64,000 bases of DNA. It comes from a bacterium. Its GTDB lineage: Bacteria > Patescibacteriota > Minisyncoccia > Phycocordibacterales > Zambryskibacteraceae. Shown here piece after piece: positions 1-64,000 of the stretch. The notes beneath the pieces were generated by a model. It did no database searches. It was not told the origin of the DNA and worked only from the letters and a program-made list of their open reading frames with translations. Position numbers and translations under genes: made by a program. Positions within the stretch are counted from its first letter, which is position 1. The number at the start of each line of letters is the position of its first letter. Where the stretch lies: positions 96,001-160,000 of the forward strand of contig JAUSGI010000008.1 in NCBI GenBank assembly GCA_030649135.1, written 5' to 3'.

Positions 1-398
1 AATCCAGCCGGAAGTTCCAAGACGTATTGGACTACTTGATTGGGATAGAAAATTTGTGGAAAAGTATCCGGCGATACTTCCTTGTTTATATCAACAACAC
101 GAAAATTATTATCAATCCAGACGATATCAATGGCAAAACGCATATCTTTCATCCAAAAGCCGTCTTGAACCGGATTACCAAATATAAAAAGCATACCCGT
201 TCCTGCCGGAAGCGTTTTCCTACCCGACAAACCCTTGGCGCGCGTTTGCGGGGTATCAACTACCTCAACTTGTATGCTGGTATCGTTTATTTTTATAATT
301 TTTGTCTGGCTTTCGGGAACTACTGGGCGGCTGAAGAACAGAAAAACTGACCCGAGTATAATGAGGAGTCCCAAGACAAGAAAGAAGAAATTCTTCAT
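1..398 (-). CDS. DUF192 (COG1430) family protein. The start codon is at 398 and the C-terminus is cut by the window edge.
   Basis: Hand translation of the minus strand gives MKNFFFLVLGLLIILGSVFLF...RAKGLSGRKTLPAGTGMLFIFGNPVQDGFWMKDMRFAIDIVWIDNNFRVVDI. This is the typical DUF192 signature (GLM-R, GMLF, FWMKN, LDI-F). It is not in the ORF track because it runs off the window. Confidence 0.75.
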   Translation of the reverse strand, partial: MKNFFFLVLGLLIILGSVFLFFSRPVVPESQTKIIKINDTSIQVEVVDTPQTRAKGLSGRKTLPAGTGMLFIFGNPVQDGFWMKDMRFAIDIVWIDNNFRVVDINKEVSPDTFPQIFYPNQVVQYVLELPAG

Positions 399-412
399 CT
401 TTTTATTATAAC

Positions 413-440
413 AAACCCCGCCAGAGGCGGGGTTTGTTCA
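413..440 (-). terminator. GC hairpin (aaaCCCCGCCagaGGCGGGGttt) downstream of the RRM gene
   Basis: Perfect 7-10 bp inverted repeat 20 nt after the minus-strand stop at 461, with A/T-rich flanks. Confidence 0.55.
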
Positions 441-460
441 CTAACTGCTTTCGCAGTTAA

Positions 461-742
461 TTACATAGGTCGACGATCGCGAGGAGCGCGAGGCTCTAGC
501 GGGCGAGCAACATTGACAGTCAACTTTCTACCTTCGTAGTCTTGACCATTGTACATGTTAATCGCTGCTTGAGCTTCATCATCATTTGACATCTCGACGA
601 ATCCGAAACCTTTGCTTCTGCCGGTCATGCGATCAATAATAATTGATGCAGAGGAGACAGCTCCAGCCTTTGCGAACAAGTCGCTAAGGGCTGCTTCTGT
701 CGTGGAATAAGGAATCCCACCGACGTATAGCTTTGTTGCCAT
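461..742 (-). CDS. RRM-type RNA-binding protein (RNP-1/RNP-2)
   Basis: KLYVGGIPY (RNP-2) and KGFGFVEM (RNP-1). The start is taken at MATKLYV, not at the upstream Met of the 103-aa ORF. Confidence 0.85.
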   Translation of the reverse strand: MATKLYVGGIPYSTTEAALSDLFAKAGAVSSASIIIDRMTGRSKGFGFVEMSNDDEAQAAINMYNGQDYEGRKLTVNVARPLEPRAPRDRRPM

Positions 743-854
743 TTTATTTGTGCCGACATTTAAGTTAAGCATGTAAGTGTCGGACCGATCTCATCTCGCG
801 CTCTCTCTCGGATAAACCTCAAGTAACCTCTCAACGAGAACCTTACATTGCTTG

Positions 855-883
855 ATTATAGCATATAGTCCTAATTTGTGCAA
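855..883 (-). promoter_or_regulatory. sigma70-like promoter (TTGCAC-N17-TATAAT) for the RRM gene, with an ~80-nt leader
   Basis: Reverse complement reads TTGCAC aaattaggactatatgc TATAAT. The position is consistent with the downstream gene. Confidence 0.45.
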
Positions 884-890
884 ACTTGCT

Positions 891-1097
891 TTAACCATCC
901 TTTCTTTTAAACCAACCCTTTAATTTATCCCATAGTAAGACTCTAAGTCCCAATAACTCTAAACCTACGAGCAAAAGAAAGCCTACCGGTGTAAAAGGGG
1001 TGATTACGGACAGCAAGCCGATAATGACCAACACCACACCGGTAACTTTTCTGACCTTGGGATTATCAGTCCAAATTTTTTTAAAATATTCTTTCAC
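891..1097 (-). CDS. small hydrophobic membrane protein (hypothetical)
   Basis: 68-aa ORF with one long TM segment (VTGVVLVIIGLLSVITPFTPVGFLLLVGLELLGL). Confidence 0.45.
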   Translation of the reverse strand: MKEYFKKIWTDNPKVRKVTGVVLVIIGLLSVITPFTPVGFLLLVGLELLGLRVLLWDKLKGWFKRKDG

Positions 1098-1358
1098 TTA
1101 AAGTGGACAAACCGTATCCCCCCTCTGACATTTATCGTAATACTCCTGTGTCACGCAATTTAGAGGGACCCCATAATTTACACAACCCGCCGGACATTTT
1201 CCATTGGCATCCGGGTCAACATTACATTGACTATTATCTACAGCGGGCGGCGTCAGATAAACTGCGTTTTGTTTGGTGTAAACAAAATAAGAACCTGCTC
1301 CGATAACCACAATGGCAGCTATGATAAGGGCTATATTTATAAATCCTTTTTGGTGCAT
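1098..1358 (-). CDS. small secreted or membrane-anchored Cys-rich protein with a pilin-like N-terminal leader (MHQKGFINI + TM)
   Basis: The N-terminus MHQKGFINIALIIAAIVVIGAGSYF is almost identical to that of the Hint-domain protein at 54617. Seven Cys lie in the C-terminal 45 aa. Confidence 0.6.
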   Translation of the reverse strand: MHQKGFINIALIIAAIVVIGAGSYFVYTKQNAVYLTPPAVDNSQCNVDPDANGKCPAGCVNYGVPLNCVTQEYYDKCQRGDTVCPL

Positions 1359-1390
1359 ATTGTTCTCTCAATTATACCACGATTCCCAAC

Positions 1391-1478
1391 TGGCGGAGGC
1401 GGAGAGAGTCGAACTCTCGAGGGCTTGCGCCCTACACGCTTTCCAAGCGTGCGCACTAGACCACTATGCGACGCCTCC
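1391..1478 (-). tRNA. tRNA-Ser(GGA), type II, CCA encoded
   Basis: Hand-folded: acceptor GGAGGCG/CGCCTCC, anticodon stem CACGC/GCGTG, loop TTGGAAA, long variable arm TAGGGCGCAAGCCCTC, T-loop TTCGACT, discriminator G + CCA. Confidence 0.88.
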
Positions 1479-1537
1479 GTGATTGAAGCATACTAACCCA
1501 ATTTCCGCCTTTTTAAAATCTCCACCCATATTTTTTC

Positions 1538-2368
1538 TTACCACCGACCACTCGCTCCCCCGCCACCGGACATTCCCCCGCCGAAACCACCGAAGCCACC
1601 GGAGTGGCCACCTCCCCTGCCTCCGCCAATCCACCATGGCGGTACTCCGCCCCGCGTGACCGCATTTTTGTAAGCTCGAGAAACCAGAAAGTCGAAAACC
1701 AATCCGACCAAAATGCTTAAGCCAATGAACAAAACGCCGGATAAAAATATAAATCCCAGAACGCCTCCTATGATACCACCCGCCCACCACGACTTTGACC
1801 TACCTAAAATTGAGGCAAAGTAAATTAAGATAAAGATAGCGTAAGGAAAAAAGTTTGACCAATTCTCACCGCCGGATTCTACCCCAGAAGGTAATTCCTC
1901 ACCTCCTATAAGTCCGATAATGATGTTAATAGCATCATTGATACCGCCATCATAATTGCCCGCCCGAAATGCCGGTACAATAATCTCTCTGATGATTCTT
2001 CCGCTGTCGATGTCCGTAACTACCGACTCCAATCCGTAACCGACTTCTATACGCACCTCTTTATCCTCGAGAGATACCAGAAGAAGCAGGCCGTTATCTT
2101 CCTTTTCCTTACCGATTTTCCATTCTTGAAACAGTTTTTCCGCGTAAGTCTCGATAGTCTCGTCTTCGAGCTTAGGGATAGTGACTACCGTAATTTCATT
2201 ACTGGTATCTTCTGCAAACTGCGTCAATCTCTGATTGAGACTCGAAATAGTTTCCGGTTTGAGAACTTTCGCAAAATCATTGACAAATCCCATCGGCTGG
2301 CCGGGAGAAATATAGCCCAGGACAATAGCCGGAAATATCAAAGAGAAAACGAGAGCAGACCACCTCAT
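1538..2368 (-). CDS. TPM-domain protein (TLP18.3/Psb32/MOLO-1 family; COG1512) with C-terminal TM and Gly-rich tail
   Basis: Signal/TM then GFVNDFAKVL...ITVVTIPKL...VRIEVGYGLE pattern, followed by TM helices and a GGxGGxGG tail. Confidence 0.8.
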   Translation of the reverse strand: MRWSALVFSLIFPAIVLGYISPGQPMGFVNDFAKVLKPETISSLNQRLTQFAEDTSNEITVVTIPKLEDETIETYAEKLFQEWKIGKEKEDNGLLLLVSLEDKEVRIEVGYGLESVVTDIDSGRIIREIIVPAFRAGNYDGGINDAINIIIGLIGGEELPSGVESGGENWSNFFPYAIFILIYFASILGRSKSWWAGGIIGGVLGFIFLSGVLFIGLSILVGLVFDFLVSRAYKNAVTRGGVPPWWIGGGRGGGHSGGFGGFGGGMSGGGGASGRW

Positions 2369-2371
2369 CGC

Positions 2372-2929
2372 TTATTCGAGATTTACTGTAGGAGATGTCT
2401 CGGCCCCACTAGCTGATTCGAAGTATGAACGTTCACCAAAACCAAGCAATCCCGCCAGAATATTCTTAGGAAATCTTTTTACGGAGATATTATAGTCACG
2501 AATCATGTCGTTGAAGCGGATGCGTTCCACCGAGATACGGTTCTCCGTACCTTCAAGCTGGGTCATCAGGTCTCGCACATTGGAGGAAGACTGTAATTGC
2601 GGATAGTTCTCCATCACTACGAGGAGTCTCGCGAAAGCATTTTCGACTTGGCTCGCAGCGAGGGCCTTATCATTGGCGGAAGTAGCGCCGGCGTAGCGAG
2701 TGCGGGCTTCGGCAATATCACCGAAAATCTTTTGCTCTTGAGTTAAGATGCCTTTAACCGAATTTACCAAGTTAGGGATAAGGTCAAATCGTCTCTGATA
2801 CTGTGTTTCCACTTTGGCCCACTGGGCGTCGGCCGCTTCGTTCAATGAAATCAGGCCGTTATAACCAGAAAATCCCCAAATGACGAGAAGAACGAGCACT
2901 CCTATAATTGCCAAAACGCTTTTGTTCAT
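2372..2929 (-). CDS. lemA: LemA family protein
   Basis: TM + WAKVETQYQRRFDLIPNLVNSVKG motif. The start is set at MNKSVLAII, because the upstream part of the ORF overlaps the groEL 3' end. Confidence 0.85.
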   Translation of the reverse strand: MNKSVLAIIGVLVLLVIWGFSGYNGLISLNEAADAQWAKVETQYQRRFDLIPNLVNSVKGILTQEQKIFGDIAEARTRYAGATSANDKALAASQVENAFARLLVVMENYPQLQSSSNVRDLMTQLEGTENRISVERIRFNDMIRDYNISVKRFPKNILAGLLGFGERSYFESASGAETSPTVNLE

Positions 2930-2963
2930 ATCTTTTTGGTTAGTTACCAAATTGTAAACTAAT

Positions 2964-4628
<1,665 letters not shown>

Positions 4629-5009
4629 TTATTTAATGACTGCTAAAATATTGTCTTCTTTCAAGAGATAAAGTTCCTCGCCGCCCTGTTCAACTTCGTC
4701 ATATCCGTATTTGGAAAAGATGACAACGTCGCCAACCTTAAGACGCACCGGTACCAATTTTCCCTCGATCCATTTCCCCTCCCCGACGGCTAAAACTTTA
4801 CCTTGAGCCGATTTCTCTTTGGTCACGGATTCAGGGAGAATAAAATTGAGTGGAGACTTTTTACCTTGAGCTTGCCCCGCCACGGCGGGGCGCAGTCGAA
4901 TCTCTTCTTCGGTAAAAGGACGAACCAGAACTCTGTCCCCAAAAGGCTTGATCTGGGCTTTTGCTTGCCCGGAGTTTTTGCGAGGGGTTTTTGTATTTTT
5001 CTTTTTCAT
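4629..5009 (-). CDS. groS: co-chaperonin GroES (Cpn10) with a ~20-aa basic N-terminal extension
   Basis: IKPFGDRVLVRP...GKVLAVGEGK...VKVGDVVIFSKYG, immediately upstream of groEL. Confidence 0.9.
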   Translation of the reverse strand: MKKKNTKTPRKNSGQAKAQIKPFGDRVLVRPFTEEEIRLRPAVAGQAQGKKSPLNFILPESVTKEKSAQGKVLAVGEGKWIEGKLVPVRLKVGDVVIFSKYGYDEVEQGGEELYLLKEDNILAVIK

Positions 5010-5020
5010 ATTGCCCGCAC

Positions 5021-5048
5021 ATTATATTCAAAAAAATCATAAAGTCAA
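5021..5048 (-). promoter_or_regulatory. consensus sigma70 promoter (TTGACT-N16-TATAAT) upstream of groES
   Basis: Reverse complement: TTGACT ttatgatttttttgaa TATAAT. Confidence 0.5.
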
Positions 5049-5127
5049 ATTAAATGGTTTGCGTGGCTGGTTTAAATTGTGCTAGTATAACCCGGTACAG
5101 GCCCCTCGACCTTACTCGGGGTAAACA

Positions 5128-5355
5128 ATGGCCCAGATTCTTCCCTACATTCAGATTCTTTTGAGCATCCTTCTTATAGGAGGAGTGCTCCTCCAGCGCT
5201 CGGAAGCCAGCCTCGGTTCCGCCTTTGGAGGGGACAGTGCGATAGGAGGTCGTTTCATGCGACGTGGATTTGAAAAAATTCTTTTCAACGCTACGGTAGT
5301 AGTGGCTATCCTTTTCGCCCTTTCCGCTTTTGCCAGTCTTTTCCTCGACCGGTAA
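5128..5355 (+). CDS. secG: preprotein translocase subunit SecG
   Basis: ILLSILLIGGVLLQRSEASLGSAFGG; two TM, 75 aa. Confidence 0.8.
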   Translation: MAQILPYIQILLSILLIGGVLLQRSEASLGSAFGGDSAIGGRFMRRGFEKILFNATVVVAILFALSAFASLFLDR

Positions 5356-5361
5356 GTAACA

Positions 5362-7119
5362 ATGAATTATAAAGAATTGCAAGTGCTTCTCTTGAAGCGC
5401 TTCAGTATGCCCAAGGAACGTTTAGTACGCGGAATTCTGCGTTCTTTCTCCATAGCGGAAAAGGCGGTGTTCTTTTTCTTAGTCTCGGTCTTTGTATTTT
5501 CCGGCACCACTCTCCTATGGAAAGTGAGCAGTACCTATCTCGTCGAAGTACCTACCGAAGGCGGCACCCTGACGGAAGGCGTAGTCGGTAATCCGCGCTT
5601 TATTAACCCGGTGCTGGCTATATCGGAAGCTGACAAGAATTTGGTAGCTCTGCTTTACTCCGGCTTGGTACGCGTCACCCCGGAAGGCCAGACGGAAAAT
5701 GATTTGGCGGAAAAAGTGGAAATTTCAAATAATCGCCTAGTTTATACGGTTCAAATTCACCAAGATGCCCATTTCCATGACGGTACGCCAGTGACGGCTG
5801 ACGATGTAATTTTTACTATCCAGAAAATTATTGACCCGAGTATTAAAAGTCCCAGAAGGGGCAATTGGGATGGGGTTGAGGTCGAGAAAATCGACGACAG
5901 AACCGTCTCGTTTACTCTAAGACAGGCATACACTCCCTTCATCTACAACTTGGCGGTAGGCATCTTGCCCAAACATATTTGGAAAAATGTTTCCCCCGAC
6001 GAGTTTTCCTTTAGTCAGTTTAATACTCTTCCCGTCGGTTCCGGACCGTATCAGGTTGAAAGTGTCGAGAGAAATTCCGGTGGCATACCCAATTTATACA
6101 AATTAATCCCCTTTGAGAACACGCCCGGTAAAACACCCTTTATCAAAAATCTAGTGTTCAGATTTTATCCTAGCGAAGCCGAATTGATTATGGCCCATAA
6201 CACAAATGCGGTAGAAAGCCTTAGCGGTATCTCGCCAGAGAGAGTACAGGAGCTCGAAATAAACGATTCCCGCATTGTTTCCTCCGCTCTACCTCGCGTT
6301 TTTGCCGTCTTTTTCAACCAAAGTAAATCCAAGGCGCTTTTAAATAGAGAGGTGCGCCAAGCGCTTGACCTTGCCAGTCCCAAGGAAGAAATAGTCGAAA
6401 AAATTTTCGACGGCTACGCTACCGTTATCGACGGCCCAATGCCCGCCGGCATATACTCTTGGACCAATACCGACAAGAACAGACCTCCACTTGACCAGAG
6501 ATTAGAGACAGCGCAAGCATTACTTGCCAAAGCAGGTTGGAAAATGAACACGGAGACGGAAGTGCTTGAAAAGAAATCCGCTTCTGGTACAATGACCTTG
6601 TCGTTTGCAATCTCTACCGGTGATGCCCCCGAACTTCAACAGGTAGCGAATGAGCTCGTTGCTCAATGGGGAAAACTCGGCGCCAAGGTCAATGTTCTCG
6701 TCTTCGAGACTGGTGACCTTAACCAAAACGTCATACGCCCGAGAAACTTCGACGCCCTTCTCTTCGGTGAGGTAGTAAGCAGAGATGCCGACCTGTATCC
6801 ATTCTGGCATTCTTCTCAGAGAGCCGACCCCGGGCTCAATATCGCTCTCTATGCCAATAGTCGGGCCGACAAGGAACTCGACAATGCCCGAAGTGCAAGT
6901 AACCCGCAAGCGGCGGAAGAAAGTTACAAGGCCTTCACGAAAGAGTTGGAGGCCGATATGCCGGCAGTCTTCCTCTATACGCCAAGTTTCCTTTATGTCG
7001 TACCGGAAAAAATAGCGGCCTTGAGTCTAAACTCTCTGACGGTTGCTCAAGATAGATTCCTGGGTATTAGAGAATGGTATATCGAAACAGATAAAGTTTG
7101 GAAAATATTCGTTAACTAA
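5362..7119 (+). CDS. ABC transporter substrate-binding protein, family 5 (peptide/nickel type), N-terminal TM anchor
   Basis: Length and SBP_bac_5-like segments (GSGPY..., the EYAGTAPELQQV-like motif and others) after a TM anchor. Confidence 0.7.
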   Translation: MNYKELQVLLLKRFSMPKERLVRGILRSFSIAEKAVFFFLVSVFVFSGTTLLWKVSSTYLVEVPTEGGTLTEGVVGNPRFINPVLAISEADKNLVALLYSGLVRVTPEGQTENDLAEKVEISNNRLVYTVQIHQDAHFHDGTPVTADDVIFTIQKIIDPSIKSPRRGNWDGVEVEKIDDRTVSFTLRQAYTPFIYNLAVGILPKHIWKNVSPDEFSFSQFNTLPVGSGPYQVESVERNSGGIPNLYKLIPFENTPGKTPFIKNLVFRFYPSEAELIMAHNTNAVESLSGISPERVQELEINDSRIVSSALPRVFAVFFNQSKSKALLNREVRQALDLASPKEEIVEKIFDGYATVIDGPMPAGIYSWTNTDKNRPPLDQRLETAQALLAKAGWKMNTETEVLEKKSASGTMTLSFAISTGDAPELQQVANELVAQWGKLGAKVNVLVFETGDLNQNVIRPRNFDALLFGEVVSRDADLYPFWHSSQRADPGLNIALYANSRADKELDNARSASNPQAAEESYKAFTKELEADMPAVFLYTPSFLYVVPEKIAALSLNSLTVAQDRFLGIREWYIETDKVWKIFVN

Positions 7120-7132
7120 AATTTAAGGAAAC

Positions 7133-8905
7133 ATGCTTAATACATTTACGAGTGGTCTGCGCCACAAAAATATTCATAGGAGATCTAACGCACCCATGGT
7201 GGCGAAAAAGCCTCATGACATCATTCCGACATTGGGAGAGAGCATTAGAATCATCCCGCTCGGCGGGGTGGAAGAAATCGGCAGAAACATGACCGTCATA
7301 GAATACGGCGAAGATATCATAGTCATTGATGCTGGCATTAAGTTTACCGACTATGAGACGCCAGGGGTCGACTATATCCTGCCTAATATTAAATATCTCG
7401 AGGAACGCAAGGACCACATCCGCGCCTTGGTGATTACTCACGGGCACCTCGACCACATCGGCTCCATCCCCTACGTCATTGACCGCCTTGGTAATCCGCC
7501 AATCTATACCCGTGAGTTTGGGGCCCTATTGATTCAGAAGAGGCAGGTGGAATTTCCCCACCTGGCGCCGCTTGATATCAGGATTGTCGAAGCCAACGAC
7601 ACTTCCATCCCGTTAACCGCCAATCTCAAGGTGCGCTTTTTCGGTGTTACCCACTCTATTCCGGATTCCACCGGTGTCATCATCGAGACCCCTTACGGCG
7701 ACATCGTCAATACCGGAGACGTGCGTATAGAGAACGAAAATGGCGTACCGGACCAGAGGGAAATAGAGCATTACAAAATGTTCAAGGACCGCAATATTCT
7801 GCTCTTTTGTATGGACTCGACAAACATCGAACAACCGGGCTTCTCGCTATCGGAAACTTTTATTTTGAAAAACATAGACGGGATTGTGGCCGCCGCGCCC
7901 GGCCGGATTATCTTAGCCACCTTTGCTACCCAAGTGGAGAGGGTGATTGAGTTTATCAAGATGGCCCAGCACTATTCGAGAAAAGTGATTATTGAAGGCC
8001 GCAGTATGAAAACAAATGTCGAGATTATCAAACATCTTAATCTCGTCGAAACCAGCCATATCATTCCGATTGAAGATACTACGAAGTATCCTCCCAACAA
8101 GATTATGATTATCACCACCGGCGCCCAAGGCGAAGAATTCTCCGCTCTGATGCGCATGTCCAACAAGACCCACAAATTTGTCCGTCTGGAACGTTCCGAC
8201 ACCATTGTGCTCTCTTCTTCCGCTATTCCCGGTAATGAACGCGCTATTTCCAAGCTGAAAGATAATCTCTATCGTCATGATTCAAAAATTATCACTTATC
8301 TTGATTCGGACGTGCACACCTCGGGCCACGGTAGGCGCGGTGAATTGGAGTGGTTACACAAGCAAATGCCGTACAAATATTTTATGCCGGTGCATGGCAA
8401 CCACTACAGACTAAAGATGCACGCCGAACTAGCCGCGAGACTCGGCTGTCCGCGCGAAAACATTATCGTGCCGGACAACGGCAGTATTCTCGAAATTCAA
8501 GACAAAGGCGCTAAGTTTGTTAAATTACGGGAGAAAGCGCCCTCGGAAGATATGGTGGTTGAGGGTCTTTCTATCGGAGATATTTCTGACGTAGTAATCC
8601 GAGACAGAAAAATGTTGGCGGAAGACGGTATTTTCGTAGTTATAGCCCTGGTGAACACGCGCACGGGCTATCTCAAAAAATCACCGGACATTATCGCCAG
8701 AGGTTTCGTCTACCTGCGGGAATCGCAGGAATTGCTTTCCGAAGCGCGGGGCATCATTAAGCGCTCCATCGAAGGCACCACCGTGGGTATGAATCCGATT
8801 AATTTTGATTACGCCAAGAACGCAGTCACCGAGGATGTCTCCCGGTTTCTCTTCCAACGCACAGCCAAAAAACCGATAGTTATTCCGGTCATCTTAGGAG
8901 TATGA
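7133..8905 (+). CDS. rnj: ribonuclease J (beta-CASP metallo-beta-lactamase RNase)
   Basis: IIPLGGVEEIGRNMTVIEYGEDIIVIDAG and HGHLDHIG motif. The true start may be the internal MVAKK (about 7196). Confidence 0.9.
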   Translation: MLNTFTSGLRHKNIHRRSNAPMVAKKPHDIIPTLGESIRIIPLGGVEEIGRNMTVIEYGEDIIVIDAGIKFTDYETPGVDYILPNIKYLEERKDHIRALVITHGHLDHIGSIPYVIDRLGNPPIYTREFGALLIQKRQVEFPHLAPLDIRIVEANDTSIPLTANLKVRFFGVTHSIPDSTGVIIETPYGDIVNTGDVRIENENGVPDQREIEHYKMFKDRNILLFCMDSTNIEQPGFSLSETFILKNIDGIVAAAPGRIILATFATQVERVIEFIKMAQHYSRKVIIEGRSMKTNVEIIKHLNLVETSHIIPIEDTTKYPPNKIMIITTGAQGEEFSALMRMSNKTHKFVRLERSDTIVLSSSAIPGNERAISKLKDNLYRHDSKIITYLDSDVHTSGHGRRGELEWLHKQMPYKYFMPVHGNHYRLKMHAELAARLGCPRENIIVPDNGSILEIQDKGAKFVKLREKAPSEDMVVEGLSIGDISDVVIRDRKMLAEDGIFVVIALVNTRTGYLKKSPDIIARGFVYLRESQELLSEARGIIKRSIEGTTVGMNPINFDYAKNAVTEDVSRFLFQRTAKKPIVIPVILGV

Positions 8906-10053
8906 TGCGATTCATACCGGTTTTCGCGGCCAGCCTCTTTCTCTCCGTACACTTTGGCAGTACCCTTTACTTCCATTCTTCTTTCTTAAACGATTACTTC
9001 AAACCTAATGTCGTCAGTTTTCTCTTTCTCCTTGGAGCCCTCGGTAATATTTTTCTTTTTTTATTTGCTCCTAAGTTGATTCAACGATTCGGCAAGCGTC
9101 CTCTGCTCTTTTTTTCCCTCGTCCTAACCGCCGCCAGTACGTTTATTTTCGCTTTAACTATCACCCGACCAGTGATTATTTTTGCTTTTATCGTCTACAG
9201 TAGTTTCCTGCCCATGGTTTATTACTGCCTTGATGTTTTCCTGGAAGAACTATCGACAAATGCCAAGACGGGGGAAATCCGGGGTATTTATCTTACTGTA
9301 TTTAATGCCGGCATAGTCGTGGGACCGCTTATTCTGGCGATCTTGGCGCAAGAGGGCCCGCCTACTAAATTTCTGTATTTAGTGGCGGGTCTGTTGTTAA
9401 TACCGCCGGCGATACTAGCGCTTTTTTCTTTCAAATCTCAACAGCCTAAAGCGCACAGCCCCTACCACCATTCCCTGCGATTGCCATTCGGCGATTGGTG
9501 GCATTCCAAAAACATTCAACGCGTTACTTTAGCCAGACTAACACTCGAATTGTTCTTCGCCTTTATGGTTATCTATGTTCCAATTTATCTCCATACTGGG
9601 CTTGGTTTCGCGTGGTCAGAACTTGGTATTATTTTCACCGTTATGCTTCTGCCTTTTGTGCTGTTCGAGTGGCCAGCAGGCGAACTTGCCGACCGTCTCC
9701 TGGGGGAAAAAGAGATTATGAGTGCCGGTTTTTTCATTACTGGCATATCTCTGCTCATCATGCCTTTTATAGGGAAAGTATTTTGGGCATGGATGGCTAT
9801 CCTTTTTATCTCAAGAGTTGGAGCGAGTCTAATCGAGGCGATGACCGAAAGTTATTTCTTTAAACATATCAACGCGCGTGATACCGGTCTGATAAGCATT
9901 TTTCGCTTAACCCGTGCGTCCGGTTTCGTTTTGGGCGCCATAGTCGCCACTCTGACTTTAAATTTTTTCTCGTTCGATAAAATTTTTTTTGCTCTGGCGG
10001 TGATAGTCTTCTTCGGTCTCAAACAAAGTTTGTCTCTCAGAGATACGCGGTAG
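8902..10053 (+). CDS. MFS-type transporter (12 TM predicted)
   Basis: Polytopic hydrophobic 383-aa ORF with the GKRPLLF loop typical of MFS. Confidence 0.6.
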   Translation: MMRFIPVFAASLFLSVHFGSTLYFHSSFLNDYFKPNVVSFLFLLGALGNIFLFLFAPKLIQRFGKRPLLFFSLVLTAASTFIFALTITRPVIIFAFIVYSSFLPMVYYCLDVFLEELSTNAKTGEIRGIYLTVFNAGIVVGPLILAILAQEGPPTKFLYLVAGLLLIPPAILALFSFKSQQPKAHSPYHHSLRLPFGDWWHSKNIQRVTLARLTLELFFAFMVIYVPIYLHTGLGFAWSELGIIFTVMLLPFVLFEWPAGELADRLLGEKEIMSAGFFITGISLLIMPFIGKVFWAWMAILFISRVGASLIEAMTESYFFKHINARDTGLISIFRLTRASGFVLGAIVATLTLNFFSFDKIFFALAVIVFFGLKQSLSLRDTR

Positions 10054-10054
10054 A

Positions 10055-10096
10055 AAAATTTATAAAAAAATAGGACCCGCCAAGTAGGCCGGGTCC
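10055..10096 (-). terminator. rho-independent terminator of the 62-aa island gene
   Basis: On the minus strand, hairpin GGACCCGGCC-tactt-GGCGGGTCC is followed by TATTTTTTTATAAATTTTT. Confidence 0.7.
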
Positions 10097-10133
10097 TGTG
10101 GCAGTTTGGGGAGGTCTGCCAACCTTTACTTCT

Positions 10134-10322
10134 CTACTCGGCGGGTCGGAACTTACGACGAGGCCGACTTTGTTTCAGGTCTTCGTCACACCCTACCATC
10201 TCCCTTTCTATCACATCCTGGTCAGAGAGGTCTTCATCCTCCGACCCATGCATCAGTCCAAAACCCTTAAGGAGTCGAATTTCCTTACTCGAAGGATCTA
10301 CGCCTGTCTTTCTCTTTTTCAT
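10134..10322 (-). CDS. hypothetical small acidic protein (62 aa), island gene 4
   Basis: Perfect SD (tAAGGAGcccagATG), own terminator, no recognisable domain. Confidence 0.55.
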   Translation of the reverse strand: MKKRKTGVDPSSKEIRLLKGFGLMHGSEDEDLSDQDVIEREMVGCDEDLKQSRPRRKFRPAE

Positions 10323-10445
10323 CTGGGCTCCTTATGTCCTGCTTCCCTTTCGATTATGTTCAGGGTGAAGGCTTACAGACACTAACGCTCTGTCCTTTAG
10401 AGTGGCATGAACAAGCTAGTTTGTCAATTAGTTGTAATCGTTGTA

Positions 10446-10478
10446 TAGAAAAAGGACCCTCCATGCTGGCAGGGTCCC
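10446..10478 (-). terminator. rho-independent terminator of the 76-aa island gene
   Basis: On the minus strand, hairpin GGACCCT-gccagcatgg-AGGGTCC is followed by TTTTTC. It is homologous to the hairpin at 11444-11480. Confidence 0.7.
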
Positions 10479-10555
10479 GTTGTGAGTTGAGGCCGTGTCC
10501 TCAACTCGTTTGTACTTAGGCGTGACATCGGCACGCATTGGGATCTGAAACTCTG

Positions 10556-10786
10556 CTAGTCCCCGATCGCCCCACTTCGTGAGAACGGGCGAGAGACGCC
10601 CGGTAACACCCGGGACGGATCCATCCCGAGGCGCTGCCTCAGCCACGCGACCCACTCCGGATAGCTCGGAGTGAGAAGCACGACGACCTCGTCGTAGGTC
10701 GGCGTGTCCCCAAGCACGTCGCACACGGCTGGCAAAAGAAGCCGGCGTGTTTCCTTGTCGAGTCTCCGACCCGATGCGTCATTCAT
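10556..10786 (-). CDS. hypothetical protein (76 aa), island gene 3, high GC
   Basis: SD GAGGAGaaggcaATG. The protein sequence MNDASGRRLDKETRRLLLPAVCDVLGDTPTYDEV... has no recognisable domain. GC3 is high. Confidence 0.55.
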   Translation of the reverse strand: MNDASGRRLDKETRRLLLPAVCDVLGDTPTYDEVVVLLTPSYPEWVAWLRQRLGMDPSRVLPGVSRPFSRSGAIGD

Positions 10787-11019
10787 TGCCTTCTCCTCAT
10801 CGCGCTTTGCGCGACTTTAAACATTTAGCAGTGCGTCCTCTTGCGAGGCCTATACGCACTGCGGTTCAGCCCCCTCTGTGCGGGGAATCGATACTTGATT
10901 ATATTTTCTTTCTCAAAGAACTAACTGTTTCGCCCTTTCGGACTCATCAGCGCAGATACACATCTGCGAACAGCGGGAAGTTTTGCTGAGATACTTCCCG
11001 AAACTCTGGGTTTGCACGG

Positions 11020-11340
11020 TTACCCCTTCTTCTTCTTGCTACCGGCACCCATGCCAGCGGCCATCCGGCGCTGCTCCTCCGCGCGCTCGCTCCGGTGGGC
11101 GAGGTAGCGCTTGTGCGCCGCCTCACGGATGGAGGCCGAGAACTCGGTCTCCTTCCGACGCCGCTCGGACAGCATGCGCCTGGCGCACGCCAGGCGTGGC
11201 CGCCAGAAATCGGAGGTCGCGAGTTGCTTGTCGAGCTCGACCGCGGCGATATCCGCCGCAACGGTCGAAGTGGCGACCTGCACCGGCAGGGTGCAGGCCA
11301 GAAACTCTATCACTCGGCCAATGGAGCGTGTCGCATTCAT
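11020..11340 (-). CDS. hypothetical Arg/Lys-rich protein (106 aa), island gene 2, high GC
   Basis: SD tAAGGAGaacgccATG, consensus promoter upstream, ends ...AGMGAGSKKKKG. GC is about 70%. Confidence 0.6.
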   Translation of the reverse strand: MNATRSIGRVIEFLACTLPVQVATSTVAADIAAVELDKQLATSDFWRPRLACARRMLSERRRKETEFSASIREAAHKRYLAHRSERAEEQRRMAAGMGAGSKKKKG

Positions 11341-11401
11341 GGCGTTCTCCTTATCGTGCCTCCCCTTCGTCTATACTTAGGGTGAGGACTTTCTAGCTAC
11401 A

Positions 11402-11430
11402 ATGATAGCATAATACAACTTATTTGTCAA
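11402..11430 (-). promoter_or_regulatory. consensus sigma70 promoter TTGACA-N17-TATCAT for island gene 2
   Basis: Reverse complement: TTGACA aataagttgtattatgc TATCAT, about 55 nt upstream of the SD. Confidence 0.55.
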
Positions 11431-11443
11431 TGGCTTTAAATAG

Positions 11444-11480
11444 TTAAAAGTAAAAGGGCCCTCCGTGTAGGCAGGGCCCA
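11444..11480 (-). terminator. rho-independent terminator of island gene 1
   Basis: On the minus strand: GGGCCCT-gcctacacgg-AGGGCCC followed by TTTTACTTTT. Confidence 0.65.
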
Positions 11481-11498
11481 GTCGAAACGCCACCTAGT

Positions 11499-11894
11499 CT
11501 AGTAACTGGTGGGGAAAGCAGATGTCAGCGCCTCCCCCTGGTCGCTTGCCGGGTTGGGGTTGAACCAAACCCGAGAGATGGACCCATGGCCGATGTGATA
11601 CACGCCGGCCAGAGTACATGAGCCATCCCGCTGTGCGGGGTGATGTACGAACACCCCGAAACGCAGACGGGCCAGCGCGGCCGCGATGCAGAACGGCACA
11701 TCCGCGACGGCATAGACGAAGCCATCGCCATGCTCGCGGACGTAGTCCGCGAGCCCATCCGTGGTGACGAACACCGTGGGGTCCTTCACGATCTCCACGT
11801 AAACACCGTGGAGAGTTCGCATCGCCCGCCGCTGTGTGGGCGACATGTCGTAACGCGATAACCAATAAATCCTCCCGATGTAAATTCTGTTCAT
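11499..11894 (-). CDS. hypothetical protein (131 aa), island gene 1, high GC
   Basis: Start MNRIYIGRIYW... preceded by GGGGGAaccATG. No recognisable family. Has its own promoter and terminator. Confidence 0.55.
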   Translation of the reverse strand: MNRIYIGRIYWLSRYDMSPTQRRAMRTLHGVYVEIVKDPTVFVTTDGLADYVREHGDGFVYAVADVPFCIAAALARLRFGVFVHHPAQRDGSCTLAGVYHIGHGSISRVWFNPNPASDQGEALTSAFPTSY

Positions 11895-11959
11895 GGTTCC
11901 CCCACTCTGCCTCCCATTTCTCGGAGGGCTATAGGTAATACAACCTTGGTCTGCTCTCA

Positions 11960-11988
11960 CTAATAGCACAGCACAATTCTCTTGTCAA
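11960..11988 (-). promoter_or_regulatory. sigma70-like promoter TTGACA-N17-TATTAG for island gene 1
   Basis: Reverse complement: TTGACA agagaattgtgctgtgc TATTAG. Confidence 0.45.
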
Positions 11989-12002
11989 CAGCGTCCATAA
12001 AT

Positions 12003-12437
12003 CTAATACACATTTAGGAGTTTGAAAATTGGAGCAAGGAACGGGTCGAAATGAGTACCGTAGACGGTGGCGCCGAAGAGTCCGCCGGCAACCACAATAA
12101 AAAATAGTCCGATAATAGCCAAGGGAATTATGATGACTGGCAAGAGCATTTTAGACCATCTAACGTAAGCCAGAGAAATAATGCCGAAGATAGTGGCAGT
12201 GATAAGAATAAAAATTTTATACATGGTTACCAGAGGACTATCCCCCGCCAAATTAGCGCTCATGTAAGCGGTGACAACCGTAGCAATAGCGCCCAGCTCA
12301 CCGACTACGAGCAAAGTTCCTTTGATAGGGAGCCAGTGCGGAGAGTCCAATAATTTTTTGAAACGCATTAGTTCAAAAACAGTATAAGTTGTCAAAAATG
12401 CTATGGGGTAGTGTATCACCAGTGGATGAATGTCCAT
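12003..12437 (-). CDS. polytopic membrane protein (hypothetical)
   Basis: 144 aa with 4 TM segments, directly downstream of pyrG on the same strand (pyrG 12439-14088 lies upstream of it). Confidence 0.5.
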   Translation of the reverse strand: MDIHPLVIHYPIAFLTTYTVFELMRFKKLLDSPHWLPIKGTLLVVGELGAIATVVTAYMSANLAGDSPLVTMYKIFILITATIFGIISLAYVRWSKMLLPVIIIPLAIIGLFFIVVAGGLFGATVYGTHFDPFLAPIFKLLNVY

Positions 12438-12438
12438 T

Positions 12439-14088
12439 TTATTTCTTATTTTTTATTATAGCTTTTATAAAAGCCGTGAAAAGAGGGTGGGGGGAAAGAG
12501 GTCGCGCTTTGAACTCCGGATGAAATTGCGTTGAGAGATAAAATGGGTGAGCATTTTTAGACAATTCAGCTATTTCGCAAAGTCTCCCGTCTGGAGACAT
12601 GCCGGAGAAAATCATGCCTGCCTTATTAAGTCTTTCAATATAAGCAGGATTAACTTCAAAACGATGCCTGTGTCTCTCGGAAATTTTATTTGTCGCGTAG
12701 GCCTTGTGGGCAAGAGTCTTTGGTTTAAGAACCGCCGGCCAAGCACCCAGGCGCATGGTGCCGCCAAGTTTACCGTCTTTAATTTTATCTTTCTGCTCTT
12801 CCATGACATCTATCACCGGGTATTTGGTTTCTTTATCTACTTCCGTAGTGTGTGCACCCTTGAGACCGGCCACATGCCGTGCGTACTCCACTACCGCCAG
12901 TTGCATACCGTAACAAAGCCCGAGATACGGAATCTTCTTTTCCCTCACAAACTTAATTGCGCTGATAATGCCCTCCACGCCGTTGGAACCAAAACCACCC
13001 GGCACTATCACTCCATCGTAATTTTTAAGTTCACTTACTTTGCGTTTACCCGTCTCGTATTCTTTGGCATTTATCCAGACTAGTTTAGGCTTCACGCTTT
13101 GCCAATAGGCAGAGAATTTGACAGCTTCTATAACCGACACGTAGGCATCGGAGAGCACAAAGTCTCCGGTGTCGAAATATTTACCTACTACCGCAACCCT
13201 CACTTCCCTCTTGGCGGACTTGGTTTTAGAAACAAATTTTTTCCAGGCGACTAAATCCTTTTTGCGTGGTTTGAGACCGAAGTGGCCGAGAATCCTTTGA
13301 CTTAACCCGTCCCGTTCAAAATTTATCGGCACATCATAAATACTTTCGATATCCGGCGCTGCAATGATATCCTCACTCGACACGCCCGTGGCCAGAGCGA
13401 TTTTCTCCTTCCGCTTCTGGTCAATCGACACCTCGCTTCTTGCGATAATCATGTCCGGTTGGATACCGTAGGAATTGAGTTGGCGGATAGCATTTTGGGT
13501 AAGTTTGGTTTTCATCTCGCCGAGCTTGCCCGGCACAGGAAGATAAGAGACCATCACGAACATAACGTTTCTTGGTTCTCGAATTTTCATTAGGCGGGCT
13601 GCTTCGAGAAAAATGGCATTCTGATATTCGCCGACCGTACCGCCGATTTCGAGTACGGTAATATCCGCATTAGTTTTAGAAACTGAATGATGAATACGAT
13701 TGAATATCTCTTCCGTTACGTGATAGACCGGTTCCACACACTTGCCGTTGTATCCAAGAGCGCGCTCTTTATCTATAACATGTTTAAGAATCATGCCATT
13801 GGTCAGATAATTTTCCGAAGGCATATCGGCATTGAGGAAACGTTCGTAATTGCCCATATCCTGGTCAGTCTCAAGACCGGAATCCAGCACAAAGACTTCT
13901 CCATGTTCGACCGGATTCATGGTGCCGGCATCGACATTTAAATAAGGGTCAGCCTTGATCAGACTGACCGAGAAACCTTTTGACTGGAGAATGGCGCCAA
14001 TAGAGGAGGTGGCGATACCTTTGCCGACTCCCGACATTACTCCGCCCACGACAAAGATATATTTATACCGACCTTCCTTTTTTCTCAT
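12439..14088 (-). CDS. pyrG: CTP synthase
   Basis: KYIFVVGGVMSGVGKGIA N-terminus plus a GATase domain with GLCYGMQ. Confidence 0.97.
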   Translation of the reverse strand: MRKKEGRYKYIFVVGGVMSGVGKGIATSSIGAILQSKGFSVSLIKADPYLNVDAGTMNPVEHGEVFVLDSGLETDQDMGNYERFLNADMPSENYLTNGMILKHVIDKERALGYNGKCVEPVYHVTEEIFNRIHHSVSKTNADITVLEIGGTVGEYQNAIFLEAARLMKIREPRNVMFVMVSYLPVPGKLGEMKTKLTQNAIRQLNSYGIQPDMIIARSEVSIDQKRKEKIALATGVSSEDIIAAPDIESIYDVPINFERDGLSQRILGHFGLKPRKKDLVAWKKFVSKTKSAKREVRVAVVGKYFDTGDFVLSDAYVSVIEAVKFSAYWQSVKPKLVWINAKEYETGKRKVSELKNYDGVIVPGGFGSNGVEGIISAIKFVREKKIPYLGLCYGMQLAVVEYARHVAGLKGAHTTEVDKETKYPVIDVMEEQKDKIKDGKLGGTMRLGAWPAVLKPKTLAHKAYATNKISERHRHRFEVNPAYIERLNKAGMIFSGMSPDGRLCEIAELSKNAHPFYLSTQFHPEFKARPLSPHPLFTAFIKAIIKNKK

Positions 14089-14114
14089 TCAGATGATTCT
14101 ATCACACTCAATAT

Positions 14115-14321
14115 CTAAGACATTTTGGGGATAATAAAGATGGCCAAAATGTATGCGACAAGTCCCGGTACCACCCCGCTGAATATAACTACGAGGAGCC
14201 AAACTAGGCGTAATGGCACTGGGTCAATGCCGAAGTACTCCCCCAGTCCTCCACAGATACCGGCAAAAACCTTGTTGGTATTACTGCGATATAATTTCTT
14301 GGTTTCCATATTGGTTTCCAT
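14115..14321 (-). CDS. PspC-domain membrane protein
   Basis: KKLYRSNTNKVFAGICGGLGEYFGIDPVPLRLVWLL then one TM. The start is set at METNMETKK, because the upstream part of the ORF reads through tRNA-like sequence. Confidence 0.7.
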   Translation of the reverse strand: METNMETKKLYRSNTNKVFAGICGGLGEYFGIDPVPLRLVWLLVVIFSGVVPGLVAYILAIFIIPKMS

Positions 14322-14360
14322 ATTGGAATTATAACAGATTTCAGGTATCGTATGAACTAT

Positions 14361-14381
14361 TGCGGGATCGTCTAATGGTAG
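14361..14381 (+). pseudogene. 21-nt fragment identical to the 5' end (acceptor + D-arm) of tRNA-Gln(TTG)
   Basis: TGCGGGATCGTCTAATGGTAG equals nt 1-21 of the intact tRNA-Gln(TTG) at 25213-25286. Confidence 0.7.
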
Positions 14382-14408
14382 CCTGCCCGCCATCGCTGGG
14401 AGTTGAGC

Positions 14409-14479
14409 TGGGAGATCGTCTAATGGTAGGACACCTCCCTCTGAAGGAGGTTATCTTGGTTCGAGTCCAAGTCTCCCAG
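14409..14479 (+). tRNA. tRNA-Gln(CTG), no encoded CCA
   Basis: Acceptor TGGGAGA/TCTCCCA (U1-A72 as in bacterial tRNA-Gln), anticodon stem CCTCC/GGAGG, loop CTCTGAA, T-loop TTCGAGT, discriminator G. Confidence 0.82.
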
Positions 14480-14483
14480 CTCA

Positions 14484-14575
14484 GGCCCTAGCAGGCGGGG
14501 ACATCGCCATCCCTGCCCCGCCGTGGCGGGGTGAAAAGGCGAGCATCTTGCTTGTCCCGGCCAGCCGGGCGGGAG
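14484..14575 (+). repeat. GC-rich palindromic spacer containing internal tRNA-Gln(TTG) fragments (GGACATCGCC, AAGGCGAG, CATCTTG) and hairpins CCCCGCCGTGGCGGGG and CCCGGCCAGCCGGG
   Basis: Direct comparison with the intact tRNA-Gln(TTG); see findings. Confidence 0.5.
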
Positions 14576-14597
14576 TCGAGTCCAAGTCCCGCAGCCA
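14576..14597 (+). pseudogene. 22-nt fragment matching the T-loop through the 3' end of tRNA-Gln(TTG), including CCA
   Basis: TCGAGTCCAAGTCCCGCAGCCA versus TCGAATCCAAGTCCCGCAGCCA in the intact gene. Its acceptor half is complementary to the fragment at 14361. Confidence 0.7.
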
Positions 14598-14645
14598 GGT
14601 TTGCTATAACTAAGCGCATGAACAAATGTGCTACAATAAGAACAT

Positions 14646-15536
14646 ATGAACAAAATAATCATTGCGCTGGCTGTAATCATGATTGCTGGTTTGGGTGTTT
14701 ACTTTATAAACAAGAGTCCTACAAAGGTAGTAAATCCTCCCGAAAGCCAGAATACTACTGCTACCACTACGCCCATAGCGAAAGAAGAAAATCCAAGCGA
14801 ATCGATTATCGGTAAATCGGTCGAGAATCGCGACATCATCGCCTACCACTACGGCACCGGTGAGACGGAACTATTGTTTATTGGCGGGATACATGGCGGA
14901 TATTCGTGGAATACGGCACTGGTCGCATTTGAGTTGATGGACTATCTCAAGGCAAGCCCCAATATCATTCCCAAGAATATAAAAGTGACGGTCATTCCGG
15001 TACTGAACCCGGACGGTTTGAATAAAGTTGTCGGCACTGCTGGTCGCTTTACCCCATCGGATGTGCCGTCGCCAATATCCGCCACGGTGGCTGGTCGCTT
15101 TAACGCCAATACCGTTGACCTTAATCGTAACTTCGACTGTGACTGGAAAGCTTCAGGCACATGGCAAAGCAAAACCGTCAGCGGCGGAAGCAGGGCTTTC
15201 TCCGAACCCGAAACCCGGGCAATCAAAAGCTACGTAGAATTAAACAAACCAGACGCAGTCGTGACCTGGTATAGTGCCGCAGGGGGTGTCTATGCCTCCG
15301 AGTGCGGTAAGGGCATTTCCGCCGAAACCCGGGCTATCACAAAAGAATTTGCCGATACCTCCGGCTATCCTGCTTTTGATGATTTCGACTTCTATGAGGT
15401 AACGGGCGACATGGTCAATTGGTTTGCCAAGAATAATATCCCAGCCATCAGCGTGCTTCTCACGAACCACACAGACACCGAATGGACAAAAAATCAGAAA
15501 GGCATCCAGGCTCTCCTCAAGTATTACGTCAAATAA
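14646..15536 (+). CDS. M14-family zinc carboxypeptidase-like protein (membrane-anchored), paralogue 1
   Basis: TM anchor, then GGIHGGYSWNTALVAFELMDYL and NRNFDCDWK motifs. Confidence 0.72.
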   Translation: MNKIIIALAVIMIAGLGVYFINKSPTKVVNPPESQNTTATTTPIAKEENPSESIIGKSVENRDIIAYHYGTGETELLFIGGIHGGYSWNTALVAFELMDYLKASPNIIPKNIKVTVIPVLNPDGLNKVVGTAGRFTPSDVPSPISATVAGRFNANTVDLNRNFDCDWKASGTWQSKTVSGGSRAFSEPETRAIKSYVELNKPDAVVTWYSAAGGVYASECGKGISAETRAITKEFADTSGYPAFDDFDFYEVTGDMVNWFAKNNIPAISVLLTNHTDTEWTKNQKGIQALLKYYVK

Positions 15537-16405
15537 TGCCCAGGAAGGTTATTGTTCCGGTTGTCATTGTCATCTTGGGTATTGGTGCGTTTGTGCTGTT
15601 TAATTTTTACGGAAAATCTAGAGAAGCGCCATCGATAGTAGACTTAGAGCCCAAGTGGCCCCAATTCGAAGTCATCGGCCAATCCGTCGAGGGGCGCAAA
15701 ATTGAAAGTTATACATATGGAGACGGAGATAAATATGTGCTGTTCGTGGGTGGCATCCACGGGGGTTACGAGTGGAACAGTGTACTCCTCGCTTATCAAT
15801 TCATCGACTACTTGGCGGCCAATCCTACTACCGTACCCCCCAATTTAACTATCGCAGTAATACCTTCGGCTAATCCTGACGGAGTCTATAGAGTGGTAAG
15901 CAAAGAAGGTCGTTTTACCAGCACCGATGTTTCTACCGACAAAGAAACCCTGGCCTCGGGACGTTTTAATGCGCACAAGGTAGACCTTAATCGCAACTTT
16001 GACTGCAATTGGAAACCGACAAGCCTGTGGCGAGAGAAGACCGTGAGTGCCGGCTCCGAGCCATTCTCCGAGCCGGAAGCAATGGCACTGCGAACATTTG
16101 TTTTAGAAAACAAACCGGATGCCGTTATCTTTTGGCATAGTCAATCCAACGCTGTGTACGCATCAGAGTGCCAGTCAGGTATTCTTCCGGAAACACTTGA
16201 TATCATGAACGCCTACTCGCGTGCGTCAGGATACCAGGCGGTCAAGTCATTTGACAGTTACGATGTCACAGGCGACTCTGAAGGGTGGCTCGCTTCTATC
16301 GGTATCCCGTCCATTACGGTCGAGCTTAAAGACCACGAGAACATAGAGTGGGAGAAGAACCTAGCCGGTATCAAAGCTATACTCGGATACTATTTGACAA
16401 AATAA
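15536..16405 (+). CDS. M14-family zinc carboxypeptidase-like protein, paralogue 2 (tandem duplicate)
   Basis: GGIHGGYEWNSVLLAYQFIDYL and NRNFDCNWK. The start codon overlaps the upstream stop (TAATG). Confidence 0.72.
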   Translation: MPRKVIVPVVIVILGIGAFVLFNFYGKSREAPSIVDLEPKWPQFEVIGQSVEGRKIESYTYGDGDKYVLFVGGIHGGYEWNSVLLAYQFIDYLAANPTTVPPNLTIAVIPSANPDGVYRVVSKEGRFTSTDVSTDKETLASGRFNAHKVDLNRNFDCNWKPTSLWREKTVSAGSEPFSEPEAMALRTFVLENKPDAVIFWHSQSNAVYASECQSGILPETLDIMNAYSRASGYQAVKSFDSYDVTGDSEGWLASIGIPSITVELKDHENIEWEKNLAGIKAILGYYLTK

Positions 16406-16453
16406 GCGAGGTGCGATATACTAGAGCGGTAAATCAGTACTCACAGGTTTCGT

Positions 16454-17686
16454 TTGGAGATTATCTCTATTACGCAGACGCAAGTCTATAAACCTCACGA
16501 GCGAGGTTTATCTTATATGCAAAATGGAAATCGCGGCTTTAGGCCGCAAAATAGAGGACGTATAGGCAAGTGGCCCCAGAAGGCCTTTTCTGACGTGTCG
16601 AAGTTTATAAATAAGGATATTATCAACCTTGAGACGGAGCACTTCGCGCCGGAACATTCTTTCGCCGATTTCAAATTCCAAGAAATATTGAATCAAAATA
16701 TCAAAGCGAAGGGCTACATCACTCTTACGCCTATTCAGGATAAGGCCATCCCCTATGTTATGGCCGGCAAAGATATTGTCGGTATCGCCAATACCGGTAC
16801 CGGTAAGACGGCCGCTTTCCTTATCCCACTTATCAATAAAATTATTCTCGACTCCCGAGAGAAGGTCCTGATTGTGGTACCCACCCGTGAGCTGGCGCAC
16901 CAGATAGACGAGGAGCTACGAGTTTTTGCCAAAAACTCAAACCTTTTTTCCGTGCTCTGTATTGGCGGTGTCGGTATGGGTAAACAGATTAGAGAACTCT
17001 ATCAGAGACACCATTTTGTCATCGGCACACCCGGGCGTTTGAAAGACCTCATGGAACAGAAAGTACTTGACCTCTCCGGATTCAAGACTATCGTCCTTGA
17101 TGAGGCTGACAGAATGCTCGATATGGGCTTTATTCGTGATATGCGTTTTATGATGTCAAAAATGCCCAAAGAGAGGCACACGCTCTTCTTCTCCGCCACT
17201 TTATCGCCGGAGATTGAGAAACTTATTCATGAATTCCTACGCGAACCGGTGCGTATCTCGGTGAAAACTCAAGATACTCCCAAGAATGTACACCAAGATG
17301 TGGTGAGAATTCCGAAAGATAAAACCAAACTGGATATCCTTCACAATCTTCTTACGCAAGTGGAGTTTAGTAAGGTGCTCATCTTCGGCCGTACTAAACA
17401 CGGAGTAGAGAAGCTTGCCCATGAGTTAGGAAAGCGAGGTTTCAAAGCCGAATCTATCCACGGCAACAAGAGTCAACCACAAAGACAGCGAGCGCTGGAG
17501 CTCTTCAAGCACGACCACGCCCAAGTGCTTACCGCGACCGATGTGGCCGCACGTGGTCTCGACATTTCCGATGTGACACATGTCATCAACTTTGATTTGC
17601 CGGCTACCTATGACGACTACGTCCATCGTATCGGCCGTACCGGCCGCGGTAGTAAGTCAGGCAAGGCCCTCACATTTATCGAGTAA
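16454..17686 (+). CDS. DEAD-box ATP-dependent RNA helicase
   Basis: Q-motif, ANTGTGKT, DEAD, SAT and HRIGRTGR motifs. The precise start is uncertain (possibly the Met at about 16517). Confidence 0.9.
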   Translation: MEIISITQTQVYKPHERGLSYMQNGNRGFRPQNRGRIGKWPQKAFSDVSKFINKDIINLETEHFAPEHSFADFKFQEILNQNIKAKGYITLTPIQDKAIPYVMAGKDIVGIANTGTGKTAAFLIPLINKIILDSREKVLIVVPTRELAHQIDEELRVFAKNSNLFSVLCIGGVGMGKQIRELYQRHHFVIGTPGRLKDLMEQKVLDLSGFKTIVLDEADRMLDMGFIRDMRFMMSKMPKERHTLFFSATLSPEIEKLIHEFLREPVRISVKTQDTPKNVHQDVVRIPKDKTKLDILHNLLTQVEFSKVLIFGRTKHGVEKLAHELGKRGFKAESIHGNKSQPQRQRALELFKHDHAQVLTATDVAARGLDISDVTHVINFDLPATYDDYVHRIGRTGRGSKSGKALTFIE

Positions 17687-17687
17687 A

Positions 17688-18104
17688 CTAACGTACAGTC
17701 AGAGTACCAACCATACCCATAGCGCGATGATTGCCGATTGAGCAGTAGTATTGGAAAGAGCCAGTCTTATCGGCGACAAAGGTAATCGTTTGTTCTTCTC
17801 CGACTTTAAGGGTACGGGTGGCGACACCAAATTCGTCTATCTTTAAGTCGTGAGTGCCGTTCACGTTCTTAACGGTAATTTTAACAGTATCTCCTTTATT
17901 GACCACCAAGGTCGTAGGAGTAAATGAGAAAGGAACCGCCTCGATATTAAATTCCTTAACTCCGATTAAGTTAGTTTGTACCTCCTCTTCCAGCACTTTT
18001 TCTTCCACTACTGCCGTTGGCGCAATACTTTTACTTTTGAAAAGTAGGAAACCGCCAACAATCAGGACAACAACAATGACAACTGAAATTATTTTATTAT
18101 TCAT
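17688..18104 (-). CDS. cupredoxin-like (type-1 blue copper) protein with N-terminal TM anchor
   Basis: His (NGTHDL) and Cys-x2-His-x-Met ligand set in YYCSIGNHRAMGM at the C-terminus; single TM at the N-terminus. Confidence 0.6.
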   Translation of the reverse strand: MNNKIISVVIVVVLIVGGFLLFKSKSIAPTAVVEEKVLEEEVQTNLIGVKEFNIEAVPFSFTPTTLVVNKGDTVKITVKNVNGTHDLKIDEFGVATRTLKVGEEQTITFVADKTGSFQYYCSIGNHRAMGMVGTLTVR

Positions 18105-18115
18105 GATACTTTAAA

Positions 18116-19057
18116 TTATACCTTCAAGTACTTTCTAATGGCAAGAGCGCTCGAGAGCGCGCCGATAGACACTCCGGAAACCATAATGATGGAAGCAATC
18201 TCCAGGAAGTGGCGAAAATAATAAGAGAAGATATTGAAGCCTACAAAGAAACTTTCGGTAGTACTGCCAAGCCAGTAAGTAAGGGGTAAAAGGATTAGCA
18301 GAGTCAAGAGGCCTGCCACCACTCCGTAAATAATGCCAACCACCACGAACGGTCCCCTGATGTAGGTGGTCGAGGCACCCACCAAGCGCATGACACTTAT
18401 CTCATCCCGAGCGAGGTAGATGGTCAGACGAATGGTATTGAAGGCAATCAGCACGGAAATAATGGCCAGAAAGAGCGTCAAGGCGAAACCGAGCCGGTCA
18501 GCGGAGGAAATAATTTGTGTCAGTTTGTCTATGGCCACTTTGTTCTGAAAGTAATTAACTCGGTCAATAATAGGCACACCGCCGGAGGCAAGCGCGCTCC
18601 CACTCTCCAGAAACTCGGCTACGGAAGCGTACTGGGCTGGGTCCCTGGCTCTGACATTAAGAACCGCCCCCAGCGGATTTTCACCCAGCTCATTAAGAGC
18701 GGAAAGAATGGGCTGGTCACTTGCGTGTCTCTCTTTGAAGGCAGTGAGCGCCTCCTCGCGCGAAACATAAGTGACCAAAAAGACTTCGGAGAGAGATTCA
18801 ATGGTATGTTTAATATTTAAAATATCCTCTTCTTTGGCCGAAGTGACAAAAGTGACGTTAATATCAATCTTATTTTTCAATTCGGCCAGAGTAGTATCGA
18901 GAATGGCGCTGGAGAAAGAAATGAGACCAATAACCAAAAGTGTAACCATCATCACCAAAACGGAGGCGAGAGTAACCGTGCCGTCTCTCCAGAAGTTGAA
19001 AAATCCGGTGCGTAGGATTCTCTTTAATTTTGTCCAAAACATTTGCTTTTTCGTCAT
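18116..19057 (-). CDS. ftsX: cell-division ABC transporter permease FtsX
   Basis: FtsX N-terminal FWTKLKRILRTGFFNFWRDG plus 4 TM. Overlaps ftsE by 4 nt. Confidence 0.85.
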   Translation of the reverse strand: MTKKQMFWTKLKRILRTGFFNFWRDGTVTLASVLVMMVTLLVIGLISFSSAILDTTLAELKNKIDINVTFVTSAKEEDILNIKHTIESLSEVFLVTYVSREEALTAFKERHASDQPILSALNELGENPLGAVLNVRARDPAQYASVAEFLESGSALASGGVPIIDRVNYFQNKVAIDKLTQIISSADRLGFALTLFLAIISVLIAFNTIRLTIYLARDEISVMRLVGASTTYIRGPFVVVGIIYGVVAGLLTLLILLPLTYWLGSTTESFFVGFNIFSYYFRHFLEIASIIMVSGVSIGALSSALAIRKYLKV

Positions 19058-19734
19058 ACGAAATATTTGCCGGCTTTTTCATCGCGGACAATCTTGCCTC
19101 GATTCATGGCCACGACGCGCTTCTTCAACAAATCAATTATACCTTTATTGTGCGTGGCGAGTATGACGGTGGTGCCAAGATCGTTAATCTTTTTTAATAT
19201 CTGCACTATGTCGTAGGTATTGGCTGGGTCAAGATTGCCTGTCGGCTCATCGGCAATAATGATATCCGGTTCGTTGACCAAGGCGCGGGCAATAGCTACT
19301 CGCTGCTTCTCACCGCCCGAGAGTTCGCGCGGAAAATTCCAAATCTTCGGCATCAAGTCTACCAATTCAAGAACATGGGGAACATCCGACTCTATCTCAC
19401 TATCCGTTCGACCAGCTGCTTCCATGGTGAAGGCGATATTCTCGTAGACGGTCTTATTGGGCAGAAGCCGAAAATCTTGGAAAACCATGCCCACTTTTCT
19501 GCGAAAGGCATCAATTTCTTTCTTGTTGAGAGTGTGGATATTGGTAGATTCGTAATACACGGAACCTTCGGTCGGCTTTTCTTCCGCGAGAAAAAGTTTC
19601 AAGAGTGTGGTTTTGCCGGCACCGGATGGTCCGACGATAGAGATAAATTCCTCCGGCTCGATTGAGAGCGTTACCTCCTCCAGAGCTATGGAATTATCGG
19701 GATAAATTTTAGACACACGGTCAAAAACAATCAT
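19054..19734 (-). CDS. ftsE: cell-division ATP-binding protein FtsE
   Basis: [27 protein letters not shown], Walker B; 226 aa. Confidence 0.92.
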
Positions 19735-19796
19735 GTCTCTCTATTCTATCATGCGACTATCCGCCCAACAAGATAAAATATGCTATATTATCAACA

Positions 19797-20384
19797 ATGA
19801 AGGGACGAATTATCGTTATAATTGCTGTTTGCGCCGCTGGGATAATATTTTTTATTAGCACTTACCCATCGAAAACCGTGCGGTCTTTCCCGAACCCTGA
19901 TTTACCCCTTGTCTCCCCTGTGCTCTCTGCTCCGCCCATAGACATACTATCCGGTAATGACCCGCTATTGGCTACCCGAGCATGGATGACCTTCCAGAAC
20001 TATCTGGAATTTGCCCGCACTCATAATCTACCAGGGATAAAAAGTTTGTCTCATCAAATTTCCGACACATGTAATGACCCTGTAAAAGAGCAGAGGTGTT
20101 TCGCTCTGATGGACAGCGTGTACATTATGGCTAGTAAACTAAAGATGGACGAATTCAAACATATCCAAGCAGACCGACGCCAGATTATGATGTTTACAGA
20201 TGGACCGATAGTGGCAATTCTTTATTTCACCAGAGATGAAAGCCTTACTCCCAAGATGCTCGGCCTTAGGTTTTGTTTCGAAGAGACAACGACACCGGGA
20301 AGATGTGTCGAGGCTGATCCCAAACTGCGCGACCAGGATGGCAACGGCTGGTGGGACAACGTTGAATCACTTTTCTACCGTTAG
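19797..20384 (+). CDS. hypothetical membrane-anchored protein
   Basis: N-terminal TM; no recognisable domain. Confidence 0.4.
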   Translation: MKGRIIVIIAVCAAGIIFFISTYPSKTVRSFPNPDLPLVSPVLSAPPIDILSGNDPLLATRAWMTFQNYLEFARTHNLPGIKSLSHQISDTCNDPVKEQRCFALMDSVYIMASKLKMDEFKHIQADRRQIMMFTDGPIVAILYFTRDESLTPKMLGLRFCFEETTTPGRCVEADPKLRDQDGNGWWDNVESLFYR

Positions 20385-20398
20385 TTCAAATACGCTTC

Positions 20399-20824
20399 CT
20401 AGGACCTGTCGGTACTTTTCAATGCCAAGAGAGCCAACACCAGAATATAAACAATGTGTTCGTCAAGCAGAGGATGGTTGGCAGGCGGGAAAGCGGCCAA
20501 ATACATTAACAAGAACATAAGACTGCCGGCAAGTGCTCCCCAGACAACCTTCCTATTAAGTAATAGGGTAAGTCCCACGGAGAGAAGTCCCAGCATAAAG
20601 AGCCAATCAACCACGGGCATCCCGGAGAGACCCTTGAAAAATTCCGCCAAAGGCCCACGGGTGGCATTCATTAAGAATCCAGAAGTGGGCGAACCGCCGT
20701 TAATCCAAGCTTTTTCGCTTGTGGTGGCAAAGCCGAGTCCGAACAACTTATCGACAAACGCCCAAAGGAAAATTAGACCCATTGATAAACGTAGCGCGAG
20801 CCAAACAATTTTTTTCTTCTTCAT
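20399..20824 (-). CDS. DoxX-family membrane protein
   Basis: LSMGLIFLWAFVDKLFG motif and 4 TM. Confidence 0.55.
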   Translation of the reverse strand: MKKKKIVWLALRLSMGLIFLWAFVDKLFGLGFATTSEKAWINGGSPTSGFLMNATRGPLAEFFKGLSGMPVVDWLFMLGLLSVGLTLLLNRKVVWGALAGSLMFLLMYLAAFPPANHPLLDEHIVYILVLALLALKSTDRS

Positions 20825-20865
20825 ATGCGCTTATTATAACATGTGATAAAATGTAATATCATATT

Positions 20866-21282
20866 ATGTGGATAGGTTACGCTTTATTGTCAGCTATCTT
20901 TGCGGCCGCGGTCGCTATTCTTGCTAAAATCGGCCTGAAAAATGTTGACTCGACTCTGGCAACCACTATCAGAGCTGTGGTTATGGCGCTTTTTCTCCTC
21001 GGTGCCGCTCTTGTATTGCAGAAATTCTCGCTCATCAAAACTGTCGGCAATCAAACTCTGACTTTTATTGTCTTTTCCGGCGTGGCCGGAGCTCTCTCCT
21101 GGCTCTTTTACTTCCTCGCTCTTAAATACGGTCCGGCTACCGGTGTAGCCGCTTTAGATAGACTAAGTGTCGTCTTTGTCGTCATTCTCGCCGCCATATT
21201 TCTCGGTGAAGCTCTAACCTTTAAATCCGTCACCGGTCTAGTATTACTTGTCCTCGGAGCCCTTCTCCTCGTCTGGAAGTGA
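20866..21282 (+). CDS. EamA-like small membrane transporter (DMT superfamily half-size)
   Basis: 4 TM, ALLSAIFAAAVAILAKIGL N-terminus typical of EamA/DUF6. Confidence 0.5.
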   Translation: MWIGYALLSAIFAAAVAILAKIGLKNVDSTLATTIRAVVMALFLLGAALVLQKFSLIKTVGNQTLTFIVFSGVAGALSWLFYFLALKYGPATGVAALDRLSVVFVVILAAIFLGEALTFKSVTGLVLLVLGALLLVWK

Positions 21283-21289
21283 AAAAGTC

Positions 21290-21574
21290 CTACTTATCCA
21301 ACTTTTTATAAAGAGTACCGGTAAAAATAAGGATTACAAGACCAATTAAAAATAAATACCACGGGTTATTCTCGAATATCAATACGCTTCTGATAATCCC
21401 TTTCACCCCTTCAGAGACTGCAACAGCGCCGAAAAGTGCAAGCAGAGCAAAGGTGAGCGGATACCTTTTAAAAACAGATTGACCCTTCTTCCCCGCCATA
21501 TTATTTACCTCCTCAGTCAGTTTCTCTAAATCTTTCAGTAAGTCAAGCTGACTACGCGGTTCTGATTCGTTCAT
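21290..21574 (-). CDS. hypothetical small membrane protein
   Basis: 2 TM, 94 aa. Confidence 0.4.
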   Translation of the reverse strand: MNESEPRSQLDLLKDLEKLTEEVNNMAGKKGQSVFKRYPLTFALLALFGAVAVSEGVKGIIRSVLIFENNPWYLFLIGLVILIFTGTLYKKLDK

Positions 21575-21608
21575 GGGTATATTCTAACAGAGTTTAGATT
21601 TCATACAC

Positions 21609-22178
21609 TCATTGCATCTCCAACACGGCTTCTAGAGCTGATGGTAGACTGCTTACTCCGTCACTGCCGCTAAAATGCCCCTTGTTGTGTTCTACGATTA
21701 TCTTGGCCCCGGCCTTTTCTTTCCAGGATTCCTGATTTTCCGCTAAAACAAAAGGGTCATTATCTGAAAAGATAGCAACCGCTTTGTTTACCACTCTTTT
21801 TACTTTCTCATCGTTGCGTGGCGTATTGACCCATGGTCCGGCAATTCTTTCTTCCTCTTCAGTCTCCAGATTACGAAGATTGTAAAACCCAGCTACGAAT
21901 ACAGCCCCGCCAATTTTAACTCCTTCCGGCAAAGTTTCGAGATACCTGATAATGGCCTGGCAGCCGATACTATGTCCAATAAAAAATGTATTGATATCGG
22001 CTGTTCCCACTAAGTTACTCAAAAATGGAATCCATGTTTCTATCTTTGGTTCTGACGGGTCTGGCATTGCTGGCACAAAAACTTCGAAACCTCTGGCTTC
22101 TAGTTCTTTCTTCAACCACGGAAACCAGCATTCTTCGGGATGACCATCCCAACCGTGAATTATGTAGACTCTTTTCAT
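21609..22178 (-). CDS. alpha/beta hydrolase (RBBP9/YdeN-like serine hydrolase)
   Basis: VYIIHGW..., GHSIGC nucleophile elbow; start set at MKRVYIIHGW. Confidence 0.6.
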   Translation of the reverse strand: MKRVYIIHGWDGHPEECWFPWLKKELEARGFEVFVPAMPDPSEPKIETWIPFLSNLVGTADINTFFIGHSIGCQAIIRYLETLPEGVKIGGAVFVAGFYNLRNLETEEEERIAGPWVNTPRNDEKVKRVVNKAVAIFSDNDPFVLAENQESWKEKAGAKIIVEHNKGHFSGSDGVSSLPSALEAVLEMQ

Positions 22179-22183
22179 ATAAA

Positions 22184-22744
22184 TTACTTTTGGGCGCTCA
22201 TAATAAAACACGGCGGAATATTACGAAGTTCAAATTGAGTATTAACGGCATCTTTATTAAAGTATTTATTCAGTAGGCCAAGCATTAGCGGAGAATACTG
22301 GTGAAAGACGATAAATTTACCGGTACTCTTGAGCATTGCGAATGTATCACCCACTATTTTTTCCCGCTCAAGAGACTTCAAGATGGAAAAGGGGATGCTG
22401 GAAACTACTAAATCGATAGTGGCCTCGTTCCTGCGGCTTAATTCTCGGGAGGCTTCTTGGGCTGTTCCTTTGATAATTTTCAGTCGGGAATCTTCTATAT
22501 TTTTTAAAACTTTCAAAAACTTTGGATTCGTTTCCACCACGATAAGCTCTCCATCTTCCGGCATTCTTTTCAGTATCTCCATTGTCAGCACCCCGTCCCC
22601 GGGGCCATATTCTACTACCCGGCGCAGTGCCCTACCGTCAAACTGGCGCACCACAGCGTTCACCACATATTTAGAACTACGCGTTAGCGCGCCGATTTGA
22701 CTGTCCAGGAAAGCGACCTTGAAAAAATTTAATTGTTCCAGCAT
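22184..22744 (-). CDS. class I SAM-dependent methyltransferase
   Basis: VVEYGPGDGVLT (motif I), ELIVVETNP. Confidence 0.55.
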   Translation of the reverse strand: MLEQLNFFKVAFLDSQIGALTRSSKYVVNAVVRQFDGRALRRVVEYGPGDGVLTMEILKRMPEDGELIVVETNPKFLKVLKNIEDSRLKIIKGTAQEASRELSRRNEATIDLVVSSIPFSILKSLEREKIVGDTFAMLKSTGKFIVFHQYSPLMLGLLNKYFNKDAVNTQFELRNIPPCFIMSAQK

Positions 22745-22748
22745 GTTG

Positions 22749-23324
22749 TCAGACTACGCGGAGGAGGAAAAGTAGTATTTCTTTCCCCAGAAAGATATAG
22801 ACCGCGCAAGTTATCCCTTCTCCAATAAATACCCCCAGCAGAAACTTTTTTTTATCTATCTTCAGCGAACCGCAAACATAGCATATGACATCGGTGGGCG
22901 TGAATGGAAGCATACTCCAAAGGATAACGATTGGCAATTCATTTTTCTCGATTACCGACTTTAATTTGGCTATCTGTGTGGGATATTTGCGTTCGAAAAA
23001 TTCGCTTAAGTGGAGAAATTCAGAGAAGTAATAGACAACGATGGAAGATACCATAATGCCAACTAGGGTTAGGATAAAAAGCGGCTTTAAGGGCAGGAAT
23101 AAAAGTCCCAGTATTATTAAATAGGTTACCGGAATCAGAGTAAAACCGCGTAGGCATCCTAATACTAAATAAACCCAGTAACGTACATAAAGGGGTGCAT
23201 CCACTACTCTGGTTATCTGCTCCACGATGAATCCTCTCTGGAAAAAATACAAATAAAACGCCGCAATAATTACGAGAAGCCATATATCTCTAGCGACGAG
23301 CTTTGTTTGGGAGTGAGTTTCCAA
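22749..23324 (-). CDS. DedA/TVP38-like membrane protein
   Basis: Polytopic membrane protein of the right size and hydropathy; weak motif support. Confidence 0.4.
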   Translation of the reverse strand: METHSQTKLVARDIWLLVIIAAFYLYFFQRGFIVEQITRVVDAPLYVRYWVYLVLGCLRGFTLIPVTYLIILGLLFLPLKPLFILTLVGIMVSSIVVYYFSEFLHLSEFFERKYPTQIAKLKSVIEKNELPIVILWSMLPFTPTDVICYVCGSLKIDKKKFLLGVFIGEGITCAVYIFLGKEILLFLLRVV

Positions 23325-23371
23325 GAGTTTTGCTAGTAGTAATTCCTAAATCTTCATTTTTTATCTTACCA

Positions 23372-23608
23372 TCAGGTGCGAACTTGTTCTTGAATCCTTT
23401 TTAGGTTTTGCGAAGCCTCATTGTATCGTTCCTCAACAGTATCGTGTAACCAAGCTGATGAAATCTCTTGATTATTACCACCCGATTCTTTAACTAGACC
23501 CGCAACTTCTGCCAAGTGAAAAATGTATGGTGTTTTTGCTTCGTCATTGCGCACATGGTCCTTGTGTGCGTGCGATGCGAATTCTTTTGCTTTTGTAATT
23601 ATGTCCAT
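23372..23608 (-). pseudogene. HD-domain fragment resembling the Rel/SpoT hydrolase N-terminus (78 aa, likely truncated)
   Basis: AKEFASHAHKDHVRNDEAKTPYIFHLAEVAGLV...AWLHDTVEE parallels the Rel N-terminus at 37.4 kb. It is too short for a complete HD fold. Confidence 0.4.
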
Positions 23609-23646
23609 ATTTTTGATGTTTCTTAGAGTCCGAACCTGTCTCTACA

Positions 23647-24378
23647 CTAGAGATCTACTCGGTGTAATCCTTTTTTCTTTATTAGACTGCCTAGAAAGAT
23701 GCAATTGCGGCCATGCTTCCCGTTGACGAATATTTCATCGCACTCACATTCACCAAGAACACCTTTAAAGTACTCGTAGTCCATCTCTTTGGGCGCAAAG
23801 ATTACAATATCATTCGTTATAAACTCTTTGATATCAGAAATCAATTTAGCTAAGTCAGGATTTACTAGAGACCTTTTTTCTGCCGAATAGTTTGGATATT
23901 TCTCAGGGTACCAGTAAGGAATATCGTAAATAACAATATCCGCAGCAATACTTTTGAGTAAATCGGTATCAGTCACATCTCCCAAAACTAATTTAACTTT
24001 TTCAAGCAGACCTGCTTTTTCTAAATTTTCTCGACATGCTTCCAATACTTTTTTATCTATATCGACACCAATAGCTCCCTTGAACACTGGTGCTAAACGT
24101 TCAAGTGTAACACCAACCGCACAGCAGAGTTCGAGTAAAATCTTATTCGTATTGCCAATGCGTTCTCCAAGCCATTTTGCAGCCGTAGGATTGTTGGATA
24201 GGTAGAGAGATAATGCATCACCAGCGATATCTTCCCGGTATCCTCTTTTTTGTATGAGTAAACTACGAACGTTATCGTACATAATCTCTATTTTAACAGA
24301 TTTAGGCTTCAACAATAGACACCTGCGATTTTTGACAATTTCAAATTTTTTAAGAGATTTTCCCGAAGAAGTCCTCAA
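23647..24378 (-). CDS. SAM-dependent methyltransferase (RNA methylase-like)
   Basis: GVDIDKKVLEACRENLE..., VIYDIPYW; class I MTase fold. The start may be the internal MYDNV. Confidence 0.5.
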   Translation of the reverse strand: MRTSSGKSLKKFEIVKNRRCLLLKPKSVKIEIMYDNVRSLLIQKRGYREDIAGDALSLYLSNNPTAAKWLGERIGNTNKILLELCCAVGVTLERLAPVFKGAIGVDIDKKVLEACRENLEKAGLLEKVKLVLGDVTDTDLLKSIAADIVIYDIPYWYPEKYPNYSAEKRSLVNPDLAKLISDIKEFITNDIVIFAPKEMDYEYFKGVLGECECDEIFVNGKHGRNCIFLGSLIKKKGLHRVDL

Positions 24379-25210
24379 GTCCCTGATGATTCATTGTATC
24401 GTCATAACCCTGCTGGATCGTCTGAGACAAACAGTTAAACCTGGTGTCTATTCTGAAAATTGGTAAGTTCTTCTTTGGCTGAATTACAGCAATGTTTTTC
24501 TTCTGGCGTATTTTCTCAATAAGATTGGGTATTTGCTCGTAGTGAGCGGGCATGCTCCAAATCGCTTCCTGTAGTGCAGTTGTTTCATCGCGTATGAGAA
24601 GCCAGCGTAAAATTTTACGGAAGAAAAACATTTTAGGCAACGGCATAGGCGGTCTTGTAAGAACTATCAGGATATTATCTTCATCAAAAACTCTTTCTAG
24701 CCCAGAAACACTACCAATAGTGCCGTCATAGTAACACCGGCCCCCAAAACAAACCTTTCCTTCAGAAAAATAAGGAACGGCACAGCTTGATCTTAATAGT
24801 TCATAAAAATTTATTGGATCATCTTTCGAGAAAAAAACAGAAGTTCCAGTTTCAGCATCGGTAACGCCAATTTCTAATTTAGTTGGGTTACTCTTAAATG
24901 CGGGAAGATTTAATGGATATCGCTTTTGAAGCATTTCATCGATAAGAAAATTAATGTTCATGACACGTTTACCGATGGGGAATTTCCAGGGAGTAACAAA
25001 TTTACCAGATCTTACTAAGTCCTCCCAAATCGGTTGGATGAGATTCTCCTGGCCGCTGACAAGATACGAATATACTGCTGCTGCACCTGAGCTTGCTACA
25101 ATACGATGGAGTTTTTTAAAGCCGTATCTCTTCCCAAGTGCGGACACGACTCCAGCATGATAGGCAGTAATCATTCCGCCGCCCTGCCCAATGATACAAA
25201 ATTGATTCAT
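24350..25210 (-). CDS. patatin-like phospholipase
   Basis: GQGGGM oxyanion loop, ASSGAA (GxSxG) and the DG(T) catalytic dyad motif. Confidence 0.8.
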   Translation of the reverse strand: MNQFCIIGQGGGMITAYHAGVVSALGKRYGFKKLHRIVASSGAAAVYSYLVSGQENLIQPIWEDLVRSGKFVTPWKFPIGKRVMNINFLIDEMLQKRYPLNLPAFKSNPTKLEIGVTDAETGTSVFFSKDDPINFYELLRSSCAVPYFSEGKVCFGGRCYYDGTIGSVSGLERVFDEDNILIVLTRPPMPLPKMFFFRKILRWLLIRDETTALQEAIWSMPAHYEQIPNLIEKIRQKKNIAVIQPKKNLPIFRIDTRFNCLSQTIQQGYDDTMNHQGLEDFFGKIS

Positions 25211-25212
25211 TT

Positions 25213-25286
25213 TGGCTGCGGGACTTGGATTCGAACCAAGATACTCGCCTTCAAAGGGCGATGTCCTACCATTAGACGATCCCGCA
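25213..25286 (-). tRNA. tRNA-Gln(TTG), CCA encoded
   Basis: TGCGGGA.../...TCCCGCAGCCA, anticodon stem TCGCC/GGCGA, loop CTTTGAA. Confidence 0.88.
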
Positions 25287-25335
25287 ATAGGTCCAATTTA
25301 TCAAAATTCTATCCCTTTCGCCACCTCCATAAAAT

Positions 25336-25605
25336 CTATTCTAGTGTTCTCAAGAACTTAAGAATAGATTTGCCATCATCAGTTAAAGCATGGCGCACAC
25401 TATTATTATCATTCCTTTTCATCACAATACCAGAAAGCGCTAACCGCCGGATATGATCTGCCCCTGTTTTGTAATTTATTATCAACATGTCAGATATCTC
25501 CGTGACTGACAACTCGGGAGATTTGGCTAATAACTCCATTATTTCTATCCTTCTATGGTTTGAAAACCCTCTAACTAATTTTTGCAGTTGTTTAGGTTTT
25601 CTCAT
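25336..25605 (-). CDS. ArsR/SmtB-family HTH transcriptional regulator
   Basis: HRRIEIMELLAKSPELSVTEISDML winged-helix signature. Confidence 0.7.
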   Translation of the reverse strand: MRKPKQLQKLVRGFSNHRRIEIMELLAKSPELSVTEISDMLIINYKTGADHIRRLALSGIVMKRNDNNSVRHALTDDGKSILKFLRTLE

Positions 25606-25637
25606 TCTATACTGGTGTTCTTGAGAACATAAGAATG

Positions 25638-26681
25638 CTATTTGACAGTGTCGGCGAGAGCAAGCTCGAGAGCCAGTTCTGGGATACTGGTGCGGCCGGA
25701 GTCTTCGTAAGCAGTAATGAAGCGCAGGAGAACGTCGGCAGTTAGGTCAGTCCCAGCTTTGTCTCTAAGGGTTTGCAAAAACTTAAAGTCATCTTCACTA
25801 ACTTCTCCGGCAATATATTCGTCCATACCTGCTTTGAGCCGCAGGAGAAAGAGGAAACGCAGGCGCTCGAGAATAAGTTTGGCGAAAAGTTTCATCTCGG
25901 CATTGGCTCCGGCGGCGCTCTGGATTGCTTTCATCCCCTTTTCTAAATCTTTTTCGACAATCGATTCGAGAATCTGGCGCACCAGCTCCGCTTTCGGCGC
26001 ACCAGTTACTTGTTCTATCTCCTCTCTGGTTATCTTCTTACTTTTGGTAGAAGAAAGCACTTTTTCCAAAATCCCATGCGCATCGCGGAAAGAGCCGTCA
26101 CCCAGTAGCGCCACCAGTTCCGCCGCGGCCGGCTCAAGCGCTGCGCCCTCCTTTTTCGCCACCGAGAGTGCGAAATCTTTGAGCGTCGCTTGATTGGGTT
26201 GTTTGAACGAAAAAGTTTGGCAACGAGAAATCACCGTCTCCGGCACTTTCTCAAGTTCGGTGGTAGCTAAGATGAAGACCACATGCGCCGGTGGTTCCTC
26301 AAGAGTCTTTAGAAACGCGTTCCAGGCATCTTTGGTAAGCATGTGCACTTCGTCGATAATGTAGACCTTATATTTGGACTCGAATGGCAAAGTATTGACC
26401 GATTCCCGAATCTCCCGCACGTCGTCGATACCACGGTTGGAAGCGGCGTCCATCTCGACGAGGTCATTGGCCGAGGTGCCAATTTCTCGCGACAAAATTC
26501 TCGCCATGGAAGTCTTGCCGGTACCTCGTGAGCCAGAGAAAAGGTAGGCATGGGAAATATTGCCGAGTTTGATTGCCCCTTCCAAAACTTTGACAATATG
26601 ACCCTGCCCGATAATATCTCCAAAGGTTTGGGGACGATATTTGCGGTAAAGCACTCCCCCGCTCTTCTCTCCTTTTTTCAT
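25638..26681 (-). CDS. dnaX: DNA polymerase III subunit gamma/tau (short form)
   Basis: HAYLFSGSRGTGKTSMARIL, IIDEVHML, SRCQ sensor. Confidence 0.9.
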   Translation of the reverse strand: MKKGEKSGGVLYRKYRPQTFGDIIGQGHIVKVLEGAIKLGNISHAYLFSGSRGTGKTSMARILSREIGTSANDLVEMDAASNRGIDDVREIRESVNTLPFESKYKVYIIDEVHMLTKDAWNAFLKTLEEPPAHVVFILATTELEKVPETVISRCQTFSFKQPNQATLKDFALSVAKKEGAALEPAAAELVALLGDGSFRDAHGILEKVLSSTKSKKITREEIEQVTGAPKAELVRQILESIVEKDLEKGMKAIQSAAGANAEMKLFAKLILERLRFLFLLRLKAGMDEYIAGEVSEDDFKFLQTLRDKAGTDLTADVLLRFITAYEDSGRTSIPELALELALADTVK

Positions 26682-27661
26682 GAACGTAGTATATCAGATA
26701 CTATTTTGTTAACCTCGTTTGCGTTGTTCGTTTCCATAAGTTTGGCGCGTAAATCCCCTGCTTTATCAAAGCCCGTAACGTAGGCCTTAAAATGTTTCTT
26801 CATCACAGAAAAGTTTTTGTACCCACCGAGCAGTTCTTCAAATAACTTTGTGTGCTCAACCAGCACCCGCAGTTTTTCTTCGGTTGCCGGAACATATCCT
26901 TCCACAAATAGCCACGGGTTTCCGAAAATGGCCCGGCCGAGCATGACACCATCACAGCCCGTCTCTTCGACTCTCATCCTTGCTTCTTTCAAATCTTTAA
27001 CATCCCCATTACCCAAAATTAAAGTGTCTTTACCACTTGCATCACGAATCTCGACTGCCAGTTTGACAAACTCCCAACGAGCGGGCACCTTCGACATTTC
27101 TTTCCTGGTACGAGCATGAATGGTAACCATCGCCACTCCCTCTTTAAGCATTTCTGACAGCCAGCTCTCCAGGTCAGGACGACTGTACCCTATACGAGTT
27201 TTGACCGAGACAGGTAGTGTGCTAGCCCCTTCTTTAGCCGCCCTTACAAGCTCCCGAGCCAGCACCACGTTCTTCATAAGTGATGCGCCGGCACCTTGTT
27301 TCTCGATACTTTTGTCCGGACAACCCATATTTATATCGACACCATCAAAGCCAAGCTCCTTTGCGAGCTCGGCGGCTTTTTTCATATGTTCCGGAGAGGA
27401 GGTAAAGAATTGCGCCACGATTGGCCGCTCCGCTTCGCTATATTCCAGATTCTTCAAAAGTTTCTTTTTCCCCTCTTCCGGCGCAAGTGCCAAGCCGTCG
27501 GCAGAAGTAAATTCTGTCCACATCACGGCGGGTTTACCCCGCCCACCTAGGCGGGGCGAGCCGTACTTAGCGATTATTCTGCGAAAAGCGGCATCCGTAA
27601 CATCCGCCATGGGAGCGAGGACGAAAACAGGTTTTTCTATTTTCTGCCAGAAATTATCCAT
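26678..27661 (-). CDS. tRNA-dihydrouridine synthase
   Basis: VLAPMADVTDAAFR..., GVDINMGCP, TIHARTR motifs. Confidence 0.9.
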   Translation of the reverse strand: MDNFWQKIEKPVFVLAPMADVTDAAFRRIIAKYGSPRLGGRGKPAVMWTEFTSADGLALAPEEGKKKLLKNLEYSEAERPIVAQFFTSSPEHMKKAAELAKELGFDGVDINMGCPDKSIEKQGAGASLMKNVVLARELVRAAKEGASTLPVSVKTRIGYSRPDLESWLSEMLKEGVAMVTIHARTRKEMSKVPARWEFVKLAVEIRDASGKDTLILGNGDVKDLKEARMRVEETGCDGVMLGRAIFGNPWLFVEGYVPATEEKLRVLVEHTKLFEELLGGYKNFSVMKKHFKAYVTGFDKAGDLRAKLMETNNANEVNKIVSDILRS

Positions 27662-30002
27662 TCACGTCCTTTTCCGTCAATTCTATTTCCGAGCCTGAAG
27701 TAATTTCACCGGATATCATCTTCTTGGCAATAACCTGTTCAACAGTCTCCTGTATGGCGCGATTAAGCGGCCGGGCACCGAACTTCGGGTCCATACCTTT
27801 TTTGGTTAGAAATGATATCAAAGAGTCGCTGATTTTAAGAGTGATGCCTTGTTTCTTCAGACGTAAGGTGAGGTGGGACAATAAGCGTTTAGACACCTCA
27901 CGTAAAGATGCTTCGTCGAGGGGATGGAATAGTATCACGCCGTCAAAGCGATTCAATAACTCCGGTTTGAAAATTCCCTTGGCGATTATCTCATTAATAA
28001 TCGTTTCGCGCGCCAGGGAAAGGTCCTTACCGGACTTGACGTATTCAAAGATGAGGTCACTCCCAGCGTTGGAGGTGGCGACAATGATGACATTTCTGGC
28101 ACTCACCTTTTCGCCCCGCATGTCCGAAAAGATTCCCTCATCTATAATCTGGAGAAATAAGTCCAGTACTTTCGAATCTGTTTTTTCAAATTCATCAAGC
28201 AAAAGAACGCCATACGGGTTCTCACGAAGCAAAGTAGTAAGCGTCCCCGGCGTCTTGGACTCAAATGAGCCTATCAATCTGTTTAACGAGTCCGGAGCAT
28301 TATATTCGGACATGTCGAGACGAAGTAATTTGGATGCTTGGCCGAAAAAGACTTCCCCCAAAGCTTTAGCCGTTTCCGTTTTACCAACTCCGGTAGGGCC
28401 GATAAACAGAAAAGAGCCGGCGGGTCTTAACGGATTGCCTATGCCGGAGCGGGCGCGTCTGACAGCGTCGCTCACCGCCTTAATCGCATCATCTTGACCC
28501 ACAATCCTCTCCTTGAGAATAATCTCAAGATTCAAGAGCTTGTCTTTCTCTTCCGGTTTGACAAAACCGGTTGGTATGCCGGTTTTAGACTTGACCGCGG
28601 AGAGAATGTCTTCCTTATTCACTATCCCCCTTCCATCTTGGCTCACTTTCGCTGACGATGTCGCTATAAGATCCATGGCGCTGTCAGCAAGCGGTCTGTC
28701 CACAAAATATTGTTTGGATGCGGCCACAGCTTCAGAGAGCGCCGGGTAGGAAATCAAAATATTCATTTGTTTCTCCAAATGGTTGACCTCCGATTCAAGC
28801 ATTTGCACCAACGCGTCTTCATCGACCGGCAAGACATTTACTTTTTCAAAATGTTGTTTAATCTCGCCCAAGGGTTCGAGCAGACGCTGGTATTCCTCGG
28901 TATTGGAGACGCCCACAATCTGCATCTGCGACGAAGAGAGAAAGGGACTTAACAGGGCCAGCACAGAAACTCCGTAACTATTGCCCGCCGACAAAAAAGC
29001 GGCCATATTCGGTATGACGAATATGACATTACCGGCCCTTTCGGACTCTTGCAGCACCTTTATCAGTTCGCGTTCCAATATCTGACCATTACTTGCCGCC
29101 GCGGAAAGAGTGGAGATTTCAAAAACCCATATTTGTTTGTTGCTTAATGCGGCAGACACTTCGTCTTTCTCTATAAGTTTGTGGAGTTCCTCAAGCACTT
29201 CCATCTTCCCTACCCCGTCGTCACCGACAAGCAAAGCATTGGCTTCATGCGACCGGGACAGAGCAATTTCCAGAAGCTTGGCTTCTTCGATATGGTACCC
29301 TTCCTCACCCATTGAGTCGGAGATTATAAGTGGACGGGCATACTTCATCAGAGAAAATGATTTTCCATACGACCAATCCCGGCCTATGGGGTCTATTTTG
29401 AAAAGATTGTCTTTGCCCCACCATCTTTTTGATTTCAAGATATTAAATCTGACTGACGCGGTCCATGTCGCCGCTCCCAGAAATTCTTCCTCCGTAACGT
29501 GATGAGTGAGAATAAAGTTCTTGAATTCGATATCGGAAGTAAGCAATCCTCCTAGATATCCACGAAGGATGGAATGGCCTCTAGTTAACTTGAAAGAGGC
29601 CGATGTTACCTTAGACTTTCTGTTCGATAAAAAGTTCTTCTGGGATTCCTGGTCTATGCCACAACGCCAAAGTATTTCCCTTCCCAACTTGGCCGACATG
29701 AAGCCGTAAGTTAAATCGCCTTCCGGAGAACCGAAAACTATCAAGGCGAGCTCACAGGCAAATCTACCGGTATCTTTGGAACGCTTAAAATAAAGAGAGT
29801 AAAAGAAACAATCAAACAAAGAGAGTATGAGCCATAACGAGAAAAAGGCGAGACCAAGACCTATGGACCATATTGAAGTAATAGCGAATAATAAAATAAG
29901 GACGGTCTTCACAATACCGCGCGCACGTCGCGGTAAGGTTTGCTCAAGCAGATAAACCGGCTTCCAGGGGGTAAGTGTTTTCTTTAATGTTTCATAATGC
30001 AT
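27654..30002 (-). CDS. ClpA/ClpB-family double-AAA+ ATPase with N-terminal transmembrane segments and a degenerate first nucleotide-binding domain
   Basis: NBD2 is intact ([26 protein letters not shown], sensor). NBD1 has GDDGVGKM and no DE Walker B. Two to three TM helices lie at the N-terminus. Confidence 0.8.
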   Translation of the reverse strand: MHYETLKKTLTPWKPVYLLEQTLPRRARGIVKTVLILLFAITSIWSIGLGLAFFSLWLILSLFDCFFYSLYFKRSKDTGRFACELALIVFGSPEGDLTYGFMSAKLGREILWRCGIDQESQKNFLSNRKSKVTSASFKLTRGHSILRGYLGGLLTSDIEFKNFILTHHVTEEEFLGAATWTASVRFNILKSKRWWGKDNLFKIDPIGRDWSYGKSFSLMKYARPLIISDSMGEEGYHIEEAKLLEIALSRSHEANALLVGDDGVGKMEVLEELHKLIEKDEVSAALSNKQIWVFEISTLSAAASNGQILERELIKVLQESERAGNVIFVIPNMAAFLSAGNSYGVSVLALLSPFLSSSQMQIVGVSNTEEYQRLLEPLGEIKQHFEKVNVLPVDEDALVQMLESEVNHLEKQMNILISYPALSEAVAASKQYFVDRPLADSAMDLIATSSAKVSQDGRGIVNKEDILSAVKSKTGIPTGFVKPEEKDKLLNLEIILKERIVGQDDAIKAVSDAVRRARSGIGNPLRPAGSFLFIGPTGVGKTETAKALGEVFFGQASKLLRLDMSEYNAPDSLNRLIGSFESKTPGTLTTLLRENPYGVLLLDEFEKTDSKVLDLFLQIIDEGIFSDMRGEKVSARNVIIVATSNAGSDLIFEYVKSGKDLSLARETIINEIIAKGIFKPELLNRFDGVILFHPLDEASLREVSKRLLSHLTLRLKKQGITLKISDSLISFLTKKGMDPKFGARPLNRAIQETVEQVIAKKMISGEITSGSEIELTEKDVNG

Positions 30003-30008
30003 AAATCC

Positions 30009-30398
30009 TTAGATAAAGAGATTAATTGCGCCGAGAGAAAAAAGAAACAAAATGATAAGCGGCACGAGCGCCCATAAAACAAACGCTACAGGACCGGCGA
30101 TAACCAGCAGAAGCAAAACGAGCAACCCGGCCGTCATCACAAACGTTTTTAAGACAAATCCCACCATGCGCATCAGAGTATTAACCACCAAAGTTTCGAA
30201 AAAAACTTCGGGGTTAAGCCCTTTTTGATACTCTTCATCAAGCCGTCCAAATGGGGCAAACCAAGTTCTAAAGAGAAGTCCCAAGGAGAAAAAGTGACGG
30301 ACGAACAAAATAAGATTTTTCCAATTGTGAAGTAAATCTTTTAAGCCATCGGTATAATGCCACCTGGTGTAGAAAGGTAAGAGATAGAAGAAACCCAT
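30009..30398 (-). CDS. hypothetical membrane protein
   Basis: 129 aa, 3-4 TM. Confidence 0.4.
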   Translation of the reverse strand: MGFFYLLPFYTRWHYTDGLKDLLHNWKNLILFVRHFFSLGLLFRTWFAPFGRLDEEYQKGLNPEVFFETLVVNTLMRMVGFVLKTFVMTAGLLVLLLLVIAGPVAFVLWALVPLIILFLFSLGAINLFI

Positions 30399-30416
30399 GA
30401 CTTCTTAATTATACTA

Positions 30417-31232
30417 TTAATCTTTGAATTTGTAGAATACTTTATTTTCGGTACGCAAATCGAGGTAGCGTATCCTGTCGAAGAAATCACTTTGGGCTTT
30501 GATGGCGGGGTCGGAGAGAAACGCCTCCAAGTTCGAGCGGATAAGGACGAGATCGTCCTCCCTTCGCCATATAATCTGACCTCCCTCGGACAGCCCGAGC
30601 TTGTAGTCCTCGCTTCCGACTTCCATGGTCAAAGGTTGAATCTTGAGTGCCGCCAAATTTTCTATAAACTTTGAAAGTAATCGAAAATCTTGAATAGGAG
30701 TGAATCTTTTACCCACGGGACTCTCGGCCTGGTTAGGAGCAAGGTAGGCAAAGTAGACTCCATCCGAAAAGGAGGGCGCGGGAGCAAAAATGAATCCCTC
30801 TTCGTCCAGGAAAAAACATTCGGGAGTGCAGTAAAGGGCAAAAGGCATACGCTCGAGAACTGCTACGAGCAACTCCTGTTGTTCCCCTAAATCCAAATTA
30901 ACAGACTTGAACCTAGGAAATTCTCCAAGCAGATTTTCTCTGATGGCACGCCGCGGATAGATGAGAACATTGGCCCGGGGAATAAGCCAAAGATAGTAAC
31001 CTGCAAGCCCGCGTCTGACCGTTTGGATAATTTCTTCTTTATCAACCACATTCTCTCCCAAAATCGTGACATCGGTTATTTGAAAGCGTTCCAGACGAGA
31101 AAGATAGATTAGCCAAGAAAGAATGGACAGGAATCCAATAGAAAGCAGGGTAAGCCGGATAAGTCTCCTCCTTTTCTTCTTCTCATAGAATTCTCGCGAG
31201 TTAAGGACCCTGCCACTCGAAACAATTTTCAT
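30417..31232 (-). CDS. ftsQ: cell-division protein FtsQ/DivIB-like (POTRA)
   Basis: TM anchor followed by a POTRA-like segment (ITDVTILGENVVDKEEI), plus position next to a Mur ligase fragment. Confidence 0.55.
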   Translation of the reverse strand: MKIVSSGRVLNSREFYEKKKRRRLIRLTLLSIGFLSILSWLIYLSRLERFQITDVTILGENVVDKEEIIQTVRRGLAGYYLWLIPRANVLIYPRRAIRENLLGEFPRFKSVNLDLGEQQELLVAVLERMPFALYCTPECFFLDEEGFIFAPAPSFSDGVYFAYLAPNQAESPVGKRFTPIQDFRLLSKFIENLAALKIQPLTMEVGSEDYKLGLSEGGQIIWRREDDLVLIRSNLEAFLSDPAIKAQSDFFDRIRYLDLRTENKVFYKFKD

Positions 31233-31262
31233 AAGAGAAGTATAACAAATCCTTTAACAATT

Positions 31263-31844
31263 TTAGAAAAAAGAAATGTGATGAGGCCGATACATCGAGT
31301 ACTCAAGACAGAGAACCTCGTGTGATGGGTCCATGTAGTTGACTATCCAAGACGATAGATTGAGTGGGGTCAGACGCTTCGAATAAATGCGTCCGCACTC
31401 AAACCGTTTGGATAGAATGCTCTGGATCATGGCGGCGGTTGTCGTCTTACCGACACTTCCAGTAACTCCCACTACTAGTGGGTTGAGAATCGAAAGAACG
31501 TACTCCCGCAGTTGATTGATTGCGAGAAACACGTCGTGAACACGGATATATTTCAGGCCGTACATGTCGCCGTCGGAGACTCTGCCATCGACCACGAAGA
31601 CGATATTGCTTCTTTGTCGAAGTTTGGGGATATTTTTGGTACGATCAAACGCGTTGATGTACCAACCCTCTTCTTTCGGATTGTCTTTATAGACTACGAA
31701 GTAGAGTTCGTTTCCCTCTCTAACACCGCCTGTCTCAAACTCCCTGATGTAGGCGACGTTGAGTCTCATGAAAGATGTTCCGTCACTGACGTTGTGAACC
31801 TCTGCTTCCCAGATGGCTCTGATCGTCTCGATACTTATTTGCAC
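31263..31844 (-). pseudogene. Mur ligase (MurF-like) N-terminal fragment, truncated after the P-loop
   Basis: VVGVTGSVGKTTTAAM P-loop at residues about 135-150. The ORF stops about 45 aa later, where full Mur ligases continue another 250 aa or more. Confidence 0.55.
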
Positions 31845-31854
31845 TTTGTTCTCC

Positions 31855-32562
31855 CTAGGTCAGGTTGACGATGACTGAAACAAGCTCATCAGTGTGAGTG
31901 TTGGCGATATCGTGTCCGCCGCCCTCGATGACGTGGAGTTTGTGGTGGCTCTTGCGCGAAGCAAGAAAATCCTTTACCGACTCAAGCGGAGTAGCAGAAT
32001 CCTTCTCTCCGTAGATCAGGACGAGTTCGTCCGACACTTTCAGCAGGTCCTCTCTGAGATCGAGACCGACGATGTTGCGGTAGGTTTCTCTCATCACGGG
32101 ACTGGCCTTAGTGTAGTAGGGATTTCTCACCACGCTCGTAAGATAGAAGTCTCTGGCAAGTACAATGAGTCTTTCCGGCAGGATGGCTTTGAGCCAACCG
32201 ATCGAGACACTCTTTTTCTCGTACCGGCGAAGAATGGCTGGGGAGACGAGAAAGGTCTTGACTGTCTTGTTGCCCGAGACTGCCTTCCAGTGAAGCAAAA
32301 TCGCTCCGCCGAAAGAGTATCCGAGCACGATGTCCGGTTTCTCCCTCTGTATAACCCGATCTAAATACCGGCTAAAATCAGAAAGAACCCATGGGTGTTC
32401 TGGTTCTTTCTCCCCGCAGAATCCGGGAAGATTGAAGCGAACAACCTCAAAGTATGTCGAGAGTTCTTCCACGAAGCGTGAGCGATTGCTCCACGCATCC
32501 GTGCATCCAGACGATGTATAGTTATCGTGATTCCAACCGTGGACAAGGAGAATCTTTTTCAT
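31855..32562 (-). CDS. alpha/beta-hydrolase fold protein
   Basis: LLVHGW, GYSFGG nucleophile elbow, C-terminal His. Confidence 0.6.
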   Translation of the reverse strand: MKKILLVHGWNHDNYTSSGCTDAWSNRSRFVEELSTYFEVVRFNLPGFCGEKEPEHPWVLSDFSRYLDRVIQREKPDIVLGYSFGGAILLHWKAVSGNKTVKTFLVSPAILRRYEKKSVSIGWLKAILPERLIVLARDFYLTSVVRNPYYTKASPVMRETYRNIVGLDLREDLLKVSDELVLIYGEKDSATPLESVKDFLASRKSHHKLHVIEGGGHDIANTHTDELVSVIVNLT

Positions 32563-32654
32563 GTTTTCACCTTTCGTGGGTTTGTTGTTAAGGATCTGAT
32601 GTCTGCAGTGGACACTACATTAAATAAATACATTCGTCAAGATAGTGTTCTTTT

Positions 32655-33923
32655 TTATTTCCTTATTTCAGAGAGTCCGTTCATATAGGGCACCAGTACC
32701 TCGGGAATCCTGATGGAACCATCAGCCTGTTGAAAATTCTCAATCAGAGAAACCAGAATGCGCGGAGTGGGCGCAGCAGTGGCGTTGAGTGAGTGGGCGT
32801 ATTTAATTTTGCCGTCATCATCTTTATATCGAGTGTTGAATCTTCTGGTTTGGAAGTCATGATAGTACGATGCGCTGGCAATCTCTCTGTACCTGCCTTC
32901 TTTGGGCACCCAGAGTTCGGTATCATAAGATTTGACGTGAGCACCCTTGAGGTCGCCGGTACATATCGCTAGCTGTTGATACGGAATACCGAGTGACTCG
33001 ATAAACTCTTCCATATTTCTGTTTAGTTCTTCATGGAACTTCACGGACTCTTCGTGGCTTGCCTCACACAAAATAAGTTGTTCCAGTTTGAAAAACTCAT
33101 TGACCCGAATCAAACCTTTTACATCTTTTGAATAGCTGCCGGCTTCGCGGCGATAACACGGCGAAAACGCCAGATACCTCTTTGGCAACTCTGCCTTGTC
33201 GAGAATCTCTTCCGCATGATAGGCCATCATCGGCACTTCGGCCGTGCCGGCCAGATAATCACCGTCTTGAGTTTGATAAATGTCTTCGGCTCCTCCCGGC
33301 AAGTGACCGGTACCGTAGAAGAAATTTTTATGAACAATCGCTGGGGCAATGAATGGCGTAAAGTTTTTTCGCAGGAAGAAGTGTTGCGCATAATTCCAGA
33401 TTGCCCAAGAGAGCATGGCTCCAGCATTTTTCAAAAAGTAGCCCCGAAAGCCGTGCACCTTGACTCCCCTTTCAAAATCAACCATATCGAGTCCAATCAT
33501 GAGCTCGGTATGATCTTTAGGCTCAAAGTCGAACTTAGGCTTGTCACCCCAAGTTTTGATTACAACATTTTCTTCTTCGCTTGCGCCTTCGGGAACAGAA
33601 GCATCCGGCACGTTAGGGACAGAGAGCATCAGTCCCTGCCATTCATGCATCACTTCCTTTAATGCCTCTTCCTCTCGCCCAAGCTCTACCTTCAGCACTT
33701 TCATCTTTTCCAAAATATTGTCGCGTTCTTCGGAATTTGCCTTAACTATTGCGTTGTTAGCCACCTTCTGTTCAGCTCGCTTCTCTTCCACTTTGCCTAA
33801 GAGCTTTTTACGCTTGTCATCGACTGCGATAAGTCTATCGATATCGCATTCGATATGTTTCTTTTTAGCCGCGAGTTCGACTAGTTCTCTATTTTCCCTA
33901 ATAAACTTAATATCAAGCATAAT
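32655..33923 (-). CDS. serS: seryl-tRNA synthetase
   Basis: MLDIKFIRENRELV start, class II motifs; 423 aa. Confidence 0.95.
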   Translation of the reverse strand: MMLDIKFIRENRELVELAAKKKHIECDIDRLIAVDDKRKKLLGKVEEKRAEQKVANNAIVKANSEERDNILEKMKVLKVELGREEEALKEVMHEWQGLMLSVPNVPDASVPEGASEEENVVIKTWGDKPKFDFEPKDHTELMIGLDMVDFERGVKVHGFRGYFLKNAGAMLSWAIWNYAQHFFLRKNFTPFIAPAIVHKNFFYGTGHLPGGAEDIYQTQDGDYLAGTAEVPMMAYHAEEILDKAELPKRYLAFSPCYRREAGSYSKDVKGLIRVNEFFKLEQLILCEASHEESVKFHEELNRNMEEFIESLGIPYQQLAICTGDLKGAHVKSYDTELWVPKEGRYREIASASYYHDFQTRRFNTRYKDDDGKIKYAHSLNATAAPTPRILVSLIENFQQADGSIRIPEVLVPYMNGLSEIRK

Positions 33924-33942
33924 ACGATACAATATTATCATA

Positions 33943-34800
33943 ATGATTCGTGAACTTCTCCCACCTGATTTCCCCGCACTTCTCAAAGAAATTCCTGACG
34001 CCCCGCAACGGCTTCGTTACGAAGGCATGTTACCGAAAGATGGCAATAAGCTTTTGGCTGTCGTCGGTTCAAGAAAGTACTCGAGCTATGGCAGAGAATC
34101 ATGCGAGTCTATTATCTCCGGACTGTCCGGTTCTCCCATCACAATCGTCTCCGGCTTGGCACTCGGTATCGATTCTATAGCCCACCGCGCCGCTCTGCGC
34201 GCTGGCCTCCAGACTATCGCCATCCCGGGCTCCGGTCTTGATAGGAAAGTCTTACACCCCCACTCACATGTTAATCTCGCGGAAGAAATTATCGAAAATG
34301 GTGGCGGACTCATTTCGGAATACGACGATACGATGCCAAGTGGCGCGTGGGCCTTCCCAAGAAGAAACAGAATCATGGCTGGGATGTGCCACGCCACTAT
34401 CGTCATCGAAGCGGAGAAGCGTTCTGGGACTCTCATAACTTCACGGCTCGCCACAGAATATAACCGTGAAGTTGGTTGCGTTCCCGGCCCAATTGATTCT
34501 CCCACTTCCGATGGGCCGCATATGCTTATCCGCCTCGGCGCCGCACTCATCCGAGATGCCAATGATGTACTGGAACTTCTAGGACTCCAGAGAAAGGACG
34601 AGAACCTAACACTCGTAGATATAGAAGAGCTAAGTGATGAAGAGAAAATTTTTATAAAAATCTTAGAGGAACCATGTTCACGCGATGAACTTATCCGTAA
34701 ATCACAACTCGATATCGGCAACGCTAGCGCTACTTTGTCACTTCTGGAGATTAAGGGTTTAATTAGCGAAGAACTGGGTGAAGTACGAAAGACGTTTTAA
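33943..34800 (+). CDS. dprA: DNA-processing protein DprA/Smf
   Basis: LAVVGSRKYSSYG...IVSGLALGIDSIAHRAAL...GSGLD. Start at MIRELL. The 5' part of the 419-aa ORF is antisense to serS and is rejected. Confidence 0.85.
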   Translation: MIRELLPPDFPALLKEIPDAPQRLRYEGMLPKDGNKLLAVVGSRKYSSYGRESCESIISGLSGSPITIVSGLALGIDSIAHRAALRAGLQTIAIPGSGLDRKVLHPHSHVNLAEEIIENGGGLISEYDDTMPSGAWAFPRRNRIMAGMCHATIVIEAEKRSGTLITSRLATEYNREVGCVPGPIDSPTSDGPHMLIRLGAALIRDANDVLELLGLQRKDENLTLVDIEELSDEEKIFIKILEEPCSRDELIRKSQLDIGNASATLSLLEIKGLISEELGEVRKTF

Positions 34801-34823
34801 ATATTTCAATTCGCATATTTTCC

Positions 34824-34852
34824 TTGACATTATTGACACGATATGTTATGCT
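34824..34852 (+). promoter_or_regulatory. putative promoter TTGACA-N17-TATGCT upstream of the small GC-rich gene
   Basis: Sequence match only. Confidence 0.3.
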
Positions 34853-34870
34853 TCTCGCAGGAGGTGTGTT

Positions 34871-35098
34871 ATGGAGTCAATCATCACGGCCATCATGATT
34901 CTCCTTGTTGTGCTATGCACGATCCTCACATTCGACAGATGGCTGACTGCTATCCTGTCGGTCGGAGGACTCGCGCTCTACGTGGCCTCGTGGCCTGCCG
35001 AGAGCGTGTGGGGTAGCTGGCCAGCGATGCTGGTCTGGGCCGTCGGTATTCTAATGTGGTTCACAGCGGTCCGCATGTGCATGTCATCAACGGACTGA
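34871..35098 (+). CDS. hypothetical small membrane protein (75 aa), GC-richer than surroundings
   Basis: Perfect SD GGAGGTGtgttATG, two TM, own terminator. Confidence 0.55.
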   Translation: MESIITAIMILLVVLCTILTFDRWLTAILSVGGLALYVASWPAESVWGSWPAMLVWAVGILMWFTAVRMCMSSTD

Positions 35099-35112
35099 GC
35101 AGATTCCACTGC

Positions 35113-35150
35113 TCCCCGCCTCGTCGCAAGATTTGGCGGGTTTTCGTTTT
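35113..35150 (+). terminator. hairpin CCCCGCC...GGCGGG + TTTTCGTTTT
   Basis: Inverted repeat followed by a T-run, 15 nt after the stop. Confidence 0.5.
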
Positions 35151-35188
35151 ATAATTTGCAAATAAAAAGTTTCTGTAGTATTTGTTAG

Positions 35189-37396
35189 GTGATGCGTTTA
35201 CTTATAGTAGAGTCGCCGTCGAAAGCCAAGACTATCGAGAAATATCTTGGTAAAGATTTTCGCGTGGTCGCGTCCGTCGGGCATATTCGCGACCTTCCCA
35301 AATCAAATAAGGCGGCTATTGATGTACCGGGTGGCTTCATACCGCACTACGAAGTGGTGAAGGGAAAAGAAAGAGTGATTTCGGAAATTAAGTCATTGTC
35401 CAAAAAAGCCGACGAAGTCTTGCTCGCGACCGACCCAGACCGCGAAGGTGAGGCTATTGCTTGGCATGTCGAGCAGGCGGTTGGATTGAAGTCTCCGAAA
35501 CGTATTGTCTTCTATGAGATAACCAAAGAAGCCGTAGAAGAAGCGCTCGAACATCCCCGAGAAATTGACACCAACCTTCGGGAAGCACAGGAAGCAAGGA
35601 GGGTTTTGGACCGTTTGGTCGGCTATGACCTTTCCGGACTAATCTGGAAAAAGGTGCGTTACGGTCTGTCCGCCGGCAGAGTGCAATCCCCCGCTCTGCG
35701 CATCGTAATGGAGCGCGAGCGCGAAATACGCGCCTTTCTACCGGTCACTTTCTGGACTATTACTGCCAATCTCGAAGATAAATCTAAAAATAATCTGGTT
35801 TTCGTCTGTTCCCAAGAACCAAATAAAAAAGAGGATGTAGAAAATATCATTAATTCTGCCAAGGTCTCCCCTTGGCAAGTTACGGACATCAAGGAAACCA
35901 AAGTGGCGCGCGCTCCGCGCGCGCCCTTCATCACCTCGACCTTGCAACAGACAGCAAGTTCTCGCCTTGGCATGGCACCCTCTCGCTCTATGTACTTTGC
36001 CCAGAGACTTTACGAAGCCGGACACATTACTTATATGCGTACCGACTCCACCAATCTTGGTGGTGCGGCGCGCAAAGAAATAGAGGAGGTGGTGAAGAAA
36101 AAATACGGAGCGAATTATTTTGAATCGCACGTCTTTGCGAAAAAATCTAAAAACGCACAAGAAGCTCACGAAGCCATTCGGCCAACGCACATGAATGTAG
36201 AAACGGCTGGGGCGACAGATGGGGAGAAAAAACTTTACCAACTAATCTGGCAGAGAACCATCTCAAGCCAAATGAAACCGGCGGAAGTCATGCGGACCAA
36301 AGTCGTGGCCAACACAGAGGTTAAACCTCTGGGATTGGAGTCCGGAGGTTTAACCTCTGGGGAAATGCCGGACTTCTGGCTCAATGGCTCGCGCATTATC
36401 TTTGACGGCTGGCTTAAGGCCGACCCACGCTCGGCTAGTGAGGATATTATCTTGCCGAAAATCTTGACAGGCGACCCGCTCAAGCTCTTGAATATAAGCT
36501 CGGAAGAAAAGCTAACCGAACCGCCCGCTCGATATTCCGAAGCAGGATTAATTAAAGAACTTGAAAAACGCGGCATCGGCCGACCGTCGACCTATGCTTC
36601 CATTATCAAGACACTTGACGACCGTGGCTATGTGGAAAAAAGGGCTAAAGCCCTTTTCCCCACCGACACAGGTGAAGTGGTCAGCTCATTTCTCGAAGAG
36701 CATTTCCCTACCTATATCAGTGATTCCTTCACTGCGGAAATGGAGGACGAGCTGGACGACATCGCCAACGGTACGCGCACATATAAGAAAACTCTGGCTG
36801 ATTTTTATACGCCATTTTCAAAAGAAGTAAAAGAGCGAGATAAAGTCGCCAAAATCACTAACCTAGGCAAAGCGCCAGCGGACTTGAAGTGCCCCGTCTG
36901 CGGAGCTAACATGATTATCAAGCTCGGCAAGAGCGGTAAGTTCTTGTCCTGCGAGAAGTACCCGGAATGCCAAGGGGCACGCACCATGGAAGGCAAGGAG
37001 CTTGAAGGGCCTAAAGATACCGGAGAAATATGCCCTAAGTGCGGCAAGGGTAATCTGGTCACTCGGGAAGGCAAGTTCGGCATGTTCACGGCTTGTTCGC
37101 GTTTCCCCAAGTGCAAGTTTGTCAAAAAAGATGAGGAGCAAGAGAAAGCAAACTCCACCGGTGTAAAATGTCCCGTATGTAAAACTGGTTTTCTGTCGGA
37201 ACGGCGCGGCCGCTTCGGAATATTCTACAGCTGCTCAAACTATCCCGACTGTAAGTATGCCATCAATGCTAAGCCTACCGGTGAGACCTGCAAACTCTGT
37301 GGTAGTTTGATGATGGAAGGTACGAAAACTATTCCGGAGAGATGTTCAGATAAAAAATGTCCCAATCACAACCCACACAAAATCAATCAGACCTAG
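35189..37396 (+). CDS. topA: DNA topoisomerase I with C-terminal zinc ribbons
   Basis: MRLLIVESPSKAKTIEKYLG Toprim; catalytic Tyr region; 3 CxxC...CxxC ribbons. Confidence 0.97.
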   Translation: MMRLLIVESPSKAKTIEKYLGKDFRVVASVGHIRDLPKSNKAAIDVPGGFIPHYEVVKGKERVISEIKSLSKKADEVLLATDPDREGEAIAWHVEQAVGLKSPKRIVFYEITKEAVEEALEHPREIDTNLREAQEARRVLDRLVGYDLSGLIWKKVRYGLSAGRVQSPALRIVMEREREIRAFLPVTFWTITANLEDKSKNNLVFVCSQEPNKKEDVENIINSAKVSPWQVTDIKETKVARAPRAPFITSTLQQTASSRLGMAPSRSMYFAQRLYEAGHITYMRTDSTNLGGAARKEIEEVVKKKYGANYFESHVFAKKSKNAQEAHEAIRPTHMNVETAGATDGEKKLYQLIWQRTISSQMKPAEVMRTKVVANTEVKPLGLESGGLTSGEMPDFWLNGSRIIFDGWLKADPRSASEDIILPKILTGDPLKLLNISSEEKLTEPPARYSEAGLIKELEKRGIGRPSTYASIIKTLDDRGYVEKRAKALFPTDTGEVVSSFLEEHFPTYISDSFTAEMEDELDDIANGTRTYKKTLADFYTPFSKEVKERDKVAKITNLGKAPADLKCPVCGANMIIKLGKSGKFLSCEKYPECQGARTMEGKELEGPKDTGEICPKCGKGNLVTREGKFGMFTACSRFPKCKFVKKDEEQEKANSTGVKCPVCKTGFLSERRGRFGIFYSCSNYPDCKYAINAKPTGETCKLCGSLMMEGTKTIPERCSDKKCPNHNPHKINQT

Positions 37397-38901
37397 ACCC
37401 ACTCGCCAACATTATAAGGAGCATGGTCAACCCTTTGCCGGAAGACGTTGTCACCGTCAAGAAGGCCTTTACCTTCGCTCTCCGCGCTCACCAAGGGCAC
37501 GAGAGACTATCCGGGGAACCTTATTTAAAACATCTGTCCGAAACGGCACTGATACTGGCAGAGCTGGGCGCGGGAGGGCCAACGATTGCAGCTGGATTAC
37601 TTCACGATACGATAGAAGATGTTGGGGTTAAAAGAGAGGAAATTGTATCTGAATTTGGAGAAGAAGTCGCTTTCTTGGTTGACGGTGTTACCAAGCTCGG
37701 ACATCTTAAATATAAAGGTGTTAACCGACACAACGAGAGCTTGCGTAAATTATTCGTAGCCATGTCGGAAGATATCAGAGTGCTTCTCATCAAGCTCGCG
37801 GACCGCCTACATAATATGAGAACGCTCTCTCATGTGCCGAAAGAAAAACAAAAAAGGATAGCGGCGGAGACACTCGAAATCTACGCCCCCATCGCCTACC
37901 GACTGGGTATCAGAAAGATTAATCGCGAGCTTGAAGACTTATCCTTCCCTTACGTATATCCCAAGGAATACGAAGAGATGCGAAAAATGCTCAAAGAACG
38001 ACACTCGGATAGAGTAGAGAGTTTAGAAAAATTTTCACACTCTGTTCAGAAGGCGCTGGCCAAAGAAGGTTTAACCAAAGCCAAGACAGAGTATCGGGTA
38101 AAGGGACTCTATAGTCTATACAAAAAATATCTTAGATATGATAAAGACCTGGAAAAGATCTATGACGTGAGCGCCATGCGTATCCTAGTGGACTCTATAG
38201 CAGATTGTTATCGAGTGCTGGGAGTGATACATGGACGCTGGAGACCTTTACCGCGTCGTATCAAAGATTACATCGCTTTCCCCAAACCGAATGGCTATCA
38301 GGCCCTACATACAACTATCTTCATTGGAGACGGCAATATTGTGGAAGTCCAGATTAAAACTCACGAGATGTATCGGTATTCCGAATACGGTATCGCTTCC
38401 CACCTTTACTATAAAGAAAACGGTCGCAATAAAAATGTCTTGGCCTGGGTCTATGCCCTTTTGCCAAAATCTAAAAAAGCAAACGGCACAGGTACTGTTA
38501 AAAGTAAGGATGTGCCCAAATGGATATCGGAGTTGGCCACATATGAAGAGCCCTCCCAAAATCAACGGCTCTTCCGAGAAAGGCTCACAAGCGACTTTTT
38601 CAGCCAAAGAATATTTGTTTTCTCCCCGAAGGGCGACGTGGTGGACTTGCCTATTGACTCAACCCCCATCGACTTTGCCTATTCGATACATTCCGACATC
38701 GGAGACCGCATGACGGGCAGCAAAGTGAATGGCAAGTTGGTCTCACTTGACACCAAGCTTCACAATGGAGATATAGTTTTCATCATGACTAGCGAATCGG
38801 CTAAACCTAATCGCAAATGGCTTGAGATGACCAAAACCTCAATGGCTCGCCGCCATATCCGACATCAACTTGGGAAACTTAGGAAACCTGACCGCGCTTA
38901 G
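37357..38901 (+). CDS. rel: bifunctional (p)ppGpp synthetase/hydrolase, Rel/SpoT family, short form (HD + synthetase + TGS, no ACT)
   Basis: HD motif LLHDTIED, synthetase YQALHTTI..., TGS. The start may be the internal MVNPLPED (37423). Confidence 0.9.
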   Translation: MSQSQPTQNQSDLDPLANIIRSMVNPLPEDVVTVKKAFTFALRAHQGHERLSGEPYLKHLSETALILAELGAGGPTIAAGLLHDTIEDVGVKREEIVSEFGEEVAFLVDGVTKLGHLKYKGVNRHNESLRKLFVAMSEDIRVLLIKLADRLHNMRTLSHVPKEKQKRIAAETLEIYAPIAYRLGIRKINRELEDLSFPYVYPKEYEEMRKMLKERHSDRVESLEKFSHSVQKALAKEGLTKAKTEYRVKGLYSLYKKYLRYDKDLEKIYDVSAMRILVDSIADCYRVLGVIHGRWRPLPRRIKDYIAFPKPNGYQALHTTIFIGDGNIVEVQIKTHEMYRYSEYGIASHLYYKENGRNKNVLAWVYALLPKSKKANGTGTVKSKDVPKWISELATYEEPSQNQRLFRERLTSDFFSQRIFVFSPKGDVVDLPIDSTPIDFAYSIHSDIGDRMTGSKVNGKLVSLDTKLHNGDIVFIMTSESAKPNRKWLEMTKTSMARRHIRHQLGKLRKPDRA

Positions 38902-39860
38902 ATACTGAAATTGGCGACAGAATAGAGAGACTCGTCGTCTTCGGATTTTACTGGCTCGTCCTCTGCGAGAATTTTGTCCTCCTCTGTCAGAGCTGGAACG
39001 TCTGCTATAGACATGTTTACTTCATGTGAGTTTTTAAATTCTTTATCCACAATAATTCTTTCAAGTAGAGCTCGTAGGTCATCTTTATTGAAAAAGTCTA
39101 TCGTCACTCGCCCGCCTTCTTCCTTCTTTTCTATTCTCACTCGAGTACCCAATTTCTCTTTAAACAAGCCCTCGATATCTATAAGTTCTTGGTCGATCAA
39201 CTTGCGGGCACGCTCGACCGCAATGTGACGTGCGATACCTTCCGCCTCCCTGACGTTGAGTTTTTTGAAAATAATTTCTTTGAAAAGCGTTTCTTGCTCC
39301 TGTGGCCTGTCGGTAAGCATCATGAGTGGCCGGGTATGGCCCTCGCTAATCTTATTTTCCGATAGAGCGTTAATAATATATTCCGGCAAAGAAAGAATGC
39401 GCAGAGAGTTTGAGACAAACTCACGACTCTTCCCTACTTTCTTGCCGATCTCGTGATGCTTGAACTTAAATTCTTTCGACAGGCGGTCGAAAGCGCGGGC
39501 ACGGTCAACGGGACTAAGGTCCTCGCGCTGAATGTTTTCGATGATAGCGAGCTCAAGTTTCATTAGGTCAGTTTCCTCACCATCGCGAATGAGTACTGGT
39601 ACTTGCGCGAGGCCAGCTAGGCGAGCGGCGCGGAGGCGCCGCTCGCCGGCCACCAATTCATATTCCACACCAATCCCCCCCTCCTCCTTTTCCACTTCTT
39701 TACGCGTCACCACAAGAGCCTGAAGCACGCCATATTGGCGGATGGAATCCGCCAAACTCTTGAGCTGAACTTCATCGAAGTCACGGCGGGGCTGGTATGG
39801 GTTCGGCTTAATTTTATCCACCTCTATCCAGAAAATAGAGTCGTTATAGAATCGGGACAT
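38898..39860 (-). CDS. parB: ParB/Spo0J-like partition protein with C-terminal extension
   Basis: LVAGERRLRAARLAGL, LIENIQRE motifs. Confidence 0.85.
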   Translation of the reverse strand: MSRFYNDSIFWIEVDKIKPNPYQPRRDFDEVQLKSLADSIRQYGVLQALVVTRKEVEKEEGGIGVEYELVAGERRLRAARLAGLAQVPVLIRDGEETDLMKLELAIIENIQREDLSPVDRARAFDRLSKEFKFKHHEIGKKVGKSREFVSNSLRILSLPEYIINALSENKISEGHTRPLMMLTDRPQEQETLFKEIIFKKLNVREAEGIARHIAVERARKLIDQELIDIEGLFKEKLGTRVRIEKKEEGGRVTIDFFNKDDLRALLERIIVDKEFKNSHEVNMSIADVPALTEEDKILAEDEPVKSEDDESLYSVANFSI

Positions 39861-39903
39861 GCAAATATTATATCAAATGTTTTTATGCTATTCTATGGTA
39901 GAC

Positions 39904-39986
39904 GCTGGAGTGATGGAATGGCAGACATGCAGCACTCAAAATGCTGTGGGCGCAAGCCCGTGTGGGTTCAAGTCCCACCTCCAGCA
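39904..39986 (+). tRNA. tRNA-Leu(CAA), type II, no encoded CCA
   Basis: Acceptor GCTGGAG/CTCCAGC, anticodon stem CAGCA/TGCTG, loop CTCAAAA, variable arm TGGGCGCAAGCCCGTG, T-loop TTCAAGT, discriminator A. Confidence 0.85.
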
Positions 39987-39987
39987 C

Positions 39988-40566
39988 ATGCTAAATCTTA
40001 CCGATAAAACTTTGGTGGCATATGTTATTGGTATCGCTCTTGGCGATGGAAATCTTTCTAATCCGAATGGACGTGCAGTTAGATTAAGAATAACCTGTGA
40101 CTCTAAATATCCCTTTTTGATTTCTAAGATTGAACAGTCATTAAAGAAATTGGCCCCTAAAAATAAAGTCTCTCGAATCAATAGAGGAGATAATGCCATA
40201 GATGTCAGCTGCTATTCAAATCAATGGGAGCAATTACTCGGTTGGAAGGCCTACGGTGGCTCAAAAATAAGACAATCGGTTCGCATACCTAGTTGGATAT
40301 TTAGAAATAAAAAACTTTGTCAGGCTTGTTTGTGCGGACTATGGGAGACCGATGGTTCGGTTTACAAAGACAGAAAATATATAACAGCAAATTTTGTGAC
40401 TCAGATTCCAAGCCTCGCACAAGGTGTGGCGAAGATGATTCTTAAAACCCGCTACAAGGCTTCTATACAAAAATTGGTCTTATCTGATAACAGAGAAAAA
40501 TTTACTTTCAGAATTCATAGAAATGCTTCTCAGTTTATTAAAGAAATGTCTATAGAGAAAAGGTGA
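39988..40566 (+). CDS. LAGLIDADG-family homing endonuclease (double-motif)
   Basis: Two LAGLIDADG motifs: LVAYVIGIALGDGNL and LCGLWETDGSV. The ATG begins 1 nt after the tRNA-Leu discriminator. The upstream in-frame extension reads through the tRNA and is rejected. Confidence 0.85.
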   Translation: MLNLTDKTLVAYVIGIALGDGNLSNPNGRAVRLRITCDSKYPFLISKIEQSLKKLAPKNKVSRINRGDNAIDVSCYSNQWEQLLGWKAYGGSKIRQSVRIPSWIFRNKKLCQACLCGLWETDGSVYKDRKYITANFVTQIPSLAQGVAKMILKTRYKASIQKLVLSDNREKFTFRIHRNASQFIKEMSIEKR

Positions 40567-40704
40567 TACAGCAAGCGTCCATCATAGAATGTGGATTCTC
40601 TCTCCCGGCACCCATAATTGACTTCCTATCAGTGTGATATAAAATTCGTGTTAAACAGTACAAACGCGACTTATCAGATAGAACCAAGGGAGGAGGTGAA
40701 GGAC

Positions 40705-41094
40705 ATGACACCAGGCGATAAACTGCAGTTATGCCAGCAGGTTGGGGAGTGCCTCCGAAACTCTCCGGTAAAAGATTCTCTCACGAAGCGCTGGGAGAAT
40801 CAGCTCTTCGCGAGGCATCTAGAGTATCCGGAGCGAAGTCCCCAAATCTGCACGACGGTGCAGTTGGAAATCGGACCTACAACCGGCTGGTTTACACTTG
40901 AGCAGACGGGTGGTGGTTTCTTGGCGCACATCTGGGCGCCAGGCGCCCGAGAGTCCAAGGAGGTCGAGAAGGAGGCACGCGATCTCGGTGACCATCTGTT
41001 GTCGGTCCTTCCTGCCTCATGCGTTCGAGTCCGTTTTGCCAAACCGCACGAGTTCCTCTCTCGTAAAGGGTGGTCAATCCACAACGGCAACTAG
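40705..41094 (+). CDS. hypothetical protein (129 aa), GC-richer orphan
   Basis: Strong SD GGGAGGAGGTGaaggacATG, upstream TTGACT-N16-TAAAAT, strong terminator; no recognisable domain. Confidence 0.6.
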   Translation: MTPGDKLQLCQQVGECLRNSPVKDSLTKRWENQLFARHLEYPERSPQICTTVQLEIGPTTGWFTLEQTGGGFLAHIWAPGARESKEVEKEARDLGDHLLSVLPASCVRVRFAKPHEFLSRKGWSIHNGN

Positions 41095-41115
41095 GTATAG
41101 ACGGGCAATCATCCC

Positions 41116-41157
41116 GGGCCTCTCCGACACCGCTGTCGGAGAGGCCCTCTTCTTTTT
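41116..41157 (+). terminator. strong rho-independent terminator (14-bp stem + T-run)
   Basis: GGGCCTCTCCGACA-ccgc-TGTCGGAGAGGCCC followed by TCTTCTTTTTT. Confidence 0.85.
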
Positions 41158-41198
41158 TAAATTTATTTTCATAAATGGTTAGTTTTTACTGCATGTGC

Positions 41199-41228
41199 TT
41201 GACTTTTAGCATATATCTATTGTATAAT
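41199..41228 (+). promoter_or_regulatory. sigma70-like promoter TTGACT-N18-(TG)TATAAT
   Basis: Sequence match; 45 nt upstream of the SD AAGGAGGG. Confidence 0.45.
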
Positions 41229-41273
41229 CTAAGCAGAAAATAAAACGATCTTAGCCCAGGGCCCAAGGAGGGC

Positions 41274-41729
41274 ATGATGCACAAGTCACTAGTTTTCGCA
41301 TGGATATGTGTGATCTGTTGGTCATTCCTTCCGAATATTTTGGAACGGAAGCTGGATGGTTTCCACCCTGCGTCGATCCTCGTCCTCGTCTACTCCGTGA
41401 TGCTCTCGCTCGCCTTTGTACGACTGGGACACGTAAAGTACATGGGAGAGCCGGTGCACTTCCCGACGGGCATCTTCCTTACCATCGCTGTCGGTACTGC
41501 CTTCCTCTGGTTTGTGGGTGACTACTCGTATACCAGCGCATTCTTGAGCCAGGGTAGCCTGGTCGCGATCATGACTATTTTGGCTTTATCACCCATCGGT
41601 GCAACCCTCGTGAAGATGGTTTGGGCAGGGGAGCTCCCGAACCGTTATCACATCGTGGCGTATGTGGCAGTCCTCATAGCAATCTACTTCACGGCGAAAG
41701 GTAATACCATCGCCAACTCAGTCCCCTGA
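41274..41729 (+). CDS. hypothetical 4-TM membrane protein
   Basis: SD AAGGAGGGcATG; hydrophobic 151 aa. Confidence 0.55.
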   Translation: MMHKSLVFAWICVICWSFLPNILERKLDGFHPASILVLVYSVMLSLAFVRLGHVKYMGEPVHFPTGIFLTIAVGTAFLWFVGDYSYTSAFLSQGSLVAIMTILALSPIGATLVKMVWAGELPNRYHIVAYVAVLIAIYFTAKGNTIANSVP

Positions 41730-41841
41730 AATAGACATTGCGAGTTCAAGCCTCGCATGGGAAAGCTCAACACAGCTTACCGTGCGGGGCTTTCTTATTT
41801 TCATAACATACTCTGTATATTTGCAATGTATAATAAGATGA

Positions 41842-44553
41842 ATGGAAACCAAGTGGCATACACTAGAGCTTTCGGAAATATTTGAGATATTGAAGTCTAG
41901 TGAGCACGGACTCTCAAGCGTAGAGGCGGATCGGCGGCTTGACGAGAACGGACCGAATAAATTACCGGATTCGAAAGCAGATAGCATCGCGTTTATTTTC
42001 CTGCGCCAATTTCGAAGTCCCTTGATTTATATCCTCCTCGCGGCCGCCCTGACGGTTTTTGTCATGGGGGAAACAGTCAACAGTATCGTTATTATGGCGG
42101 TGCTTATTGTTAATGCAGTTATCGGCTCCATCCAGGAGGGACGGGCCCGCAGTACCATACTTGCCCTGAAGCAATTCGTGGAGACAAAAGCGGTTATTCT
42201 GCGAGACGGCAAAGAAGTGATTGCCCCCGATACGCAAGTAGTAGTCGGGGATATCATCTTACTCCAAGAGGGCGACAGAATAGCCGCCGATGCAAGGTTG
42301 ATAGTCGCCCGGAATCTAAAAATCGACGAATCCTCTTTGACCGGAGAGTCCGAGGCGGTGCACAAGACAAGTGACACTCTGGTCAAGCCAGACTTGGCGA
42401 TGATAGGGGAAAGCAATATGGTCTTCAAAGGCACCCACATTGTCCTGGGCAATGGCAAAGCAGTTGTGGTAAAAACCGGAGTGGAAACAGTCATCGGTAA
42501 AATTGCCAAAGAGGTTCTAACTATCGAGACAGAAATTCCACTTCAGACCAATATCCGTTATCTCTCCAGAATAATTATCGCAATTGCTATTGGCGTCAGC
42601 ACCGCCATCTTTATCCTTGGCAGCTTTTCCGGTCAATCTACACGAGAAATGTTTTCTCTTGTCGTTTCCATGCTCGTCTCCGTCATACCGGAAGACTTGC
42701 CTATTGCCATCACTATAATTTTAGCCGCCGGCGTCTGGAGAATGAGTAAGAGAAATGCTCTGGTCAAGCGCCTGCAGGCGGTCGAGGCGCTTGGAGAAGC
42801 CCGAGTCATCGCGGTAGATAAGACCGGCACTATTACCAAAAACGAGATGATGGTCCAGACTATCTATGTGGATGGTAAAACTTTCGAGGTCGGAGGCATC
42901 GGGTATGAACCTAAGGGAGATATCAAACTGGAAAATCGGATTATAGACCCGCCCAATCATCCGGAACTTTTGCTAGTCGGCAAAATGGCCGCTTTTTGCG
43001 CCAATGCTCGGGTCATGTTTCTGGAAAAGACCAAGGAGTGGAAAATCTCCGGCGATCCGACGGAAGCGGCCATGTTGGTAGTGGCAGAAAAACTTGGATT
43101 TAATAAAGATGATTTGGAACGTGAGTCCCCGCTCATATCGGAAATTCCTTTCGACTATAAATTGAAATATCACGTGACCGTTCACAAAGACAATAACCAA
43201 AACTTTACAACAATCGTGGGGGCGCCGGAAACTATCTTGGGAATCTCGAGCAAAGTCTGGCGTAACGGGCAGGCAGAGCAACTCTTACCGGAGGAGAAAG
43301 ATGAATTGGTATCCATTTTTTCCGGTATTTCGAAGAGGGGGCTTAGAGTTATCGCGCTTGCCTTAAGCCCACAGGTGTCAGAAAATGTTAATCAAACAGA
43401 TATTAAACATCTCACTTTTGTCGGGTTCTTGGGCCTAAAGGATGCCTTACGTCTGGAAGTTAAGGAAGCCACCAAACGCGCGATCTCGGCCGGCATCAGG
43501 GTGGTGATGATTACCGGTGACCACCAAAATACTGCGGAAACCATAGCGAAAGAAGCCGGTATCTACAGGACCGGTGATATCAGTTTGACGGGCGCAGAAA
43601 TTGATAATCTGTCGGATACCATGCTTAAAGAGCGCCTGACCAAAACTTCTGTCTTTGCCAGAGTAACGCCGGAGCACAAGCTCCGCATTATCAATGCCTA
43701 CAAATCGAGAGGAGAGATTGTCGCGATGACGGGTGACGGAGTAAACGACGCGCCGTCTCTAGTGGCGGCAGACCTCGGAGTGGCGATGGGCAGAGTCGGC
43801 ACCGAGGTGGCCAAAGAAGCTTCCGATATCATACTCTTGGACGATAACTTCGGCAGTATCATTTCCGCCATTGAGGAGGGCAGGAGTATTTATAAAACTA
43901 TTAAAAAAGTTGTTCTATATCTATTATCCACCAGTCTCGGAGAGATTTTTGTTATTGCCGGAGCCATCATCGTTGGGCTCCCCCTACCGCTTTTGCCAAC
44001 ACAAATTATCTGGCTGAACTTCGTCACTGACGGATTTTTCACCTTGGCGCTCGCCATGGAACCGAGGGAGGAGGGACTATTGCGCGGCAATTTTGAGAAG
44101 CCGAAAAAATATTTGGTTGATGCCCTCATGGGACGGCGGATGATTGTCATGGCGCTCCCGATGACGATAGCGACGCTCGTGCTGTTTCAAAATTACTTCA
44201 ATACTGACTTGGCAAAAGCCTGGACAATTTCCCTCACCCTCCTGGCAGTATTCCAATGGTTCAATGCTTGGAATTGCCGCTCCGAGAGCGAGTCTATCTT
44301 CCAGACTAACCCCTTTGAAAATAAGTTCATGGTATTTGCCACCTTGGCGGCCTTTTCCTTCCAGTTGCTGGCTGTTTATAATCCCCTGTTCCAAAAATTC
44401 TTACATACTGCGCCGCTTGCGCTTTCCGACTGGTTGGTTATCATTGCCCTTGCTACTTCTATTGTCTTGGTGGAAGAAGTTAGAAAATTTTTATGGCGCA
44501 ACAAAAAGTCCTCGTTATCCTTGGCCCTACCGCTTCAGGCAAGTCAGATTTAG
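41842..44553 (+). CDS. P-type cation-transporting ATPase (Ca2+/Mg2+ type IIA/IIIB-like)
   Basis: DKTGTITKN phosphorylation motif, TGDGVNDAP, TGES; 10 TM; 903 aa. Confidence 0.95.
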   Translation: METKWHTLELSEIFEILKSSEHGLSSVEADRRLDENGPNKLPDSKADSIAFIFLRQFRSPLIYILLAAALTVFVMGETVNSIVIMAVLIVNAVIGSIQEGRARSTILALKQFVETKAVILRDGKEVIAPDTQVVVGDIILLQEGDRIAADARLIVARNLKIDESSLTGESEAVHKTSDTLVKPDLAMIGESNMVFKGTHIVLGNGKAVVVKTGVETVIGKIAKEVLTIETEIPLQTNIRYLSRIIIAIAIGVSTAIFILGSFSGQSTREMFSLVVSMLVSVIPEDLPIAITIILAAGVWRMSKRNALVKRLQAVEALGEARVIAVDKTGTITKNEMMVQTIYVDGKTFEVGGIGYEPKGDIKLENRIIDPPNHPELLLVGKMAAFCANARVMFLEKTKEWKISGDPTEAAMLVVAEKLGFNKDDLERESPLISEIPFDYKLKYHVTVHKDNNQNFTTIVGAPETILGISSKVWRNGQAEQLLPEEKDELVSIFSGISKRGLRVIALALSPQVSENVNQTDIKHLTFVGFLGLKDALRLEVKEATKRAISAGIRVVMITGDHQNTAETIAKEAGIYRTGDISLTGAEIDNLSDTMLKERLTKTSVFARVTPEHKLRIINAYKSRGEIVAMTGDGVNDAPSLVAADLGVAMGRVGTEVAKEASDIILLDDNFGSIISAIEEGRSIYKTIKKVVLYLLSTSLGEIFVIAGAIIVGLPLPLLPTQIIWLNFVTDGFFTLALAMEPREEGLLRGNFEKPKKYLVDALMGRRMIVMALPMTIATLVLFQNYFNTDLAKAWTISLTLLAVFQWFNAWNCRSESESIFQTNPFENKFMVFATLAAFSFQLLAVYNPLFQKFLHTAPLALSDWLVIIALATSIVLVEEVRKFLWRNKKSSLSLALPLQASQI

Positions 44554-45383
44554 CCGTTCGATTAGCCAAGAGATTCGGGGGAGAAATAATCTCTGCCGAT
44601 TCGCGACAAGTATATAAGGGTCTTGATATCGGCACCGGCAAGATTACCAAGCAGGAAATGCGGGGAGTCCCCCATCATCTGCTGGATGTGGTAAATCCTC
44701 GAAAACAATTCTCGGCATCGAAATACAAAAAACTAGCTGATGAAAAAGTACGATATATCGCACAAAAGCATAAGTTACCCATTGTGGTAGGAGGGACGGG
44801 GTTTTATATTGATGCCTTGACAGGCAGAGCTAATTTTCCGGAGGTGGGACCCAATCTTCTATTACGCAAGAAGCTGGAGAAAAAAACTGCGTCTGAACTT
44901 TTCCGAATGTTAAATAAAAAGGACCCCCGGAGAGCTGGAGCAATTGATTTGAGAAATAAAGTACGTGTGATACGGGCATTGGAAATTGTCGAGGCTCTGG
45001 GCAAGGTGCCCCAAGCTAGCCCCAAGCCCCTAGAACCTAGCCCCTTTATCTACATCGGCCTCAAACCGGATAATCTTGACGGGAGAATTCATAAGAGACT
45101 AATAGAGAGGCTTGATGGGATGATTCGCGAGGGCAAAAAACTCCACACTCAAGGACTCACCTACAAGCGCATGCACCAGCTCGGGCTGGAATATAGATAT
45201 GTTGGTATGTACCTACAAGGCAAGCTCTCACGGGAAGAAATGGTTGATAAGTTATATATTGAAATAAAACGTTACGCCAAGCGCCAAATGACTTGGTTCA
45301 AACGCAATAAAAAGATTAGGTGGTTTAAACCGGAGGAATACAAAAAGATAGAAAGATTAGTAAATGTTCAGCTAAACACCTAA
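44493..45383 (+). CDS. miaA: tRNA dimethylallyltransferase
   Basis: VLVILGPTASGKSDLAVRLA..., ISADSRQVYKGLDIGT. Confidence 0.9.
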   Translation: MAQQKVLVILGPTASGKSDLAVRLAKRFGGEIISADSRQVYKGLDIGTGKITKQEMRGVPHHLLDVVNPRKQFSASKYKKLADEKVRYIAQKHKLPIVVGGTGFYIDALTGRANFPEVGPNLLLRKKLEKKTASELFRMLNKKDPRRAGAIDLRNKVRVIRALEIVEALGKVPQASPKPLEPSPFIYIGLKPDNLDGRIHKRLIERLDGMIREGKKLHTQGLTYKRMHQLGLEYRYVGMYLQGKLSREEMVDKLYIEIKRYAKRQMTWFKRNKKIRWFKPEEYKKIERLVNVQLNT

Positions 45384-45776
45384 AAACTTTCGAATTTCAG
45401 CTATGGCTAGCATGTCATGGTCAATCATCTGGAGATTTCCTAAATCATCAAACTTCCGCCAACTCTTGCCTTGACCCTCATGCTGTATAAGCGGCTGTGA
45501 AGAATCGTATTCCTCAACAAAAACGTACTTGATATTTTCATCTTCCTTCCAATTAAATTTCTGAACTAACACCCGAACTGGCTTAGATACTTTATATTCT
45601 AGTTCTTCAAAAATTTCTCGCTCTAAAGCCGCCTCTGGAGTTTCCCCTTTCTCTATCCCTCCCCCAAAGAAACCCCAGTAGTTAGGAAGTCTTTTCGCAT
45701 CCTCGTCTCTATGTTGAAGAAGGATTTCCTTATCCTTATTGTATAAGGCCAATACTGAAATATTTCTTACTGCCAT
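45372..45776 (-). CDS. NUDIX hydrolase
   Basis: Nudix box GGGIEKGETPEAALEREIFEELE. Confidence 0.8.
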   Translation of the reverse strand: MAVRNISVLALYNKDKEILLQHRDEDAKRLPNYWGFFGGGIEKGETPEAALEREIFEELEYKVSKPVRVLVQKFNWKEDENIKYVFVEEYDSSQPLIQHEGQGKSWRKFDDLGNLQMIDHDMLAIAEIRKFLGV

Positions 45777-45779
45777 ATG

Positions 45780-45850
45780 CGGGCGATCGAGGAATCGAAC
45801 CTCGGATAGCAGATTTGGAGGCCGCAGTTATACCACTTAACTAATCGCCC
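45780..45850 (-). tRNA. tRNA-Trp(CCA), no encoded CCA
   Basis: Acceptor GGGCGAT/ATCGCCC, D-stem GTTA/TAAC, loop CTCCAAA, T-loop TTCGATT, discriminator G. One mismatch at the base of the anticodon stem. Confidence 0.75.
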
Positions 45851-45873
45851 TTCGAGGGCTATATTAGCACAGA

Positions 45874-46047
45874 CTAAGCTTTCTTCTCCTTATAAACCGT
45901 GTGTTTGCGGACGATGGGGTTATATTTTTTAAACTCGAGTTTACGCTCTACGGATTTGCGATTTTTGCGAGAATAATAGGTGTGGCCTTTGCCGGCACCC
46001 TTTTCGTCCCCTACCGAGACTAGCTTGATGAGATGATTCTGCGACAT
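45874..46047 (-). CDS. rpmG: 50S ribosomal protein L33
   Basis: Hand translation: MSQNHLIKLVSVGDEKGAGKGHTYYSRKNRKSVERKLEFKKYNPIVRKHTVYKEKKA. It is 57 aa, below the ORF-track cutoff. The rpmG/tRNA-Trp adjacency is classic. Confidence 0.85.
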   Translation of the reverse strand: MSQNHLIKLVSVGDEKGAGKGHTYYSRKNRKSVERKLEFKKYNPIVRKHTVYKEKKA

Positions 46048-46230
46048 ACTAGACGGCTATTCGGCAATATAAACCTCTGACCCTTCTTTGGCTGGTTGAC
46101 AGCCACAGAAAGCTTGTCGTACCAGTGCATCACCTTGCCAATCGGATTGTCTTTTGACATGACAATATATGTTACACCATTTATTAGATTTTGCAACTGT
46201 CTATAGTGACGATTATGGTATACTTGTAGA

Positions 46231-46515
46231 ATGCTTACTCCTCAATATTTTGTTCGTGGTTTGACACTGGGTATCGGACTAATCTATCTGATCATTGGGA
46301 TAGCGAGTTTGCCGTTTACTCTTATGGCAGTAGATCCCTCGCCGGATGGTTGGCCGGCTTTTCGTCCGTCAGTTCATCCAATAATACTAGTGCTATTCAC
46401 ATTGTCATTTATTTCAGCTTCAATAATCTTAATCAGACCGAGTTCCCCATCTAGACTTCGTCGGATATCTTTCTATCTCCCGTTAATAATTACTATCCTG
46501 ATGTTATGGAAATAA
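46231..46515 (+). CDS. hypothetical small membrane protein
   Basis: 94 aa, 3 TM. Confidence 0.4.
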   Translation: MLTPQYFVRGLTLGIGLIYLIIGIASLPFTLMAVDPSPDGWPAFRPSVHPIILVLFTLSFISASIILIRPSSPSRLRRISFYLPLIITILMLWK

Positions 46516-46684
46516 CTTTGGACCAGCTAGCTTGCCTTAGGCAGATTTTTTAATTAACTTAAAAACAAAAGACGCCCACCCCGCCTCCAGCACGATGCTG
46601 AGGGGAAATGAACGAAATCAATATAAAAGTAATTAGTGTGCCTGGCCGGGGTCTCTCGCGACTCTTCCAGATTCGTCCCTTTAA

Positions 46685-47104
46685 CTATGCCTCCGGAGTC
46701 TTGATTGGTACTGGTAAGCCAAACTTTCTGTGATAGTCGAGGTCTTCAGCTTCGTAATCGAAAGTTAACTCTTCTCCTTCCGGAATATCATGGGCGGCAA
46801 TATCAGAATAAATTCCATTTTCTAGAGAACCATTTGTAATGTTTGGTTCTTTCGAGTGATTGACAAATCGAGCATCATCAAAACATAGAATGTAAATGTC
46901 TGGCTTTTCTTTATCAATATAAGAATAGTTTAGAATTTGCTCGCGACTATATTCAGAGAGGGCAACTAGATCTTCTTTCTTCAACTCTAAATCAAGGCCT
47001 GGAGTAAACTTCCAAGTAGGCGTGCCCTTTTTGACGAACTCCGCAGCAAATAATCCAATACCGTTAATTTTACTTGGACCAATTCTTGTTTTAACGAGTA
47101 GCAT
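46685..47104 (-). CDS. SET-domain protein (putative lysine methyltransferase)
   Basis: GIGLFAAEFVKKG, ARFVNHSKEPN (the NHSC-type motif) and C-terminal Y. Start at MLLVK, because the upstream in-frame extension reads through tRNA-Tyr. Confidence 0.72.
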   Translation of the reverse strand: MLLVKTRIGPSKINGIGLFAAEFVKKGTPTWKFTPGLDLELKKEDLVALSEYSREQILNYSYIDKEKPDIYILCFDDARFVNHSKEPNITNGSLENGIYSDIAAHDIPEGEELTFDYEAEDLDYHRKFGLPVPIKTPEA

Positions 47105-47120
47105 ATAACATATTTTATAC

Positions 47121-47207
47121 TGGTGCGCCGGGCAGGATTCGAACCTGCGTAGACCAAAGGTCGAGGGATTTACAGTCCCTTGCGATTGACCGCTCCGCCA
47201 CCGACGC
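47121..47207 (-). tRNA. tRNA-Tyr(GTA), type II, CCA encoded
   Basis: Acceptor GCGTCGG/CCGGCGC, anticodon stem AGGGA/TCCCT, loop CTGTAAA, long variable arm, T-loop TTCGAAT, A + CCA. Confidence 0.85.
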
Positions 47208-47215
47208 AATAACCA

Positions 47216-47455
47216 TCAATTTATCAGTTTTTTCAAACCATTGCCACCTTTGTAAGATTTGATCTTCTTTTCTCTCTCAAAAGCTTCTTGTTGTCCCTCG
47301 AACAATTCCAAATGGACTATTTCCCACGGACAGCCAAGTTTTGTAGATAAATTTTGACCTTTATTATGTTCCTTCAGCCTCCTTTTATAATTATTTGAGC
47401 ACCCTATATAATATTTTCTATTCTTTTTGCTCTGAAGAATATATACATGCCACAT
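47216..47455 (-). CDS. GIY-YIG nuclease-superfamily protein (YhbQ/UPF0213-like)
   Basis: HVYILQS...KYYIGCSNNYKRRLKEHNKG matches the GIY-(x10)-YIG and R/E motifs. It ends 8 nt before tRNA-Tyr. Confidence 0.75.
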   Translation of the reverse strand: MWHVYILQSKKNRKYYIGCSNNYKRRLKEHNKGQNLSTKLGCPWEIVHLELFEGQQEAFEREKKIKSYKGGNGLKKLIN

Positions 47456-47471
47456 GTCCGTGCGATTGATT

Positions 47472-47523
47472 CCGCCCCGCCTCGGCGGGGCAAGCTCCGC
47501 CTTTACCCCGCTGTGGCGGGGAC
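47472..47523. repeat. pair of GC-rich palindromes (CCCCGCCtcGGCGGGG, CCCCGCtgtGGCGGGG); member of a recurring element family
   Basis: Shares extended similarity (TACCCCGCT..., GGCGGGGCAAG) with 54349-54391 and 14484-14533. Confidence 0.45.
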
Positions 47524-47575
47524 CGACACGATGGGGCTATTCTAATCGAAATCTGACGGACTTGCAAAAATACTT

Positions 47576-50251
47576 CTATTTCAGCGCAGGTTCTCTGCTT
47601 GATACAACTGTACTCACATGACCCGAGCGTTTGCTCCTCTTAATATCGAAAGTAAATTGGCCATCTTTCACATCAACCGAAACCGTACCACCGGAAAGCA
47701 CTTTATTGGATATCATCATGGAAGCCACCGGGTTCAGAATTTTTTCCTGAATCAGACGCTTCAGGGGTCTTGCTCCGTACTGTGGATTATAACCTTCTGC
47801 GGCCAAGAGTTCCGACACCGACTCCATGACCGAAAGGTTGATTTCCTTTTCTGCGAGACGCTTCTTAATGATATCGATTTGGATATTAACAATTTCTTTG
47901 ATTGCCTCCTTGGAGAGTATGTCGAAGATAATAATATCGTCAAGACGGTTGAGAAATTCCGGTCGGAAATGCTCTTTGAGGGTCGAGAGCACTTTCTCTT
48001 TAACACCCTCGTAAGTTTCCTTCTCGCCACTGTTGAAGCCGATGGATTGCATCTTGTCTATGTATTGGGCACCAATGTTTGAGGTCATGATGATGACCGT
48101 GTTTTTGAAATTAATAACCCTACCCTTGGCATCGGTCAGACGACCATTATCGAGGATTTGCAATAAAATGTTAAACACCTCCGGATGCGCCTTCTCAATC
48201 TCATCGAAAAGGATGACCGAATATGGCCTGTGTCGCACAGACTCGGCAAAACTGGAACCTTCTTCGAAGCCGACGTATCCCGGTGGCGCGCCAATCAGTT
48301 TGGAGACGGAATGCTTTTCCATAAACTCCGACATATCTACGCGGATGAGTGCCCGTTCATCGTCAAACATAAATTCCGCCAAGGCCTTAGTCAGCTCGGT
48401 CTTACCCACCCCAGTCGGACCAAGAAAGATGAAAGAACCGATAGGACGATTGGGGTCGGAGATACCGGCGCGCGAACGCTTGACGGTGTCAGCAATCTTT
48501 TTGACTGCCTCGCCTTGACCGACAATACGCTTCTTGAGGAATTCTTCCATTCGGGAAAGTTTGGCCGCTTCTTCTTCAAGCATTCTGGAAACCGGGATAC
48601 CGGTCCACCGACTGACTACCAGCGCGATATCGGGTGCGGTAATTTCTTCTTTCAGAATGCTCCTGGAACTTTGAAGTTTTTTCAGACGCTTGGCTTTGGC
48701 TTCTAATTCTTTCTCCAGACCCGGTATCTGGCCGTATCGAAGTTCCGCCGCGCGGGAAAGGTCGGCGCGTGCCTCCGCCGCTTCGGCCTCAAGTCGCAGA
48801 GTTCCCAGAGTTTTTTTAATCTCCTTGATTTCCCCTACCGTTTCTTTCTCATTTTTCCACTTCAACTCTATCTCCGAAGTCTTCTCGCGCAAATCGGCAA
48901 TATCTTTGTCAATAACTTTCAGTCGTGCTTTCACTTTAGGGTTCCCGGACTCTTTCTTAAGTGCTTCCTTCTCGATATCTAACTTCATAATCTTGGAGTG
49001 GGCATCCTGAAGCACCGGCGGCATATTCTCGAGAGAAATTTTGAGAAACGAAGATGCCTCGTCTATAAGGTCTACCGCTTTATCCGGCAAAAACCTGTCA
49101 GTGATATAACGCGAAGAGAGATTAACGGCTGCTTGGATAGAATCATCGGTAATACGCACCCCATGATAGAGTTCGTACCTTTCTTTCAATCCACGCAAGA
49201 TGGTCACGGCATCATCGATAGAAGGTTCCTGAACATAAACGGGCTGGAAACGGCGGGTCAAAGCCGGGTCTTTCTCGATATGTTTCTGATATTCACGCAG
49301 AGTTGTGGCACCAATAGCCCGTAGTTCCCCTCGAGCGAGTGAAGGTTTGAGCATATTGGAGGCATCCATAGCCCCTTCCGCGGCACCGGCGCCGACGATG
49401 GTATGAATTTCATCTATAAACAGAACAATTTTGCCTTCCGATTTTTCGATTTCTTTAATGATATTTTTGAGCCGCTCTTCAAATTCGCCGCGGTACTTGG
49501 TGCCGGCAATCAAGAGTCCGATATCGAGAGACACCAATTCCTTATCCCGCAGAGATTCCGGGACGTTGCCGCTTGCCATGCGTAGTGCCAGTCCTTCGGC
49601 AATGGCAGTCTTACCGACGCCCGCTTCACCGATGAGAATCGGATTATTTTTGGTACGGCGGGAAAGAATTTGGATAATGCGCGAGATTTCATCATCGCGA
49701 CCAATAACCGGGTCGAGTTTATTTGCCTTGGCAAGCATGGTTAGGGAACGGGTGTATTTGGAAAGAGATTTATATTTCTTCGATTCTTTCGGCTCGGTGG
49801 GGCTGGTCTTTTTCAGTTCCTCAAGCACCTTTAGAATTGTTTGTCTGTCGATTTTAAATTTTAAAAGAAGTTCACGCGCTTCTCCCGGAACATCGAGTAC
49901 CGCGATAAATAGATGCTCGGTGGAAACAAATTCATCTCCCAGAGATTGGGCCACCTTGTTACTCGACTCGATAGTATGAGCCAGTTCCGGGGTGAGATAA
50001 ATCTGGTAGGAGGGCGAGATGGTCTGACTAGTCTCGGAATTTTCTATGGTATCGAGCACCGAATCGGTCAGGAGAATGGTATCGACATCCATCTTGTCCA
50101 AAATAGAAATGGCCATGCTCTCCTCCTGTAGCAAAAGAGCAGCCAAAAGATGCATGGGGTTGACGTGATTCTGGCCACGCTCAATAGCCAGCTCATGGGC
50201 CTTCCTTATAACCTCTTTTGCCTTAGTGGTGAAGTGGGCAAATGGCTGCAT
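47576..50251 (-). CDS. clpB: chaperone ClpB
   Basis: Two intact AAA+ modules, middle coiled-coil, 891 aa. Confidence 0.97.
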
Positions 50252-50256
50252 TGGCG

Positions 50257-51228
50257 CTATTTTACCACGGACGTGGCAATTCTACAAAATATTTTGGCGG
50301 CTCGCCTCACATCACTTGCGGTTGTGAAGCGGCCGAAAGAGAAACGCACCGGAGTATCGGGTGGTTCGGGCTTGTAAGAGTTACAGGCGGGACCGGCGGA
50401 GACCATGACACCCTGCCGATCGAGGGCAAGCACCAGATATTCAGGGAGAATGCCCGGCACGAAAACATGCACGATATTGGGCAGGCTCCGAGTGACAAGC
50501 GCCTGAGGCAGGGAACGCTCAATAGCTTCCACAAATCCGGCACTTAATGATTCCAGACGTATGCGCTCCGCTTCTCTATCGCGTACGGCAATCTCAAGCG
50601 CCTTAGCGAAACCTGCAATCAGCGGCACAGGAAGCGTTCCTTGAGGTGGTATAGCGAGTTTTACTCCTTTCCTTACGACCAAGGCGCCGATGCCTTTGGG
50701 CCCATAAAGCTTGGCTGAATCAAGCGTGAGGATATCACAGGCAAGAACTTCAAGCCCGACGGGGAAATAATTCGCAGTCTGCGAGGCATCAACATGAAGA
50801 AGCGGATATTCGGAATTGTTCTTTTTCCTTTCTTCGCGAATCGCGCGACCCCGTTTATTATCAGTCGTAATACTTGAGACAAGAGTAATCTCCGGACCGC
50901 CAATATCTTTTGCTGCTTCAAAGACAGACGGATGGCTCTCGGCATCAATGACAATCTGTCCCGGCTTTACACCACGAATTGCCAAGACATTGGACTCCGT
51001 CCCACCGGAGGTGAAGATGACCGACTCTTTTCCAACCCCCAGTATCTTCGCGATATTGGCGCGACAATATTCAACTGCTTCTTTGACTCTCTCGCCTTCT
51101 TCGTATATCGCCGAAGAATTGTAGAAATCTTTAGACCAATATTGCTCCATCACACGTCTCACTTCCGGCAAGACCGGGGTAGCGGAAGCATAGTCAAGAA
51201 AAATCCTTTTTGGTTTAAACCAATTCAT
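50257..51228 (-). CDS. class V aminotransferase / cysteine desulfurase-like protein (short)
   Basis: IFLDYASATPV, TSGGTESN, DSAKLYGPKG. 323 aa, shorter than IscS. Confidence 0.75.
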   Translation of the reverse strand: MNWFKPKRIFLDYASATPVLPEVRRVMEQYWSKDFYNSSAIYEEGERVKEAVEYCRANIAKILGVGKESVIFTSGGTESNVLAIRGVKPGQIVIDAESHPSVFEAAKDIGGPEITLVSSITTDNKRGRAIREERKKNNSEYPLLHVDASQTANYFPVGLEVLACDILTLDSAKLYGPKGIGALVVRKGVKLAIPPQGTLPVPLIAGFAKALEIAVRDREAERIRLESLSAGFVEAIERSLPQALVTRSLPNIVHVFVPGILPEYLVLALDRQGVMVSAGPACNSYKPEPPDTPVRFSFGRFTTASDVRRAAKIFCRIATSVVK

Positions 51229-51291
51229 CCCGCCATTCTATAGATACAAAGTGTTTTTGCAACATATTTGTGATAAGGTTATAACCTAATT

Positions 51292-52800
51292 ATGGCTAAA
51301 CTAGAACCCAAAAAAGATAAAGACTCTCGCCCACCGGTGGTGGCCATTTTGGGGCACATCGACCACGGCAAGTCGACTCTTATTGACTACATCAGAAAAA
51401 CTAACGTGACAGGCTCGGAAGCGGGAGGCATCACTCAACACACAAGTGCTTATGAGGTTACCCACACTTCAAAAGACGGCCGAAGCAGGCGTATTACTTT
51501 TCTTGACACTCCCGGACACGAAGCTTTCTCGAGCATTCGCACCCGTTGCGCCAATGTAGCCGACATCGCTGCGCTCATCGTAAGCGCGGAAGACGGAGTT
51601 AAACCCCAAACTCTGGAAGTGTTCAAACATATCAAGGAGTGCGCCTTGCCTTACATGGTGGTTATTACCAAGATTGATAAGCCTTCAGCCAATGTCTTGC
51701 GCACCAAACAAAATCTGGCGGAAAACGAAATTTATGTTGAAGGCTATGGTGGCGACACACCGGTAGTGGAACTGTCTGCGACAACAGGTCAAGGGGTGGA
51801 CGAATTCTTGGACATGATTGGTTTGATGACAGAACTCGAAGAAAAAACGGCCGACCGAGACGCGCTCGGCTCCGGGGTGATTATCGAGAGCCGGTGCGAC
51901 GCCAAAAGAGGCATTACCGCGGTGGGTATTATCAAGGATGGCACGGTGCGCCCGGGTCTATTTGCCGCTACTTTAGGAACCATTGCCCCGATACGCTTCC
52001 TCCTCGATGCGGAAGAAAATGCGGTGGATGAACTCTCCTTCTCAAGTCCGGTACAAATTGTTGGTTGGGACAAAATGCCAACCATCGGAGAAGAGTTCAA
52101 AACATTTCTAAAGAAAGAAGACGCACTCGCCTATGCCGAAAAAAGAAAAAGTGAATCGGTTGAAAGCAAATCGGAACCAAAAGTGATGGAGGGCATGTCT
52201 ATCTTGCCTCTAATCATCAAGGCGGATACTGCCGGAAGTCTCGAAGTTATCAAGAGCGAACTTGGCAAACTCACCCGAGAAAGAATAACACCGAAAGTCG
52301 TTCTATCAAGCGTGGGAAGTGTGAACGAAAATGACGTCAAATCGGCGCTGGCCACAGCCGGTGCCGTGATTATCGGCTTCAATGCCAAAGTAGATTCGCA
52401 GGCTATGGCTCTGGCGGAACGTTCCGGTATTACAATACTCGGCTTCAACATTATTTATGAATTGACAGATAAAGTGAAGGAACTACTTACTGAAAAAGAA
52501 CCGAGAATAGAAGTGGAAGAAATAATGGGTACCGTCAAAGTGTTAAAATTGTTCGGTATCACCAAAGGTAAGCAGGTTATCGGCGGGCGAGTGCTCTCTG
52601 GTCAACTTAAACGCGGTGCCATTGTGAAAATCATCAGGCGTGAAGCGGAAATAGGTACCGGCAGGGTGAAGGAGCTCCAACAGTCTAAGATTACGACCGA
52701 TACCGTGAGCGAAGGCACTGAATTCGGCGCCATGATTGAATCCAAGATAGAAGTGGCACCCGGCGACGTACTTAATGCGGTAGTTATGGTTACCAAATGA
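51292..52800 (+). CDS. infB: translation initiation factor IF-2 (short, G-domain onward)
   Basis: [31 protein letters not shown]. Confidence 0.95.
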
Positions 52801-53117
52801 GAGAAATCAAAAAGGAAAAGATAGGAGCAATGATTCACCGTCTGGCGGCGGAATTTGTGCGAGACGAAGCAAGTGGCGCATCGCTTCTGACTATTACCCG
52901 CGTTGAGCTTTCCCCAACCGGCAAAGAAGCAAAAATATTTTTTACCACCCTTCCCGAAAGCGAGGAGGATACGGCTTTGAAATTTTTAATAAGAAAAACT
53001 CCGGAGTTTAAAAGATACGTGAGAGACGAATCCCGCATTGGTTTAATACCCCATATCGATTTCAAAATAGACTACGGCGAACGCAACCGCCAGAGACTGG
53101 ACGAGTTAAGTAAGTAG
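52797..53117 (+). CDS. rbfA: ribosome-binding factor A
   Basis: RLAAEFVRDE...LLTITRVELSPTGKEAKIFFT; overlaps the infB stop. Confidence 0.85.
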   Translation: MREIKKEKIGAMIHRLAAEFVRDEASGASLLTITRVELSPTGKEAKIFFTTLPESEEDTALKFLIRKTPEFKRYVRDESRIGLIPHIDFKIDYGERNRQRLDELSK

Positions 53118-54008
53118 ATATTTCAACAGAGCCATTCTGATTGTCACTCCATATTTGGCTTGTTTGAAGTAAACTGCCTTGGGAGACTTATCAACCTCAA
53201 GGAGAATCTCGTCTACTCTTGGCAGTGGGTGCATAATAATCGACTTGGCTTTCATTCGAGCCACTAATTCAGCATCTATTCGGTAACACCCTTTGAATTT
53301 TTTATAATCCTTTTCACTCTTAAATCGCTCCTTTTGAATCCGCGTCTGGTACAGAACATCAACTTTGGGGATAATTGATTCCCAATCTTCAATTTCTTGA
53401 TATGGAATACCGTGTTTATTTAAATAAGCTTTAATATCTTCTCCCACTCGAAGAGCTTTGGGCGATACGAAAAATATTGTGATATTTTGGAACTTTCCCA
53501 ATAGATACGCCAGCGAGCGAATAGTCCGGCCATGCTTTAGGTCTCCGACCATGGCTATGCTAATGCCGTCAATTCTGCCGAGCTCTTTTTTAATCGTGTA
53601 AAGGTCCAGAAGTGCCTGCGTTGGATGTTGTCCAGTCCCATCACCCGCGTTAATTATAGGAACACGGGAAACTCGGGCGGCGCGTTCCGAAGCTCCATTT
53701 TCGTAATGACGAAGCACTATAACATCAGCATAATTACTGATGACTCTGACGGAGTCCTCGAGAGTCTCACCTTTCACGGCCGAAGAAAATTTATCGGCGT
53801 TGTCGGTGGTAATGACGCTGCCGCCCAGTCGCAACATGGCTGATTCAAAAGAAAACCGAGTTCTGGTACTTGGTTCGTAAAAGAGCGAGGCCATGATCTT
53901 GCCTCGTAAGGAATTCTCGGTTTTCTTTTCTAACCCATCCGCAATCGAGAAAATTTTATTAATGAACCTTTTATCAAACTGTTGAGATTTGACGATATGA
54001 TTCATCAA
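53106..54008 (-). CDS. pyrB: aspartate carbamoyltransferase catalytic subunit
   Basis: STRTR, HPTQ, HPLP motifs; 300 aa. HPLP points to ATCase rather than OTCase. Confidence 0.8.
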   Translation of the reverse strand: MMNHIVKSQQFDKRFINKIFSIADGLEKKTENSLRGKIMASLFYEPSTRTRFSFESAMLRLGGSVITTDNADKFSSAVKGETLEDSVRVISNYADVIVLRHYENGASERAARVSRVPIINAGDGTGQHPTQALLDLYTIKKELGRIDGISIAMVGDLKHGRTIRSLAYLLGKFQNITIFFVSPKALRVGEDIKAYLNKHGIPYQEIEDWESIIPKVDVLYQTRIQKERFKSEKDYKKFKGCYRIDAELVARMKAKSIIMHPLPRVDEILLEVDKSPKAVYFKQAKYGVTIRMALLKYLLT

Positions 54009-54041
54009 TAGGCTATTATAACCTACCCATAGTTAATATAG

Positions 54042-54112
54042 TGCGAGATGCGAGAATCGAACTCGCGCCCGATGCTTGGGAAGCACCAGTTCTGCCACTA
54101 AACTAATCTCGC
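54042..54112 (-). tRNA. tRNA-Gly(CCC)
   Basis: GCGAGAT.../ATCTCGC, D-stem GTTT/GAAC, anticodon stem GGTGC/GCATC, loop TTCCCAA. Confidence 0.8.
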
Positions 54113-54113
54113 A

Positions 54114-54200
54114 TGGTGCCCGGGGTGGGCATCGAACCCACACGACCTTGCGGTCACGAAATTTTAAGTCTCGCGCGTATACCAATTCCGCCACCCGGGC
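54114..54200 (-). tRNA. tRNA-Leu(TAA), type II, CCA encoded
   Basis: GCCCGGG/CCCGGGC, loop CTTAAAA, long variable arm, A + CCA. Confidence 0.82.
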
Positions 54201-54275
54201 TGGAGGCGTAGGCGGGAATCGAACCCGCGCATATCGGTTTTGCAGACCGCCGCGTTTCCACTTCGCCACTACGCC
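54201..54275 (-). tRNA. tRNA-Cys(GCA), CCA encoded
   Basis: GGCGTAG/CTACGCC, loop CTGCAAA, discriminator U + CCA. Directly abuts tRNA-Leu. Confidence 0.72.
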
Positions 54276-54348
54276 ATTGTCCAGCTAACTAACTTTTATA
54301 CATTATCATAATTGATAAATCATTGCTTTTTTGAAATACTGTACTCTT

Positions 54349-54391
54349 ATACCCCGCTTCACCCCGCCATGGCGGGGCGAGACGGGGCAAG
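54349..54391. repeat. GC-rich palindromic element (CCCCGCCATGGCGGGG) in the divergent tRNA promoter/leader region
   Basis: Family member; see 47472-47523. Confidence 0.45.
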
Positions 54392-54464
54392 CGCGCCTAT
54401 AGCTCAGCTGGTAGAGCAGATCCCTCTTAAGGATAAGGTCGCAGGTTCGATCCCTGCTGGGCGC
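54392..54464 (+). tRNA. tRNA-Lys(CTT)
   Basis: GCGCCTA TAGCTCAGCTGGTAGAGCA, loop CTCTTAA, variable AGGTC, T-loop TTCGATC. Confidence 0.85.
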
Positions 54465-54466
54465 AC

Positions 54467-54547
54467 TGGGCGGGTGGTGAAATGGTAGACACGCCAGTTT
54501 TAGGAACTGGTGCCGCAAGGCATGGAGGTTCAAGTCCTCTCCCGCCC
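54467..54547 (+). tRNA. tRNA-Leu(TAG), type II
   Basis: GGGCGGG/CCCGCCC, anticodon stem CCAGT/ACTGG, loop TTTAGGA, long variable arm. Confidence 0.8.
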
Positions 54548-54616
54548 ACAACAACATCTTTCCTTTTCTTCGATTTTTTGCTAAAATCAGCGATATAGTT
54601 AATCTAACAAAATAAT

Positions 54617-55555
54617 ATGAATCACCAAAAAGGGTTTATCAATATAGTGTATACGGTAGTAGTAGTTGCTCTGCTTATTGGAGCGGGAGCATACCTTACC
54701 ATCCGACAAATCAATAAACCGTATATTTCCCCTACCGCCACCACTACTCCTCCAGGCGCCACCACTACTCCTCCTACTCCACCGCCACCACCCGCACCAG
54801 GAGTTTGTACTGCCGATGTCAAACAATGTCCTAACGGCACTTACGTAAGCCGAAGTGGTCCTAATTGCACCTTCGCCGCTTGTCCATCTTCTTTGCCACA
54901 ACCACAATTCCAGCTCATCTCTATGCGTGAAGGAGAACGGGAAAGTTCGTTCCTGCTGGAAAGAATTTATACAGACCGCGTGACTGGTCTTAATTTCGGA
55001 GAATATCCGGTAGCGATGGAACAGGGCAATCCAGTCACTTTGCGTCTCGGTGAAGTCGTAAGCAACGGTTGTACTGTCACACTCACGCTTACCAAAATTG
55101 AAGGAAATGTCGCTACGTTTAGCAAGAAAACAGATTCCAGTCAGATTTGCCCGATTTGTCTTGCTCGCAATACGTTAATCGATACTCCTTCTGGTACAAT
55201 TCCCGTACAAGATTTGGAAAAAGGCATGGCTATTTGGACTCTAAACCGATTAGGCGAGCGTATCTCCGCTATTGTCGTAGAAACTACGAGAACTCCTGTA
55301 CCCCCGACCCATCAAGTGATTCATCTTGTTCTTAATGATGGCCGAGAAGTATTCGTATCCGGAGGACACCCAGTTACCAATGGGCAAAAAGTACAAGACC
55401 TCTTGGTCGGTGAAGTTTATGACGGCTCTTATGTATCGAGTGTAGAATCTATCCCCTACCGCGAGCAGGCTACATATGATGTCTTACCATCAGGCGAGAC
55501 CGGGTTCTATTGGGCTAACGGCATCTTACTTGACAGCACACTGAATCATAAGTGA
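54617..55555 (+). CDS. secreted/membrane-anchored protein with pilin-like leader (MNHQKGFINI + TM), Pro/Thr linker, Cys-rich module and C-terminal Hint (Hedgehog/intein-like) domain
   Basis: Hint block A: CLARNTLIDTPSGTIPVQDLEKG. Hint block B/G: VFVSGGHPV and TYDVLPSGETGFYWANGILLDST. The leader is shared with the 1098-1358 product. Confidence 0.7.
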   Translation: MNHQKGFINIVYTVVVVALLIGAGAYLTIRQINKPYISPTATTTPPGATTTPPTPPPPPAPGVCTADVKQCPNGTYVSRSGPNCTFAACPSSLPQPQFQLISMREGERESSFLLERIYTDRVTGLNFGEYPVAMEQGNPVTLRLGEVVSNGCTVTLTLTKIEGNVATFSKKTDSSQICPICLARNTLIDTPSGTIPVQDLEKGMAIWTLNRLGERISAIVVETTRTPVPPTHQVIHLVLNDGREVFVSGGHPVTNGQKVQDLLVGEVYDGSYVSSVESIPYREQATYDVLPSGETGFYWANGILLDSTLNHK

Positions 55556-57474
55556 AGCAAGAAGAAAATAATATACTTGAAGGGATTGTACGCGTCACAG
55601 GTTCGGGTGTCGGCTATTTCCCTGTGCCAAATGCCGAAAATGACTTGGAAATCCAGCCGGAGAATCTAAGCGGCGCTCTGAATAGAGACAGGGTCAAAGT
55701 CGAGTCACTTCACACGGAAATCCTTGGCAGAATGCAGGCCAAAGTGGTGGATATCATAGAGCGCCATAAAACAGCCTTTGTGGGCACTCTGGAGAAGGCC
55801 GACGAGGGATTTTTCCTCGTGCCGGACGACAAGCGTATGTATCGGGATATTTTCGTACCAGAAGATAAAGTGCTGAAGGCCAAAGAGGGGGACAAAGTCC
55901 AAGTCAGATTGACCTTGTGGCCCGATACATCAAAGAGTCCGAAGGGAGAAGTGATTCGGGTGATAGGCCGAGCCGGTGAACACAATGCCGAAATGCTCGG
56001 TATTGTTTATGAGAGCGGGTTTGAAGTTGACTTCCCTGCCGAAGTGGAGCAAGAAGCCCAAGCATGGAAAGAAAAATACAAACAAGAAGATATGCTCAAA
56101 GACCGTAAGGACTTCCGGGAAACCACTACCTTTACCATTGACCCCGCAGATGCCAAGGACTTCGACGATGCTCTATCTTTTAAAATACTGCCAAACGGTG
56201 GCTGCGAGATTGGTATTCACATTGCGGATGTTTCTCATTTCGTAGTGGAAAAGACCGAACTCGATCGCGAGGCGCGCAACCGAGGCACTTCCATTTATCT
56301 CGTAGACCGTACTATCCCAATGCTTCCGGAAATACTTTCCAATGACCTCTGCTCCCTTAATGCCAATGAACCCAAATATGCTTTCTCGGCCGTCTTTGTG
56401 ATAGATAAAGAAGCCAAAGTCAAAGAACGCTGGTTCGGTAAAACACTCATCAAATCCGATAAGCGCTTCACCTACGAAGAAGCCCAAGAAATTATGGACC
56501 AGGATAAGGGAATATTTGCCGAAGAGCTTAAAACTTTGAATGCGCTCGCCAAAAAACTTCGTGAAGAGAGATTTAGAAATGGCGCCATTGATTTTGAAAC
56601 CGATGAAGTGAAGTTTGAACTTGACGATTTGGGCAAACCCATCCGAGTGTACAAGAAGGCGCGTAAAGATACCCAAAAACTCATAGAAGAATTCATGCTG
56701 TTGGCTAATCGCGAGGTAGCCACCCATATGCATACCGCTAATGATAAGAACAGCCGTGCCGCCTTCGTCTACCGCATTCACGATGCGCCGGACAGAGAAA
56801 AAATTGTGAACCTTGCCACTTTTGTCAAAGCTCTTGGCTTCGAGCTCAAGAATAAAGATGGAGAAACTACCGGTAGCGACATCGCCCGGATGTTAAGTTC
56901 GGTGGGTGGCACTCCCGCGGAAATGCTTATAAAAACTGCCGCTATCAGGTCAATGTCGAAAGCCATATATTCCACTTCCAACATCGGCCATTTTGGACTC
57001 GCTTTCGAATACTACACTCACTTCACCTCGCCTATCCGCCGTTACCCCGACTTAATGGTTCACCGCCTGCTCCTACGCTTCTTATTGAATGGTAAAATCG
57101 AGCAAGACGAAATTATCAAATATCAAAGACTCTGTGATGACTCAAGCGAGCGCGAGCTCGAGGCGGCAGAAGCGGAACGAGCTTCTATCAAATACAAACA
57201 GGTTGAATATATGCAGGAACATATCGGTGAAGAGTTTGACGCTATAGTCTCCGGCGTTTCGGAATGGGGCATTTATGTCGAAGAGATTAATACCAAGGCG
57301 GAAGGTATGGTCAAACTACGCGACATGAAAGATGATTTCTATGAGCTGAATGAGAAACTTTATGCCATCGTGGGCAAAAAAACCGGCAAGAAATATTCCC
57401 TAGGCGATAAAATCCGAGTCAAACTCGTCGCCTCCGACCCAGAAAGAAAGACTTTAGACTTCCAGTTTGTTTAA
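55552..57474 (+). CDS. rnr: ribonuclease R (RNB family 3'-5' exoribonuclease) with S1 domain
   Basis: RNB catalytic motifs (DPADAKDFDDALS) and C-terminal S1; 640 aa. Confidence 0.93.
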   Translation: MKQEENNILEGIVRVTGSGVGYFPVPNAENDLEIQPENLSGALNRDRVKVESLHTEILGRMQAKVVDIIERHKTAFVGTLEKADEGFFLVPDDKRMYRDIFVPEDKVLKAKEGDKVQVRLTLWPDTSKSPKGEVIRVIGRAGEHNAEMLGIVYESGFEVDFPAEVEQEAQAWKEKYKQEDMLKDRKDFRETTTFTIDPADAKDFDDALSFKILPNGGCEIGIHIADVSHFVVEKTELDREARNRGTSIYLVDRTIPMLPEILSNDLCSLNANEPKYAFSAVFVIDKEAKVKERWFGKTLIKSDKRFTYEEAQEIMDQDKGIFAEELKTLNALAKKLREERFRNGAIDFETDEVKFELDDLGKPIRVYKKARKDTQKLIEEFMLLANREVATHMHTANDKNSRAAFVYRIHDAPDREKIVNLATFVKALGFELKNKDGETTGSDIARMLSSVGGTPAEMLIKTAAIRSMSKAIYSTSNIGHFGLAFEYYTHFTSPIRRYPDLMVHRLLLRFLLNGKIEQDEIIKYQRLCDDSSERELEAAEAERASIKYKQVEYMQEHIGEEFDAIVSGVSEWGIYVEEINTKAEGMVKLRDMKDDFYELNEKLYAIVGKKTGKKYSLGDKIRVKLVASDPERKTLDFQFV

Positions 57475-57477
57475 ATA

Positions 57478-64000: not shown

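Follow-up and report, generated by a model that had tools for sequence, protein, structure and literature searches.

Hint domains carry out the chemistry of protein splicing and of Hedgehog lipidation and have found wide use as tools for protein engineering. In inteins, roles have been described for the Thr at position B:7 and the His at position B:10, and the Asp at position F:4 acts at the N-terminal scissile bond (PMC4031507). A-type BIL domains are defined by a C-terminal His-Asn pair and are able to splice or cleave at their C-terminus (PMC4031507). B-type BIL domains were reported by Amitai et al. 2003, whose work is summarised in PMC4031507 and PMC7765530. B-type BIL/Hint_2 domains share with the domain described below the Hint fold, blocks A, B and F with Cys1, and the lack of a C-terminal His-Asn, and they occur likewise in variable, non-conserved secreted or surface proteins for which cleavage rather than splicing is expected.

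The gene described here occupies positions 54617..55555 (plus strand) of the window, which is the whole 64,000-nucleotide stretch of DNA that was analysed. The open reading frame list and the sequence place it exactly where a prior reading of the sequence alone (hereafter the sequence-only reading) had located it, and it begins with ATG and encodes a 312-aa precursor followed by a stop codon. An identical protein has been deposited as P0001, from a MAG (216,895-bp contig). The precursor begins with an MNHQKG|F leader that carries a TM helix, continues with a Pro/Thr stalk, a 4-Cys module and a beta-sandwich of ~85 aa, and ends in a 132-aa Hint domain; its cysteines reside at positions 64, 71, 84, 89, 152, 178 and 181. 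We conclude that the gene product is most likely a membrane-anchored surface protein whose terminal Hint domain cuts itself off.

The region between the leader and the Hint domain largely matches what the sequence-only reading had proposed. The Pro/Thr-rich disordered stalk comprises residues 33-61 (54713..54799, plus strand), with pLDDT below 50 at residues 47-56, and the Thr/Pro-rich linker noted earlier is present at residues 38-61, where pLDDT is low. The claimed 4-Cys module is formed by the cysteines at 64, 71, 84 and 89 (C64-x6-C71-P-x-G-x9-C84-x4-C89; residues 62-90, 54800..54886, plus strand); its pattern recurs in 65 of 320 related proteins, and a Pfam search with this module yielded no match. 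A middle domain of approximately 110 aa had also been proposed. A beta domain is indeed found there, but it is shorter, at about 85 aa (residues 95-177, 54899..55147, plus strand), and it includes the invariant residues G124, P131 and C152. This beta-sandwich is predicted to be the C-terminal domain of the mature protein, and our guess is that it serves as a surface-binding module.

The Hint (Hedgehog/intein-fold) domain spans residues 181-312 (55157..55552, plus strand) and is terminal. The earlier proposal of a C-terminal Hint domain is borne out by Pfam Hint_2, by a family profile that matches inteins and by the fold of an AF2 model. The Hint_2 (PF13403) match has an E-value of 2.4e-6 and a score of 28.4 bits, which equals the gathering score of 28.4, and it aligns only model positions 1-81 of 147; homologues score from 14 to 32 bits. 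Hint_2 and Vint were the only Pfam models reported at an E-value ceiling of 10, although the filters of HMMER discard most matches above an E-value of about 0.1, and only Hint_2 reached its threshold. Comparison of the family profile with PDB sequences recovered a consensus intein (E 3.5e-7) and, more weakly, the gp41-1 intein (1.6e-3) and the C. thermocellum BIL (0.023). In Foldseek searches, the AF2 model (pLDDT 87.7) matched the DnaB mini-intein 1mi8 (E 4e-7, TM 0.79), the BIL 2lwy (TM 0.79) and the Hedgehog Hog domain 1at0 (TM 0.68), where TM values are target-normalised and 0.79 is the maximum. Matches at E<=1e-3 numbered 51 PDB chains, and the 50 matches listed are all inteins, BILs or Hog domains. 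The assignment of residues 181-312 as a Hint domain is therefore well above chance.

The residues expected to act at the N-terminal scissile bond are retained without exception. These are Cys181, Ser248 and His251 of block B (Ser248-Gly-Gly-His251, the equivalent of the intein TxxH; 55358..55369, plus strand) and Asp288 of block F (55478..55480, plus strand), each of which is invariant in 115 of 115 aligned homologues. The sequence-only reading had named a Cys as the nucleophile and had suggested autocatalytic cleavage. Because Cys181 and the other residues associated with an N-S acyl shift are invariant, autocatalytic N-terminal cleavage is the natural reading of the conservation pattern. The Ser in block B and the beta-branched Ile at position -1 are tolerated in inteins, and could slow the reaction.

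The opposite end of the domain is organized differently. Alignment of block G places Ser307-Thr308-Leu309 (55535..55543, plus strand) after a block-G-like ANGILL and in place of the intein His-Asn/+1, and the intein His-Asn positions hold (G/D)306-S307 in the 115 aligned homologues. As had been proposed, the protein carries neither an HN-Cys splice junction nor a C-extein: an HN within the last 12 residues was found in none of 260 family proteins, and the Hint domain ends the protein. The block F His is also absent from the family Hint domains. Judged by these residues, the family Hint cannot splice. Of 252 members, 230 have an STL terminal motif, after which there is usually a single basic residue ([K/R/H]) and then the stop, and among the 247 members with a recognisable terminal motif, 208 have one to three residues after an ST[L/I/F]-type motif. 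Among 252 members, the length from Cys1 to the C-terminus is 130 aa in 141 and lies within 129-135 aa in 234. Among the best 150 of 2,491 hits, nearly all have a profile match that reaches the C-terminus or nearly so, with exceptions being one protein with ~30 aa past the match and a few with 10-24. The C-terminal toxin that had been reported as missing is indeed missing, in that nothing follows the Hint domain in the protein, PT-HINT (the polymorphic-toxin pre-toxin Hint) has no Pfam match in the precursor, and the next open reading frame downstream encodes RNase R in a different reading frame.

The family comprises at least 2,491 clusters when grouped at 50% identity, and its hosts include CPR bacteria, DPANN archaea, Thaumarchaeota (among them the cultured Ca. 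Nitrosotalea devanaterra), Methanoperedens, Chloroflexi and Acidimicrobiia. The homologue in Ca. Nitrosotalea devanaterra is 434 aa long and maps to positions ~1,245,677-1,246,981 of LN890280.1. A restriction to reduced-genome CPR bacteria is not upheld by this distribution. The N-terminal partner domains vary among members (TIG, PG_binding_1, beta-helix, Kazal, dockerin and TspO), and export signals are of the Sec, lipoprotein or K-G|F type. These signals, together with extracytoplasmic partners such as TIG, PG_binding_1, beta-helix, Kazal and dockerin, fit a cell-surface location. Literature searches recovered no report on a family of terminal-Hint proteins and none linking Hint domains to CPR or Thaumarchaeota, and a search on PF13403/Hint_2 returned only the unrelated HINT2 gene. 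The family is apparently undescribed. No second copy of the gene is present within the window. Its neighbours (tRNAs, ATCase, IF-2/RbfA, RNase R and SMC) and those of its homologues revealed neither a partner gene nor a conserved neighbourhood. A small CPL-ending open reading frame at 1098..1358 was searched for homologues, and none were found.

The predicted scissile bond, Ile180/Cys181, resides in the junction Cys178-Pro179-Ile180/Cys181 (55148..55159, plus strand). The Cys-Pro-Ile/Cys arrangement is found in about 95% of members regardless of the upstream domain; among 253 junctions, position -3 is Cys in 244, position -2 is Pro in 247, and position -1 is mostly occupied by Ile (231), with Val in 13. 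The same boundary is marked by a set of Hint-less homologues (34 clusters) that share the leader, the 4-Cys module and the beta domain with Hint-bearing members but stop right after Cys-Pro-Ile, and this set is a new finding of the present study. For nine of the 34 clusters the nearest relative is Hint-bearing, and the two states are interleaved. For example, P0079 and P0282 share 67% identity across the entire Hint-less protein, and the alignment stops at GGCPI. An end at exactly position -1 is hard to explain unless this residue is the functional C-terminus. Therefore, the Hint-less proteins point to Ile180/Cys181 as the scissile bond and, on this comparison of homologues, to a Hint domain that is dispensable and evolutionarily optional.

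Because many homologues end in '...CPI', an in-frame UGA was suspected, and recoding at Cys1 was checked at five Hint-less loci. All five have TAA or TAG, and not UGA, as the stop, none holds a remnant of the Hint domain, and downstream lies either the next gene or a hairpin that resembles a terminator. Selenocysteine insertion or other stop recoding was rejected on these grounds.

We hypothesize, with somewhat better than even confidence, that the protein is an exported and anchored precursor in which the 132-aa Hint domain serves as a self-removing C-terminal pro-domain after the stalk, the 4-Cys module and the beta-sandwich. The computations reported here establish that the domain has a Hint fold, how it is conserved, that it lies at the protein end, and that homologues without it stop at residue -1. 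After export and folding, Cys181, as the sole unpaired Cys, would attack the carbonyl of Ile180 and so bring about an N-to-S acyl shift, with Ser248, His251 and Asp288 assisting. The resulting thioester would be resolved, most likely by water, and the Hint domain would be set free to leave a mature surface protein ending in ...Cys178-Pro-Ile180-COOH. A Cys152-Cys178 disulfide would pin the tail of this mature protein onto the beta-sandwich. The components for C-terminal cleavage or splicing (the block F His, the penultimate His and the terminal Asn) are missing, and the protein offers no downstream partner for splicing. The Hint would then be either a pro-domain for regulation or maturation, or a 'terminal mini-intein' that is tolerated and removed without a trace.

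An alternative that we consider possible but unlikely is that a Hedgehog-like ligation takes place, in which the Cys181 thioester is taken by a lipid, by an envelope or S-layer component, or by a host-cell molecule. The Hedgehog order of parts, the invariant N-cleavage residues and the predicted display of the protein at the cell surface on a long stalk are all compatible with ligation. Furthermore, the Hint domain and its S-T-L-basic tail are conserved more than a plain leaving group needs, and conservation of the whole domain beyond the obvious needs of a pro-domain hints at an additional role. However, a sterol-recognition or other acceptor-binding extension is absent, as the Hint domain stops one to three residues past its last strand, and a conserved neighbour gene that hints at a partner is likewise absent. 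In addition, the hosts include both bacteria and archaea, whose envelopes and lipids are unrelated, such that a single acceptor is not obvious. The Hint-less homologues that end in ...CPI-COOH are frequent and lie interleaved among Hint-bearing members, which suggests that the mature protein works without an adduct. Ligation is also rendered less necessary because these homologues naturally end at residue -1. By this comparison an adduct would be dispensable for the Hint-less homologues, and the Hint-bearing proteins may still make one.

Under Hedgehog-like ligation, the beta-sandwich would be attached covalently via Ile180, and the protein would constitute a covalent anchoring or adhesion device. 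We regard as rather improbable the fuller proposal that the Hint performs a prokaryotic form of Hedgehog autoprocessing, with the thioester captured by a nucleophile of the envelope or of a partner or host, and with the Hint-less proteins being non-reactive paralogues. If true, CPR, DPANN and Thaumarchaeota would achieve covalent anchoring or adhesion through a stalk-displayed domain.

The leader (residues 1-32, 54617..54712, plus strand) is predicted to be an export signal or a membrane anchor that leaves the remainder of the precursor outside the cell. The MNHQKGF start and the TM helix described in the sequence-only reading are both present, with the AF2 model placing a helix at residues 7-32. 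A Gly-1/Phe+1 site after a short basic leader is present here, and the same type of leader occurs in 91 of 243 members. These features raise the quite improbable scenario of a pseudopilin, wherein a prepilin peptidase cuts the K-G|F leader, the protein resides in or on a pilus and the Hint domain processes pilus-tip cargo. A basic leader of 5-6 residues followed by Gly-1, Phe+1 and ~20 hydrophobic residues fits this scenario, and the Q-K-G-F-x-N-I motif is kept more strongly than a plain Sec n-region requires. In contrast, the missing +5 Glu noted earlier extends to the family, in which this position of K-G|F leaders is never Glu, with I/L/V there in 73 of 91. The prepilin HMM TIGR02532 and Pfam N_methyl (PF07963) yielded no reported match at an E-value ceiling of 10, at which HMMER filters nonetheless drop most matches above E ~0.1. 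Moreover, a pilin-type leader is not a family trait, as the members outside the 91 of 243 carry ordinary Sec or lipoprotein signals, and pilus genes are absent from the 19 window open reading frames scanned against Pfam.

The C-P-I-C junction also resembles a redox trap. This trap is the engineered Ssp DnaE Cys-3/Cys1 construct (3nzm), and its native counterpart is the Pyrococcus abyssi MoaA intein. By analogy, an extracellular Cys178-Cys181 CPxC disulfide might block the acyl shift until a reductant is met, a redox-gated switch to which we give little credence. The junction is kept in about 95% of members with any upstream domain, the 3nzm structure is among the Foldseek matches, and control of intein N-cleavage by a Cys-3/Cys1 disulfide has precedent (PMC3922620). 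However, pairing of Cys-3 with Cys1 needs an odd number of upstream cysteines, and the number of cysteines upstream of the Hint domain, counting Cys-3, is even in 218 of 227 members. In 63 of these 218 there are exactly two, the Cys152 equivalent and Cys-3, and the Hint domain has no Cys other than Cys1 in 225 of 227. An even upstream count together with a single Hint Cys indicates that Cys1 is a lone free thiol. The Hint-less homologues retain Cys-3 and lack Cys1, and therefore Cys-3 has another partner. The redox trap is thus disfavoured by cysteine parity, and these counts suggest that Cys178 is probably disulfide-bonded to Cys152.

Finally, the high conservation of the entire domain might also be expected if autoprocessing had been lost and the Hint persisted as a non-catalytic module with a structural or binding role at the tip of the surface protein, but this is very unlikely given that the residues kept invariant in both bacteria and archaea are precisely the four of N-cleavage, that the C-cleavage residues are gone, and that the Hint-less relatives end precisely at residue -1.

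The self-removing pro-domain that we favour would belong to a large clade in which a compact 130-aa Hint resides at the end of a secreted protein, and which spans CPR, DPANN, ammonia-oxidising archaea and Chloroflexi. The Hint-less homologues provide a natural control that stops at the predicted scissile bond, which makes both the cut site and the choice between hydrolysis and ligation testable, and Ca. Nitrosotalea devanaterra offers a cultured host. If cleavage proves to be efficient and traceless, the domain would be a candidate self-removing C-terminal tag for disulfide-rich extracytoplasmic proteins. If ligation proves to be true, the domain would represent a new surface-attachment mechanism among organisms about whose cell-cell interactions little is understood.

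Among known systems, polymorphic-toxin PT-HINT proteins differ from this family in that no toxin domain follows the Hint here. The intein redox trap shares the Cys at -3 to Cys1 and the C-P-x-C arrangement, whereas in this family the Cys counts point to a pairing of Cys-3 with an upstream Cys. A-type BIL domains (C. thermocellum 2lwy and the Tetrahymena BUBL BIL 6y75) have the same fold (TM 0.79 and 0.73, respectively) and Cys1, but their C-terminal His-Asn is absent here. The best structure and sequence matches are mini-inteins (Ssp DnaB 1mi8 and gp41-1 6qaz; TM 0.77-0.79, profile E 3.5e-7 to a consensus intein), which have blocks A, B and F as well as part of G in common with this family and likewise have alleles with and without the element that differ precisely at the junction. 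Unlike mini-inteins, the Hint described here is not inserted in a host protein, and it is without a C-extein, His-Asn, the block F His and a homing endonuclease.

The Hedgehog-like order put forward in the sequence-only reading is present, with a signal or anchor followed by an N-terminal domain and then a Hint at the extreme C-terminus, and this signal, cargo and Hint arrangement is shared with Hedgehog/Hog proteins (PF01079; 1at0, TM 0.68). The Cys N-S acyl shift with T/SxxH and Asp is a further likeness, although in our protein this chemistry is predicted. A check against the Hog domain itself separates the two, as PF01079 is unmatched, the sterol-recognition region is absent, residue -1 is Ile rather than Gly, and the hosts are prokaryotic. 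Relative to B-type BIL/Hint_2 domains, the alignment is limited to the N-terminal half of the Hint_2 model, with a score at the cut-off, and a block-G-like ANGILL is nevertheless retained. The classical hosts of B-type domains are proteobacterial, whereas those of this family are CPR, DPANN, Thaumarchaeota and Chloroflexi. The Hint domain described here also differs from B-type BIL/Hint_2 domains in being terminal, typically with 130 aa to the stop, in its Cys-Pro-Ile/Cys junction and its ANGILL-x-S-T-L-basic end, and in its frequent coupling to a dedicated beta-sandwich and the existence of Hint-less alleles.

The ORF at window positions 54617..55555 (+), exactly where the sequence-only reading had placed it, begins with ATG and encodes a 312-amino acid protein identical to a deposited protein (P0001) from a MAG contig of 216,895 bp. 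Its leader, MNHQKG↓F, and a predicted helix (residues 7-32) are followed by a segment rich in Pro and Thr, for which disorder is predicted (pLDDT <50 at residues 47-56), and by a small Cys module (Cys64, 71, 84 and 89). Next come a seven-stranded beta domain and a terminal Hint domain (residues 181-312). The beta domain, previously judged to be ~110 amino acids long, comprises ~85 (approximately residues 95-177).

Directly upstream lies a cluster of five tRNA genes (54041..54549) in two divergent groups, with Gly-CCC, Leu-TAA and Cys-GCA on the reverse strand and Lys-CTT and Leu-TAG on the forward strand. On the other side, an RNase R gene (RNB domain, E 2e-110) is encoded in a different frame, and its called GTG start shares 4 nt with the stop codon of the Hint gene (GTGA, 55552..55555). 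Because of this overlap the two genes may be co-transcribed, though their functions are unrelated. The remaining neighbours serve housekeeping functions (ATCase, RbfA, IF-2 and SMC), and the window holds no second copy of the Hint gene. Elsewhere in the window, residues 9-138 of a 305-amino acid ORF (60294..61214, -) form a NusB-family domain and residues 170-287 a NUDIX hydrolase domain, an uncommon fusion. There are also two ClpB-like AAA+ genes, at 27654..30002 (-) and 47576..50251 (-). Pfam matches only the second AAA module, lid and D2-small domain of the 781-amino acid product, which may be a divergent paralogue because it lacks the Clp_N and first-AAA matches present in the 890-amino acid protein.

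The proposal that the protein ends in a Hint domain is borne out by several lines of evidence. Pfam Hint_2 (PF13403) matches residues 180-251 (E 2.4e-6), with only the N-terminal half of the model aligned and a score, 28.4 bits, that equals the gathering score exactly. Vint and an intein N-terminal TIGRFAM give weak matches, and the C-terminal half of the protein aligns to a consensus intein in a single-sequence comparison. A family profile built from 25 sequences matches the consensus intein (E 3.5e-7), the gp41-1 intein (E 1.6e-3) and a Clostridium thermocellum BIL domain (E 0.023). An AlphaFold2 model derived from 115 homologues reached a mean pLDDT of 87.7. At E<=1e-3 it matches 51 PDB chains, and the 50 matches listed are all inteins, BILs or Hog domains. 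Among the best are the Ssp DnaB mini-intein 1mi8 (E 4e-7, TM 0.79), BIL 2lwy (TM 0.79), Tetrahymena BUBL BIL 6y75 and Hedgehog 1at0 (TM 0.68). Some NCBI records for family members already carry the label 'Hint domain-containing protein'.

A word-indexed search returned 765 relatives. When a profile was run exhaustively against 1.84 billion cluster representatives, 2,491 reached E<=1e-3 and 692 reached E<=1e-30. In about half of the best profile hits the match is confined to the Hint domain and the upstream domains differ. The commonest partner is a beta-sandwich as in the window protein, and Pfam domains upstream of Hint include TIG, PG_binding_1, beta-helix/NosD, Kazal plus dockerin, and TspO/MBR. 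Given these varied upstream domains and export signals that include lipoprotein and Sec types, the Hint domain is here a C-terminal module of extracytoplasmic proteins. In one 423-amino acid homologue (P0014), the beta-sandwich and Hint cassette is attached to the end of a whole TspO/MBR membrane protein (PF03073, E 4.5e-49), which is unusual company for a surface module. Precomputed annotations on some homologues (P0003, P0069 and P0078) list PF27023 and PF27854, both newer than the Pfam version used; one of these may already describe the 4-Cys module or the beta-sandwich.

Residues invariant across the 115-member alignment include Cys152, Cys178, Cys181 (the Hint Cys1), Ser248 and His251 (block B, corresponding to intein TxxH) and Asp288 (block F). 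According to a review of splicing mechanism, the residues that sit at the N-terminal scissile bond are exactly Thr B:7, His B:10 and Asp F:4 (PMC4031507). Residues for C-terminal cleavage are absent: Thr295-Gly occupies the position expected for the block F His, and after the block-G-like 'ANGILL' comes (G/D)306-Ser307-Thr308-Leu309 rather than His-Asn/+1. The reported lack of a His-Asn splice junction holds throughout, with His-Asn close to the C-terminus in 0 of 260 family proteins. The Hint domain is strictly terminal in the family. Counted from Cys1 to the last residue, it is 130 amino acids long in 141 of 252 members and 129-135 in 234; it ends in S-T-L in 230, usually with a single K, R or H before the stop codon.

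The best-supported account is that of a self-cleaving Hint domain. The precursor would be exported and anchored via its N-terminus, and its upstream cysteines would be oxidized. Once the Hint domain folds, Cys181 would carry out an N-to-S acyl shift at the Ile180-Cys181 bond, aided by Ser248, His251 and Asp288. Resolution of the thioester, most simply by water, would release the 132-amino acid Hint and leave a stalk-displayed beta-sandwich with a ...C-P-I-COOH end. Computation establishes the Hint fold, its conservation pattern, its terminal position and the existence of Hint-less counterparts; cleavage, the disulfide pairing and the nucleophile that resolves the thioester are inferred.

Searching with a profile limited to the beta domain brought up 60 short proteins, and 34 clusters of these terminate exactly at ...Cys-Pro-Ile (or Leu or Val). 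These Hint-less homologues share K-G↓F leaders, the 4-Cys module and the beta domain with the window protein. They are interleaved with Hint-bearing proteins, which are the nearest relatives for 9 of the 34, and identity between the two kinds of beta domain reaches 86%. For example, P0079 (304 amino acids, with Hint) and P0282 (159, without) are 67% identical across all of P0282, with the alignment stopping at GGCPI. Hint-bearing and Hint-less genes thus differ precisely at the predicted scissile bond, just as intein-containing and intein-free alleles differ at the junction. An in-frame UGA, encoding selenocysteine at Cys1 or a recoded stop, was considered and rejected, since all five loci read (contigs of 11-78 kb) have TAA or TAG directly behind the Ile codon. 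No Hint remnant lies downstream at any of these five; at one (L088) the next gene begins 20 nt past the stop, and at another (L092) a terminator-like hairpin follows it.

These homologues offer the strongest evidence available short of biochemistry that Ile-1 would be the mature C-terminus of Hint-bearing proteins and that a free ...CPI-COOH end is probably functional. This bears on the Hedgehog-like rival, in which an envelope or host nucleophile captures the thioester: because the free end appears functional, such an adduct would not be obligatory. Another set of short proteins (P0261-P0270 and P0278-P0280), without Hint or an obvious signal peptide, continues from the beta domain into 'CPIC' and a tail of 4-12 residues (W/F-x-Q-x-A-L...), and two more end in '...CPIT-stop'; these may be decayed or alternative junction forms. 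The window also holds a candidate 86-amino acid ORF (1098..1358, -) that has six cysteines, starts with a leader of this type (MHQKGFINI...) and ends in '...VCPL-stop', much like the Hint-less homologues; a search of the protein database found no homologue of it.

Regardless of upstream domain, Cys1 is preceded by Cys (244/253), Pro (247/253) and Ile (231) or Val (13). We initially read this C-P-I-C as a natural redox gate. Such a trap has been engineered into Ssp DnaE, and the Pab MoaA intein has one naturally: a Cys-3/Cys1 disulfide blocks N-cleavage until reduction (PMC3922620). Cysteine counts argue against this reading: the number upstream of Hint, Cys-3 included, is even in 218 of 227 proteins (exactly two in 63 of the 218), and Cys1 is the sole Hint cysteine in 225. 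The most economical interpretation pairs every upstream cysteine, with 64, 71, 84 and 89 probably joined among themselves and 152 with 178. Cys181 would then be the lone free thiol, as fits a nucleophile.

A non-catalytic Hint domain is a further, unlikely rival, and the invariant residues for N-terminal cleavage argue against it. As for why the domain is retained, it may serve as a pro-domain in maturation or regulation, or it may be a 'terminal mini-intein' that is tolerated and removed without trace; neither idea explains the very high conservation of the whole Hint and its S-T-L-basic tail.

Another rival is a pilin-like protein. The K-G↓F motif noted earlier is real and, as noted, lacks the +5 Glu, but it does not count as evidence of a pilin: it occurs in only 91 of 243 complete family members (+5 I/L/V in 73 of the 91 and never Glu; +3 Asn in 60), neither TIGR02532 nor Pfam N_methyl was reported at an E ceiling of 10, and a scan of 19 window ORFs showed no pilus genes. 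The leader may act as a Sec signal, with the G-A-G-A↓Y stretch as a candidate signal-peptidase site, as a class III signal without Glu, or as a signal-anchor particular to this lineage.

The family is not confined to CPR bacteria. Scanning one genome per species yielded 189 family loci, in CPR bacteria (Parcubacteria, Microgenomates and Peregrinibacteria MAGs), Chloroflexi (Anaerolineae, Dehalococcoidia), Acidimicrobiia, ammonia-oxidizing archaea (Nitrosopumilaceae, Nitrosarchaeum, Nitrosotalea), Micrarchaeota, Woesearchaeota, Methanoperedens and Methanosarcinales. The complete genome of cultured Ca. Nitrosotalea devanaterra (chromosome LN890280.1; locus L033, 2332..3636) encodes a homologue of 434 amino acids in which a Sec-type signal and an additional N-terminal domain precede a beta-sandwich and a terminal Hint behind a C-P-L↓C junction. 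It shares 42% identity with the window protein across 266 residues (E 8e-73). Such identity across domains of life suggests that the gene has moved horizontally between organisms living together in soil and groundwater, and this ammonia-oxidizing archaeon is a tractable organism for cleavage studies.

The earlier observation is thus confirmed and its interpretation partly supported. The chemistry is expected; the size and spread of the clade and its natural Hint-less controls make a clean, directly testable system. A literature search found no paper describing this clade. Reviews divide the Hint superfamily, to which it belongs, into inteins, Hog domains, and A-type and B-type BILs (PMC7765530). 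Lacking His-Asn, the clade is neither intein nor A-type BIL, and inteins differ further in having a C-extein. It is not a Hog domain, since the suggested PF01079 comparison gave no match, there is no sterol-recognition region and the -1 residue is Ile. Nor is it a pre-toxin Hint: as the sequence-only reading had noted, nothing toxin-like follows, and the next ORF, RNase R, is in another frame. The clade is nearest to B-type BIL/Hint_2, yet only at the threshold of the Hint_2 model, and it has a fixed length, a junction, a terminus, a partner domain and a taxonomic range that set it apart from them.
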